From positions 186,001-250,000 of the forward strand of contig JAIVFI010000020.1 of assembly GCA_025558095.1 (NCBI GenBank): DNA of 64,000 nucleotides, read 5' to 3'. The notes beneath the pieces are model-generated. The model did no database searches, was not told where the DNA came from, and was given only the letters and a program-made list of their open reading frames with translations. Source of the stretch: Hyaloraphidium curvatum SAG 235-1. Its lineage: Eukaryota > Fungi > Monoblepharomycota. Below are positions 1-64,000 of the stretch, piece after piece. Position 1 is the first letter of the stretch. Every line of letters begins with the position of its first letter. Made by a program: the position numbers and the translations under genes.

Positions 1-226
1 GGCCAACGGGCTCAAGGTCCCCGGGGACAAGGACGGCGACGGGATCCCCGATCGCAAGAAGTGACTTTGACATTCCTGCACTTTTGTGCACCTTTGGTGG
101 AGGGGGGATTCGCGGCCTCAGCCGCGGATGTGGAGAGGGAAGCACGGATATTCTCTCGCGGCGCGCGCGTATGCGCCGTTTCAGTGATATGGGTCTTGTA
201 CGGGTGAGGGCAGGGTGCCCCGCGGT

Positions 227-1903
227 TCAAAGCCGCCAAAAATACAAGAGAGTGACAAAGGCTACAGAAATCGAGCTCCAAGAAGGCGTCCGTGCGTGCG
301 CCGAGGCGAGCTTGCGCCGGCCGTCGGCCTCGCTCCACGATTCGATGGTGAAGAGCTGCCCGACCGCCTCGACCAGCTCCTCTTCGGTCCGATCGCCCCG
401 CTGCGCCGTCCCCACGAACGCTGCCTGCCGGCCCCAGATCCTCACCGCGTACCTCGAGCTGCTGGGCAGCCCGCTGGGCACCTTCCAGGCCGCCTCCAGC
501 CTGGTGTTTTCGACGCCGGCCTCGATCGTCGCCACAAGGGTGGATGCGAGATCGTAGCAATGCAGCTCGACGGTGTAAGACTCCAGCACGGCGTTTCTCA
601 CGGTCCATTCCACGCTCGCGGGGAGGGATTTGGTCCATTTGTCTTCGGAAGATGGACCGCGGATGAGGATGAGGGGGTTCCGGAAAGAGGCCGAGGGCCA
701 GGGGTTCGCGGTGCACGCCCAGAGGAGGCGGGAGGTGCCGTCGGCGGGCGATCCGTCACGGCGATGTAGAGGAAAGCCCCAGATGCGGAGAAAGTGGAAG
801 GTTCCGGCTTCGAGGTCCGGAGGAAGCGGGATCGAGGCGGAGGTGCGCGTCATTGGCTGATCCCGCGCAAGGGGAATGCCGAGGAAGCAAGGTGCGGAAG
901 CGTTGGAGCAATGGATATCCAGGTTCCACGAAGAGAGTGGGGTGCCTCGGTAGCTGAAGGAAACATGGAGTTCCGCACCCGGGATGAGCTCGTTGGACGG
1001 TGACGGGGACTGGAGGCGGAAGCTCGATGTCGACGGCGGCCGGGAAATGCAAAAAGGGTCGCTGGTGGCATTGACAAGCTGGTCCGGCACTCCAGTCCTC
1101 TCGAAGTCCTGCTCAGACATTCCGCTGACCCGATAGACGTAGTGACATCCTTCGGGCAGGGTGAACGGAATGCTCCAGTGCACCTCTGTCGTTCCCGGGC
1201 TTTGGTTTTCGGCAACCAAGATCCTCTGCAGATCAGTCTCGCTTTGGCTACCGGAAATCTGCCCGCGCGAAACCGGCCTGAGGTCCAGCAGTTCGACCGT
1301 CAAGGGCAGCAGGGCGCCCCAACCCGCCGCATCGAGTTCGACCCGGGCAACGGAGCCGGCGACGACCGGTCGCTCGGGAGCCGCCACCGAGAGGCCGCCA
1401 ATGGCAAAGTACTGCTCGCTGAGCGCGAACCGCGGTTTCGAGCCGTTCCCGGGGAAGGCAAGCAGCCGAAGGTAGTAGACCTTGGCGGGCTCCAAGTGGG
1501 GGACTGTCCACAGGAACGAGTCCGAATCCCCGGGCAGCCCGTTGGCGACACGAACCAGCGGGCGAGATTTGTTTGCCGCCGAAAAGAGGTCCAGCTGGAA
1601 CGACGCCGCGGAAAGAAAGGGCGGCGCCGCCCAACGGACCTCGGCGGCGGCACCGGCAAAGAGCACCGCGTCCGCCGGCGGCGCCAGCACAGAGAGCTCG
1701 TGCACCGGTGGCCGCATGCGAATCTGAGAGTCATGTTTCCTACCGGGCGCCGGCCGCAGAGGGTCCACCGCCTCGGCCGGGTACAGATGCGCTGCGACGG
1801 AGCGGGCGACGCGCACGGCTGTCCGCTCGGCCCCGCCGCCCGAGTAGAAGGCCCATGCCGCGACGCAGAGCAGGAGCACAAAGATTCTGAACGAATTCAG
1901 CAT
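227..1903 (-). CDS. Secreted, probably GPI-anchored protein with about four tandem Ig-like (Kre9/Knh1 N-terminal / Ser-Thr-rich GPI family-like) domains
   Basis: Signal peptide MLNSFRIFVLLLCVAAWA from ATG 1903. Repeated units of the form P...G....V.W ... L.L ... W.VP..L.....Y..R. Hydrophobic C-terminus ISVAFVTLLYFWRL. Confidence 0.7.
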   Translation of the reverse strand: MLNSFRIFVLLLCVAAWAFYSGGGAERTAVRVARSVAAHLYPAEAVDPLRPAPGRKHDSQIRMRPPVHELSVLAPPADAVLFAGAAAEVRWAAPPFLSAASFQLDLFSAANKSRPLVRVANGLPGDSDSFLWTVPHLEPAKVYYLRLLAFPGNGSKPRFALSEQYFAIGGLSVAAPERPVVAGSVARVELDAAGWGALLPLTVELLDLRPVSRGQISGSQSETDLQRILVAENQSPGTTEVHWSIPFTLPEGCHYVYRVSGMSEQDFERTGVPDQLVNATSDPFCISRPPSTSSFRLQSPSPSNELIPGAELHVSFSYRGTPLSSWNLDIHCSNASAPCFLGIPLARDQPMTRTSASIPLPPDLEAGTFHFLRIWGFPLHRRDGSPADGTSRLLWACTANPWPSASFRNPLILIRGPSSEDKWTKSLPASVEWTVRNAVLESYTVELHCYDLASTLVATIEAGVENTRLEAAWKVPSGLPSSSRYAVRIWGRQAAFVGTAQRGDRTEEELVEAVGQLFTIESWSEADGRRKLASAHARTPSWSSISVAFVTLLYFWRL

Positions 1904-2042
1904 GGTCGCTGGTCGGAGAAGGTGACAGAGGGGGAGGAGCTCATCCGGAATTCGAGGCCGTTGGCCGGTTCGTAGTCCATTCTTACACAAGCAAATCCCA
2001 CAGAAGTACGATATCCCACGCTCGCATACTACACGCGATCTA

Positions 2043-4211
2043 TCATTGAAGAGCGTTGAATGCAGCTTGAATAGATTTCTCTTTCGAAATTGGGTTAATC
2101 ATCGACAAGGAGACCTCATATACGTGCAGCAGGTCATGAAGCTTGGGAGTGGTTGCCTGGTCTCCAAGCTTTTCCGCCTTCAGAATAGCGTTAAGGTTGC
2201 TCGAAAACTGCGTCGCAAATAGTTCCTCTTTGTATATGGTCTGGCTGTTTGTCTCGTCTGGTTTCATGTATGAGTCTACCAGCTCGGCAGCAGCAACCGC
2301 CAGGATATCCCGTGCAGGCCCATTGTCCGAGATCCTGATGATCGCATTCGATAAGGTGACTGGAGGAGCATCTGAAGGTCGCTTCTTCAAAACGCGGCGA
2401 ATGAAGTCAACGAATATGAAGTAGAATAGGAAGCGAGACTGCCGCCGCCACGAGTATTGTGATCCTCTGCCAAACTTCGTCCGATCATCCTCCGAAATCC
2501 CTTGCACCTTGTAAGCAGCGTAAAGATCGTTAGCATCGATGGGGTTTGGTCCTTCAGTGACACGCTGGAAGACTGGTCCGCCTGGTGCAAAGGTCCTTGT
2601 TTGCCCTCTGAAAGCCAGACCAGGCTGGGAAAGCCATCCAGCCGTATAAACCTTAATGAGGTCGTAGAGATTGCAAAACTGCTTGAACTGTTGTGAATCA
2701 GGCTTCTGGGCCTGCAAAGCGCGTTGGGAGTCCCATCCGCCACGTTGAACTTCCAAGAACACGCCATGTGCAGCCATAGCCTCCGCCCAGACGTCCCGTC
2801 GTTCCACAAGGGCAAGAAAGTCTTTCTCCCGGACCGCATTCTGGGAATTGGTATACCGAGTAATGTTCATAACCTCCTCCCCATTCAACGGGTCGACCTT
2901 GGCAATCTTGACGATGATGTTTCCTTTGTCCAACCTGGTCTTCCACTCAGCTATAGAAGGAGGATCCTCACCGGCTCCGCTCTTCAAGCGAGGAACGCAG
3001 ACGTCATAAATGGTACGTGTGGTCTGACATCCATTGACCACGTATGGGTCAGACAGAATCACCTTGTCATCGTTGACCGCGTAGTCAACAACGACAATGG
3101 TCACGCCATTGTTGTATAGACCGAAGTTCTCCGGAGCCTCCGCCAACGTTTTCCGCATTCCACTGTTGACCCGCCCCTTGAAAGCCAGGAAACGTCGAAC
3201 GTTCTTGTCGTACAGTTGGTCAAGGTCTCCAGTCATGTCCTTGAAAGCACACAGGAAGTCAAACACGTTGCGCAGTGGAACAACGCCGACGATCTGGTTG
3301 GAAGCTACACCTTCGGAAGCGACAAGATTGCTCCGCCCGACCTTCAGGTCTACTTTGCGCGTGGGAAGAATGAGCTTCCGGGCATGGTCCGCCAGCAGAT
3401 CGTCCCAAATAGTCTTCAGAGACACTTCGATCACCTCAACAATGTTCTTCCTCAATCTCTCCTGGAAAAGCCGTTCCACGTCCGAAAGCCACAGCTTCTC
3501 ATTTGCTCCCATTGGGTCGAGCACCCCGAAGACGACCACGATCTTGTCCAGATCAGTTGCACCCCGAATGAAGTTGCCAATTCGTTCGCGAAAGGATTGA
3601 GCCATATGAGAGAGGTTGCCAGCAAAATGGTGGTCGGGGTCGATGGTGTCAAGCATTTTGCCGGCTTCGGCCAAAATGGAAGGGCGACCCTGGAATGCCG
3701 TGTTGTACTTCCCCTGAATGAGATACCAGGTGTTTCCAACGCGGCGATTTCTTCCAGCGTCGTCCTCTGCAGCACCGGCCACCGGGTCCCTTTCCTGATC
3801 GGCTCCCATCTCAAGCTGCGCAACGTCTATGCCCCCGTCACCAGCTCCTTGGAGATAGATGGTGTCCTCCGAGTCATCGTTGATCTCGAGCCATTGCTTT
3901 GCCAGCTTTATGGCGAACCTGTTGCCCTTGGTGGTTGTTGACGGGTTGTCTCTCTCGACATCTTCAATCCACTTCTGCTTGAACTTTTCGAACGTGAGGT
4001 CGGCCGGATTTCCGGCCTGAGGAATCGGCAAATCGATAGGAGGCGGGGGGTCGATCTGGTCTGCCGCGTTGGCGGGGACCGCGGCCATCTTCGCCGGGCA
4101 GTTCTTGCTCCTATTCGTGTGCCCAAGTGCTTGGTCCAACCAGCCTCTACTCTTGCAGGCCGTACAAGACGGTTGGCTCCGCTGCTTCTTCGATGGCGGT
4201 GGATCCCCCAT
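2043..4211 (-). CDS. AIPR-family (abortive infection phage resistance) protein with N-terminal PD-(D/E)xK-like nuclease module and added NLS-like motif plus CCHC zinc knuckle
   Basis: AIPR motifs LYDKNVRRFL, PENFGLYNNGVTIV, PYVVNGCQTTRTI and ITRYTNSQNAVREKDF. Nuclease-like GAGDGGID...WYLIQGKY. First ATG at 4211 gives MGDPPPSKKQR-SQPS-CTAC-x11-H-x6-CP. Single intronless ORF. Confidence 0.88.
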   Translation of the reverse strand: MGDPPPSKKQRSQPSCTACKSRGWLDQALGHTNRSKNCPAKMAAVPANAADQIDPPPPIDLPIPQAGNPADLTFEKFKQKWIEDVERDNPSTTTKGNRFAIKLAKQWLEINDDSEDTIYLQGAGDGGIDVAQLEMGADQERDPVAGAAEDDAGRNRRVGNTWYLIQGKYNTAFQGRPSILAEAGKMLDTIDPDHHFAGNLSHMAQSFRERIGNFIRGATDLDKIVVVFGVLDPMGANEKLWLSDVERLFQERLRKNIVEVIEVSLKTIWDDLLADHARKLILPTRKVDLKVGRSNLVASEGVASNQIVGVVPLRNVFDFLCAFKDMTGDLDQLYDKNVRRFLAFKGRVNSGMRKTLAEAPENFGLYNNGVTIVVVDYAVNDDKVILSDPYVVNGCQTTRTIYDVCVPRLKSGAGEDPPSIAEWKTRLDKGNIIVKIAKVDPLNGEEVMNITRYTNSQNAVREKDFLALVERRDVWAEAMAAHGVFLEVQRGGWDSQRALQAQKPDSQQFKQFCNLYDLIKVYTAGWLSQPGLAFRGQTRTFAPGGPVFQRVTEGPNPIDANDLYAAYKVQGISEDDRTKFGRGSQYSWRRQSRFLFYFIFVDFIRRVLKKRPSDAPPVTLSNAIIRISDNGPARDILAVAAAELVDSYMKPDETNSQTIYKEELFATQFSSNLNAILKAEKLGDQATTPKLHDLLHVYEVSLSMINPISKEKSIQAAFNALQ

Positions 4212-4367
4212 GTTGCGAACTGCAGAGCGCGGGAGAGAAGCGCCGTTAGAGAGACCTACGGTCCACGGCGCCGGCGATCCGCAAGGAGAAGAGCTCACCT
4301 GAAGAAACTTGGTCGGCCGTCAAGGAGCCTGATTGCGTTCGTGCGGTCCTGTTTCGCGTGGTGTGCG

Positions 4368-4405
4368 CCACTTTCAGGGACTGAGGGATACCCACTTTCA
4401 GGGAC
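4368..4405. repeat. 14-bp direct repeat CCACTTTCAGGGAC (two copies, 24-bp period) upstream of AIPR
   Basis: Exact copies at 4368-4381 and 4392-4405 in the short intergenic gap 5' of the AIPR ATG. Confidence 0.75.
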
Positions 4406-4536
4406 CGACGTCGGGACACGCAGGTGAACAAGTCTATCCTATGGCGCACACCTTCATCTTCTCGTTCCTAGCTGCCCGACACAGAGGGCAGCACACGCCC
4501 TCGCAACGTCCTTTCGCAATAACGTCGTACAATTCA

Positions 4537-6167
4537 TCACAACATACTCAAGCCTGTGAAGCCCGAAACCAGTCCGATCGCCACCGATCCCATCCAAACC
4601 GCCAAGCTCCCCGCTCCCGAAGGCCTCGACGTGGTCGGCGAAGCCGTCGCCGTCGTCGGCGACGGGGTCCCCGTCGTCGCGGCCCCGGTGGTCGACGCCC
4701 CGCCCGTCGCGGTGGGCACCACGGGCGGCTGCGTCGCCAGCATCTCCTTGGCAGCCCTCACGCCCGATCCCAGCGCGCCGTGCACGAGCGCGGGGAAGGT
4801 GCGGTTGGTGTGCTCCCCGGCAAAGAACAGCCATCCGTCGACGGGCTGGCCGAGGGTGCCGTACATGGTCGGATTGGAGCCCACGCCGAGGTGCGAGTAG
4901 GAACCGCGGCTCCAAGGGTCGTTGCGCCAGCGCGTGACACGCACACGGATTTGGTCTGCGGCGGGTAGCGTGTCGTCGGGGAAGGCGGAGCGAAGAGCCG
5001 AGAGGGCGTCGGCTGCGACTTCGGCGTCGGTCCTGTTTTCAGCTTGTTCCGCGAAGCTGCCCGAGATGAGGCAGACGAGCGAGTTGGCCGTGGGGACCAC
5101 GCGGCGGTAGTTGAGCCACTCGTAGAACTTTCGCGTCTCGCCGGCGACGTCGGTAGTGTAGAGCCTGAAGACGTCGCGGTCCCGGATGGCTGCGGGGACG
5201 GCACTGCCGGCAGGGAAGTCGAGCACGACCTTGTCCAGCACGCCGTAGCCCATCTTGGTGATTGCGTTGGTCTTCGCCGAGGACAAGGGCGGGTTAAAGG
5301 TGATGTTGCCTGCCTTGAGCATGCCGAGCGGGATCGTGACGAGGATCTGGTGGCACTCGACCTGTTCGCCCGCGGCGGTGGTGATTGTCGGCACGCCGTT
5401 CGCGAGCGTGACGGCCGAGATCGGGGTCGAGAGCGAGATGTTGAGGCGCGAGACCATGCCGTTAAAGAGGTTCACGTAGCCGTTGCGGAAGATGAGCGCC
5501 TCCCCGCGCTCCTCGGCTTCGATGCCAAAGTACTTGGCAGACAGCCAATCCAGGTCCACGGCGTACTCGTTGCCGACGGCGGCAGTGGCCTGCCAGAAGA
5601 CGTCGTTGCGGCGCGTCGCCGTCGCGCCGGTAAGGATCGAATCCAGCTGTGCCTGCAGGGAAATGTCCGTGGCCTCGGTGAGCGCCGGCTGCCGCTCGTA
5701 AACCTGGGCAATGGCCGCATTGTACTGCTGAGTGATCCGCGTAACGGTCGCCTCGGGAACGGGGGCGCCCGTGGCCATGTCCATGGTCTGGGTGCCCTCG
5801 AAGTCGGTCGCCACGGTCTGCACGGAGCTGTTTTCGCGCAGCAGGCTCAGCAGCGGGTTCCTCGGGTACGCACCCTGCGAAATGGACGTCAGATTGATCA
5901 CCGTCGCGAAAGAGTGCCCACGCGAACCTGGATCCAGCCGGCACCGAGGTCGATGTAGTACCCGAGCGACGTATCGCTCCACACGCGGCCGCCGACGCGG
6001 TCGCGCGCCTCGAACACGCGGACGGGACGGTCGCCGCCGTTGGAGACGAGGTAGTCGCCGGCAGAGAGACCCGCGACGCCCGCGCCCACGATGCAGCGCG
6101 GCAGTGCTTGAGCATAGGCGGAAGGCAGCGCGAGAAGGAGCGCCAGGAGCGGCGAGAGGCGCGCCAT
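4537..6167 (-). CDS. Secreted/GPI-anchored flavin-containing amine oxidase (polyamine oxidase/LSD1-AOD-like), two exons
   Basis: Signal peptide MARLSPLLALLLALPSAYA. FAD motifs IVGAGVAGLSA, FEARDRVGGRV and DLGAGWIQ|GAYPRNPL (intron 5875-5927, GT..AG). Also TRWRNDPWSRGSYS, FFAGEHT and VHGALGSGVRAA. Thr-rich stalk and hydrophobic tail. Confidence 0.88.
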
Positions 6168-6667
6168 CGCGAGATGCAGGCTTGTGCGGTCACTCAGTGT
6201 GCACTTGAAGGAAGCTTCTGCCCTTTCCGCACGAGATTGGCGGCGCGTGGTGGCCGAAGATGAAGGTTGGCACCGCCCGGCCGATTTGCTGTGCCGAGCG
6301 GGACCTCGATGGGTCCGACGCAACGGCGCACTCGGGTCGCTCACAGCAAGCGGAGCAGCTAAAAGAAGGCAGAAAATGGAAGTCGGATGTTGGATGGTTG
6401 AATGCGGGCAGGAACCGGGGGATCCGCTGCTTGACTACACTAATTGGGGCCGGTTACGCAACAATCGAGCCGCAACAATTCTTGAACGGAAGGGCACTAC
6501 TTGTAGCTCAATGCTCTTGCTCGGGCTCTAAAGTACCTGTGAATCGCGACAGAGTGCGCCTGTCATAACTGCGAAAGCCTTTCTTGCCTTGCATGCAGTG
6601 AAGTCTGTACGTTACACACAGTTTTCAGTCTTCGACCGGAGCTGTTCGAGCTCTTCCTGGTCCGGCT

Positions 6668-8413
6668 CTAGGCCGGCGGCCGCGCGTAGCCCGCAACTGC
6701 GATGACCTTCTCCAGCTCCGCGACCACGACCTCGAAGCCCGGCCTGGGCTGTTCCGCCGGCGCCTTGCTGCCGTCGTACTGCCAGCACCGCCCGATCAGG
6801 TCCCACAAGCCGTTCGGCGTGTCCGGCTGTTGCGCCGGGCGGCCTCCAGCGACGAGACGGGCATGGATCTAGCGCACTGTGCGTCAGATTCGCGCGCGAA
6901 AAGAGGCCGGGCGACCCACCTCCGGCTCCGAGATCCGAGTGTTGGGCTGCTGACCGGGGAAGTACGGTTCGTAGCCCTTGGCTGTGGCCTGCCAAAGCAT
7001 CATGCCGAAAGACCACACGTCCGCGGGTCTGTGCTTCCTGTAGATCAAGAGGTTGAGGGACTCGGGCGGGTTGAAGTACATGGTGCCCGCGCCGTAGTCG
7101 GTGGAGGAAGACGCTCCGTGCGACGGGCCCTGTGACAGATCGCGGTACCGGGCGGTGCCAAAGTCGGCGATCTTGGCGCGGTTGCCGACGATGAGCACGT
7201 TGAGCGGCTTCAGGTCGCCGTGGATGACGCGGCAGGAATGAAGGTGGCGCATCCCGTGGGCCACGTCGAGGAGGTAGTAGAGGGCGTACGAGTAGTAGAG
7301 GTTGATGTCGGTCAGCAGGCGCCTCGACCGGAAGCGGCCCTTGGGATCGTGGTACAAGTCGATCGCCATGTCCCTGTCGGCCAGCTCGGATGCAATCTTG
7401 AGTTCAAGGCCGGTCTCGTTGAATCCATAAAGAGATAGAATGCACTTGTGCTGCACGGCAGCCCAGACCCGGGCCTCTCTGACAAAGGCCGCCACGTTGG
7501 CTGGCGTTGGGTTCTTTCGCACCTTGACGGCCGCGGGCACGATTTTCCCGTCCTCAAGTCTAAAGGTCCCGCGCCAGACGTCCCCAAAAGTGCCACCGCC
7601 CAGGAGGGTGGACCTGTCGTTGGGATCGTAGGCGATCCTGGAGGATTCCACTCGCAGTGGTTCCGGGGCTGCGTCAAAGACGGCCCGACGGATCTCGACG
7701 CGGAGCTGCTGGTCCGGGATAAGGTCCACGGGCGCTGCACCGGTGGCGTCTGCCAGCTTGAAGTCGATGCCCTCCGCATCGACCAAAAGGCGGAGCACGG
7801 CGCCAGCACCGGCCCGGCAGGCGAGGTTGAACGCCGTGCAGCCGTTGTCGTCCTGGGCGTTCGGCACGCAAAGGTCCGGCCTCGACAGCAGAAGCTCGAC
7901 GAGAGCCACGTCGTTGTTTGCGCAAGCAATCATCAGCCCCGTCCGCCCGCCTGCATCGCGGTGCGCGAATGTCTTGGGATCCAATCGCGCCGCGCCGTCG
8001 TACAGCGCTTGCACGACGTCGGTGCCCGCGGCGTCCCCGCGCGCGCAGGCGGCGGTGAATGCGTTGTGTCCGTCCGCGGCGGGGCGACCGGGATCGCGCA
8101 GCTCGCGGCGGCTGCGCAGGATCCTCCCGACGGCGCCGGCCTGGCCCGCGCGGCACGCGACGAGCAGCGGCGTCTCGCCGGCCGCGTTCGGCGCGTTGAT
8201 CGGCGCGCCGCCGCGGAGCAGCCCTTCGAGCAGGTACTCGTGGCCCAGCGCCGCCGCAGCGGCCGCCGCCGTGTTGCCGTCTACGTCCGTAAACGCGCGC
8301 AGCCGCTCCGCGAACCCGCGCAGCAACCTGTCCGTCGCGTCCTGCCACTCGGCAGACCCGTCCATGCGGCAGGCGCGCTCAAAGAGCGCATCGAACGCGT
8401 CCGATGCCGCCAT
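6668..8413 (-). CDS. Ankyrin-repeat + TKL-type protein kinase
   Basis: Ankyrin repeats (GNTAA, GETPLLVACRAG, GRTGLMIAC, GCTAFNLACRAG). Kinase motifs LGGGTFGDVW, AAVK, IHGDLKPLN, IADFG, PPE and DVWSFG. After a short intron near 6870-6920 the last exon reads PDTPNGLWDLIGRCW...RPGFEVVVAELE, stop at 6668. Confidence 0.85.
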
Positions 8414-8831
8414 TCCGTGGGGTCTGACTCCGTTTGATGTGATGATGATGATCAGGGACCCGACGCCGGCCGGCCCGACAGTCAAGCAGCGTGACGACCG
8501 GGACGAGACCAACCCACGAGCCGTTCGCTGACGATGCACCCATTTGACCATCAGCTCTAGGAAGTCGATAAATCCGACTTGCATGTACAGCTGCTTTGCT
8601 GAAAGGTCGTTCTTCCGGCCAACCGCCCGGCGGCGGTCGATCCCGTCGCCCCAGTCCTCACGTTTAGAATCGACATTCGGGACACAATTTGCCAGACTGA
8701 TGGCGGCGGCGGTGGATCTGCTCGTACCGCAGTAAGTTCTATTCGTCCCTTGCATCCCATGACATGTGCAAGGGAGGATGCGATTGCTTCTGCCGTAAGA
8801 GGCCCATCGAATGAATAGCTGTGCCAGAATG

Positions 8832-10068
8832 TCAGATCGCGTCCTCGATCTCGTGCTCTTCGTCACCGCCGCGCAAACACTTCACCCAGTCGTCGCGCCA
8901 TTCGTCGTGATCGAACACGGTGACGCTGTCCCAAACCTTGGCCCACTCATTGCACTCCCTGATGAATGCCCCCTTGGCATAGCTCCAATCACTCTCCTCG
9001 TCCATCCATTCCAACACGTGCGAGGAGCTCAAAGCGCCGCCCGGATAAATCAAAACATCCCAGAAAGGTTCGATGTAGATGTCGGTCTCTCCGACCGCCG
9101 CCTCAATGGCATCGAACGCATCCAGCGGCAGCTCTCCGAGAAAGCACTCCAGAAGGTCGACCCTCTTCAGTCCTTTCCACTCGCAGCCGGCCATGATCGA
9201 TGTCTGTACCGAATGAAGAAACAGGGTCTCAAGAGCAGGAAAGGCGGCCCGAATGCGGCGCACATCGTTGGGTTTGGGGGCCTCGGCGGCGGATTCGAAG
9301 CACGTAACCTCGAGCATACGAACGTTTTCGAAAACGTACGCAGTCCAGCCATCGAGCTCGCCGGTGTTGATGGTAAGGCGATGGAGGTTGGCCGCAACGG
9401 CAGAAAAAGCCTGGATCTCGCGGGGCCACTTCAGGTTGCTTCGGGCCCAGTGGCTGAATTCGACCGTAGACTGTAATTCGAGATCCTTGAAAGTGCCGCC
9501 GAGCTTATCGAGGTGCTGTACCAGAGTCCTCTCTGTCTGCATTGTGTTGATCCTTATCCCGTAGAAAACGTACGAGACGGAAACGCGCTCTAACGCATTT
9601 GCCGTGTCGATACCGCGGAGAAAGTCCGAGAAGCCGGCGAAGCTGACAATCTCAATTTTGAGGCTCACGAGGACGGGCCGACGCCGCGCAGGAGAGCTTC
9701 GAGGAAAGGGTCCGCCGAGCCGATTTCGATGCTGAGTTCCAAAACGTGCTGCAGCTTGTTCAGCTTCAGCTCGTCCGACAGAAGCCCTCGTCACGTGGCC
9801 GAAGGCTTCCCGGGGTGCGGCACGATGTGGAGCTTCCGAACCACAACAGGCGGCGGCACGTCGAAAGCAGCTTGAGAAGCGACTTCTTCTTGCCTCCTTC
9901 ATCATTGTCGCAGAGCACTCGTTCCATGATGAGCAGGAGCACTTCGGGCGGCAGACTCGCGAGCGAGAGGTCCTCGGGGTTTTCGTCGGGGGCGAGCCGT
10001 CCGCGCAGCTGCAGGTCCGAATCGGCCGCGGGGTCCACCGAGGCCGTTCGTCCGCTTCGCTGGGTCAT
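8832..10068 (-). CDS. F-box-like protein with LRR-like C-terminal region (frame change near 9770-9840: intron or frameshift)
   Basis: LASLPPEVLLLIMERVL...LLKLLSTCRRL is an F-box-like N-terminus. The downstream frame has LRR-like LERVSV, LHRLTI, FPALETLFL and LKRVDL. Confidence 0.6.
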
Positions 10069-10241
10069 TTCGATAACGGCGTCGGGCGGCTAACCGGGGC
10101 GAAAGTCGGGGGCGAGCCTCTCGGGAATTTCAAGTCGAGGTGATGGGGGCCAACCTACCGACGAACCTTTCACCAAACATCTGCAGCAAAGTGGCCAGAC
10201 TGATTGCCGCAGAAGTCCAATCTATTCAAAAGCAGCAGATA

Positions 10242-12001
10242 CTAGTCGTCCCCGTGCACCCCGTTCGCCTTGCCTCCCCGGATGGTGCTCGACTGCAGCA
10301 TCGGGCTCGTCCCCCCGCTTGTCTCGCTCTCAAAGTCGGGCTTGGGCGAAATGTGCCCCGAGTTCCACAGCTCCGTCCTCTTTCCCGGCGTCGCCGGCCG
10401 CCCTTCCTCGGCCGCGACCGCCTGCGCCTCCTCGACCTCGAGCTTGGCCTCGCCCCGCGCCACGTCGCCCTTGGCGCCCTGGTACATCCACAGCCCGAAA
10501 AAGGTGGTGCAGATGCCCACGGCCTGCATCCAGGTCACCGAGTCCTGGAACCAGACCATAGCCGCGACGATGACAAAGATGCGCTTGACCAGCGAGGCGA
10601 CCGAGTAGGTCACGGGCGAGACGAGCGAGAGGAGGTTGAAGGCGAGGATGTTCTGCAGGAAGTAGCTCGCCCCGTTGAGGAGAAAGAGCCCCGAGACGTA
10701 GAGCCCGGGGAAGTACCAGCCCTTGACCGGTGCGTCGTCCTCGGGGGCGGCGCCGCGCGCCGGCAGGAGGCGGGGGGCGGGCGACGAAAGCACGCCGTCC
10801 GAGTAGATCCACAGGGGGATCATGAGGATGAAGGCCGTCGTGGCCGAGTAGAAGAGCAGGTTCAGCTTGTCCAGCTTGGCGGGGTTCGTCTTCGAGTGCC
10901 CGCCGTGCCAGTGCGACCCCACCGTCTGCGCCGCCCGCGCCGCCGAGAAGAGCTTCTTGGAGAAGATGTTCTGCACGACGAATATCAAGCAGGAACCGAG
11001 CGCGGCGAAGAATCCGATGTGGTGGAAGACGACTTTGTTGGTGCACACGAGCATGACGCCGACCGTGACCATAAAGATCGAGGAATAGACGCGCTGGGAG
11101 TAGGGCACGCCGAAGACGACGCGGTAGATGATGACGGTGAAGAGAGGGGAAAGTGCCTGGGAGAAAGGAGGCGAACAGTTAGCCTCAAGACGCTTCACCA
11201 GAGCGACAAGTTGGCCGGCATCCTCAAAGCTGCCCGGCAACCCCAGACCGCCAACCGGTCAACGAATCCCACTCGCAGTGTTTTCCCCAATTCGAGCGCA
11301 GTGCCAACTCTCGCCAACCGAGAAACGATGCCCACCTTGATCGTGTGCGCAAAGCTCACGGGCACGTACATGATTGCCACGCTTGACATGACGTGCCCCA
11401 CGATCTGGAACAAGCTCAGCGGTGCCGTGGTCATTATGATTTCACGGGTTGGCGCGCGGATGCGGGTGAATCCCAGGCCGTGTCCAAAGACGGCCGTGAA
11501 GAGGCCCGTCAGCAGGAACTGCACGATGGTCAGGGTCACGGGGAAAGAGTAGTGGTTCAGGATGGATTTCCCGATGTTGTTCGTCAGGGCCGACGTCGAG
11601 TACCAGAGGAAGCACAGGCCGACGAACTTGGCGGTGTCGCCGTTGAACAGGGCCGGCAGCTGCACGCTGAGCTGCGACGTCGACAGCGGCGCGGGGAACG
11701 AGTCGAACACCCTGCCCCCGGCCTCGCCCTTTGCCGGCTGCGGCACGGCGCCCTGCATGCCGTGCGGCACGCCGACATTGACGACGTTCTGGGTCAGGTT
11801 GATGGAGATTGACACGAGCCCGGGTGACTGCGCCTCCTTCTTGCCGGGCGACGGCGCGGGGTCGATGTACGGGTACGGCGGCGGCGGCTCGTCCGAGTCG
11901 GCCATTGCGAGCGAGATGGAGCCGCGCGGGCGGGCGTGGGCGGCGCGGCCGAGGCCGGCGCCCGCGGGGAGCGGCAGCGAGGCGCGGCCGTGGCTCGGCA
12001 T
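10242..12001 (-). CDS. Triose-phosphate transporter family / SLY41-like nucleotide-sugar transporter (SLC35E type)
   Basis: CFLWYSTSALTNNIGK, FPVTLTIVQF, VPVSFAHTIK|ALSPLFTV (intron 11157-11335), QNIFSKK, LDKLNLL and SPVTYSVASLVKRIFVI. Confidence 0.88.
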
Positions 12002-12221
12002 TACGCTTCCGAGGCACCGGGCCGCGGACCGTGCGGACGCCGCGCTGCGTCCGGCTGCCGCGGACGGGCGGGCATGGGCCGCTGGAGGGCCGGGGGAATC
12101 GGGTAACAGAGAGAAGACCGGGCCCCAACGCGGGCTGGGGTGGGCGGTGTCGGCGGTATGCCCTCACGAGTCATCGCCGCACAGGCCAGGCCAGCCAGAG
12201 CCACAGCATGTTCCAATCAAA

Positions 12222-13300
12222 CTACAGGAGCGGCGGCTTCTCGACTCCGTACTGCCGCGGATGCGGGTCCGCCGCTCGCTTTCGCGCCCACTCCGCGATC
12301 TGCGCCAGCGCCTGGTCCAGCTGCTGCCGCGACACCTTATCCATGGCCTCCTGGCCCTCCTCGCTCTGCGACAGGACGTCCTTGTAGGTGTACCGCGGCA
12401 CGTGGTCCTTCGAGGCGTCGACCTTCGGGCTCACAAAGGGCGTGAGCTGGGTGTCCCCATGGAAAAGCGATCGGGTCACAAGAAGGAAGCGGGAAGCAGC
12501 TGAGCTGCCCACCTTGAAGTTGCTCAGGTCCGGCACAACGTAATCCCGTACTTTCCACGGGTCGATGATGTAGCGGCCGCCTGTTGGAACGGGGAAGGGG
12601 GAACGGCAATCAGCACCCTTCTCGTTACGCCCCTGGGAAACAATCCCCTTCCTCGCCCGATCCAAATGCCGTCCAGAAAGGCAACAGTCGCCAGAAAATG
12701 CCCAAAGTCCGGCAATGAGAGCCGCTACCACGACGATGGAGCACCTCCGGTCGAAACGCCATGGGGCCCTTCCCTGAGCCCGTTGCGGGCCCCATTTCCG
12801 CCATCTGACGCCCTCATGCGTGTCTTTCACGACAACCCGAAGCGCAGATAGGCGCCATCGACACGGCGGGTTCCCATCGCGGCGTCGTGAGGCCATCCCC
12901 AACGCCGCCAGACAAACGCGTCCTGGCCGGCCCATCGCCCTTCCACGGCCAGTTTGCCGCTTCCCCGCGAATCGCTTCCATCCATTTCCCCTTTCTGACG
13001 CTTTTGCGGCCCCAGACCGCGGTCCCCGCCGGCCGCGACACCCACTCGCATCGTAGTGCCCCATCGCCCCGCTCCGCGTCCCCTTGTAGAAGTTCTTGTT
13101 CCCCTTCTTCCCCGTCCATCGGATTCGTTTGTTGGCGCCCCAGCGGACCTGCTGCCGCGCGTGCGGCGGCGTGGAGAGGGCGAAGGGGTGCGGCGCGCCG
13201 AGGGCGGAGGGCATCGCGGAGGGCGCGGCGGCGGAGGGGACGAGGGCGGGGAGGAGGGAGGCGGGTCGGGAGGGGAGGCAGCGTACGCAGAAGGGCAGCA
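12222..13300 (-). CDS. MRPL27: Mitochondrial large ribosomal subunit protein mL41 (yeast MRPL27 family), spliced
   Basis: KKGNKNFYKGTRSGAMG, GRYIIDPWKVRDYVVPDLSNFK and LTPFVS motifs; mitochondrial-type N-terminus. Introns of about 470 nt (~12583-13048) and about 60 nt (~12450-12510). Start position uncertain. Confidence 0.82.
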
Positions 13301-13522
13301 TCGTGGAGAAATCCGCTCGATGCCGCCTGGAGAGGGGACTACAGAGGTCTGTTGCTGACAGAGGGCGCAGCAAGCTTTACACTTCACACCACTTCGCCGG
13401 TTTCGCCTGAAGAGGCGCAATGGAGTCATCTGCATGTCGAGTAGTCAAGATCGATGCTATTTGTACGATTCGCCTATGTTTCTCCTCCAGAAGATCGCTC
13501 CCAGAAAAGAGTCACGCCCTCC

Positions 13523-14509
13523 TCACATCCTTCCCGGCAGCTCCGAGTACAGCTGCACCTTGATCGCCCCCGTGGTCTTGTCCGCGGCGACCTCGAAGGC
13601 CTTGGGCCCCTCGTGGATCGGGAACCGGTGGGTGACGACCGCGTCGTAGATGGCTGGCTTGCGCTTGAGCAGCTCGGCCGCCTCCACGAACTCGTCCATG
13701 TCCCGGTTGTAGTTGTGCGCAATGCTCGGTATAAATTTGATCTCCCGGACCATGATCATCGCGTTCACGGTGATCGGAATGGCCATGTCGCCCAGCTCGA
13801 CGAGGCTGCCGCCCGGCCGGGTCGCGCGGATGCAAGCGTCGAACACCTCCTGCGAGCCCCCGATGCAGTCGAACGAGACGTCCGCCGCGTTCTTGCCGGC
13901 CTCCTTGACGGGCTCCGCACCGAGCTTGCGCGCCGCGGCCTCCTGGTGGGGGTACTTTGCGACGATCTTCGTCTTGTGACCGCGGTCGACGAGTGCGGCG
14001 GCGCAGAGGAGCCCGATGCTTCCGGCCCCGTAAACGAGCGCTTCGTCCCCCGGCTTCATCGCGGCGAGGTTGATCCCGTGTATCACAACCGACACCGGTT
14101 CGACCAGGCCGACGAAGCGGGGGTCAAAGCCCGCCGGCATGGGGACAAGCCGGTCCTCCGGCACCTTGACCGCTTCCGCCATCCCGCCGGGCAGAGCGAA
14201 GCCGACGACGTCCACGCCCGCGGTGCGACACAGGTGCCTGCGGCCCTTCTTGCACTGCGAGCATTCGCCACAGGAACCGGGGGGCCGGACAGCAACGAGG
14301 CGGCCGGAAGGGTCATAGCCGCCAAACTCGTGTCCGAAGATGCGGCCTTCGAGTTTCTCCTGGCCCTTCGCAGCTCGCTGAAGCGCGTGCAGATCCGAGC
14401 CGCAGATCCCGGCGGCCGTGGGCCTGATGACCACGCCGCGGCCGGGCGGCTCCGACAGCGGTTCGACAACGAGAGTTCCCCGGCGGAACACGACTGCGCG
14501 GGTCGACAT
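13523..14509 (-). CDS. Zinc-dependent medium-chain alcohol dehydrogenase (sorbitol/threonine dehydrogenase-like), intronless
   Basis: GICGSDLH, GHEF, structural Zn CGECSQC...HLC, EPVSV and Rossmann YGAGSIG. Confidence 0.9.
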   Translation of the reverse strand: MSTRAVVFRRGTLVVEPLSEPPGRGVVIRPTAAGICGSDLHALQRAAKGQEKLEGRIFGHEFGGYDPSGRLVAVRPPGSCGECSQCKKGRRHLCRTAGVDVVGFALPGGMAEAVKVPEDRLVPMPAGFDPRFVGLVEPVSVVIHGINLAAMKPGDEALVYGAGSIGLLCAAALVDRGHKTKIVAKYPHQEAAARKLGAEPVKEAGKNAADVSFDCIGGSQEVFDACIRATRPGGSLVELGDMAIPITVNAMIMVREIKFIPSIAHNYNRDMDEFVEAAELLKRKPAIYDAVVTHRFPIHEGPKAFEVAADKTTGAIKVQLYSELPGRM

Positions 14510-15150
14510 TGCGTAGTGCTTCTCCTGCGAGTCTCTCGTATTGGAGAAACCGACAAGACGTGCGTGCCTCCTCGTTGGGCACTGCCTTACAGCTGGATGA
14601 AGGTGAGGTGGCGATGGGAGGCAGTCGGCGCGCGCGGTGCGCAGCGTCTCCCGACCCTGACGACGAAGCAAGAATCTCCAGAACGACCAATGCGTTGCGA
14701 ACAATAGAAAAGGAATTGAAGTCATTCTGGCTGCGGTTCCTTCGATGGGCTTCGTTGCTCGGGTGATTGAGGCTTTCGCAATCTGCTCTAGCCTCTGCGC
14801 TTCTCCCACCGGTTGTCTGTTCGATCTGGACTCCTGCGGAGTTTTTCAATCCTCCTTAATTCAACGCATTCGTGGAAGGGAAGGTCGAATCCCGCTGCGA
14901 ATCATCTTGCTTTCTCTTCTCGGGCGGGGTCCGGGCACGAAAGTGATGCTTTCCACGCGTCCATCCCGCTCGCTGATGGCCAAAATGATCCAATCAGAGG
15001 TTTATCGATCGCCGCTGACCTGTAGAATGACCTCGATCTGCGTTTCCCATCTTGGCCATGGGTGTGGGAAGTTCGTGGGTCCTGGTCTAGCGTGCGGAGT
15101 GGGACCCGCCGCGCTGCCGCACCTGTGACTTCGCGGTCTCGCAGCTCGCC

Positions 15151-17862
15151 ATGGCGGGCCACCGCGTCGTGCCGCTGGGCGGCACGCTCGTGGTGGTGCT
15201 TGCCCTCGTGATCCTCGCGGTCTCGCCACCGTGGGTGGGTTCCCGGCTGCCCGCCTGGCGCGCCGTGTCATTGGGCCCCGTCGGCGCGAACGCTCTCTCG
15301 GTGCCGCCTCTCGCCGCCGGATCGAGGCTGGGGAAACGCCAGGATGATGACGATGACGACGACGATGAGGAGGAGGACGGAGATGACCAGGACGACGACG
15401 TGAGTCGCCGTGCCTTCCACCTCGCATGGGCGACATCTAACTCGGGCTTCCGCGCCTCGATGGCTCGCCCCACCGTCCCAACAGGACGACTACCGAGCGC
15501 GCCGCCTCCAGAGGCGCATCTTCGGGAAGAAGAAGAGCACGACGGGCACGACCGGGACGGGCAAGACCGCCGACGTCGGCTGCAAGCCGAAGGGCCTGCT
15601 CTCCAAGAAGCTCCCCAACCCCCTGCCGGCCGGATGTACCCCCGACAAGCTTGCGGCGTACTGCAAGACCAAGAACGGCGAGACCGACCCCGCCTGTGCC
15701 TCGATCCTGGGCTGCATCCCGAAGGGCTTGATTTCGAAGAAGCTTCCGAACCCGCTTCCGGCGACCTGTACGCCTGACAAACTAAAGGCGTACTGCGCAA
15801 AACCGAAGAGCAAGAAGGACCCTGCCTGCGCCACTGGTTGCACGCCCCAGGGCTTGCTCAAGAAGAAGCTGCCGAACCCGCTGCCCAAGACGTGCACTCC
15901 TGACCTGCTCGAGAAGTATTGCGCCGGAAAGAACGGCCCGGGCGACCCTGCTTGTGCGAAGATCATCGGCTGCGTGCCCAAGGGCCTCCTCAAGAAGAAG
16001 CTCCCCAACCCGTTGCCGCCGGAATGTACTGAGGAGAAACTCGCCAAATATTGCGCGGTTGCCAAGAACAAGAAGAACGATCCGGCCTGTTTCACCGGCT
16101 GCACGCCGACCGGCACGCTGAAGAAGAAGCTGCCGAAGCCGCTGCCCAAGACGTGCACGCCGGACTTGCTGCAAAAGTATTGTGAAACGGACAAGAATGG
16201 CCCCGGGGACCCCGCGTGTGCCGAGATCATTGGTTGCGTGCCCAAGGGCCTTCTCAAGAAGAAGCTACCGAACCCACTACCTCCCAGCTGCACGCCGGCG
16301 AAGCTGGAAAAGTACTGTTCGAACGCGAAGAACAAGAAGAACGACCCTGCGTGCGCTACTGGTTGCACCCCCACGGGCTTGCTTAAGAAGAAGCTGCCGA
16401 AGCCTCTGCCCAAGACGTGCACCCCTGAGCTGTTGGCGGAGTACTGCAAGACCAAGAACGGCCCTGGGGACCCCGCATGCGCCGATCTCCTTGGTTGCGT
16501 CCCGAAGGGGTTGCTCAAGAAGAAGCTCCCGAAACCGCTCCCACCAAGCTGCACCCCCGAGAAGCTCGCGCAGTATTGCGAGAATCCGAAGAACAAGAAG
16601 AACGACCCGGCCTGCTTCACGGGCTGCACGCCGACCGGCACACTGAAGAAGAAGCTGCCGACCCCGCTCCCTGAATCATGCACGCCTGCTTTGTTGGAGG
16701 AGTACTGTAAGACCAAGAACGGTCCCGGCGACCCGGCGTGCAAGGAGATCCTCGGTTGCGTGCCCAAGGGCCTCCTGACGAAGAAGCTCCCCAACCCCCT
16801 GCCGCCCGAGTGTACTGCCGAAAAACTGGCCCTCTATTGTGCAACACCGAACGGGGCGAAGGATCCGGCATGCGGGAATGCGGACAATTGCGTCCCGGAA
16901 GAGAATCCGGTGGGTGATCGCGACAAGTGACGCTCGCAAACTACAGCCTAATCCCTACCTTCTACCCTCGTCTGTGCAGGAAACGGGCGTCATGCAACTT
17001 CCCCTGACGCTTCCTGTCGAGTGTGACAAAGCATCCCTCGGCGCTTACTGCCGCACGATCGACAAGAGTGTATGTGGGCCAGGGCCAGAAGGTCAGACGT
17101 TTCTCACCGGCATCCCTCCCAGACCGAGCCCAAGTGTGCAAGCGGTCTCACCAAGGTCGTCGGCAAGGTCAAGAACGCCTACGCGGCAGCCAACGCGCAG
17201 ATCGCGGAGCTCGGGGTCATGATCGGGCTAGAGTCGTACACGGCCGTCCAGTTTGCGATCGATTTCGGACCGATCCCTGCTCAGGCGAAGGGCGACACGG
17301 CTCTGATGGGTCGGCTCGTGGGTTTATAGTGCCCTCTGGGTGCCTCACTCCGATGCTAAACGTCTCGCGACACAGGCCGTGGCCAAGCTCAAGCAGATTG
17401 CGCAGAGCTCCGAACAACTTTCGAGCGCTAGTACGTCATTGGCAACGGCTATCGCGACGTGGACTCAACGCCCTTGCAGTTGCCATGGTCAAGAGCATCC
17501 TTGGTCTCCCTGCAGGAGGCCTCGACGGCGAGGAGGAAGTCCCGCCTGATGAGACCCCGCCCGAGGATGAAACCCCGCCCGAGGATGAAACCCCGCCCGA
17601 GGATGAAACCCCGCCCGAGGATGAAACCCCGCCCGAAGATGAAACCCCGGCCGGCGATGAAACCCCGCCGCCGGAAGATGATGATCAGCCTCCTCCAGGC
17701 GAAGAGTCGGATGAGGAGCCGCCCGCGGACGAGGAGCCTACTGATGAGGAGCCGCCCGCGGACGAGGAGCCTACGGAGGAGGAGCCGCCCGCGGACGAGG
17801 ACACACCACCTGAAGACGAGGAAGGGGGAGGCGACGAAGAGCCCGCTGAGGAGGAGCGCTAA
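15151..17862 (+). CDS. Secreted prepro-protein with ten cationic 4-Cys/Pro/Lys repeats and an acidic PPEDET-repeat tail, multi-exon
   Basis: Exon 1 (15151-15399) encodes a signal peptide plus GKR-Q-poly-Asp/Glu. Intron 15400-15484 (GTGAGT..CAG) joins in frame to DDYRARRLQRR-IFGKKK and repeats GCxPxGLLKKKLPxPLPxxCTPxxLxxYCxxKNxxxDPAC. Further short introns lead to the acidic ORF ending at 17862. Confidence 0.75.
17545..17680 (+). repeat. 18-bp coding tandem repeat (GAGGATGAAACCCCGCCC, PPEDET)
   Basis: About six near-identical units in frame in the acidic tail. Confidence 0.85.
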
Positions 17863-18089
17863 CGGTCCACTTGCCGAACATTTGTAAAGGTACATGGGAA
17901 CACACCTGTTTGGATCTACACGAAGTACCTATTTCGATCCCCATTTGTCTCCCACTTTGCTCAGACCGATTGCCAAAACAGTTCCTCGCGGGGCCTCAGG
18001 ATCACGATTTCGGCCTCCGGAGACCCAAGTAACGCGCTCTTGCGTCCTCCGCGCGGCGTAGTTCACCTATTCGATCCCCAGCAGGATCT

Positions 18090-18390
18090 TCAGAGCAGTG
18101 TTTTCGTTCTCTGCAAGGACCATTTGATCCCCTTGCGGACCGCAAGGGGCCACCCGAAAGCGGCGGCCTGGTAGGCGAAGTTTCGGGCAAGCATGAACAG
18201 CTTCTCGCGAGCATGATCCGTGCAGTCGACCACCAGCTCCGCGGCAAACAAGAGCAAATCAACGACGTAAGAGCATGCGGCTAGCAGGCATGATACGGGA
18301 CAGGGTGCGGAAACAGCCGCGAGTCGTGAGGACCGCAGAGATCTCCTCGATGAGCTCAGTCGGCAACACTGTGGCCTTTGCCGACATAGA
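18090..18390 (-). pseudogene. F-box-like gene fragment with frameshift
   Basis: MSAKATVLPTELIEEISAVL...TLSRIMPASRML stops after RR. An adjacent frame continues YVVDLLLFAAELVV... and soon ends. Confidence 0.4.
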
Positions 18391-18689
18391 GGCCAAGATC
18401 AACAGCGTAAAGGCAAATAGTGATCCCCAGGAATCCAGCAAACGTGCTTCTCGTCCGGGTTCATGTGGCAACGCAGCGCGCAACCGTCACTGTCCGGACC
18501 CAAGGGGTGGGCACTCCCAAAACATCAACATGTTCCGGACGTCCACCACACACACAAAAAGAGCTCATTTCTTCTGAAACTGCGCAGAATGCTGCGTTTG
18601 TATAGTAGCAATTTGATCTGGGGGGCAGTGGTTTGATGCCTCTGCGGGCGGCGACGATATAGGGCGAAAAGCTGGCGTGACCCGCTTCT

Positions 18690-18990
18690 ACCCGAAAACG
18701 TGCAAGACTGAGGACTGGAGCCGGACTGGAGCCGGATTGGGCCGGACTGAGGGACCAGCGACCTCAAGTAACATCAGCGTATGCCTCACGCGGGATGGTT
18801 GGTAAGTGAATCGTAGTGTACGGCGCGCTTGAATCGAAGAGATCTGGTGCAGTAAAGGTGATCTGATTGAGTGCCACCGAGTTTAGCACCGACCAGATGC
18901 TCACGATTGGCCCTCGTCCGTTCGGGACTGCAGACTGACAGTTGTTTTTTTGGTCGGACTGAGGACTGGATCGGACCGAAAACATGCAGA
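18690..18990. repeat. Cluster of GGACTG/GGACCG short repeats, possible relic of DNA-transposon subterminal repeats
   Basis: GACTGAGGACTGGAGCCGGACTGGAGCCGGATTGGGCCGGACTGAGG at ~18706-18752. GGACTGAGGACTGGATCGGACCGAAAACATGCA at ~18956-18988. CCGAAAAC(G/A)TGCA occurs in both blocks. Confidence 0.5.
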
Positions 18991-19240
18991 CGGGCGAGTC
19001 ACGCTAGGACTTTAGACCTAAAGCTCCCCCGCTTCGCGTGATCGGCAAAAGCCAGCCCACCAATCGTACTATTTTGTAGCTCAGTCACATTCTGGGAGAT
19101 TTTCTGGAGTTTTTGACGCGATTTGGGTGTGTGGTGAGCGCCGGGAGCGGGTTGATGTTTTGGGAGTACCCACCTCTTGGTCCGGACCGCTGGCACAAGG
19201 ACCTTCCGATTCACGAAACCCCGCCGCAATCACCCCGGCA

Positions 19241-20520
19241 ATGGCGTCTCGCTCATCTCATCGCTGCACCCATGCCGCCCCGAACCTGCACACGATCCCG
19301 GGCGAGCTTGTCGAGCGCTTCTTTAAACTGGTGTCGTTGCGGGACCCGCCCGCGTAACCCTGGGCACTGGGTGCCGACCCCGGACCGCACGCTCCTGTAC
19401 GACGTGGACGCCCGTGACAACCTTGTCGCGGTTAAAGGAACCCCTCTGCGGACCCGGCGCCGCCCCGACCCCGGCCTGTGCCTCGTTCACCCCCGGCTCC
19501 TCCCAGTCGCCGCGCGCGTCTTGTACCGGGAGGCCAGCCTGCGCACGTGCAAGATTGCCGCCGGTCTAGAAGCCGCGGTATGCCGCTCGCCCCGCGCCGG
19601 GCACAGGCTCTACTCCTCCTCGTCAGGAAGCTCGAGGTCTGGACGGTGGACAGCAAGGGCTACGATGCCGCAACGGAAACGTGGAAAGTCGAATCCGCCG
19701 ACGCGGTGCGGATGTCTCTTCACGCCCACGCTATCCTCTTCGCCTGTGCCGCGCGAGAGGTGCAGGTCTATGCCGGGCATTTTCGCGGGCTTTGCCGGAC
19801 GCCAATTCCGCAGCCTCGCTTCCGAGGGCATGTGGGACGCCCTCCGCTCGTGTGCATCGATCCGCTCCCTGCGGCTGTGCGGGGTGGAGCTGGATGCGCC
19901 GGCGCTGGAGATGCTGGCGGGGATGAAGAACCTCGAGGCGCTCTCCCTGTTCAACTGCGGCTTCTCCCTTTTCGCTCCCTACCAAAAGCCGCCCAAGGCC
20001 TCGCAATCATCTCGATCGGACATACTCCACATGCCGACGAAGCCTTGGCCCTCCTCGCCTGGCTCTCCTCGCCCCGCATCCGCTCGCTCGAGATGGACTG
20101 CGGCACCTTTGCCCTTCCCGGATCCGGCTCCCTGCGTGACCTCGCGGCCTCGTTCCCGGGCCTGCGCACGTTGACTCTCCGCGCGGGGATCGGCTTCGAG
20201 ATCTTCGGAATTCCGGGCATCAGGGCATGCGAAGTGCTCCGCATCATCGAGGGGTTTGCTGGCGGGGTGATCACGTCGGTGGAGGTGGATCGCACGGCTA
20301 CGACCGCGTCCCCGGCGAACGCTCAGGTGCTGTTCGAGATCGGGCAAGCCCTGCTGTCCCTGGATTGACTCCGGGAATGCTCGGTCGGGGTAAGGATGCC
20401 CGGGGTGCGCGGGGCGGAGGAGGCGAAGGCCACGGAGGCGGCTGTCGTTGCCTTGGTGAAAGTGCTAAAGAGCCGTCTCGGCACCGAGGCGAGGATCACG
20501 CTGACGACGGACTCGTGAGC
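19241..20520 (+). pseudogene. F-box/LRR-like gene broken by several frameshifts
   Basis: F-box-like LHTIPGELVERFF, then LCLVHPRLLPVAARVLYR, VRKLEV, SIRSLRL, MKNLEALSLFNC, PRIRSLEM and FPGLRTLTL alternate between three frames with no credible introns. Confidence 0.6.
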
Positions 20521-20624
20521 GCAATGCCAAGGAATAGAAATGAGACCGTACGATGCAGATTGACAAAATCGACATACGAAAGCAGAAATGCCCACCGACG
20601 CCCCTCACCCCATCCACGCCCGAC

Positions 20625-22779
20625 CTACCCGACCCCGCTGTCGGGGCTCACCGCGCTTCCCCCCTCCTCCTCGTTGCTCGCCAGATTCCCCGACTCGGCC
20701 GAAAGCGCCGGGCTTCTCCTCCTCCCCCTGTCCTCCATCTCGACGTCGCCGTCGCCGTCCACGACCGGCACCTCCAGCACCGGCACCGCGCCGTCGCTGG
20801 TGGGCACCACCCCCGCGAAGCTCAGCTGGGGAGGCGGCCTCGCAGGTGACGGCGGGTCGCGCTCCCTGTCCCGGTCCTTGTCGCGCGCGAGCGGCGACGG
20901 CGCGGCGGGGGACCGGCGCACCGAGGGCGGCAGCGAGTGCGAGCGCCGCGATGCGTCGGCGGCCGCGGCGCGGTTGCGCTCGTACCGCAGGCGCGCGGCG
21001 ATGCGGGTGGCGGCAGCGGCGGCGGAGAGGGCCTCCTCGCGGTACTCGGCGAACTCGCGGTTGACCTTCTTCTCGTAGTTGTGCCGCTTGAGCCACCTAT
21101 CGTGGGCGGGTCAGCAGTGTAGACAAGAGCAGCGAGGCGACGGGAGCCCACTTGAGCTCAAACTTGTGCAGGTAGTAATACTCGACGCAGTCCGCCGTCG
21201 TCTTGCGCCCCGCCGTCCGGTTCCCAAACTCGAGCGACACGAGCCAGAAATTGCGCCCGTGCTTGTCCAGCGCGCGCTCGAACGTCTCCTTGTCCTCGGC
21301 CGTGAACACGGCCCGCCTCCGCCTGCGGATCTGCAGGTCCAGCTCCGGATCCGCGACAAACACCGTGTCCACCTCGTTCTGCACCCCCGGGAGCAGCGTG
21401 GGCTTGGCATCCTTCCTGCGCACCTCGGCCCGCCCGTCGGAAATGATGAGATCGGCGCCGTCGCGCAGCGCCCAGTCCGCCCCCGAGCCCTCGGCCTCGG
21501 CCCGCCTCACCGCCGCGCGGTACGACGCCAGCCGTGCCGCCGCCTGCTCGTCCAGCTCGGGCACCGAGGCGGCCTTGCGCTCGTCGTACATGGTGTAGTT
21601 GGCCAGCTCCGGCCCGCCGAGCTCGATCCCCGCGGTGGGGTCGAACTTGTCCCCCGGCACGCGCTTGCGCGCGAGGATGCGCCGCTGCCGGTACAGCTGC
21701 TCCGCGTCCGGGCCGGGGGAGCGCGAGCGGCTCGGCGATCGCTGCGCGCGCGTGCGGGCGAGGTCCCGTCTGTAGGGTCCCGGGGTGCCAGAGCGGCGGG
21801 AGGAGGCGCCGGATTCGACAGAGTGCGAGCGGGCGCGGCGCGAGGAGGGGGCCTCGGAGGCGGAGGTGCGCATGCGCGGGGGAACCGATGATGCGGAGGG
21901 TGCGATCGGGGGGAGGGAGTCGGTTGAAGTGCCGGGGACGGGGAGGGGCGGGTGCGCGGCGAGGCCGTGCGCGAGGGGCGAGCGCGGGGAGGAGATGACG
22001 ATCTCGGGGATATGCAGGGCCGAGGAGCGCGGCACGCCATGCACCGAGTGCGAGCGGATGGGGCCGGGGAGCGTGTCGACGCGTTTGGCGGCGGCAGAGG
22101 CCGATCGAGCGACCTTTGCGGGCACGCGGCGCTGATCGTAGCGCGGCAGCGGTGGGTGGTCCCCGGCGCCGTCCTCGGACGACAGCGACGAGCGGCGCGG
22201 CGGGCGGTGCGGGCGGCGGCCCAGCTCCTCGCCCGACGACGACTTTTCGCCGTCTGCGACGATGTCCATGTCGGCAAAGTCTGCTGTGATCGACGGCGCG
22301 TATGCCGAGCCGACGCCGTCCGACGAGCGCGCCGACGGCGAGCCGTGCACGCGGCGCAGGCCCGACTCGCTGCGGTCATCGTCCGACGGGAAGCCGAGCG
22401 ACTGCTCGCGGTACGCGCGCGCGAGGCGGCCGCGCGGCGAGTCGCCGCGGCGGCCGGGAGACGTGTAGGCGGGCTGGCCGTAGCCCGGCTGGCCGTACCC
22501 GGGCTGCGCGTACTGCCCATACTGCCCATACTGCCCATATTGCGGATATTGCGGGTGCTGCGAATATTGCCCGTAGTTCTGCGGCGGCCCGTAGCTGTGC
22601 GGTGTTTGTTCCTCGGGCGAGCCGGGGTGCTGCCCGCCCTGCTGCGCCAGCTGCCGCGACGACGGCTGCAGCACCGGCCGCGGCGGGCGCGGCGACGGCG
22701 GCGGGCGGCCGCGCGCGTCGAACGCCGCGGCGTCGCCCAGCATGAGCAGCGCCAGCGCGGCCTCGTCGGGCGACGACAT
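20625..22779 (-). CDS. SANT/Myb-domain nuclear protein (NCoR/Snt1-type SANT) with low-complexity N-terminus
   Basis: FTAEDKETFERALDKHGRNFWLVS...KTTADCVEYYYLHK. Q/Y/G repeats (QYGQYG). A short intron (~21097-21151) joins to KWLKRHNYEKK..., ending at 20625. Confidence 0.75.
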
Positions 22780-23299
22780 GGCGCGTCGGACGCGTCGCCG
22801 CCGGATGGTCGGCGGCCAAACAACGCCCCGGCACGGACGGAACGCGGCAACGCGCCGCGCAGGGGCCGAAAGGCCCGCGTGACTTCGTTCCGTGTTTGGC
22901 GTACAAATACCAGAAATTCGCTAGCCAACGTCGCCTCGATCGCGAAATCCAATCGCGGCGAACGGCGCCCGAAAGTGGCTCTGCACGTCGTCTTCGTTGG
23001 CCAAAACACGCTTCGATCATTTCGAGACACGTCTGGACGCGTCGGCTTCGGATTCGGGGGGCCGATCGTGTCCCCGTCTCACCACCTCCCCCAAACCCCT
23101 GTCATCGTCACAGTCCTGCCAATTGGACTCGCCCGACCAATTGCCCGTCAAAGATCGACCCGAAACCGTGTTACTGCCGGGGAATTGCTCACCGATCGAC
23201 TGATTTGCCACGAACCTCGTCACGATTTGCCACGAAGGGGGCCCCTAGAAATGGCGCCGCATCATCGCCCGCGCGATCGAACCCCCGAATCACGAGACA

Positions 23300-24262
23300 A
23301 TGGCCTCCGACCCCGCCGGCCCGCCCGGGGAGCGCATCCTGCGCCTCCGCGACGGCCGCTCGCTCGCCTACACCGAGTGCGGCGACCCCGCCGGCCGCGC
23401 CATCCTGTGCTTCCACGGCGCGCTCGGCGTCGGCGACTTCTCCGCCTTCTCAAAGACCTTTGCCGCCGCGGGCTACCGCGTCGTGGCGCCCACGCTGCCC
23501 GGCTGGGGCAGCTCGTCGCCCTCGGCCGGCGACGTCTGGGCAGCGGCCTACTTCCGCGACGTCGCGGAGCTGCTGGACCACCTGGCCATCGAAAAGTGCG
23601 ACGCCATGGGCGTCTCGTACGGCTCCCTGGCCGCCCTCAACGCCGCCGCCAACCTCCCCGCCCGCGTCGGCCGCTGCCTGCTGATGTCGGGTTTCGCCCC
23701 CTTCCGCCACCCGGGCCTGGACTACTCCCTGGGCATGGGCTTCCAGACCAAGCTCACCATGGGCTGGTTCGCCCGCGCCAACCCCTGGTTCGCGCGCTTC
23801 ACGGCGTCGGCGGTGCGCAAGTACCTCGGCACCCCCGCCGCCGCCGCCAAGTTCGCGCAGGACAACCTCGCGGGGCAGATGAACGCGGACGAGAAGGCGC
23901 AGCAGGCCGCGCTCCGCGCAAAGGACCCGTCGGACCCGCGGCTCGACCCGGCGGTCATGGGGCTCAACATGCACCTCTCGATGGCCAAGTGCGAGAAGGG
24001 GTACACCACGATCCCCCAGAACCTGTGGGACCCGGACCTGTGGGGCCTCAAGTCGCTGGAAGAGTTCCCCGTGCCGTTGTACGTCACGGGGGCGACGGGG
24101 GACGCCTACGCGCCCATTAACCTGCAGCGGTTCCTGGCCAAGACGGCGCCAAAGGGGACCACCAAGATGGTTGAGCATGCGGGCGGGCACCTCAGCTACT
24201 CCTTCCTCTTCGAGGAGCTGTTTCCGCCGTTCGCGGCGTGGGACGGCAAGGGCACCGCGTAG
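23300..24262 (+). CDS. Alpha/beta hydrolase (Abhydrolase_1), intronless
   Basis: LRDGRSLAYTECGDPAG, CFHG, PTLPGWGSS, nucleophile elbow GVSYG, D in GATGDAY, catalytic H in GGHLS. Confidence 0.9.
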   Translation: MASDPAGPPGERILRLRDGRSLAYTECGDPAGRAILCFHGALGVGDFSAFSKTFAAAGYRVVAPTLPGWGSSSPSAGDVWAAAYFRDVAELLDHLAIEKCDAMGVSYGSLAALNAAANLPARVGRCLLMSGFAPFRHPGLDYSLGMGFQTKLTMGWFARANPWFARFTASAVRKYLGTPAAAAKFAQDNLAGQMNADEKAQQAALRAKDPSDPRLDPAVMGLNMHLSMAKCEKGYTTIPQNLWDPDLWGLKSLEEFPVPLYVTGATGDAYAPINLQRFLAKTAPKGTTKMVEHAGGHLSYSFLFEELFPPFAAWDGKGTA

Positions 24263-24319
24263 CGGCAACATGGCGATCGATTCGAAATATCGATGACTGC
24301 CCCGCGGTCCCCGTCGCGC

Positions 24320-26088
24320 CTACTTGCCGATGGCCTTGTGGTACACCGCCTTGACCTTCTCGTCCATCTTGACCGCGGCCTTCTCGCCCCTCTCCAGCAG
24401 CTCCTTCAGCTTGGCCTTGGCCTCGTCCACCGAGATGGCCTTCTCCTTGCCGTCGGCGGTCACGTGCGCCATGCGGGCCTGCGCCTTGCCCGCAACCGCC
24501 GCGCGGACAAAGTCGGCGTAGCGCTTGTAGAAGGCCTGCGAGATGGGCGCGGCCACGTCGACGAGGTGGAAGTCGTGGATCATCTCGTCGTACAGGTCGA
24601 AGGCGATGACGTCGCCCTTGGCCGCACGGGTGAGGGCGAGGCACAGGTCCTCGCTGTAGAGGCGGTCGGCGGTGCCGGTGATGATCTGCCGGGCGCGCGG
24701 TCAGCGGATTGCCCCGCCCGGCGGCGCGGAGGGGCACCCACGTAGGTGGGCGGCATCGCCTTGCCTTCGTCGAGCAGGAAGCTCACGAGGGGGCTCTCGA
24801 TCCCGACGGTCGCGGAGTAGGCCTTGGCGCTGTCAGTGAGCCAGCCGCCGATGGGCAGCATGCAGAGGTCGAACTCCTCGTGGAGGTTGCCCGAGGGGCC
24901 CGAGCAGGTCACTGGAAAGGGCGGCCAAAGTCAGCCGCTGTGCGCGGGGACCCCGAGCAGCTTGGACGCACTGTCGACCCAGGGGGTGAGCGCGGCGATG
25001 GCGGCGGGCATGGGGAGCTCCTTCTGGTGGTCGCGGAGGTAGACCGCCATGCCGTAGGCGAGGCCGCCGCCGGCCGAGTCGCCCGAGAAGACGATGTTGG
25101 AGGCCTTCTCGCCCTGCGCGAGGACTGCGGGGCGAAGAGAGTCAGTACGTCCGCGGGGGCGGCGGGAGCGGGACGCACGCCACTTGTAGACGATGATGCC
25201 GTCGGCGATGCCGGCCGGGGCCTGGTGATCGCGGATCAGCGGGGGGCGGTCGTCGTAAGAGACAGATCAACCCACGGGAGCCTCGGGCGCCATCCTGTAG
25301 TCGACGGAAATCACGCGCAGGCCCTGGGCCGCGATCTCGGAGGTGCTCTGGCGGTGGAGGCCGATGCCGCCGAGCGTGTAGGCGCCTGGAACGAACGGGG
25401 TGGGTCAGGTCCCCTGTTGGCGGTATCGCGGGGGCCACGGATAGGCACCTCCGTGGACGTAGAGCTGAGAACGATGAGGATCGGGTCAGTCTGCGCCGTT
25501 TGCGTGCCGCGGAGGGGTACCCACGACAACGGGGGCGTCGGCGGGCGCGCCGTCCTTGATCTGCCACTCAGCGGTCACCTCGCCCTCGTTCTTCTCCTCC
25601 AGCCCGGGCACCGGCGTGCGGGAGATCTTGACCTGCGGTCGATCGGGGCGTCAGCTCGCCCGGACGGTGGGTCCGGTCCGACGGCGCAAAGTCACCTCCT
25701 TGAGCTTGACGGACTCGTTGTGCGGGGCCGGGGGCGCGGCGCTGAGCGCGTTGCGGAAGCCGAGGAGGTCGCTATTGAACGTCGGGTAGAGAAGGCCGAA
25801 GGCGCCACGGTCTGTTGGGACGGGAGGCAGGGAGTTAGGCCCGCGGGAGACACACATCGGGGAGGGGCCGGGAGGGCCGGCGGGGGGCCGGGCGCCCCGC
25901 AATCCCGCGCATCCGTATTCGGAAACGAGGCGCGGGCCGGTGGTTGGCGGATCGGGCGTGCCGCGGGGCGCCCATGGCGCGGGACGGGATTCCGAACACC
26001 CACACAGAGCGGCGCCGCCCGCAAGCGTGGGCGTCCACGAGGGGAGCGACGGCGGCGGGGGAGCCTGTTCCTCAGCGGCGGCGGCCAT
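24320..26088 (-). CDS. Hormone-sensitive-lipase-family alpha/beta hydrolase (Abhydrolase_3), multi-exon
   Basis: YVHG|GAY, VISVDYRMAPE, FSGDSAGGGLA, ALTPWVD, ESPLVS and MIHDF, distributed over exons separated by short GT-AG introns. Confidence 0.8.
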
Positions 26089-26241
26089 TTCGTCGGTCGG
26101 AGGCTTAAGGGGCGGCGGGGAAGGCGGGGGAGACGATTCGCTTTTTGCCGAGCGCGATCGGACCGCCGCGGGACCCAACGAACGACGCCGAAGGGTCCGG
26201 AATTTGCCACGCTTCGCAGGTTCGAGTGCATCCGATGTGGC

Positions 26242-26620
26242 TTAGCTTCCCTCCAGTCTATTCCGGTTCCTAGCATTGCTTCGCAGCCCGGGGGCACGGC
26301 AGCGGGGCCGGCGCGGTGTTCCTGCGGTAAGAGAGGCCCCCTTAGCTCTCCTTTCCCACCCATTTCGCAACCCACTCATCTGATCCACATTCTCTCTTGC
26401 CATGAAATTTGTTATGCCCTCGTGTGCCGTGGGGCGGAGCTGGTTTCCTTCTTTACGAGGCGACTGCCGTTCGCAACACGCGCACAAACCCTCGCGGAGA
26501 GGCGCAGACCGCGGCAGCAGCTAGCGCGGTGCCTGAGACGTTGAAAGGCCCGCGCACGCGCGGCATCTCCGGCCCCCGGCGGCGCACGGTCCAGTGTTTG
26601 CGATGAATCAGCGCGGCGCC
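26242..26620 (+). repeat. Diverged direct duplication, copy 1 of the PH-gene upstream region and start codon
   Basis: Colinear with 27856-28280: TTCCTAGCATT, GCGGTGTTCC, CTCTCCTTTCCCA, CCCTCGTGTGCCG, AAACCCTCGCGGA, GCGCAGACCGCGGCAGCAGCTAGCGCGG and TGTTTGCGATGAA. Confidence 0.85.
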
Positions 26621-27024
26621 GCCCGCAGTTGTCCTCAACAGCTGAATCCAGGCCGTTCCGATCGGATCCGTCTTACATGCCGGCACGCACAACTCGATCG
26701 GCTGCCGCGTTGGTTTGCCGGGCCAGCCTCCGACGTCCGGGCTGAACGCGTGCGACAGACCTCGTCGAAGGCGCGTTGCCGCCTCGCGTCTCGCACGGGC
26801 CGCAAACGCGGCGTCGATCCATGTCGCCGTAGTCGTCGCCGGCTTTTTCCCTGCGGCAGGCTTGCCCTCGAGCGGATATGGGTTGGATCGGATGGGACAC
26901 CGCGGTCACGGGGTGCGAGGATTTCCTAGGATTCCCGATTCCGATGCGCATGACCAAACAGCCCGCTCTTTTTTTTCAGTCAGGCCGCCCGCATCGAGCG
27001 GTTTCCTTTCCCGCCCGCATCCCG

Positions 27025-27736
27025 ATGCGGCCCCTCGTTGCTGCCGCCGCGCTCGCGGCCTTTGCCGCCCTCGTCGGCTCTTCATCGGCCGCCCCCGCCG
27101 CGTGAGTCTTCCCGCGCTCCCGCGCCGTTCGACGAGTGACAAACACCGCCCGCAGCCAAGTTCCCGCCGCCGTCGCGCCCCAGGTGGCCTTTGCGGCCAG
27201 CTGCGGCGACTGCGACGACGACGCCTACTGGTGACGATAGCTCCCGGGCCGATCGCCGCCGGACCGGGGCGGCTGAACCCGTCCGTCCCCCATCCAGCGA
27301 ATTTTCCTACCCGGACGCGCCGGCCAACACGGTCGCTTGCGTCAAGCACGACAGCACGTTCGTCTCGCTGTATCGGCGGTATTGCTTCCCCACCTGGACC
27401 GTGCAGGACAACGGCGCCGGCAAATCGTGTGACGAAACCGTCCTTGGCGAGACACCGATGGGGTCGGGCTCGTCCTCTGCGGACTTTGCGCAGAACGCCA
27501 CGGCGTGCCAGAACCACTGCGACGACGAAACGGGCACCGCGACCAGCGTGGTCGCCGAGCTTCTCCTCCGCAACGTGAGTGGAGTGCCGACCAACCTGCC
27601 GGACGCGGATGCTGACATGGGCGGATGGAAGGGCGCCATCACGTGCCACTGCGCTGCGGACTCCGTATGCACCGCCGGCACTTTGGCCGACGCTACGGCT
27701 TCGCGTGCCTACATCAATACCGGCGGCTGCAGCTAA
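27025..27736 (+). CDS. Small secreted cysteine-rich protein, three exons
   Basis: Signal MRPLVAAAALAAFAALVGSSSA. Introns at ~27102-27155 and ~27231-27297 give SCGDCDDDAYCEFSYP...CQNHC...CHC...C...GCS. Confidence 0.7.
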
Positions 27737-27855
27737 ACGGCGGGACGGGCTGCTCCACTTCCAACATCCAATGGGGCACTGTTCGTCAAACATTCTTGTT
27801 GCGTGGACTGTGTATTGCTAAAACCGCAGTAATAAACACGCACAGTCGGCCATCA

Positions 27856-28280
27856 TTAGCTTCTCTGCGGTCCGTTCCTGTTCCTAGCATTCCGTCGCAG
27901 TCGGGGGCATGGCAGCGGGCCGGAGCGGTGTTCCCGCGGGAAGAGACGCCGCCTGCGCTCTCCTTTCCCATCCACTTCGCAGCCTATTCATCTGAGCCAC
28001 ATCCTCTTTATCTCACAATTAAGGTGCTTTGTAATTCCCTCGTGTGCCGCGGGGCGGGGCGGGCGGTTGCTTGCTTTGCTGGGCGACGGCATTCGCACGC
28101 GACAACACGGGCACACGCTCCCAATTATCAACCGCCCTTGGGGAAGAAACCCCTCGCGGACGGGCGCAGACCGCGGCAGCAGCTAGCGCGGCGCCTCAGA
28201 CGTAGCGGTACCCGGGCGCGCGCGGCATCCTCAGCCCCCGCGGCGAGCGGCCCATTGTTTGCGATGAAGCAGCGCAGCGC
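27856..28280 (+). repeat. Diverged direct duplication, copy 2 (native upstream region of the PH-domain gene)
   Basis: See copy 1; contains the ATG at 28264 of the downstream gene. Confidence 0.85.
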
Positions 28281-30230
28281 GTTCGCCCCGCCGGTGCGGC
28301 CGGCCGCGCTGCCCGACGCCGCCGCGCCGTCCGCGTTCGCCGCCACGCCGGGGGACGTGCGCGGGCTGCCGCACGCCGGCTCGGCGGCCGCGCTGCCCGG
28401 CCTGCCCCCGCTGCCCGTCATGCACCGCTCGGACACGCAGCAGTCGCTCGACGTGGGCTTCGCGTACCTCGACATCAACAAAACCCGCCAGGGCTCGACC
28501 GCCTCGACCGTGCAGTCGCTGTGGGCCTCGGTGCGCGGCAAGCTGCGCCCGGACGACACCCGCTCGCTGGCCCGCACAGAGTCGGGCGCGACCTTCTCCT
28601 CCGTGCTGCTCGCAGAGGCCGCCGCCGGCGCCGCGGCCTACCAGCCCGAGGCGCTGGCCTCCCTCTACCTGCCGCCCTCGGTCGACGGCTCGGCGCCGCT
28701 CGACTCGGCCCTGTGGAACGCGTGCTGCGGCTCCGGCACCTACTCGGCCCACGACGTGCCCGCGGACGACTTCCGCGCTGGCATCGCGCCGGGGCCCAAC
28801 GGGGGCGGGATCACCGCCGTCGTGCTCTACACCGGGGTGTCGATGAAGGCCGACGCCGCCGTGGCGCAGGGCATGCTGCGCCAGCGGCCGCAGTACTCGC
28901 TGCGCGTCATGGAGGAGCTCGAGAACCACGTCGTCGAAACCGCTCGCAAGATGGAGTCGTCCATGACCCTTCAGGGGTGGGTTGCAGCTCAGGGTGCCGG
29001 GGACGAAACGTCCATGCTGACTGGCGCCGCGCTCGGCAGCTCCTCGACGTCGCTCCCCGGCGTCCCGCTCACCTCCCACCTCATCCCGCGCGGCATACTG
29101 CGCATCTCGGATGTGCAAGTCAGCCCCGCTCCCGGCGTCAAGCTGGTCAGCGCCTTTTGCGTCGTCACCGTCCGGGTGCCCGGCATCGCCGACCAGCGCT
29201 ACACGTCGCCCACCAAGGTGTTTGTGCCGGCGACCGGCAAACAGAGCAACGCGGTCGTGTCGTCCATCGCCTCGGGCTTCGTCCTGTGCGTACCTGCCGC
29301 CCCCGCGTCCGTGATCTCGCTCACCTCCAACCCTCCGCTTCCAGCGACATCCCGATGGCCCAGGCCTCCATCGAGATCCAGGTCTTTGCCTTCAAGGTCC
29401 CCCGCTCCGCCGGCACCGTCAACCGCCTCGGCTCCTTCTTCAAGGGCAAAGCATCCCCCGCCCAGCCCGCGCCGCAGGAACCCGCCCTCCTCGGCACCTT
29501 CCGCCTGACGTTGGGCAAGGGCCCGCAGGAGGTCTGCCAGCCGTCCGCGGCCCCCCTGGAGCTCGCGGATTCCCGCACCGCCAGGGGCGCGGTGCTGCGG
29601 TACGCGGCCATGTACTACATGGACCAGGCGTGGATCGAGCCGGAGGAGGCGGGGAGCGACGCCGCGAGCGTGGTCAGGGCCGAGGGAGGGGGGATGGCGG
29701 AGATGCCGCCGTTCGCGGAGCATCTGACGATCATGACGATCCACAGGGGGAAGCCGGTGGGTGTTTCTTGCGCGCATGCTGGGCGGCGAGGGTAGCGGCT
29801 GACGGGTGTCGTGCAGAACTGGAGGCGCTACTGGGCCATCCTCGGCGACGGCGTGCTAAAGGTCTTTTCCGAGAACTACAAGGGCTCCGCCTTTGCGAAC
29901 AACGAGGCCACCGGCATCCTCCCCATCTCCCGGCTGCTCTCCGTCTCCCCCCCGGACGGCGAGGAGCACTACATCCCCAGCGCGGCCGGGATGCAGCTCT
30001 CCTTTGCCTCCGGCGAGGCCGAGGAGGACCTGCTCTCGGACGCGGCGCAAAAAGCCTGGGCGGCGTCGGCGGTGCAGAACGGCCAGATGCTGTGCTTTGC
30101 CGACGCGCGGGACAAGGCGGCGCAGTGGGCGTGGATGCTGGGGCGGTGGCAGCCCGACTGCGGGGTGAGGGGGTTCGAGATGGGGGAGGGGCTGGGGCTG
30201 CATGTGCTCGAGTCGATCGCGGAGGAGTGA
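28264..30230 (+). CDS. C2-like + C-terminal PH domain protein (anillin/Bud4-like architecture), spliced
   Basis: Beta-rich GILRISDVQV...FCVVTVRV...IEIQVFAF region. PH-like HLTIMTIHRGKP|NWRRYWAILGDGVLKVF...CFADARDKAAQWAWML. Confidence 0.6.
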
Positions 30231-30558
30231 TGGACGGTGGACGGTGGTGGATGGTGATGGATGGTGGAGAGGACCGGAGGATCGGGGACGGGATGTAGAT
30301 TCGCCGAGCCATGTAGTCGCACTGTCGTTGCGTTTGGACTAGACTTGCGTTGAGATCGCAGATTGACACTGATTTGCAGTCGAAATCTACTGCGCGAACA
30401 AGCGACGTGCGCGCGGATACGTGGAAGGAAGACCGCAAATGGACAGACGGGCGTGTGGCTTCAACGAGTGGGATGGCAAACGGATTCACTATTCCAAAAC
30501 GCGGCCCCTGCTCCGAAAACCGGGCAGTAAACCCAAAACTGCGCACGGACGCCCGCGC

Positions 30559-31467
30559 CTAGGCCTGGGCCTTCTTCTTGGAGGGCATGGGGCACGAGTT
30601 GTTCTCGAGCTGCAGCATGGCGAGCACGCGGCCGTAGCCCATGAACTGGCCGATCATCATGGACAGCTCGAGGAACTGCTTCTCGTCGTAGTGCTTGAGG
30701 AGCTCCTGCACGTCGTCGTCGGTGATGTTGTCTGCGCAGGGGAAGGGGCGGTGGGGGTCGGGAGGGCGGGGATAGGCCAGGGGCAACCCGGGGCGCGGCC
30801 GTCAGCCTCCTGCACAGATCTCCCGTCGGAGAAACACCCACGGTGGTCGACACACATTTTCTCGGCAAACATGATTGCGGCCACCTCGGCCTCGGTGAAG
30901 GTGGTGGGCCCCTCGGTGCCGTTGGCGTTGCCGTTGCCCTCCACCTGGTGCCCGTGCAGCTCCTTCAGGTGGTCCACGCCGAACGCCGCCTCGCCCTCCT
31001 CGACGACCTGCGGGGCCATCCGCGCGGCCTTGCACAGCTTGCACCCGTTGAGGGTGGCGATGCGGAGCCGGCAGAGCTCCTTGGTGCGCTGAGGGACCAC
31101 GGAGCCCTCGGCGGTCGAGGTGGCCCAGGGGAGGTACCAGCCCGAGTAGCTGGAGAGGAGGGCGGGGTGCTGGCCGAAGACGCGGAGGTAGCTGGGGCCG
31201 GGGAGGGAGGGGCGGGAAGGATCAGCCGGGCCCAGAGGAGCTAGGCGGTTCCGGATTGTTTCGAGGCCTCCGGAACCGCCCTAGGGTAAAGAACGTACTT
31301 CTTGCCCATATCCGTGGTCTTGGGGTCGTCGTGCGCGGTCTTGAGCGCCTCGGGGAGCTGCTCGGGGTCGAGGAGCTGTATGGGAGACGGGCGGCGCGGG
31401 CCGGGGCGTCAGCCGGTCCGTGGCCCTGGGAATCCGCAGTATAGAGGCCCACCGTGATGCGGGTCAT
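30559..31467 (-). CDS. AhpD / carboxymuconolactone-decarboxylase-family protein, multi-exon
   Basis: MTRIT|LLDPEQLP..., RVFGQHPALL, RTKELCRLRIATLNGCKLC (CxxC), FTEAEVAAIMFAEKM and HYDEKQFLELSMMIG. Confidence 0.82.
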
Positions 31468-31635
31468 CTTTGCGACGTTTCTAGCGGCGTAGGAGCGACC
31501 GAGACGGGCCTGTGTGCCTTCTGTTCGAAGTTCCGGGTGATGTTTGCCGCCGTCCCGCTTCCGCTCCTCGTCACCAGCCACTCGCAAGGCCTCCCTGATT
31601 GAGAGCGTTTACCCGCCGCCGCGGCCTCCGCAAAC

Positions 31636-32403
31636 ATGATGGGGCGGCCTCCGAACAAGCAGCTGACGCTGCTCATGCTCGTGGAAGGGTCGCCGGACGG
31701 TGCTGCTCCGCGGCGGATCCTCCTGGGGATGAAGAAACGCGGCTTCGGAAAGGGCAAGGTCCGCAATCTGCCCGGCGCCGGAAACCCCGAGGCAGCCGTC
31801 TGACGCGTCCGATTCCCTCTCATGGCGGGCATTCCGTCCCTGCGATCTGTCTGCCGCGATCCGACGCGTCTACGCCCCCCGATCCGGACTCATAAATCAC
31901 GGGGGACGCGCGCTTCACCTTTTCCCCCCGACGGCGAACCGCAGTGGAACGGGTTCGGCGGCAAGATCGACCCGGGAGAATCGATTGCCGAGGCTGCGCT
32001 GCGGGAGATGCGCGAGGAGTCGGGGCTGGACGTGCTGGACGCGTCGTACGTGGGCCGCAACATCTTCGAGTTTGTGGGCGAGCCTCTGCTGCTCGAGGTC
32101 CATATTTTCCGGGCGTCCACGTACGCGGGGAAGCTGCTTGAAACCGAGGAGATGCAGCCCGCGTGGTTCGACGTCGCAGACGTACCCTACGACGCGATGT
32201 GGCTGGACGACCGGGAATGGCTTCCGCTCCTGCTCGAAGGGAAGCGGTTCGAGAACTACTTCCTGTTCAGGGGCCACGACGAGATCCTGGAGCGGGACAT
32301 CAGGATCCTGGCGGACGGGGAGGCCTTCACGCGGGATCCGGGGGACAGGCTCGTGGACAAAGTGCAGGAGTCGATCGCGCTGGACCTGGGGATCCCAAGC
32401 TGA
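31636..32403 (+). CDS. NUDT1: Nudix hydrolase, 7,8-dihydro-8-oxoguanine triphosphatase (MTH1/NUDT1-like)
   Basis: ILLGMKKRGFGKGK|WNGFGGKIDPGESIAEAALREMREESGL (Nudix box), TEEMQPAWF and MWLDDREW. Intron at ~31759-31944. Confidence 0.88.
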
Positions 32404-33125
32404 AGGCAGCAGCTGTTCCGCTGCTGGTGCTGGGCGATAGCTCAACGACACCGATACCCAAGTACCTTGGCTTCCCCGTGGATATTGTATCGAGCTCCAT
32501 TGGAATTGCACAGTTCCCACCGATCTCAAGGACCGATGAGCCATTTCGTTCGTTTCCCCTCTTCCAAACGTCAAAAAGGTCCCGAAGAACCGCACGGCCC
32601 GCCCGCACGCGCGGGCTTCAGGGCACGCGCCGGCCGCCTCCTCGCCGGCCGGGACTGCCGCGAGGCTTCCCCTGCAGAGTCGCCCCCGCAGGGTCGCGGC
32701 GGGCCCCCCGGCCGGCCCGCACCGGCGTCTTGATGCCGCCAGAAGCAGCCCTCGGCGCCTGTATTTGCCTTGCGAACGCCTGGCAACGTGGCTTCAGTCC
32801 TCGGCACTCCACTCACTTGCCGGACGCCTCGACCTGGGCTTGCGCTTGCGGCCCCCAGCACCCAACTTACCTTACGGGACGCCTGCCGACCTTGCTTGCT
32901 TGCTCGGATGCCGACGCGGTTGACCGGCCCGCCGCCGTTCCCCCGGCGGCCAGGGTCTCCGGTGCCGCAGCCAGCAGCGATAAAGGGGCTTTCAACCGCA
33001 GGCCCAACAGGGCACCGCGGGCCGCCCGCCCCGATGGGGCCACTCCAGGAACCCGGGGCACCCCCGCCCGCTCGCGCGGACGGGGCCGGGGAACGGAGGG
33101 ACCCGCGCTAGCGGCTATACCGGAC

Positions 33126-33178
33126 CTTGCTTGCTCGCTCGCTTGCTTGCTTGCTCGCTTGCTTGCTTGCTTCTTGCT
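33126..33178. repeat. (GCTT/GCTC)n microsatellite
   Basis: CCTTGCTTGCTCGCTCGCTTGCTTGCTTGCTCGCTTGCTTGCTTGCTT. Confidence 0.8.
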
Positions 33179-33683
33179 ACCCACGGCGCGCCGGGTGCCA
33201 ACGCCAGCGGCACCCGCAGTGCCAGCGGCGTCCGGCCCCGGTGCGAACACCGGCCGGCGCCAGCGGCGTGCAGCGGCTCCGGAAGCCGCGGGCCCGCCCA
33301 CCCCGCGTGGGGCGGGCGTCAGGGCACCGCGTGCGTCCTCCCCGCTCTCGGATCCCCGGGCGGACCCGGGCCGCCCCGCCCGGCGCCGCCTTGCGGCAGC
33401 AGCGGGCAGGCCGGGGGCCCGGAGATCCACGCCGGCTGCCACCGGCCCTGCGCGCCGCTTGATGGGGGCCGGTGCGGAGGGAGGCGGCCGGGCGGTTCGT
33501 CGGGACTGTGATTGTTCGTGCGGCGAGCGGGGCCAATTTGTAGGCCGCGGGCTTCTCCCGCGGACACGTGGCGTTCGGCGTCAGCCCGACACACGTGGCG
33601 CTGCCGAGGACATGGTGATCTCCTCCGCCGGTATATGCGCCGGTGTCAACAGAGGGTGCCGTCCCACGCAAGCCCATCGCGAA

Positions 33684-35228
33684 TCAAGCCCTGAGCCGCT
33701 TGGGCGAGTTCCCACCCTCGCTGCTCCCCTCCCTCTCATGCTTCCTCCCCCCGCCTTCCTCCATGTCCGTGTCCGACCCCTCATCCTCACCCTCCGAATC
33801 CGCAAACACCACGTGCCTCGCCCCCTCCTCGGCCTCGCCGTCGCTCCCCTCCTCCGGGTCCGAGAACCTCACGTGCCGCCCCCTCGCCTCCCGCCCCTCG
33901 ACCTCGCCCAGCCCCTCCCGCGGCGCCGCGGCGCCCTTCCGCACGCGCGCCTTCTTCTGCTCCGCGATCCTTTCCCAGTACCCTCCCTCCTCGTCCCCCT
34001 TCAGCAGCCGCAGGCGCAGCCTCGCGCGCGGCCCCTCGGGCGCCTCGCGGCCGAAGATGGTCATCCGGCCCTCGGCAGGGGGTGCGTGCTTCCCGCGATC
34101 GCCGAGCATCGCCCGGCCCCCTGCGTCGGCGGCATCGTGCGGCTGCAGGCTGCCCGTCGAGTCGTCCGCGGCCGCCTGCACCACCCTCGTCCCGGCGAAA
34201 TAGCGCACCGCGGCCTCCGCGTCCCGCGCGGATTTGAACCGCACCCAGCCGGTGCCGTCGCCCTCCCCGGGCGCCGGGGGCGCAAAGTCGACGTACGCCA
34301 CGGGCGCGACGCTGCCCAACAGAGCCTTGAGCACCTTCCTCGTGGTGGCGGGGTGCGCGCCCGAGAACGCGGCGACGGTGCCGGGGGCGAACGAGGCGGT
34401 GTGGGTGTGCCGGCGGCGGGCCATCTCCTCGCGGAGGATGAGGTGCGAGGCGGCGAGGTGCTGCTTGTACTGCAGGGTGAGGGACTGGTGCTCCGCGAAC
34501 GGGAGGGCGCGGGCATGCCTGAGCCGCGGGTCGGCGGAGAGGGCGCCGGGGAGACAGCATGCCGCCGCCGAGGAGGGGTCGCCGAAGACGACGAAGCAGT
34601 AGGCCGGCCTCTTTGCTTTCCGCTTCCTGGCCTGCTTGGAGATGGCCAGGTCCGGGTACCGTCCGGCCACCCCGGGCCCGAGCTTCTCGTTCCACGGGCT
34701 CAGGACGTGCGGCTCGAGCACCCGCTCAACGGGGCCGAAGAGTGAGGCGAAGAGGTCGGCGGGTGCGGCGTCGGGGGGCAGCCCCTCGACGTACACCGCG
34801 CGGTCTGCAAAGTGCGGGTCGGCGAAGAGGGCGAAGGGGCGTGCGCGGCGCACGCGCTTGCCGTCCTCCGAGACCACCAGGTCGGGCGAGCGGTGCGCGA
34901 CGGCGTGTGCGACGACGGCGTCGTCAGCGGTCAGGTCCTTGACGCGCGCGTACGTGGCGGTGAATGCGGCCAGCGGCAGCCAGCCCTCGCCGCGCGGGTC
35001 GTCGGCCATCCTGTCGCGCAGCCAGTCGTCGAACGCGAGCGCGTCGTCCGACAGGAACGCGGAAAGGCGCGCCGCGACGAGCGCGTCCAGCTGCCGCCAG
35101 GCGGGCTCCGCAGCAGCGGCACTGTCGGACGGGGCATCGCGGCGCGGCCGCTTCGGCCCCCGGGCGCCCTCGTCCGCAGACGCGTCGGACCCGCCTTCGG
35201 GCGACCCGGTGGCGCGTTCGCGCTTCAT
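33684..35228 (-). CDS. LARP7: La-related protein, LARP7 type (La motif + RRM1 + C-terminal xRRM)
   Basis: La motif FLSDDALAFDDWL...EGWLPLAAF...RVKDLT...VSEDGKRVRR. RRM RAVYVEGLP...YCFVVF. xRRM VAYVDF...GWVRF...LLKGDEEGGYWERI. Confidence 0.78.
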   Translation of the reverse strand: MKRERATGSPEGGSDASADEGARGPKRPRRDAPSDSAAAAEPAWRQLDALVAARLSAFLSDDALAFDDWLRDRMADDPRGEGWLPLAAFTATYARVKDLTADDAVVAHAVAHRSPDLVVSEDGKRVRRARPFALFADPHFADRAVYVEGLPPDAAPADLFASLFGPVERVLEPHVLSPWNEKLGPGVAGRYPDLAISKQARKRKAKRPAYCFVVFGDPSSAAACCLPGALSADPRLRHARALPFAEHQSLTLQYKQHLAASHLILREEMARRRHTHTASFAPGTVAAFSGAHPATTRKVLKALLGSVAPVAYVDFAPPAPGEGDGTGWVRFKSARDAEAAVRYFAGTRVVQAAADDSTGSLQPHDAADAGGRAMLGDRGKHAPPAEGRMTIFGREAPEGPRARLRLRLLKGDEEGGYWERIAEQKKARVRKGAAAPREGLGEVEGREARGRHVRFSDPEEGSDGEAEEGARHVVFADSEGEDEGSDTDMEEGGGRKHEREGSSEGGNSPKRLRA

Positions 35229-35343
35229 CGGTACGCGACGCGTTGGCGGTGGCGGTGATCGGCGCCACGCGCTCCTCCAACTGTCCCCCATCGCTTCCCT
35301 CAACGAATCGCCGTCAAAGTACCGTCATCCGGAGCAACCGAAA

Positions 35344-36549
35344 ATGGCACCCAGCGCCGAATCCAACCTCGTCAAGCCGCCGGCGCCCGTCGTCCACACG
35401 CCCGAAAACACGCCCGGCAAAAGCATCCAGCTCCCCATCCCCACATCCTCGCTGCGCATCGTCTCGGCCTCGTATTTCGAGGGACCCACCGGGATGACGG
35501 TGTTCCTGTTCCCCAGCGGCAAGGCGACGGGCGTGCTGGACATTCGCGGGGGCAGCCCCGGCCATTTGTTCCCCAAGGACGGCCCGCTCGACGCCGTCGT
35601 GTTGTCGGGCGGATCGGTGCCCGGGCTGCAGTCGGGAACCGGGGTGGCGGATGCCATATGGCAGTCGAGGAACTTTGACACCTCGTGGGGCGGGATCCCC
35701 CTGGTCCGCGGGGCGATCATCTTCGACTACACCGCGAGGAAGAATTCCTACTTCGTGGGTTGACGCCTTTTCCGGCCGTACAGGAGGCGCACTTACTGTC
35801 CCCTGAAGCCCGACGCGATCCTCGGCCGCCTCGCCGGCGCCGCCGCCCTCTCCCTCCCCGCCTCCCCCTCCAACATCTTCTTCCCCGGCCAGATCGGCGG
35901 CGGCTGCTCCGCCTCGGTCGGCAAATCCCTCGTCACCGACCCGCCAAAGATGGAATTCGCCTACGCCGAGCTGGCGGGGCAGGGCGCCGGGTTCCGGATG
36001 CTGGGCAGGAAGCCGCGGGCCGAGGAGGCCGCGGGGCCCGAGGAAGACGTCTGGGTGGCCGCGTTCGTGGTGTGCAACGCGGTGGGGCACATCGTGGATC
36101 GGTCGGGGCGGACCGTCAGAGGGCACGTGGACCCGGCCGTCGTCGCCGCGGGGGAGAAGATCACCCCCGACACCAAGCGGCTCAACGTCGAGGAGCTGAT
36201 CGAGCACCTCAAATCCGGCACCGCCCTCGAATACTCCCTCGAACCTCCCCCGGAACTCTCCCAGCCCGCCGCACACGAGCTCGGCCTGGCCCCCTCGACC
36301 ACCATCTCCCTCGTCGTCACCAACCTCGCGCTCCCGCAGCGCGAGCTCTCGGCGGTGGCCCGCCAGGTGCACGCGAGCATGGGACGGGCGATCCAGCCGC
36401 TCGCGAACCTGTACGACGGGGACCAGCTGTGGTGCGTCTCGACGAACGAGGTGGTGCCGAGCTATGCCAAAGGGACGGATTGGGGGAGCACGATCGTGGG
36501 GCTGTCGGCGGGGCAGGCAATGTGGGACGCGATACTGGGGTGCTACTAG
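35344..36549 (+). CDS. Peptidase S58/DmpA-family Ntn hydrolase, NylC (6-aminohexanoate-oligomer endohydrolase)-like, two exons
   Basis: EGPTGMTV, DIRGG, LSGGS, AIIFDY, SYF|PDAILG (intron 35755-35808), SASVGK, GQGAGF, CNAVGHIVDRSG, STTISLVVTN, RQVHASMGRAIQP, DGDQLW and MWDAIL. Confidence 0.85.
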
Positions 36550-36566
36550 AACCGCAAGGAGAGCGT

Positions 36567-37520
36567 TCATTCGCCGCCGTCGTCGTCGGCGGTGTCATAG
36601 ACGAGCAGAGCGTCCGCCGCCTCCTCGTCCCAACCGACCTCCCCATCCTCGGCCCCGACTTCCCTCCGGCTCCGCGACGTGACGACGAACGGCGGGCCCC
36701 ACGCCGGATCCAACCTCTCCGGCACCCCGTGGCCGTAGTCCGAGTGCCCGTTGCCGCATATCGCAAGCACCCTGCCGTCCGGCCAGGAACGGAGGGCAGA
36801 GTCGACGGCATACGCCATCGAGGCGTCCTTGGCGATCTGCGCGGGGAAGATGCGGCGCATCTCGCCCGTCACCGCGCTCCACTCCGCGGTCCCCGGTTTC
36901 GGCCTCCGGCTCATGCCCTTGATCATCCCCTCGAAGTGGGCGTAGTGAGCGTCGGTCCCCGGCTTCCCGAAGAAATAGCGGTCCAGATCGAACCCCGGCA
37001 GCTTTTCCTTCGCCACCCTGGCGAGCTCCGACGGGTCCGACATGGCCAGCCGCGCGTACTGCTTGGGCAGGAACCCCGCCTTTAGGCCGCACCCCAGCTC
37101 CCTCGCGAGCTGGAGCAGGAAACCGTAGTGCCCCGCCAGATCGAACGCTTCCCTCCCCGTCCGGTCGTAATCCTCCTGGAGCTGCTCGGGTCGGTACCCC
37201 GGATCGGCGATGAAACGGTCCAGCAAAGCCTGCTGCTCGAGGTTGACCATCTCAAGCACGAGGGTGACCTTCCCCGGCTCGCCCGCACCCAATGGGCCCG
37301 CCAGCCCGGCCAGGAGGGCCAGCTGCGCCTTCAGCACGTCCGGCTGGTGGTGCCGCTCCCCGAAAATGACCACTTTGTGCCGCGAGATCGCGGAAAGGGC
37401 GGAGAACAATGGAACGGGCCCCGGTTGCCCGCGCAGGCGGAACGACACGGAGGACGCGAGCTTGCAGACGGCGGGGAGGAGCGGTTTCATCGCCGGGCCG
37501 TCTTCCGCGGCGTCGGTCAT
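36567..37520 (-). CDS. ChaN/PhuW-like (haem-binding uptake, Tiki/EreA superfamily) protein, intronless
   Basis: VVIFGERHH, LVLEM, QQALLDRF, AQIAKDASMA and ICGNGHSDYGHGVPERL. Confidence 0.82.
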   Translation of the reverse strand: MTDAAEDGPAMKPLLPAVCKLASSVSFRLRGQPGPVPLFSALSAISRHKVVIFGERHHQPDVLKAQLALLAGLAGPLGAGEPGKVTLVLEMVNLEQQALLDRFIADPGYRPEQLQEDYDRTGREAFDLAGHYGFLLQLARELGCGLKAGFLPKQYARLAMSDPSELARVAKEKLPGFDLDRYFFGKPGTDAHYAHFEGMIKGMSRRPKPGTAEWSAVTGEMRRIFPAQIAKDASMAYAVDSALRSWPDGRVLAICGNGHSDYGHGVPERLDPAWGPPFVVTSRSRREVGAEDGEVGWDEEAADALLVYDTADDDGGE

Positions 37521-37783
37521 AGCCGATGCGGCGTGATGTCGGATCCGGCGGGGATGATGGATCGCCAGGCAAGGCGTAAACACGCGTCGACAGCCCATCG
37601 ACGCTCGCCGGTTCCGCGAACGTTCTGCGGGGGTTTCGTCACCGGGCCTGCCACGTTGAGCGTTCTCCAGCACCGATTCGCGGGGACCACGCGGGACCGC
37701 GCTCTCCTTTCCCCCCCGACGGGGTTCCACGGCGTCCCTGTCTCCCGCCCCCGCCCCAAGGGTTCAAACGCCCACTCCCCGGC

Positions 37784-37999
37784 ATGTCCTCCAACTCGAA
37801 CGCGTCGAACTACCTGCTACCCCTGCTGGCCATCGCCGCAGGCACGATGGTCGTGCTGTACCTCCTCTCCGGCTCCGGGACCGCCGAGATCGTCTGCCAG
37901 GAGCCGTCGACCAACGGGCGGTTCCCGGGGATCTGCGGGTACCCGCAGGATAACCACCCGTTCCGGCATATCTTCCAGCCGGGGCCGGCGCCACGGTAG
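37784..37999 (+). CDS. Candidate 71-aa single-pass membrane microprotein
   Basis: ATG-started ORF with host-like high GC3, one hydrophobic segment (YLLPLLAIAAGTMVVLYLL) and two Cys; fills the gap between two genes. Confidence 0.5.
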   Translation: MSSNSNASNYLLPLLAIAAGTMVVLYLLSGSGTAEIVCQEPSTNGRFPGICGYPQDNHPFRHIFQPGPAPR

Positions 38000-38099
38000 C
38001 TGGACGCGTGGAAGGCGGTTCGATGTGGCCGCAACTGGACATTCTCTGCTGCTGGGGTATCCCTCTCGCTTGCCATCCGATTCATGTACCGTGTACAGG

Positions 38100-38753
38100 C
38101 TACGAAGACGCGTCTCGAAGCACCCAGTTCGGGTCCAGACGAAGCTTCGTTTTAGTCCGTTCCGCCCACTGCTCCAGGACCTTGAGCGACACCACCTGCG
38201 AGGAGCCGCTGCTGTTGCCCGCCGAGAAAGACAGCGCAAACTCCGTCAGGTCGCCCACGAGCTTGTTGGCGACCCGGTACGCGAGATCCTGTGGGTTTCC
38301 CCCCGCCTGGCCCGCGCTCCCCGTGCCGGGCTTCGGTATCGACGCCACCAGGGCTTCGATCGTGGCCGCAGGCTCGACGCTCAGCCCCAAAGTTGCCTTG
38401 ACCGTCGGCCCCCCCACGGCCGGCGCCGCAAAATCGTCCGCCATCATGTCGCCCTCCCCCGCCCCCGCCCCCGCGCTCCCGGGGCTGATCCGGAAGATGG
38501 CCGAAGGCGACGCGTTGCTCAGCAGGTACGGCAACGGGCTGTACGTCGCCCCCCCGTCGAACGACGCGTGGATGGAAGAGGCGGCGCCTTCGGGGAGCGG
38601 CTGCGTGAGGAAGAGGGCGACCGCGGCGCCCTTTGGGGAGGGCACGTCGAAGGGGGCCGAGAGGAAGCGGATGGCCGTGGGGGTCTGCTCCACCTGCGCA
38701 AAGGGCGAGAGAACCGGCTGCCCGGCGACGATGAGTCCGAATACTGATGCCAT
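38100..38753 (-). CDS. OPI10: Hikeshi/Opi10 family (DUF775) Hsp70 nuclear import carrier
   Basis: MASVFGLIVAGQPV, VALFL, LSNASPSAIFRI, LGLSVEP and VLEQW...KLRLDPNW. Confidence 0.85.
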   Translation of the reverse strand: MASVFGLIVAGQPVLSPFAQVEQTPTAIRFLSAPFDVPSPKGAAVALFLTQPLPEGAASSIHASFDGGATYSPLPYLLSNASPSAIFRISPGSAGAGAGEGDMMADDFAAPAVGGPTVKATLGLSVEPAATIEALVASIPKPGTGSAGQAGGNPQDLAYRVANKLVGDLTEFALSFSAGNSSGSSQVVSLKVLEQWAERTKTKLRLDPNWVLRDASS

Positions 38754-38880
38754 TGGAGCCCGAAACGGGAAACGCTGAACGCCGAAGCTCCGGCCCGCTC
38801 TGAGATGTCAAACTGCGCGCCGGCGCGCAAACGCTCATCGCCCCAGAAACGCGCTTTTCGGGAGGAAACGTGGCCAACGG

Positions 38881-39666
38881 ATGCTGCCGATGATGCGGCC
38901 GAGAGGATTGGCGCGGCCTCTTGCGCGCCTGGACCTCATCTCGGATCATTGTCGAGCCCCGCGGGCGACACCCCGGATAGCGGCACCGCTCACTACGGCG
39001 GCGAAAGCACACGGGGGTTTGAGCCCGTCCGATCGGGCATTCTACAAGTAGGTTCACCGCTCATGGAACGTGGGACTGCTCGAGCTTCTTTGGAAGATTT
39101 TGGCTTGATATTCAGACGCGGTGGATGGATAACGACCAGTATGGCCACGTTAACAACGCGGTGTACTACTCCTACTTCGGCAAGTGCTGGTTGGGCACCG
39201 TCGTGCAATCTCTGTCTCATTCCGCCGCCCGAAGACACTGTGGTCAACGTGTACCTCATTCGGCACTGTGGACTGAATCCCACGGAACCGCCGGCCGATG
39301 ACGGAGCCATTGGCTTGGTCGTCTCCTCGAATTGCACCTACAAGGACAGCCTCGAGTACCCCGACGTTGCCGAGACCGGTCTCTCCGTCGGTCAGTCATT
39401 CTGTATTGAGCTGGGCGAGTGCTGGTCTGAATCTGCCTCACTCCGTGCAGTCAAGCTCGGAAACTCGTCTGTGACATACCAAATCGGCGTCTTCTCACGT
39501 GGGTTGGCGGCGGCGTCCGCACTTCGCGACTGACACATTCGCAGGGGCCAAGAGCATCTTCGCGGCGACGGGACAGTTCGTGCACGTCTTTGTCGATCCG
39601 AAAACGAGGCGGCCGACGCCGATCCCGGACGAACTTCGGAAAGGAATGAGCGCGCTGCTCGTCTAG
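38881..39666 (+). CDS. Acyl-CoA thioesterase (4HBT/YbgC hotdog fold), multi-exon, likely mitochondrial presequence
   Basis: [21 protein letters not shown]|[29 protein letters not shown] and [15 protein letters not shown]. Confidence 0.85.
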
Positions 39667-39803
39667 ATCAGGTAGAGCCCTGCGAACTGGTGGCCACGCC
39701 GCAACTGCCCCGAACGGCAGCGCGCAGTCTTGCGAGTCTTGTTTCATGGTTTAAAGAGTAGCATGACGTTTCTGACGTTTCTTGGTGCCGGTTTGTGTTA
39801 GAC

Positions 39804-40652
39804 ATGTTGCGCCCGATCGTCCGCGTCATCCTGCGCCGAATCTCCAACCGCCTCTACAAACAGGCGCTTCGAGAGCGGAGCGGTCTGAGCAACTCTACGC
39901 TTTGACGACGCGTTTTGAGAGCGTCTTCCCCGCGACGTCTATGGCGCTCGGCTGACTGTCGCGCGCTGCGTGTCGCGATTCGCACTTCATTGCTGGACGG
40001 CGGTTCCCAACGGAGCGCGCTCTTCCGAATCGCCATGTCGCACTCCGGGGCGCGAAAGTCGTTCGCGGAGCCACGCCGTCAGAGCCTGGGACCTTTTGCG
40101 GCCGAAGATCTCCGGCCCTTCCTTCCGAAGCCCGTTCGTCTGCGCCGGCGGAGTCGTCAACTACCCCGCCCCGATCTGGCCCAGAGCCCCTCAAGGCCGC
40201 ACGACACGGACGTGTCTTTGCATTCCGATGTCTCACCCTCCCGGGATCTCTCAAACGGCTGCGTCGAGGTTAGAGATCGAGGATCCCACGCTCTCGTTCC
40301 AGATGGAGGCGGAGAGCGAGATCGGCTGGCATCGACAACAACCCTTGTTCCTGGAGATGATCCGCAACGGACGGCGCCGAAGATCAGAATGGTAGCCGTG
40401 CGGGCGTCGGTCAGAAGCTCTCGTTCGGACGATCGTGGGCAACAGACCTCCGAGGGCAGCACACTACTCCAGACGCCAGCGTGGCTAGCTTGGAAGAAGA
40501 AGCTGGATAAGCGTCTGGAAGCAAAGCGCGGAGGCAGGCTCCCCTTGGGCGAGTCTCAACTTGCCACCAACGTTGCTCCGGACAGCAACGGGGGACCATT
40601 CCGAGCGACGAGGCAGGCACAAGCAAAGGACGAGAACACACGAAACCAGTGA
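39804..40652 (+). CDS. Hypothetical basic low-complexity protein
   Basis: Possible first exon MLRPIVRVILRRISNRLY followed by the 245-aa ORF; no recognisable motif. Confidence 0.3.
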
Positions 40653-40851
40653 CGTGAGTGTGCTGCCCTCTTGAAGCTCACCGAAGGCTTACGATCTTGC
40701 AGCGATATCCTGATAAAGAGAAGAAGAAGAACGCCGCCGATCGTTTATTGATCCGTCCCATACACACTGAAGCCATGTCGCAGAGTTATGCCAAAGTGTA
40801 GAGCAATCCCATACTCATGAATGTTGTGCGGAAAAGGCGCCCAACGTTGTC

Positions 40852-41929
40852 CTACTTGTCGGCGTCCGGGTGGACGGGGCTCCGATTTACGACCCCGGTG
40901 CTCAGGAACTCAGTTTTGCTCGACCACTCGACGTCCTCGATGTTGTAGAGGCTAGGTCGCTCTTTCGTCGGCGAAACCACGAGGGGCTTTTCCATAATGC
41001 TTGGGACCTCGATTGGCAAAGGGGGCGGTCGCACGGCAATCTTTGCCCTGCGCCTCGCGAAGAAGAAAACGGCCGCCAATCCCACGAGAACGGCAAGACT
41101 GGCGATTCCGGTTATGATCCACACGGCCAGTTGAGGTCCAGTAGCCTTGGCTGGCGGCGGCTCGTCGCAGAACCACCTGGGAGAAGCCAATCAGCGATTC
41201 TCTCCAATGTCTGGGGACTGTAGCAGCCCATACCAAGTAATCGGCACCCGGCCCTCATCGAGGTGGTAACCAAGTGATTCGAAGACTGGCATCGTAACGT
41301 CAATGTCCCCGCTTTGGCACTCGTTCGAAGGGCATCGGTCCTTGACCAGGCAAACTGACGTTTGTCCCGTCTTGGGGCTCTTCAGGCAAACGTTGCGGTA
41401 ACAGAGGGAATTGTTGTTCGGGTTCGTGCCCGGAGTGTGCGGGTCAAAGTCCCAGCCGGGCAGGGCGCAGTGGAACGCGGTGTCCTCGACGGGCTTACGT
41501 TGCAACGTGAGTAGGTCGTGGCTTGATCACTGTGCGCAAGCCTACCGTGCCACAAGCTCCGAGATTGCTCCGTCTTCGTAGAAGAGCCGATAGTTGAGGA
41601 GACGGGCGGGGTGAGGAAAACGAATGGCAAGAGCGAGAAGAAGTTGGCATGATGGAGGCACGAGTTTGCAGACCATTGAGCAACTGCCCTTCAACGGAGA
41701 GGGACCGAAGGGAAACCCACCCGTAGTAGTAGGTCATGTCGCCGAATTCGCGTGCCTTCAGGCCCGTCGCCGGCGCAGGATTCGCGGCCGGGCGGATCAG
41801 CGTCGCGAACCCGGCGCCGTCGGGATCTCGCGCGGGGGGGCTCCATCTCCGCCACGGCCACGCTTCCGCACGAGGAGCTGCTAAGAGAAAAGCGCAAAGG
41901 ACGAAAACCAGCCGCCTGCAGCTGGCCAT
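40852..41929 (-). CDS. RlpA-like double-psi beta-barrel (expansin/loosenin-like) protein with signal peptide and C-terminal TM helix, multi-exon
   Basis: Signal MASCRRLVFVLCAFLLAA. GDMTYY, GACG, NPNNNSLC, VKDRCPSNECQSGDIDVT, F..L....GRVPITW. TM WIITGIASLAVLVGLAAVFFF followed by RRR. Confidence 0.8.
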
Positions 41930-42288
41930 CGCAAGCGTGGGCAGAAGATTTGGAGGAGCAAACACGAGGGCGGCGTTCACCCAAACAGATGCGCCCCCTA
42001 CGACTGCCGTTGCGCCCAAATGAGCCACCACTCTCAAAGGTGACTGATTTCAAGAGAACCAAATGGATTCAAAAGAATACAGACCAGAAACCAACTGGAT
42101 CGCTGCAAATGGGCCTTATGGTGGAGCAACCTTCAAGATCTCTCTGTGCATGTACCGAGGCACTTGTCTCTGGATTCGCGAAACGGCATTCACTTTCTGC
42201 TATCTATTTTCCAATCTGAAGTTCGTAGATGAACGGACGTGCCCGCTGATGCCGTGGTTCAAGCTGAACTGAGCGCAAGCTGCGGGCG

Positions 42289-45142
42289 TAGGGTGCCTGG
42301 CAAGCTCAAGAAATACCGTGCCCACGGGCATGCCCATCACCTGATCCGGTGCCCATGGGCACCATATGGGCATGCCCATCATGTACTTGTAGAAGAGAGT
42401 CTATTAGGAACGTGCACGATGCTGCGCTAAGAGTGCTTCCAAGCTTATCTGTGCCTCCCCCTCCTCAACAAAAGCCCGCAGCGGTTGAGCAGCAGCCAAT
42501 TGGGCTTCCTCAGCAGTGCGCAGTTGATTAATGTCGAGGAAACTCTCCAAGACATAGGGCCCTGTCGCGGCGCGGAAGACGGAAGTTGTCCCAAATCCCA
42601 CCTCGAACTCCTCCTCCTCCGCATCAATGCGAGGCCAAAGTGCGTGGAAAACATCTCGGTGCTGCTCGTTTTCCGGGTCCAGGGCCCGGATAGGAGCTCC
42701 CGAGCCCAAGGTCAAGGAATCCAGGACGTCGGCAAGGTTGTCATCGGTTCCGTGGGTTCTCCAGGGCTTTTCCTCCGCAGATTGCACCCTTGGCTTTAAG
42801 GTCTTCATCTCCTGCTTCAATGCGCTCTTGACCAGCCCTATTTCCTTCAACGTTGCGGAATTCATTCGATTCCGCGAGTCTGTCTTTGCAAGGCCCAAAC
42901 TGGAAAACACGCGCTCGGTCGCGGCACTGTGCGGCGCAATGCTAAGCACCATGAGCGCAAACTCGCGCACAAAGACGAGTTCCGTAGTGCCCAAGCCCCA
43001 GGTCTCCCAGAACTCCCTTGCCGTCCGAACCTGGCCGTCGATCCCGCTGAACATGTTGCGCCCGAAGAAATAGTCATCCAGCTGGGCAAGGACCGACAAG
43101 CTGGCCTCCTGTCGGAACTTCCAAGCAAGCAGCAGCTTGCCAATCTCCCATTCGAGCCACCGCTTCTTGTCCCTGCCGTCGACCTGGCACCCAGTCACAG
43201 AAAACTTCCGGTGAACAGGGGAAAGGTGGAGAGCAACAAGGTAGATCGCATGATCAAACTCCTTGACTCTGGCATTTAACGACAACTTAGCCAGAGCGAA
43301 TGTTTCCCTGGCACCCTCCACAACGGGACTAACACCACGCCAGGTCCGAGCAACCATCGAATACTCGATCAGTACGTCTGCCAGGGTCGCGTCCGAATGC
43401 TCAAGGCGGCCTAGGGCATCCACAATCGGCCTCACGATCTGGATCAGCTCCGCATTGTGGGCAAAGTGATACGGGTCCTTCACCACATCCAGCACCCGAT
43501 CTGGAACGTCTGTCGGCCGTACACCGGGTTCCAGGCCATCGTGCGCGTGTTGCGGGCTGAGGAGAAGACGGAACCACGGCTGATGTGCGTCAATGCCCAA
43601 GCAGACCGTAATGAGAGAGTACCAGCGCGAGTCGGTATGCGTCGCGAGGGAGTGTGCAACATCGTGCTTGCCGGCCCAAATCTGGGCCAAGCGGCGCCAC
43701 ATAGGCGCCTTGTGAATCCAATTGACGAGAGTGAGGTTCTTTTTGATCACGGAGGTGGCCCAGTCGTGCTTCACAATGTCCTTGACGAGCAGGTTGAGGT
43801 TGTGGAGAACACACCGAATGCCGATGATGTGGGGGTGCTCCGTGCTCACCAGCCGACGAAGCTTCTTCATGACGGAAGGACTGTCCGTGCAGAACGCGTT
43901 CACGGGGCCCGGGGCCGCGAGATTGAGGCCAATTGAGCGGCACGACATGTTCACCTTCTCGTGCAAAAGCTCCGCGTTGTGGCGATCCTGAGTGACATCC
44001 CAGAGGTCCAACAAACGCTCCATGCCCGGTGTAACGGCTACCATCGCGTAGATTGAGGCCCCAGACGAATCTTCCCATCCGTCAAGCTGCAGAGTCCACG
44101 ACTTTGCGGTCCCACAAAGCACGACCAACTTCTGGGCTTCGTCCCTAGTGATCTGGGTCAGGATACCACCAATAGAGTGGCGTGTCAGGGGCCGGTACGC
44201 CGGGCTCAGGATCCCCAGAGCTTGCAGCAAATATGGATTCGACGCGAATCGAAACGGGACGTTGCCGGTCACAAAAGCTTTGGTGATCGCAAAATCCACC
44301 GCACTTGCAGTGGCAGCAGACAGAGGGGGATGGAAATGAGCCAGGAGAGTTCCAGCGCCAGATGCGGAGCCCGCCGCAGAACACGCCGAGGGCGACGTCG
44401 ACGACGCGTCAGAAAACGCGTTCCTCTTCCTGCGTTTGCTCTGCGGCGCTGCAGCAGACTTTTTCTTCTGCTCCTCGTCGTACTGATTGAGGCGCCGAAG
44501 GTACGCGACGCGTTCTTCCCCCACGGACTTGCACTTGGAAACGATGTGCTGCTCCAACCGTTCTGGCCGGCCATCCATTTCCTCCGAGCAGAAAGTGCAC
44601 TTGGCCGTGACGCGTTTGCCCCTGTTCACCCCGTCCTTCCTTTTGACGAGGAAGCCCGCCCATCGCGGGTCGAGATCCGGTGCCGGGCGCACCCAATCGC
44701 CCCGCTCCACGGAAGGTCGCAAGGAGGCAGAGCCGCGCTCGGATCCGCTCTCCTCCTCGTCGCTGCGTCCTTCATTGACTGCGCTGATGCTGTCATTGGG
44801 CGCGAGTTCGTCCTCCATGTTCAGGACTTCGCAAAGCCGGTGAACTCGCGACGAACCCCCCACCCGCCGACCGCGACACCCTCGCAGAAAAGGAACGGAG
44901 ACCGCTCTACGGATGAATGATTTCATTGAATCACTATATCAATTCATCCACGTTTGCTTGGCGTGAGCGATAGATTCCGCGTCCTGGCCCTGGCTCCTGA
45001 CCCCTTAGGCCGGCTCCCCTGCCCGCTCGACGGGCTCGCTGTTGGGCACCCGGTGGGCAGCGCATCCGCAATTGGTGCCCATGGGCATGCCATGGGCATG
45101 CCCACTTTGGGCATGCCCAACTTTTTGGTGCCAGGCACCCTA
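42289..45142. mobile_element. Full-length hAT-superfamily DNA transposon
   Basis: Perfect 14-bp TIRs TAGGGTGCCTGGCA (42289-42302) and TGCCAGGCACCCTA (45129-45142). Palindromic subterminal GGGCATGCCC/TGCCCATGGGCA repeats at both ends. Internal transposase ORF. Confidence 0.92.
42404..44818 (-). CDS. hAT transposase (BED zinc finger, DUF659-type core, hATC dimerisation domain)
   Basis: BED-like WAGF...CTFC...LEQHIVSKC. Catalytic LDGW and TDSPS, CVLH (CxxH), RWYS and ATERVFS. Uninterrupted ORF; alternative ATG at 44926. Confidence 0.9.
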   Translation of the reverse strand: MEDELAPNDSISAVNEGRSDEEESGSERGSASLRPSVERGDWVRPAPDLDPRWAGFLVKRKDGVNRGKRVTAKCTFCSEEMDGRPERLEQHIVSKCKSVGEERVAYLRRLNQYDEEQKKKSAAAPQSKRRKRNAFSDASSTSPSACSAAGSASGAGTLLAHFHPPLSAATASAVDFAITKAFVTGNVPFRFASNPYLLQALGILSPAYRPLTRHSIGGILTQITRDEAQKLVVLCGTAKSWTLQLDGWEDSSGASIYAMVAVTPGMERLLDLWDVTQDRHNAELLHEKVNMSCRSIGLNLAAPGPVNAFCTDSPSVMKKLRRLVSTEHPHIIGIRCVLHNLNLLVKDIVKHDWATSVIKKNLTLVNWIHKAPMWRRLAQIWAGKHDVAHSLATHTDSRWYSLITVCLGIDAHQPWFRLLLSPQHAHDGLEPGVRPTDVPDRVLDVVKDPYHFAHNAELIQIVRPIVDALGRLEHSDATLADVLIEYSMVARTWRGVSPVVEGARETFALAKLSLNARVKEFDHAIYLVALHLSPVHRKFSVTGCQVDGRDKKRWLEWEIGKLLLAWKFRQEASLSVLAQLDDYFFGRNMFSGIDGQVRTAREFWETWGLGTTELVFVREFALMVLSIAPHSAATERVFSSLGLAKTDSRNRMNSATLKEIGLVKSALKQEMKTLKPRVQSAEEKPWRTHGTDDNLADVLDSLTLGSGAPIRALDPENEQHRDVFHALWPRIDAEEEEFEVGFGTTSVFRAATGPYVLESFLDINQLRTAEEAQLAAAQPLRAFVEEGEAQISLEALLAQHRARS

Positions 45143-45243
45143 CTGGCAGCCGCGGGCCCAGACACGGCCCCTGCGGGCGCCAGCCCAGCCGCCCGCTTCC
45201 CCAAGTCCGACAAAAGTCGACCCCGGCCTGCCGGACCACGGTC

Positions 45244-45981
45244 GTGCCTCCAGCCGACCGTCTCGCTCGTCAGGCAGCCAGCTCAGGCTCGGTCGAGCTG
45301 GAGGGGATCCGCAACGCCGGGGTCGCCGCGGACTGGACTCCCGCGGACGGCACTCCCGCGGACGGCACTCCCGCGGACGGCACTCCGCAGCATGCTGACT
45401 CTCTGAACAAGACGGCGGCGCCGGCGGCAGCCGAGTTCCCCGTTTTCACTTACGGGAGCCTGCGTCACGATGACGTCTATCGGCGTGCCATCGGCGGTCA
45501 GCGCTGGGAAGACGTTGGCGTCCCAGAGCGTGTTCGGGGATTCGTGAAGGGCTACGCGCGGCACCCGGTCAAGGAGGCGGCCTATCCGGCAATGATTTTC
45601 ACGGACGACGACAGGGACATTGTCGACGGTGCGCTGAGCTACGTCCCCGAGGCGTACCTTCGTCTGCTGGACGAGTTCGAGGGGGACGATTACGGGCGCT
45701 TCCCTGTGCAAGTCCACCTGACCACGGGCAAAACGGTTCAGGCCACCGCTTGGGTCTGGATCGCGGGAGCTCATTGGTTGGACTTGTCTTCCGCGTGGTC
45801 CTACGATGATTTCCTGAAGAACAAGCTGGCCGCGTGGCTGGCCATGTCGGACGAGGACTTCCTGGTCGCAGGAGAGACGCGCTTCCAGGTGCAGGAGACC
45901 GTTGAGCGCGAGAGCATTTGCGATGGCCAGGAAGATGATTTGGGATTCTCGACGATGGATGGGATCACCGTCATGGCCTGA
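45244..45981 (+). CDS. Gamma-glutamylcyclotransferase / AIG2-like protein lacking an obvious in-frame ATG
   Basis: VFTYGSL, VKGYARHPVK..YPAM and LLDEFEGDDY. N-terminal 15-bp TPADG tandem repeat (~45337-45387). Confidence 0.75.
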   Translation: MPPADRLARQAASSGSVELEGIRNAGVAADWTPADGTPADGTPADGTPQHADSLNKTAAPAAAEFPVFTYGSLRHDDVYRRAIGGQRWEDVGVPERVRGFVKGYARHPVKEAAYPAMIFTDDDRDIVDGALSYVPEAYLRLLDEFEGDDYGRFPVQVHLTTGKTVQATAWVWIAGAHWLDLSSAWSYDDFLKNKLAAWLAMSDEDFLVAGETRFQVQETVERESICDGQEDDLGFSTMDGITVMA

Positions 45982-46017
45982 CTGGACGATGGGGGAAAGA
46001 AGAGGACGAACGTGAAT

Positions 46018-48735
46018 TTAGGCGCTTCTGCCAGCTCTTTTCCTCGCAAAATGTTCAAAAGCGGTATCAAAGCTGTGCCGAGATATCGCGGCAGCCCCCG
46101 TGGACTGCCTGAGGGCCGCATTCGCAGCATCATTCACTATCCCGGCGATGTCACCGGCCACGAAGCCATCCGTCCGCATCGCCAGATCATTGACAAGCTC
46201 CTCGGGGAACGGCGTTCTCCGCCGTAAAGCTTCAAGGATTGCAACGCGATCCTGCCGGTCTGGTGGCGGGATCTTGACAACACGGTCGAAACGGCCAGGT
46301 CGAAGCAATGCTTGATCCACCATGTCCAGCCTATTCGTGCAGCCCAGGATGAAAAGACCCGTCCCCATCGTTTCGACGCCGTCCATTTCATTGAGCATGG
46401 TCGAAAGAATACGCTCCGGAACTCCGTTGGACGCCTCGCTCTCTGCCCCTGTGCTATGGTTAAAAACACACCCATTTGCTAGACGAGCAACGCACCTCGT
46501 TGAGTGCCGATGGCGTCGATCTCGTCAAATAGGAGCAGGCATGGCTTGAGGCGCTTCGCCTTTGCAAACAGATCGCGGATGTACCTTTCCGACTCGCCGA
46601 GATACTTGCTGAAGACTTCGGATGCGGAGATCGAGAGGAAGTTCAGAGCAGGATTCGATCCCAAAGCGTTGGCAAGGACGGTCTTGCCGCAGCCCGGCTC
46701 GCCGAGCAGCAGCACCCCCGAAGGAGGTTTGACCCCGAGTTCATTGAACGAGTCTGGGCTCAGGAGCGAGGTTTCGACCATGAGGCGCAGGCGCTGGATG
46801 ATGTGGTTGTATCTGCGATGCGTCGCAATTGTGAGGCACTAGACAAAGCACGTCGCGCGCAAAGTCCTACCCTCCAATGCTATCCCACGACGTGCTTGGC
46901 CTCGACTGTTCCACAGTAACCGACTGCGAAGCTTTGGCAATTGAGAGGGCAAACTTGAAGTCATCCCACACAAGCTGAGGGGCTGTCGCGCCCGTAGGGC
47001 TGCCATTCAGAGAGCGCAAGGCAGCATTCCAAGCTGCGTGTGCTAACACGGCCTCTAGATCGCTGCTCAAATAACCGGGTGTGAGCTTCGAGAGGCGATT
47101 GGCCACGTCTGAAGTCGGCAAGTCTGCTGTGGCACATTCAGAGGTGCGTAGTAGTCCCTCGAGAATCACCGCGCGGCGAAGAGCATCCGGCGAAGGAACT
47201 TGCACATGCGAAGCAAAGAGCTGCTGCAGAGATCCAAGCCCGGCGGAGTTGTCTGAAGCCAATCCAACAACCATGACCCGAAAGTGAGGCAATGTCCGTA
47301 TCTCCTCCGAGAGCTGGCTCGTCATCTTCGCTCGACTAAATGCTGAAGCACCATCCTTTGATCCCCGGAGCAGAACGTCCGCGTCCGGAAGCAGCAAGCA
47401 CGAAGGCGCAGACAGTTTCGCTGCACGGAAAACGGCGGCGATCACGCCTCGACTAGTGTCGGATATCTGGGTCGCATCGTCCTCCTCCTCTTGTTCCGCA
47501 TATCGGGCCGCTAGCGGAGCCAGCTTCAAGACATGCAGAGTCAGCTGCATCGTCCGGCAGAGGGCTCTGTGTAGGGCGTGTTGGTCAGATCGCGTGACGG
47601 GCCAACGAAAGCTCTGCACCTCAAGAGCTTTCCCTTGCCGACCCCAACTGGTCCCCGAACAAGAACGGACTTCGGCGGCCGTAAAGAAAGACCGGCGAAC
47701 CGTTCAGCCTGAAAGAAAGAGTCGTCTACGAAGAACGTATGGTAAGCCCTGTGATCAAGCAAGAAGAAGCTGAACGAGATGCCAACCGACAAGTTGCCGC
47801 AGCTCTGCGAGTTCCGAGGTCAATCCGTACGGCTCAACGGCATTCTCAGCCAACAGGAGATGGTTGTGTGCCGTTCCCTTCCTTCCAAGAGAGTTCAAAA
47901 TGACGGCTTCACCGAACTGCACGTCGGCTTCCCTCCCAACCTCGAGCAAGCCTTTGCATTCCGAGGTTCCGTCGACGGACACTGAAGCGGGATCCGCCAA
48001 GAAGAGACAAGCTCTACCAGACACTCGCAGTGCAAAGAGGGGCCATACGGCCACGGGCGCTTCCATCTCAGGTATGTAAAGCAGCCGTCCCTGCATCTGG
48101 CGCCGCAGAGCTGCCAGCCATGGTGCTATGTTCGACGGAAGATCCGTGTCGAAGGCAGCCAAAGCAGAGCCGTTGGGAAACCAAGGCTGTTCCTCAGCCA
48201 CCGTTGGAAACAACAAAGGCCGCAATAGGAGCGATGTGCATAACTGCGGCCTCGCTTCGGGCCGTTGAAGAGGGAGGTCATCGCCGGGCCGGATCAGGAG
48301 CGCCTCGGTAGCCCAATCCGGAACGAGAATCTCATCGGGCAAAGCGTCATCGTCCGCAATAGGCCGCAATGTCAAAGAAATAGCTGGCGACGTCTGCGCG
48401 TCCCCGAGAACGCAAGGAGCGGACAGCCCGAGACTGAGCATGAAGGTCACGGGGGCAATCTGTCCACCTGCGGGTCCATGCACGATGCAAGAGGAAAGGA
48501 ACGCGTCCGCAGCCCTCCGATACAGTTCTTTCCGTCGCCTGGCCTTGTAGCTGGGTCGATCCGCTATGCTGGAAGTCCTGGGGGTCGCCAACCGTGCTGA
48601 AGCGGACGTTGGGAACCGTTCCTCGCCGTCCGGAAGCAGGGTATCCCCAGCATGGTCGGCCTCCGACGTCGAGCCAGTGTTCAATCGCTCGAAAAGAGAC
48701 CGGAACGTGTCGAGACTCGCGCATTCGACGATCAT
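46018..48735 (-). CDS. Double-domain AAA+ ATPase of the CDC48/AFG2 (SPATA5/SPATA5L1-like) group, multi-exon
   Basis: D1 PPKSVLVRGPVGVGK with degenerate Walker B (LPDAD) and TPGYLSSDL. D2 SWDSIGG, GVLLLGEPGCGKT, FDEIDAIG, LNEMDG and ALLRPGRFDR. Confidence 0.82.
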
Positions 48736-48814
48736 GCGCGTTCGCGAACGAAGGCGGGGCAATACGGTTGATCGACGGCACCCCCGCTCGCTAAACAAAC
48801 AGCTTTGCCAATGG

Positions 48815-49801
48815 ATGGCCGTGACGATCCTGGACGGCGGTGTGGGCCACTGCCTGAAGCTCCGAGGGCTCAGGAGCAAAGTGGCCCCGGAGACGGACGG
48901 GTGGTTTATGGCCGGGGCGCTCGGGAACTTGGAGCGCCGTGACGCGGTGGTGGCAGTCCATCGCGACTTCATCCACGCCGGGTGCGATGTCATCACGACG
49001 AACTCGTACGTCTTGACGCCGTGGAACTCGGCAAAGTTCTCCCTCGATGCCAAGGCCGGCGCTTTGTTTCCAACTGCACCTTCCGACGTTCTCGACGCGC
49101 TTCTGGAGGCCGCATGCGAGAATGCGCGGACAGCCATCGCAGAATCGCGCGTCGGGAGGCACGTTGCAGTCGCCGGATGTCTGCCTCCGCTGCGGGAATC
49201 GTACCAGAGCACGGATTTGCCGGCTACGGCCGAACTGCGTTCCACGTACGAGAGGATTGCTCGTGTTCTGCAGCCGCGCGTCGATATGTACGTTGCGGAA
49301 ACCATGGCCACATCTTCCGAGGCTCTGGCAGCCGTTGGTGCGGCATCCGGCTATGGAAAGTTGGTTTTCTGTTCGTGGACCTTGCGGGACGATTGCACGG
49401 CACGTTTGAGGGACGGCACCCCGCTTTCGTCGGCCGTGGCCTCCCTCAGTGAGGCGAAGTTGGATGTTGATGCGGTGCTCGTCAACTGCTGCTCGCCCGC
49501 CGCGGTCGACGCCGCGCTGCCCGTCCTCGAAGCTTCGAAGGCCGCGCACTGGCGGATCGGTGGATACGCGAACGGCTTCCGCACCACGACCTCCGAATGG
49601 CTAGGCGAGGAAGTGCAACCAACCGACGACCTGCCCGCTGGCACGACGGCAGAGTACGACGGCACGGACCTGATCACGGTCGATAGCTATGCGCAGTGGG
49701 CCGAGCGCTGGGCTTCGTGCGGGGCGAGCGTTGTCGGTGGATGCTGCGGCGTGCAGCCGCAACACATGGCGGAGGTGGTTAAGCGGTTGAAGGATCGTTA
49801 A
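48815..49801 (+). CDS. Homocysteine S-methyltransferase (Zn-dependent; MmuM/SAM4-like), intronless
   Basis: ILDGG, HRDFIHAGCDVITTNSY, AETM, LVNCC, GGYANG and VGGCCG. Confidence 0.9.
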   Translation: MAVTILDGGVGHCLKLRGLRSKVAPETDGWFMAGALGNLERRDAVVAVHRDFIHAGCDVITTNSYVLTPWNSAKFSLDAKAGALFPTAPSDVLDALLEAACENARTAIAESRVGRHVAVAGCLPPLRESYQSTDLPATAELRSTYERIARVLQPRVDMYVAETMATSSEALAAVGAASGYGKLVFCSWTLRDDCTARLRDGTPLSSAVASLSEAKLDVDAVLVNCCSPAAVDAALPVLEASKAAHWRIGGYANGFRTTTSEWLGEEVQPTDDLPAGTTAEYDGTDLITVDSYAQWAERWASCGASVVGGCCGVQPQHMAEVVKRLKDR

Positions 49802-50131
49802 TGCTGTCAAGGTGAGCTGGTGGGCGATTGTGGGAGGAGTGCGACGGCGAAGATTATCGCAAATATTGGGTAATTCTGATCTCCGTGACGAGTTCAAGCG
49901 CATGGTGAACAATCTCTGAGCCAAAGTGAAACGATGGATTTGGGACTCGCGACGGACTGTGACTGTGGGCTATTCTAACGGCATTCCTCCCCGCAGAAGC
50001 ACTGCATAACGCCACGAATCGAGTCGCTTTGAACTGGCATTCCCGGCGACAATGACATGTGTCCGTACTATTGATACCCTCGAAAACCCTCTCTGGTCCT
50101 CCACTTGCCATTCTTTCTGCGTTCCGTCCGG

Positions 50132-51481
50132 TCACTCGGTCGATTCCTCCGCGGCCGCCTCCGAGATCGCGGTGACCTGCTCGGCGACGTCGCGGATGGC
50201 ACCGCGCACGTCCTCGGCGGTCTTGGCGGTGGAAAGCTTCGCGGAGGCTTCGTCGAGGGCCCCGGCCATGGAGATGTTCATCGCTGAAGGATGAGGTTAG
50301 ACCGCGCAGGAAAAGGCCAGCCCGCAGCACTGCCTACCGGCGCTGGTGACCAGCTCCTCCGCGCCCTCCCTCAGCTCCGCCGCCTCCTCCTGGATCTCGT
50401 TCGACGCCTCGAGCTGCTCCGTGCCCTCCTCGAGCTCCTGCTCGCCGAGGCTGCTGAGCTTGCTGGCCGTGGTCTGGGCGGCCTTGGCCATGGCGCGCGA
50501 GGAAACGGAGGAGAGGATCTGGTCGCGGCCCATGCCGATGAGCATCTGCGACCGGGTCTCGAAGAAGTTCTTTGTGGAGAAACGAGGTCAGTAGTGGCAC
50601 TATGACGGCAGCGCAATCCAAACCTTGAGGTAGGGAGCGTCGAGGGTGTCGATCACGCCCCTGAGCGCCGCCATCTCGCCGCCGATCCTGGCCAGCGCGA
50701 GGCCGTGCTCGGTGTCCTCGGCGCCGACCATCCCAAACACCTCGGCCAGCATGCCGACGTTGCGCGAGGCCGCGAGCAGCTGGGCTCCTTCTTCGATGTC
50801 GGTGATGCCGGCCTGCGCCATGGCCTCGGCCAGCCTCTCGGACCGCTCGGCCATGATCGCCGCGGCGGAAGCAGCCTGGAAGTCGAGCTTGGCCTCGCTC
50901 TCGGCGTCGTTCGCGGCGTCGGTGGCCAGGCCGGCGGCCTCGCGGGCGACGCTGCGGACGAACTCTTCGTGCTCGATATCATGGTCGTGGTCGTGGTCTC
51001 CGTGGTCGTGCGAGTGTCCTCCGTGTCCGCCGTGGGAATGATCGTGTCCGCCTCCTGATTGTCGAACGACGGTGGGGGAACATGTCAGATCAGACGACGC
51101 GAGCCACAAGAGGACGTCAGATCACGCAATCAATGCCGCGAAACGCGTGGAACGCACCCCTGTGGCCCCTCCCCCCGCGCCCGCGGCCCCTCCTCTGGGC
51201 GGGACCCCCGCGCGGCGGACCCATGCCGGGCACGAAGGGCGGCGGCATCCCGAAGCCGGGCGGCAGCGACGGCATGCCGTACATCATCATGCCGGGGGGC
51301 GCGCCGTAACCGGGCGGGAACTGCATGTACGCTGATGTCCGGAGAGGGCGCGTCAGCGAGGCAGCGAAACTCCGGCGGGCCGGCGCGCACCCTGCGGCGG
51401 CATCCCCATGCCGGGCGGCATCATCGGCGGCGGACCGGGGCGCGGAGGGCGCGGCTGGCCAGGGCGAGGCGGCGCGGACAT
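50132..51481 (-). CDS. Hypothetical protein: Pro/Met/Gly low-complexity + RGG, His-rich linker, acidic Ala/Glu-rich helical domain, multi-exon
   Basis: Exons joinable by short GT-AG introns: MSAPPRPGQP..., PPGMMMYGMP...RGRGRGGRG, GHDHSHGGHGGHSHDHGDHDHDHD, AGITDIEEGAQLLAAS..., ...AAAEESTE*. Confidence 0.6.
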
Positions 51482-51673
51482 CGGAGGGAGTTCGGGATGA
51501 GATGAGTCGTTGCTTGCGACCACGCGGGTGGCAGTCCCGTCCCTGAGCCCGGGACGAAGCCCCGACGACCCTGATCGACCCCCGGCCATCAGACTGATGA
51601 AGCACCGGATGCATTCAAATCAGATCTATACGGTCACGCTCTCATCCACCCCGGCTCGCACACCAGCTCACAT

Positions 51674-52018
51674 TCAGCCCTGATGATGTTTGAGCTCCAC
51701 CTCGACAAACTTGATGTCGCCGTCGAATCCATCGTCCGCGGCGCGTCTGACCTCGTGTTCGACGCCCACTTGCCGCGTGTACGCGACGCCGGGGTTCAGT
51801 TGGAAGGTGGAGAGCACCGGAACGCCGTCAGCCCCCTTGTTCAGGACTTGGAGAGTCCCGGCGGTGATAGGCACGACAACGAATTCCATGCCGTGTCGGT
51901 GCCATCCCGTCGTCGTTCCGGGCGGGAACTGCCACTCCGTCACTTTGACCAGATCATTCTCCAGCCGTAGAACGGCGCGAGCGGTCGTCTCGTGGGAAAT
52001 CGAGATTGGGTCCGACAT
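51674..52018 (-). CDS. Small cupin-domain protein (bacterial BauB-like), intronless
   Basis: LENDLVKVTEWQFPPGTTTGWHRH, VVVP, YTRQVGVEHEV and FVEVELK. Confidence 0.8.
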   Translation of the reverse strand: MSDPISISHETTARAVLRLENDLVKVTEWQFPPGTTTGWHRHGMEFVVVPITAGTLQVLNKGADGVPVLSTFQLNPGVAYTRQVGVEHEVRRAADDGFDGDIKFVEVELKHHQG

Positions 52019-52450
52019 TCTTCCCGGGGGGCGATGGAACGCGGGTAAACCAAAGATCTGTTCGTGTAAACGTCCGAGCAATGCTCGATGAGGGCGCTGG
52101 CGCGGTTGAGGTTCTTCCGGGAGGGTCGGTGGCACTTTAGGAGAGAGGTAAGTGAGCGACTCCCGCCCGCGGATCCCCAAGCAAACTCCGGCGCCGTTCC
52201 AACGCGGTAGCCAGAGTGCCACCGCTCCGCCACGTCTCTCCGCGCATTGGCCCGCGTGCGTCTCGCGACCCCGCGCGGCCGCCGCATGGCCGCGAGGGTC
52301 TGCTGACCCGGCCCGCGGTGCCGACTCACAAACATTGGAAAGGGCGCCAGGGGGGCGGGGGTCGCGCGCGGATCTGAGCGACCGGACTCCGGCGAAAAGG
52401 ATCAAGCAGACACCGCCGAAGGCCGACCACTGCTGAAGGCCGGGCACGCC

Positions 52451-54142
52451 ATGGCAGGGGCCGCGATTCCCAGCTCGGACTTGGAGGACTGGCGCGAAAT
52501 CGGCGTGGGCTCCTTCGGCCGCGTGTACCGCGTCAACTACCTCGGCACGGACGTGGCATGCAAGGAGTTCGCCGCCGGCACGGACGCGGACCGCAGGCTG
52601 CTCGAGCGCGAGATCGAGCTGCTGCGCGAGTGCCGCCACCCCAACGTGGTGCAGTTCATCGGCGTCTCGGACCACGGCGGGGCCACGGTCATGGTCACCG
52701 AGTTTGTTCCGAACGGGTCCCTCAGGTCGCTGCTTGAGAACCCCGCCGCCGACATACCCTGGCGCCTGCGTGTGGCTTTCGCCCTGGACGTGGCCCGCGG
52801 GGCGACGTACATGAGCAGCAGGGGCATGATCCACCGCGACATCAAGTCGGACAACCTCTTGCTCACGGAGAATCTGCGGGTCAAGATCGCTGACTTTGGC
52901 TTCTCACGCTTCCTCCCCACGACCACGGCCTCGCGCAACGAGCGTCTCTCGTACTGTGGCACCGATGCGACGATGGCACCGGAAATCATCCTCGGCCTGG
53001 ACTTTTTCGACGGGGCGGTGGACGTCTTTTCGTACGGGATCGTGCTCTGCGAGCTGGCCGCGCGCAGGACGGTCGAGCCGGGGGTGTTTGACCGGGTGAT
53101 CCCGGGCTTCGGAATCGACCCAGAGGAGATCAGGACGAGGGCGGCCGAGACCGGAATTGACGCCAGCGGAATTACGGCACCGGAAGCGTTCCTGGAGCTC
53201 GCGGCCCGGTGCACGGACGACGACCCGAAGAAGCGCCCGGCGTGGAAGCAAATCATCTTCCAGCTGGAGCAGGTCGAGAAGCAGCTCAAGCTCGGGGATC
53301 CGGACAACGTCGGGCTGCCCATGAACCGCTTCATGGACGCCGCTTCCTTCCTCTCGCTACTCGGCCCCTCGACGGCATCGCTGGACCTCCAGAGCCTTCG
53401 GTTGGCGCGGAGCAACCAGCCTTCGGCGCTCGAGCTCGGCGGCCTAGACGCAAAAGCGGTGCAGCTGATGCCGAGCCAGGAGACGCTTTCCGTTGACACT
53501 TCGTCGCTCCCGAACTCGAACTCGATCGGCGCGAGCCCGGTCGGCGAGATCAGGGACTCTTTCGAGACCGACAGCGCACGTTCGCCGGTCTCTGCCACCT
53601 TTTCCGCCTCGCCAACGACGCCTTCGCCTGGAAAGAAGCGGTCTTCACTCCCCGACATCCTGTCTCGCATGGTGACGGGCATGCGCGGATCCACCCATCG
53701 CGGGCTGGCGTCCGGATCGCCCGACAACAAGTCCCCGGACCGCACCCGCCCCTCCGTCTCCCGCGCCTCCTCCTCCCCACGTCTCTCTCCCATCCGCGCT
53801 CCGTCGAACAACCTCGTCCCCATCTCCGAAGCGCCCCCGCAGAGCCCCGGCACCCTCGTCGCGCACCGCTTCGCCCCACGCCTCAACATGGTCTCCAACC
53901 GGCGTTGCCAGGTCTGCGTCCAGCCTCTCGCGCTGATGCGCCGTGCGGTCGAATGCGACGGGTGCGGGTTCGTCGCGCACGCCGAGTGCGGGAGGGAGGC
54001 GCCGGCGACGTGCGGGCTTTCGCAGAGCGGGCTGCGCGCGGCGCTGGCGGAGCTGTCGGTGGTCGGGGCGCGGGCGGAGCAGCTCGAGGCGTCCGCGGGC
54101 GGTGACACGGGAGCACATGCCGAGGGTTCTTGGAACCAGTGA
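52451..54142 (+). CDS. TKL protein kinase (LIMK/TESK-like) with C-terminal C1 domain
   Basis: IGVGSFG, VACK, HRDIKSDN, DFG, APE and DVFSYG. C1 domain HRF...CQVC...CDGC...HAEC...C. Confidence 0.9.
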   Translation: MAGAAIPSSDLEDWREIGVGSFGRVYRVNYLGTDVACKEFAAGTDADRRLLEREIELLRECRHPNVVQFIGVSDHGGATVMVTEFVPNGSLRSLLENPAADIPWRLRVAFALDVARGATYMSSRGMIHRDIKSDNLLLTENLRVKIADFGFSRFLPTTTASRNERLSYCGTDATMAPEIILGLDFFDGAVDVFSYGIVLCELAARRTVEPGVFDRVIPGFGIDPEEIRTRAAETGIDASGITAPEAFLELAARCTDDDPKKRPAWKQIIFQLEQVEKQLKLGDPDNVGLPMNRFMDAASFLSLLGPSTASLDLQSLRLARSNQPSALELGGLDAKAVQLMPSQETLSVDTSSLPNSNSIGASPVGEIRDSFETDSARSPVSATFSASPTTPSPGKKRSSLPDILSRMVTGMRGSTHRGLASGSPDNKSPDRTRPSVSRASSSPRLSPIRAPSNNLVPISEAPPQSPGTLVAHRFAPRLNMVSNRRCQVCVQPLALMRRAVECDGCGFVAHAECGREAPATCGLSQSGLRAALAELSVVGARAEQLEASAGGDTGAHAEGSWNQ

Positions 54143-54319
54143 CTTTTGCGAACAGTCGTGCTCACTCATTCCCGTCGCTCATGTGAGGCACGCTCAAAAA
54201 GTCAAGTTGACGATCTTTCGCTCTCACCCGGACAGTAGCATGTCAGATATCATTGTGGTGTTCATTGTGCGATAGCATTTCTGTACAGCTGAGTCAAGAT
54301 TCAATGATGATGACATCAA

Positions 54320-55750
54320 TCAAGTTCCTTTCAGTTGGACGCCCTCGATGGCCCGCTCCGCCGTCAGCGCCTCCCAGATCCTCTGAGGATCCCACCCCTC
54401 GAACGCGATCCCGTGCACCGTCCGGAAGAGGGGAAAGTCCGCCGCGCTGCCCCTCGCCAGCAGGAACTGGTACACCTGCGCCGCGGTAGAGGTGCCCTGC
54501 AGCTTCTGGCCGTTGAGCAGCTCGTCCTGCAATGCGGTAAAGGTCGCGTTGCGCCGGGAGGTGAACTCGCGGGCGAGGGTGAAGTTGCGGCCCGAGGTGC
54601 AGGAGGTGATCATGTCCTGTTCGCCATGCGCGTTAGCAACGACCATCGCACGAGAGCGGCCAGCACTTACAGCCACGCCGCAGCTCTCGAGCAGGGTCGC
54701 GCTCTTCATGCCACCGTAGTAGCGATCGGCGAAGCGCTTCATCTCGAGCAGACCCAGCCGGATCATCGTTGCCTTGGCGTTACTCCCCATCTTGAGCCCC
54801 TCCACAAAACCGGCCGCGAGGGCAACCACGTTCTTCAGCGCCCCGCACAGCTCGACCCCCTTCAGGTCGTCGATCGAGCTCACACGGAAATAGGTCCCGT
54901 TGTCCAAAAGCGCCATCCACAGCGGGACGTCGGCCGCGCTCGCAGAGTCAAAGCCCAGCGTGGACTCGGTTGGCTGCTCGCGAGCAATCTCGGCGGCTAT
55001 GTTGGCGCCGCTGAGAACAGACACCGAAAGCCGGCGATCCGGTGGGGAAAGCACATTGCGGATGTGCTCCGAAGGCAGTTCGATCTTTGTCGGATCGTGC
55101 AGCGACGAGGGAAGCAGGCCCTTTATCAGGGAGACGGCTTTGACGCGGCCACGGAACGAGGCGGGGTACGCTTCCAAAACCGATTGCACTGTGATGCATG
55201 CCGACTCCAAGAACTCGTGCGGCAGCACGAAGACCAGCATCGTCGCTCCGTTCACCGCCGAAGCCAGGTCAGGATCGGCGACAACGTTAGTGGGCAGCGA
55301 GATACCAGGAAGGTACTTTGGGTTCTCGTGCGTCTCGTTCACGAGCTCCGTGAGCTTCCTCCCCTTGACAATTTCCTCAAAGACCCACATCCGGACCGAG
55401 GATTCGAAGAGGGCAGGGCGCCGGGAGACGTTCGTCGTGATCATCTTCGCGGCGGTTGTGCCCCAGTTTCCCGAGCCAATGACCGCAACGCGTTCCTTGG
55501 AAATGAAGGTGCTCAGACCACGGTGATTGTATAGTTTTCGGTTGTATAGTTTTCGGCCAAGGAAAGTCCGAAAGGCGCGTCTGGGATCGTCCGAACCCCG
55601 GGCCAGTGACGTCTGGCACTGAGTCCTCTGCGACGCTCCGGAGACATGTTTGGGCCACGGAGCACATTGAGGTCGACCAAATGCCGGGATTTGCTGGCAA
55701 TGGTAGAGCAAAGATGGCAGTCTCGCGTGTAGTCGGTGTGGGATGGTCAT
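54320..55750 (-). CDS. GPD1: NAD-dependent glycerol-3-phosphate dehydrogenase
   Basis: VIGSGNWG, MWVFEE, HENPKYLPG, VLPH, SLIKG, LSGANIA, CGALKN, ESCGVA|DMITSC..GRN (in-frame intron ~54618-54671) and NGQKLQG. True start uncertain. Confidence 0.9.
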   Translation of the reverse strand: MTIPHRLHARLPSLLYHCQQIPAFGRPQCAPWPKHVSGASQRTQCQTSLARGSDDPRRAFRTFLGRKLYNRKLYNHRGLSTFISKERVAVIGSGNWGTTAAKMITTNVSRRPALFESSVRMWVFEEIVKGRKLTELVNETHENPKYLPGISLPTNVVADPDLASAVNGATMLVFVLPHEFLESACITVQSVLEAYPASFRGRVKAVSLIKGLLPSSLHDPTKIELPSEHIRNVLSPPDRRLSVSVLSGANIAAEIAREQPTESTLGFDSASAADVPLWMALLDNGTYFRVSSIDDLKGVELCGALKNVVALAAGFVEGLKMGSNAKATMIRLGLLEMKRFADRYYGGMKSATLLESCGVAVSAGRSRAMVVANAHGEQDMITSCTSGRNFTLAREFTSRRNATFTALQDELLNGQKLQGTSTAAQVYQFLLARGSAADFPLFRTVHGIAFEGWDPQRIWEALTAERAIEGVQLKGT

Positions 55751-55936
55751 TGTTTGTGTCGGTGTTTACGCTGCCAGCTCCTCCGAATCCGTGGTGGTAA
55801 GTGGACGCGGGAACGCGCCGGCGACCTTTCTCAAGGCCGGGACAACTCGAGTTCGCAATCGTCAGAAAGAAAGGGCACGTAGTCCGCGAGCTCCGCGGCC
55901 GCCTCATGTCGAAAAAGATCATCAAGTTCACGAAGC

Positions 55937-58640
55937 CTACAACTTGGCCTGCGCCGACCCAAGAACCTTCTCCTGAAGCTCTTTCCTCAGCTCTCGCTTC
56001 AATATTTTCATCGATCCGTTCTTGACCTTGGAAGGCGATCGAGGCATGACAACCGCGGCGCATTAAGTCGAGGGTAACACCTACCAATTCTTCAGTTCTG
56101 AAGTCCCAATGAACGGGGATTTTGAACGCTCCAAGCTTCGTCTTGAGCTGCTCCGTAATCTGCTGAGCGAGCTTCGCCTCGCCTTGCGCCAACGCCTCGG
56201 GCTTGACCCTCGCGACGCAGCCGACCTCCTCGCCGAGCACACGGTGCGGGATGCCCACAACTGCGCATTCGACGACGGAGTCGCAGGTCATGAGGGCGGC
56301 TTCGACCTCGGCGCTCTGCGGAACGCAAGAACGGTCAGATGGTACGCAACTCGCAACCGCAACGTAATACTAGCGTAGATATTTTCGCCACCACTGTGCG
56401 CAGCCATGTAGAGCAACGTTGGAGGGCGGAGGGGGAAAGGGCGGGAGGCACGGTAGCACCAGACGAGCCAAGACAGAAAATTAGAGCTCCAGGACCCTCA
56501 GAACGCCCTGCTGACCGTACCGGATCAACATATCCTGGTCGCATCGTAACCGAAGAGCAGACAAACGCAATACACGAGCAGTTAGAGCCTTCAAGTGATG
56601 GGAAACGCTCCAAGGCACCTTGATTCTGTCTTGCATCACCAAGAAACCCTCGTCATCGATCAATCCGGAGTCCCCGGTCTTGATAAAGCCATCCGGCGTG
56701 AAAGTCTTGGCGTTGGCCTGCGTAGAACGAGCGCCGTCGTCACAAAGGAAGTTTCGGTGTCACGAATTGTTGCACAGGCGAAACATGGCGAGAGCAATCA
56801 CCTCAGGCTTCTTGTAGTATCCCTGGATAACGCCGGGGCCGCGAATCCAAATCTCGCCCCTCTGGCCCCGCGGCACTTCCTTGCCGGTCTCTTCGTCGAC
56901 AATCTTGACGTCGAAGAGCGGTCCAGCAACACCGACAGAGTGCGGCTTCCGGAGATAATCCTCTTGCATGTTGAAGACGACGCCTTGGCTGAGCTCGGTC
57001 ATGCCCTGGTACCGCGGCAACCGTCAGCTCAGCCAACGCGTCCAAAAATGTCCTGTACTCGCATACGCATTCACTCCCCCAAAGGCAAATCCAGGTGCAG
57101 GGGTCTTGATTAAAGCCTTGAGCTTGCCCACGATCTCCGGGGCGGCCGGAGCCCCGGAATACCTGATCATGATCAGCTTCAGCATCTTCAGTCGCGTCGT
57201 CACTTTGGGGGACTCACATCATGGTATCGAAGCTTGATATGTCTCTGGTCTTCACGTCAGGGTGCTCCATCATCTGCCAGACAATGGTGGGCACGGCCGT
57301 GATTCCATTGACCTGTCAAAATGTCAGAAGGTGGAGTCCCGGGACCCGCCATCACGCACCTTCTCCTGCTCGATGAGCTTCAAGCCGAGTCCCGGCTCCC
57401 ACTTGTAAATCATCACATACTTGGTCCCTGTAGTGCTTCCGGTGATGACAGGCCTTCGTGGATTGGGGTGACGTTAAGTGCGGAACGCCGATGGCACGAG
57501 CGCAACAAACATACCACAGTCCGGTTCCGTGGAACAGCGGTGCAACCTGGAGGCTCACACGCTGCACGGCTACTGCCGGCGGCTCAGGGATGGCATCACC
57601 GCGTCGAAGGAAGTAGCGAGCCATCACGACCTGCGTGCCAGGAACTCCTTGAAGCCAGCCTTGCTGGCAGATGTAGGCGCCCTTGGGAAGACCCTGTAGA
57701 CATACACGTTAGTAATGTCCAGCGGCTAGCTGGCGGCTTGTTGAAGAACCCCTGGGTGCAATGATGGTAACTCAAGTCAAGACTCCCCTCCGGTTCACAG
57801 GCGGGTCCCCGCACCCACACTGTAGTGCCTGACGTAAAAAGAATCATCAACCCCGACTCTGGTGCGAGCTCCACCCGCGGGACCTCGATGTCCCTCCACT
57901 TGGGGTCGCCGCGCGCCATGAAGCCGTCCCACGTGATGACCGAGCCGCCGTGGGGTGCAGGTTTGAGGGCACGCCCCGACGGCTTGATGACGACGAGAGA
58001 ACGCAGCTGCGACTTGGCGGGATCGAAGAGGTCCGAATAATGAGGTTCCAGCCTCTCGATCCGCTCGGCATCCGCAAAGATGAGCTTGCAGTCGCTGTCG
58101 GTGGCGCAGTACAGCAGCTCGGGGCCCGTGAGCCATGCGTTGATCGGCACAGCAACACATCCCATCGCAACGATGGCCCAGAAGGCTATCATGAACTCTG
58201 GAAAGTTGCGGCTGGCGATGCCGACATGGTCGCCCTTCTTGATACCGTAGACCTGTCGTAACGGATCAATCCCCTGTGATGGCGGATGCTTCGTGTAAAG
58301 TGCACCTTCTGAAGAATGTGGGACACCTGTTGGACGCGCTTGACACCCTCGCCGTAGGTGATCCTCTCGTTCTCCTGGATTGGGCAATGCTTCGTCAACT
58401 CACACACCATGGGGCCGCAACGGATAGACAACCCACGTAGACGAACCACTCCCAAGAGGGATTCACGGCAAGAACCATGTCCCAGAGGACCCGGATGTCC
58501 TTGGGCGCGTGCTTAAACACCCGGAGGCCTTTTCGACCATGGAGGGTCGTTTCGACGATTTCGAACGGGCCACCGGGCTGGCAAAGGAGCCGGTGGCACT
58601 CTTCGTGGCTCAGCACCGCTGGCTTGATTTCCGACGCCAT
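55937..58640 (-). CDS. Peroxisomal long-chain acyl-CoA synthetase (AMP-binding, FadD-like), many introns
   Basis: GDHVGIASRNFPE, VPINAW, ILFTSGTT, GMTE, HSVG, GEIWIRGP, FTPDGFIKTGD and VVGIPHRVLGEE. Last exon ends QAKL* (PTS1). Confidence 0.85.
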
Positions 58641-59028
58641 GTTTCGCCGGGTTAACGGCGGAAATCGGGAATAAGCGCAATGTCTCCCGGGTCTGAGAGC
58701 GATCGGATCGGCGGCCGGCGGCGGATCCGAACTTCCACCGTTTGCGGCAAAGACTGTCGGTAACGGACAGCAATGTACGCAAAGAAGTGGATCGAATACA
58801 TGAAGGAAGATGGCGGGAGAAGGGCAGCTTGCAAGCAGCTCTCGACACTGAAGAGTCGAAACGGCGAAATCGCAAATAGAAGACCTTGCTATCGTTTCCA
58901 CATTATTCATTCTGCTTGTTTTTCTTTGGTCGGTGTGTCGCTGGCATGGGTTCGATTGGGCAGCGGGCGACAGTCGACGGAACTGCTGACTCTGCGGTCC
59001 CACAAGCTCCACCCCGCCCTCCTCAACC

Positions 59029-59982
59029 ATGGCCGAAGGCACTGGTCACACCTACCGTTCCGCGAATGACTCCTCCACGCTGCCGCCTCCGGCCCCACCA
59101 GCGCTGCACCCGGCCCTTGGGCTCTTGCTCGCAAACCGCAGCACCGTCCTCTTCCCCACCCCGAATCCCGGGACGGACGACGTTCTCTGGGTTTCGTCGG
59201 CGGAACTGGAGCGGCGTCTGAACGAGCTTGCCGGCGCGTGCATGGCGGCCCTGGTCCCGCCCGTCCCCGGCACGGCATCGGACATGGGTGTCCCAGATCA
59301 GGCCCTGCTCGCGACCGTCGTCGAAGGATCTCTCGCCCAGCTTCGAAGCTTCGTGGAAATCACCAAAGGCTACGAAAGGCGCATGGCAGAGCTCAGGGAC
59401 GCGCCTTCGTTCGCGACGGACGTTCAGACTGAGGTTCAGAGTCACATGCTGCCCTCACGCCCCCTCGCGCATGGTTCGCCCCAACGGGAGCTGTCGCCTT
59501 CGACCAGCGTAAAGAGCGACACTCGAATGATGACGGAGCAAAGCCCCAGCAGGGCGGAACCCGCGACCAAGCGGCCCAAGAAGGCCCAACCTCTTCCGAT
59601 CGAGCCGGCCGGCCAGCCCTCCTTCTTCGTTCCCCCGATCAAAACCGAAGATCTTACCGCATCCTTCTCTCGCGCCACTCCGCCGAGAAAGAAGGCCGTC
59701 CAGCTTCCGACGCCCCCGAACGACTTTTCCCCAAACGGCGCCCCGTCGCACAAGGCGCACAAGGCTCCGAGGAAGCCCGCGGTGCCGCAGGTCAAGCAGC
59801 AGCCCCCTCTTGCGCCATTCGTCGCTCCCCTTACCGCATTCCCCACGCACATCCAACTGCCGACTGTTCCTGCGACCGGCGCCGAACTGATGGGCACCTT
59901 GGGCGAAGTCGTGACGCCTCGGATCGAAGCGGCAAACGCGATTCTTCAGCTGGAGCGCGATGCTCGTGCAGCGATGCGATGA
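59029..59982 (+). CDS. Hypothetical Pro-rich protein with a basic NLS-like motif
   Basis: 317-aa ATG ORF with host-like codon use; helical N-terminal half and PATKRPKK. Confidence 0.55.
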   Translation: MAEGTGHTYRSANDSSTLPPPAPPALHPALGLLLANRSTVLFPTPNPGTDDVLWVSSAELERRLNELAGACMAALVPPVPGTASDMGVPDQALLATVVEGSLAQLRSFVEITKGYERRMAELRDAPSFATDVQTEVQSHMLPSRPLAHGSPQRELSPSTSVKSDTRMMTEQSPSRAEPATKRPKKAQPLPIEPAGQPSFFVPPIKTEDLTASFSRATPPRKKAVQLPTPPNDFSPNGAPSHKAHKAPRKPAVPQVKQQPPLAPFVAPLTAFPTHIQLPTVPATGAELMGTLGEVVTPRIEAANAILQLERDARAAMR

Positions 59983-61791
59983 TTTCTCCAGGCTACTACT
60001 GATCGTTGAACAGACTTCTGATCTGCGATGCGGACGGGTTTGACTTTTCCCGGCGAGGCATAGAACGATAGATGTTGTTTGTTCGCACGCTAGGATGGTA
60101 GCTGTGGCTATAGGATACATTAGTCTTTCACTGCACTTCCTTTTCGTGCTCTGTTGTTAGTCCGCTGCCAGTAGTTAGAAATCGGAACAACAACAAAACT
60201 ACAGACCCCCCGGCGTCGCCACTTTCAAAGGCCCTAGTGCGGGCGGTTCGGAAACACCGGGCCCAGGAAACCCGCATGGCCGCTCTCCAAATGTAGCGAC
60301 GCGGCAACCGTTACCGTCGTGGCAGTCCTCAACGCGGAAACCAGCAAGACAGCTCCACCGGCGCCACTGCACCTGCAAAAAAAGCAAACCAACTTTTCCT
60401 ACCTCCGGCGCTACATCGCAGACGACTTCTATATTCAGTGTTGCCTTTTGAACACCTTTTTGAAGAATGGTCCCATCACCAAGCTACAGGTCAAATTCAA
60501 CTCCAGATCCCGCCTTGCCTCTGCTTCCAGCCGCGCCTGCTCCTGTTTCAACGCTCCCAAGTCCGTCTCCATTTGCCGCCAAGTCTGCCCAATCCTTTCC
60601 ACTTCCCTCTAGAGTTCATGGATTGATGAGCTCGCTTCGACATTCGGTCGCCGTCGTGCTGCATCCGTCCCTAACGTCCGTGCGCAGTTTGATGCTCCAT
60701 TGTCATGCACAGAGGGGGTTTGTCGTCCGGAGACGTTCCGAGATGGCAAAGGCGGGATTTGAAGCGCGTTCGCGAGGAAGAGGTGCGAACGCAGACCGCG
60801 GTCCAGAACAGCACAGCACGTCACCCTCGACGACCTCACCCTCAGCTCGTAATGCCGCACCGATATACGGTGGAGAACAGCGCGGCCGTCAGTAGTCTCT
60901 TACGCGATTCCTGGTTCCACCCCTGGGATGGCAGTACGGGCTCGCGCGTGGACCGTGGCCCGTTAAACTGGAAACGAACTGCCGAGCGAACTCCCCTCCC
61001 CGACCTGCAAACGCATCCCGCTTAAACGGCACCTAGGCGGCGCCAGGAGCATCTTGGAAGGCGATGCCGACGGCGCGGCTCCGTTTTGCGCCCGATCGTC
61101 GTCGCTACGACGACCGAAGTGCCGCGGTTGTGTCGAACCGCTGCGCTCCCGTTTCGCGACGTGGCATTCCACAGAAAGGGGGCCGAGCTCCCAGAATTCC
61201 ACGTCGGAAAACGACTCAAAGGGGATCTCGGCCGCTCAGAACCCGATTCTGGGGAACCCGCACCGCATCGGTTTGGCGCTAGACCATGTCGCCCGCCGGA
61301 GCACTGGAAGCGACGGAGGTCAGGCGGTAGCGGCTCTCCTCCTCTGGAGCTTCAATGGATAAAATGCTTCGCTCGCCGGTGTCTGGAGCCGCGTTGGCAT
61401 CCGCCGGCGCGCGGACGGTGCGGCGCCCGAATCCCTCGGAGCTAGTGGCCGATTCGAAATAAGTGCAAAGGCGGCGCGAGTTCCTTCCGGTCTAATCGTT
61501 CGGCCCTATGGAGTGGAGCAAGGAGCTTTCGCGGGTCCCGGGAGTCCGATCCCGCTTTGGCTGGTCCGAGCGCGCCGGAGCCGGGACCCCCCGGTCAATC
61601 GACTCGGGCTGGTGAAACCCCCGGCAACCGGGCGGAGCTCCCAGCGGCAGAGGGCCGGGAACTGTATGGAATCGGACACCGAGAAGGGCTTTTTCGACGC
61701 GCGGCCTTGGGTTTAGGCGGGCCGTGTGGGCGCCGCACATTCCATCACCGACCCGCACGCCCGCCCGCCCCACCCGTGCCCCGCCCGCCAC

Positions 61792-64000
61792 GATGGGCGT
61801 CGGCAAGGGAAGATGGCAGGGTGTTTCTCTGCCGCCGCGGGCCCCCCCGCCGCCGCCGCCGCCGAAGCCCAGGAGGGGCAAGCGGTGGACCATCCCCGAG
61901 AAGGGCGAGAAGCCGAGCCTGCTGTGCGCCCCCGTGCTCGCCCTCCTCGGAACCGTCAACACCGCCGCCGCTCTCGCGCTTGCCGTGCACGGCACATCCA
62001 GCCTCCCCACCCCCACCCCGGTTGTCCTTGCCGACCCTGCCCACCACGTCATTGCGCCCCCCCAAGTGACGCTGCTCCATGCCGCCTGCATGATGGCGGC
62101 CGTCGCCGCCCTGTTCGCACTGGACGCTGCGATGGACTGGCTGGCTGAGGTGCTCGGGGTGAGCGAGGAGGTCGGCTGGATGGGTGCCGTTGCCCGTTGG
62201 GTGGGGTCGGCGGCGTCCCGGGTGCGGGAGTGGGCGAGGAAGAATATGGGCTGCCGGGCACGCAAGAACGGCGGATTTCCGGTCGCTCAAGTCGTCACAC
62301 GCACCCTAGCCGCTTCGGCCGCCGTCATCGCCATCTTGGCCGCGATGAGGCGTGCACTGGGCGGATCCGTGACCTGGTCCAACCTGACCGACGCGGCCAT
62401 GCTCCTCCCTATCGGCTTCTTCACCGTGACGATGCTCCAGTGGATCCAGGCCGATTCGGCGCCCCGCAAGAGCAAACAGCTTCGCCTTCTGCGCAGGTGC
62501 AGGACCGCCAAGATCCTCAAGCCCTCCGCCGCGCCGCCCGGATTCGTCAACGTCGCCACCGCGACCGGACTCGTATTCGTCGCGGCGTTTGCGTACATTC
62601 TGTCCTCTCCGTGGTTGCATTCGTTCCCGTTCGACGCCGGCGTCTCCATCCTCGTCGCGGCAGTCTTTGCCTTCGCCGACAGCCAGAGATGGCACAAGTC
62701 GGACACAACTGGCCGCTGGATCTCGGACGTCAGGATGACCGTCGGCGACTGGGTGAATGTGTTGTCAGATCCGTGCCTCGTAACCTTTCGCAGCGTGCGC
62801 GCCCACGTGAGCGAGGCACTGGAGCGGGAGCGCAAGCTACGCGGCCTCTCGCTCGTCGCACCGAACCGCCATGCCCGCCGGCGCACGACGCGCACGGCGC
62901 GCGGCCTCTCTCGCCCAAGGCTGCTGCCTCGGGCGCCGCGATGCCGCCTGCTCTTGGCCGTCGCTCTGGGAGTGGTCCGCGTGCTCTTCGGCGCGCGGTC
63001 GCTGGTCGGTAGCATCACTGCGCTGGCAGCGCACGTGCTCGAGACCCTGTGGAGCTGGGCGGCCGAGGAAGGACAGAAGGCCGGCCCGCCGACGGTCCCT
63101 GGTGCCTGGATGGACACGGACGAGGGGCCAAGGCAGCGCCTTACCACTCTGCTCACCGGTAGGCACATGCACTCGGGTCGTTGGCAGAGCGTTCTGATCG
63201 ACGTCGTCCACTGAAGTCAAGGAGATCAACTGGTTCGTCCAGTCCGCCGCGCAACAAGGCTCCGACCACGATCAACTTGCACGCACCTTTACCTACCCCG
63301 CCTTCGCGGTTCAGGACAGACGCCTTTCTCATTGGCTCACGGGTTCGTCTATTCCGCTTCGGGCCACGCGCATTCTGATGAAATGCCCACAGTGGACCAG
63401 TTCCTCGCCGCCAAGCTGTGCCGCGCGTGGCTCCGCGCCCCGTGGGACGACGCCGCGCAAGCCTGGATGTCTGTCCCTGCGGCGGCGCAGAGCCGCTCGA
63501 CCCGGCGGCGGCGGCGCAGGCAGTTCGGACTCTTCCTCCGCCCCGTACTCGCGCTTGCCACAAGGACGGCTTGGCTCGCCAACGAGGCAACGCTGAGCAT
63601 AGATACGCAGACTGCGGAGCTCAACGGCGAGAATCCTGTGCTTGGAACGGACGACCTCCCGCCGCTGTGCCGCAAGACCCGCGAGGTCATCTTGGCCGAA
63701 ATTGCATTCCTGAGCGCTCCCAGCAGGTAGGCCACGGTGCTGTTGGCCCTTGGGGCGTCGGTCCTCATTCGTACCGTTTCGAAAGGCAAGTGCCCGGCTC
63801 CGAGGGCACGGCCAAGGGCAAGGGCAAGGCCAAGGCACCTCCTGGAGGAGCGGACGGAGATGGGTTGGAGCCGCCGCCGAGCAAGGTCGGCAAGGTGTGC
63901 GGAAGATGCGGGGGGGCCGACCATGAACGGGCCAGCAACAGGCTGTGTCCGTATCACAAGCCCACCATCAAGGCGACGGCGAAGAAGGACGTCGAGCAGG
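61792..64000 (+). pseudogene. Degenerate multi-frame locus: membrane-segment-rich N-terminal part, then helical region and CCHC zinc knuckle; possibly mobile-element derived; runs off the window
   Basis: ORF to 63214, then frame jumps (TEVKEINWFVQ..., AHGFVYSASG..., in-frame TAG at 63728) and EPPPSKVGKVCGRCGGADHERASNRLCPYHK at ~63868-63960. Confidence 0.4.

Follow-up and report, generated by a model that had tools for sequence, protein, structure and literature searches.

How does a gene of a bacterial defence family come to lie among the genes of a fungus, and what might it do there? We addressed this question in a window of 64,000 nucleotides (the whole stretch of DNA analysed) from the genome (31.9 Mb, 55 contigs) of the monoblepharid fungus Hyaloraphidium curvatum. 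The gene lies on the minus strand and was read from an ATG at 4211 to a TGA at 2043-2045 as a frame of 722 amino acids with no internal stop codon. The Pfam profile AIPR (PF10592) matched residues 335-539 with 135.7 bits (E=3.5e-39), the curated cut-off being 25 bits, which bears out the AIPR membership proposed in a preliminary description. The PADLOC profile for AbiU (positions 10-534 of 537) matched residues 82-673 almost end to end (E=2.9e-31, 107 bits, a family-level match), and querying a language-model atlas with the protein returned AIPR clusters only, 86-100% of them bacterial.

Transcript, composition and neighbours

In one public run, compared over positions 600-6400 of the window, a single RNA-type contig of 2331 nt covered positions 1975-4362 and skipped 4220-4298. 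The run is listed as RNA by guess only, and its RNA status is supported by two canonical GT-AG joints; the intron of the neighbouring amine oxidase gene was removed in the same run as well. The AIPR gene is thus transcribed and spliced in Hyaloraphidium curvatum, in keeping with its supposed residence in an early-diverging fungus. The frame had been described as intact and intronless. It is indeed intact, full-length and free of introns in its coding part, but the transcript carries an intron in the 5' UTR, so that "intronless" has to be corrected to "without coding introns". The features of the gene are collected in Table 1. Directly upstream of the first exon, a 17-nt direct repeat (4368-4408, 94% identical, spacing 24) was observed, possibly a promoter element or a product of chance.

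Table 1. Features of the AIPR gene and its product in the window
Feature	Position	Strand	Basis
First exon, non-coding and without ATG; at 4362 the contig runs into library adapter	4299..4362	-	RNA-type contig
79-nt GT-AG spliceosomal intron in 5' UTR, ending 8 nt before ATG	4220..4298	-	RNA-type contig joins 4219 and 4299
AbiU1/AIPR-family coding sequence, 722 aa, without coding introns	2043..4211	-	frame reading and family profile matches
Basic proline patch, aa 4-11 (PPPSKKQR)	4179..4202	-	sequence and alignment; absent from bacterial relatives
CCHC zinc knuckle, aa 16-38 (C16, C19, H31, C38)	4098..4166	-	zf-CCHC_6 and motif scan
Pro/Ala-rich disordered linker, aa 39-70	4002..4097	-	pLDDT under 50
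PD-(D/E)xK restriction-endonuclease fold, aa 71-279 (model domain about aa 62-279)	3375..4001	-	structural matches
AIPR core, aa 301-539: ParB/Srx-like domain (about aa 301-460), then EVQRG segment	2595..3311	-	PF10592 and structural matches
C-terminal helical region, aa 540-722	2046..2594	-	model; no Pfam match
3' UTR	1975..2042	-	covered by same spliced contig as AIPR frame

The gene neighbours are eukaryotic and encode a Kre9/KNH Ig-like protein, an amine oxidase (spliced at 5874-5926) and an ankyrin-kinase. The first of these (227-1990, minus strand) has a product that is secreted or exposed at the surface and carries repeats of the Kre9/KNH Ig-like domain; its start lies about 70 nt or less from the 3' end of the AIPR transcript. 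Neither terminal repeats nor a transposase were found around the window gene; a defence cluster or mobile element was likewise not found, and the neighbours differ at all three eukaryotic loci that carry such a gene (see below). No cognate methyltransferase or partner gene adjoins any of the three.

The GC content of the coding sequence is 0.533, in line with the earlier spot count of about 53%. At fourfold sites GC is 0.56, the lowest among 23 long coding-like frames in the window, while four neighbouring genes reach 0.80-0.91 and a fifth 0.63. A 357-aa ORF with no Pfam match (8832-9905, minus strand) is similarly low at these sites (0.63), and low GC is therefore possibly common in lineage-specific genes here.

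Low GC and a coding sequence free of introns could also mark bacterial contamination or a chimeric assembly. This is practically ruled out: the removal of a spliceosomal intron from the very transcript that carries the AIPR frame excludes a bacterial contaminant, a paralogue with introns lies on a separate contig (C18), a relative is present in an independent eukaryotic assembly, and the N-terminus of the window protein is eukaryote-only. The earlier judgement that contamination was unlikely, based on the location between eukaryotic genes, has thus gained a spliced transcript in its favor.

Domain structure and comparison with known systems

The structure model of the window protein had a mean pLDDT of 72.6 with residues 1-70 disordered; folded alone, the middle part reached 86. 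No relatives of solved structure were found by sequence. In the disordered N-terminus, the basic patch PPPSKKQR is, from its sequence, a possible nuclear localisation signal, and the protein is presumably located in the nucleus. The match of zf-CCHC_6 to the adjoining knuckle (E=0.00065) is under the curated cut-off; the motif scan detected the knuckle in 3/3 eukaryotic copies and in 0/347 other proteins compared. A search of the host genome for its source gave only self matches.

Compared with solved structures, the N-terminal domain matched the catalytic domain of FokI at Z 9.7 (rmsd 5.1, 163 aligned), the sole match at Z 8 or more, followed by AspBHI (6.5), MspJI (6.4) and LlaBIII (6.2), and the top 50 structural matches were mostly PD-(D/E)xK nucleases. 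The PD-(D/E)xK-like module postulated in the preliminary description was thus recovered in this comparison. A Foldseek search gave nothing significant. The active-site residues are D125 and D129 in GDGGID and Q166 and K168 in QGKY (a Mrr-like Q-x-K motif); all four are kept in 3/3 eukaryotic copies and in 76-79 of 85 bacterial rows (about 90%). In the model, the domain has a PD-(D/E)xK fold with its catalytic residues, and nuclease activity is predicted.

All motifs of the AIPR core (NxR, NNG, NGCQT, TNxQN, ExQRG) are present in the window protein and kept in all three eukaryotic copies. NVRRFL occupies residues 337-342, FGLYNNG 363-369, VNGCQT 392-397 and NSQNAV 455-460, so that this motif set is present as originally reported, and so is GDGGID...QGKY. 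The top eight structural matches of the middle part, led by SspE and BrxU, all belong to the ParB/Srx superfamily (SspE, BrxU, ParB-N, PadC, KorB, sulfiredoxin and a DndBCDE-DndI chain) and agree with the proposed ParB/Srx-like nature of this domain; the scores are modest (Z 3.6-5.3 in the top eight, with a ParB-like ceiling of 5.7). The C-terminal helical region of the model may be a DNA-recognition or oligomerisation part.

Earlier work assigned a ParB-like character to AIPR/AbiU1 and noted its association with restriction-modification loci (PMC3632139, PMC3506569, PMC2292703). The window protein is a true member of this family (AbiU1 or AbiUi/AIPR, PF10592, PADLOC PDLC02357), not of GmrSD/SspE or MzaE, and follows the same plan of a FokI-like nuclease fold plus an AIPR core. 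In Lactococcus, a single gene is sufficient: AbiUi alone confers a modest resistance, cutting plaquing 10- to 100-fold and delaying phage transcription, AbiU2 is dispensable for the defence, and the AbiUi model resembles FokI (PMC13064643). Unlike AbiU1, the window gene has a eukaryotic host, a spliced transcript and an extra basic patch and zinc knuckle, and ordinary eukaryotic genes stand beside it instead of AbiU2 (HEPN) or a restriction-modification locus. The protein is distant from lactococcal AbiU and falls within an uncharacterised 630-aa subfamily.

In BrxU and SspE, the nuclease is gated by a ParB-like (DUF262) NTPase, and its action on DNA depends on how that DNA is modified (PMC10952713). 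As in the window protein, nuclease and ParB/Srx-like domain are parts of the same polypeptide in the type IV restriction enzymes GmrSD/BrxU and in SspE (DUF262 + DUF1524); however, their nuclease is a C-terminal HNH instead of an N-terminal PD-(D/E)xK, and their motif is DGQQR where the window protein has NGCQT. By analogy, the window protein may work like GmrSD/SspE without being a member. Mrr-like or modification-dependent endonucleases (MspJI, AspBHI, the LlaBIII nuclease domain) share the PD-(D/E)xK fold and the D...QxK pattern, but the window protein has no SRA methyl-cytosine reader. Pfam searches of the protein gave no HNH, GmrSD (including GmrSD_N) or Mrr_cat match. MzaE of the MZA system (NF041935) has a homologous AIPR core (E=2.4e-13), yet the window protein scored 49.5 bits against an equivalog cut-off of 1050, and no other MZA genes adjoin it.

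Eukaryotic copies, bacterial origin and selection

Residues 95-720 of the window protein are up to 45% identical, over about 630 residues, to bacterial AIPR proteins. The closest bacterial group consists of uncharacterised AIPR proteins of about 630 aa, spread over many phyla (Polyangiaceae, Dehalococcoidia, Alphaproteobacteria, cyanobacteria and others). Among 79 bacterial loci, these relatives had no fixed partner gene, and a single gene can therefore be a complete unit. A methyltransferase-like motif occurred within 6 kb at 14/79 loci, a count with no background for comparison, and three checked members adjoin methyltransferase, integrase or BREX genes.

A second copy in Hyaloraphidium curvatum, 37% identical to the window copy, lies on contig C18 (GenBank KAI9020398.1). 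Read exon by exon, it has three coding exons and two coding introns with in-frame GT-AG junctions, and its fourfold-site GC (0.79-0.84) is fully host-like. The GenBank protein (879 aa; L006:6262-9400 on C18) skips the AIPR stop and joins a downstream thioesterase-like gene (PF03061), and is probably a fused gene model; the whole C18 protein was taken as residues 1-727 of the public record (P0128:1-727). The third copy (P0122) was found on a 102-kb eukaryotic contig of run SRR26194948, where its neighbours include split genes for P450, peroxidase and FtsJ; its identity is 55% with the C18 copy and 37% with the window copy. Since its neighbours match Hyaloraphidium curvatum genes at 56-90%, we infer that its host is a related fungus. 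The called start of this copy (L013:10001-10035) probably lies inside a 5'-UTR intron (GT about 9948, AG about 10032), and, from the sequence, translation likely begins at the following ATG.

No further eukaryotic sequence stood at the top of 1370 homologue matches. More eukaryotic copies were found neither among 1.8 billion representatives nor by an eukaryote-built profile search or in metagenome contigs, searches that were word- or length-limited and may miss split or diverged genes. Billions of proteins thus yielded three eukaryotic copies, from two organisms. As the searches gave one paralogue and just one other eukaryote, fungi showed no broad vertical inheritance of the gene, in keeping with the earlier expectation.

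The three eukaryotic proteins formed one clade inside bacterial diversity, with support of 99 (FastTree, 88 rows) and 97/90 (LG+C20, 34 rows). The gene is of bacterial origin and was acquired by horizontal transfer, as the preliminary description had held: it is nested in bacterial diversity, resident in the host genome and patchy in eukaryotes. All three copies lack one residue near aa 480, as do 2% of bacteria, and have insertions near aa 535 and 657; these indels are nearly absent from 85 bacterial rows. They share 12 rare residues, compared with at most 8 (median 2) for bacterial rows, and in each a 5'-UTR intron ends 1-8 nt before the start, as shown for the window copy and predicted from sequence for the others. 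From the clade, the shared indels, the shared knuckle and the 5'-UTR intron, a single old transfer followed by duplication probably lies behind all three.

A recent transfer, as low GC might suggest, is unsupported, considering the 45% identity of the best bacterial relative, the long branch, the older paralogue with host-like GC and the absence of a CpG depletion that would point to decay through methylation (CpG o/e of the window copy 0.93). The low GC and the missing coding introns of the window copy would nevertheless be explained if it were younger than the C18 lineage and had come separately, by a second bacterial transfer or by way of a DNA virus or another eukaryote. Its identity with bacterial proteins (45%) exceeds that with its paralogue (37%), its fourfold-site GC of 0.56 differs from the 0.79-0.84 of C18, and an AU test did not reject its grouping with the best bacterial matches (p=0.175, at a log-likelihood 12 lower); an ORF in a virus-like island on contig C23 also opens with a similar basic patch and knuckle (weak, pairwise E=0.003). 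However, the supported eukaryotic clade, the indels and knuckle held in common and the 5'-UTR intron at the same place in all three copies (two of them predicted) argue against such an arrival, as do the lack of terminal repeats and transposase and the finding of only three matches in viral contigs, all bacterial-type. We consider it unlikely. A redundant paralogue drifting to loss under relaxed selection is more improbable still. Its branch is the longest of the eukaryotic ones (1.54, the others having 0.5-0.6 plus a 1.1 stem; all three are long), its fourfold-site GC is the lowest in the window, and no orthologue was found in the second organism; the frame is nevertheless full-length, the transcript is spliced, and every motif residue is retained despite saturated synonymous divergence, in the eukaryotic copy that is nearest to the bacterial consensus. 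Purifying selection could be estimated for the other pair, with dN/dS of about 0.14-0.28 between the C18 and SRR26194948 copies at dS near saturation; dS of the window copy is saturated. The description of the gene as still intact fits these data.

Proposed function and viral setting

The explanation that we favor, with a probability of about one half, is a bacterial defence gene that entered once, gained a eukaryotic front end, was duplicated and acts as a nucleotide-gated DNase against foreign DNA. A single-gene AbiU1/AIPR defence protein would have entered the ancestor of the monoblepharid fungus and acquired the 5'-UTR intron, the basic patch and the zinc knuckle, and the duplicated gene would have been kept under selection. 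Its ParB-like AIPR core would bind and hydrolyse nucleotide and so serve as a switch, holding the PD-(D/E)xK domain off on host chromatin until non-self DNA is met; the trigger might be an unusual modification, or DNA of a virus or mobile element that is free or being replicated. The nuclease would then nick or cut this DNA, by which the invader would be slowed or the cell arrested, while patch and knuckle might give nuclear entry and contact with nucleic acid or protein. Every step beyond the fold assignment is one that we infer. Judged from the model, the window protein is probably an NTPase-gated DNase, and for a defence role against foreign DNA, drawn by analogy with AbiU, GmrSD and SspE, we see roughly even odds.

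A stand-alone nucleotide-gated DNase is favored because AbiUi acts alone, BrxU and SspE pair a ParB-like NTPase with a nuclease, and the bacterial subfamily has no fixed partner. The catalytic-motif residues kept in all three copies after long divergence and the dN/dS of about 0.14-0.28 between the other two copies count for the explanation as a whole. Against the overall explanation count the family-level AbiU match, the MzaE score below cut-off, the modest ParB-like Z, the missing adjoining partner and the AU result (p=0.175), and also that no activity of any AIPR protein was reported in the literature found.

A gene of the same origin could instead have been domesticated for nuclear housekeeping with no link to infection, such as DNA repair or recombination, control of rDNA or transposons, or nucleic-acid turnover. 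Long retention under purifying selection, the host-like GC of the C18 copy, steady transcription in an apparently uninfected culture and the added knuckle and basic patch would all suit such a role, for which sulfiredoxin, a ParB-fold gene turned to housekeeping, offers a precedent (from the references of PMC4619093). We nevertheless regard this as rather unlikely, because the very narrow distribution, the fast divergence of the paralogues (37% identity) and a gene order that is not conserved fit conflict genes better than housekeeping genes. Slightly less likely again is a suicide or dormancy effector, acting in abortive infection or non-self recognition, whose nuclease would hit host nucleic acid and stop the cell. 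The name of the family refers to abortive infection, AbiU is counted among Abi-like systems, and in Dictyostelium an antiphage effector acquired by transfer, TirC, has been retooled for cell death (PMC13142454); however, the closest solved architectures, BrxU and SspE, target invader DNA, and cell killing by AbiU is not established in the review of the system (PMC13064643).

A threat for a DNase directed at foreign DNA is plausible. Zoosporic fungi harbour persistent giant viruses, and capsid genes are present in two genomes of Monoblepharidomycota (PMC13533422); the Hyaloraphidium curvatum genome, for its part, holds the island on C23. This 18-kb low-GC stretch (about 59-77 kb; mostly 0.41-0.47, partly 0.52-0.59, against a background of 0.63-0.76) carries genes for a D5-like primase-helicase, an N6/N4 DNA methyltransferase, a SET domain, TspO and DUF2177, and looks like an endogenous DNA virus or virus-like element. 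No capsid gene was identified in the island, and a search of the genome for an NCLDV capsid gave no match, its control being uninformative. The sole tie between AIPR gene and island is the weakly similar knuckle, in a low-complexity ORF (L137:3407-4459, minus strand) whose N-terminus combines a basic proline patch with a CCHC knuckle in the style of the AIPR graft. It is conceivable, though on balance doubtful, that monoblepharid fungi run a restriction-like nuclear immune enzyme, a nucleotide-gated AIPR endonuclease with nuclear signal and knuckle that would discriminate viral or mobile from host DNA without a partner methyltransferase and limit giant viruses or virus-like elements.

The preliminary description had spoken of a candidate undescribed eukaryotic immune system. 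This is a hypothesis of a kind that has precedents in other antiphage families: that eukaryotes have acquired and domesticated antiphage genes is established for TirBCD of Dictyostelium (PMC13142454), Tiamat in fungi and others (10.64898/2026.09.30.754977) and CD-NTase, STING and viperin (PMC10732462), and AIPR is a new case. Like them, AIPR is a lone effector without an operon, kept in a narrow eukaryotic lineage; they are other families, backed by biochemical or genetic tests, whereas the role of AIPR is predicted. AIPR is absent from the Tiamat preprint, and the literature searched, with incomplete coverage, held no case of a eukaryotic AIPR, GenBank merely auto-labelling the paralogue. What is new is a eukaryote-adapted AIPR with a new N-terminal module, in a common prokaryotic defence family of which no eukaryotic member was described in that literature. 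If the favored explanation is true, the intact copy would exemplify something rare, a eukaryote that tolerates a DNase of the restriction type, and this in fungi whose lineage is host to giant viruses. The three diverged copies and their close bacterial relatives form a ready test set for AIPR function, and the same set informs the domestication of a lone antiphage gene through intron gain, targeting signal, knuckle and duplication.

Outside the window, no Mrr gene was found in the Hyaloraphidium curvatum genome. Two GmrSD_N/DUF262 genes with DGQQR motifs (C11:720346-720606 and C32:468898-469113) represent further ParB-like defence-type domains. Two C5 DNA methyltransferase-like frames, related to each other and each about 460 aa long, lie 25 kb apart (C12:523184-524251 and C12:548189-549250), and several additional C5 methyltransferase matches were observed in the genome.
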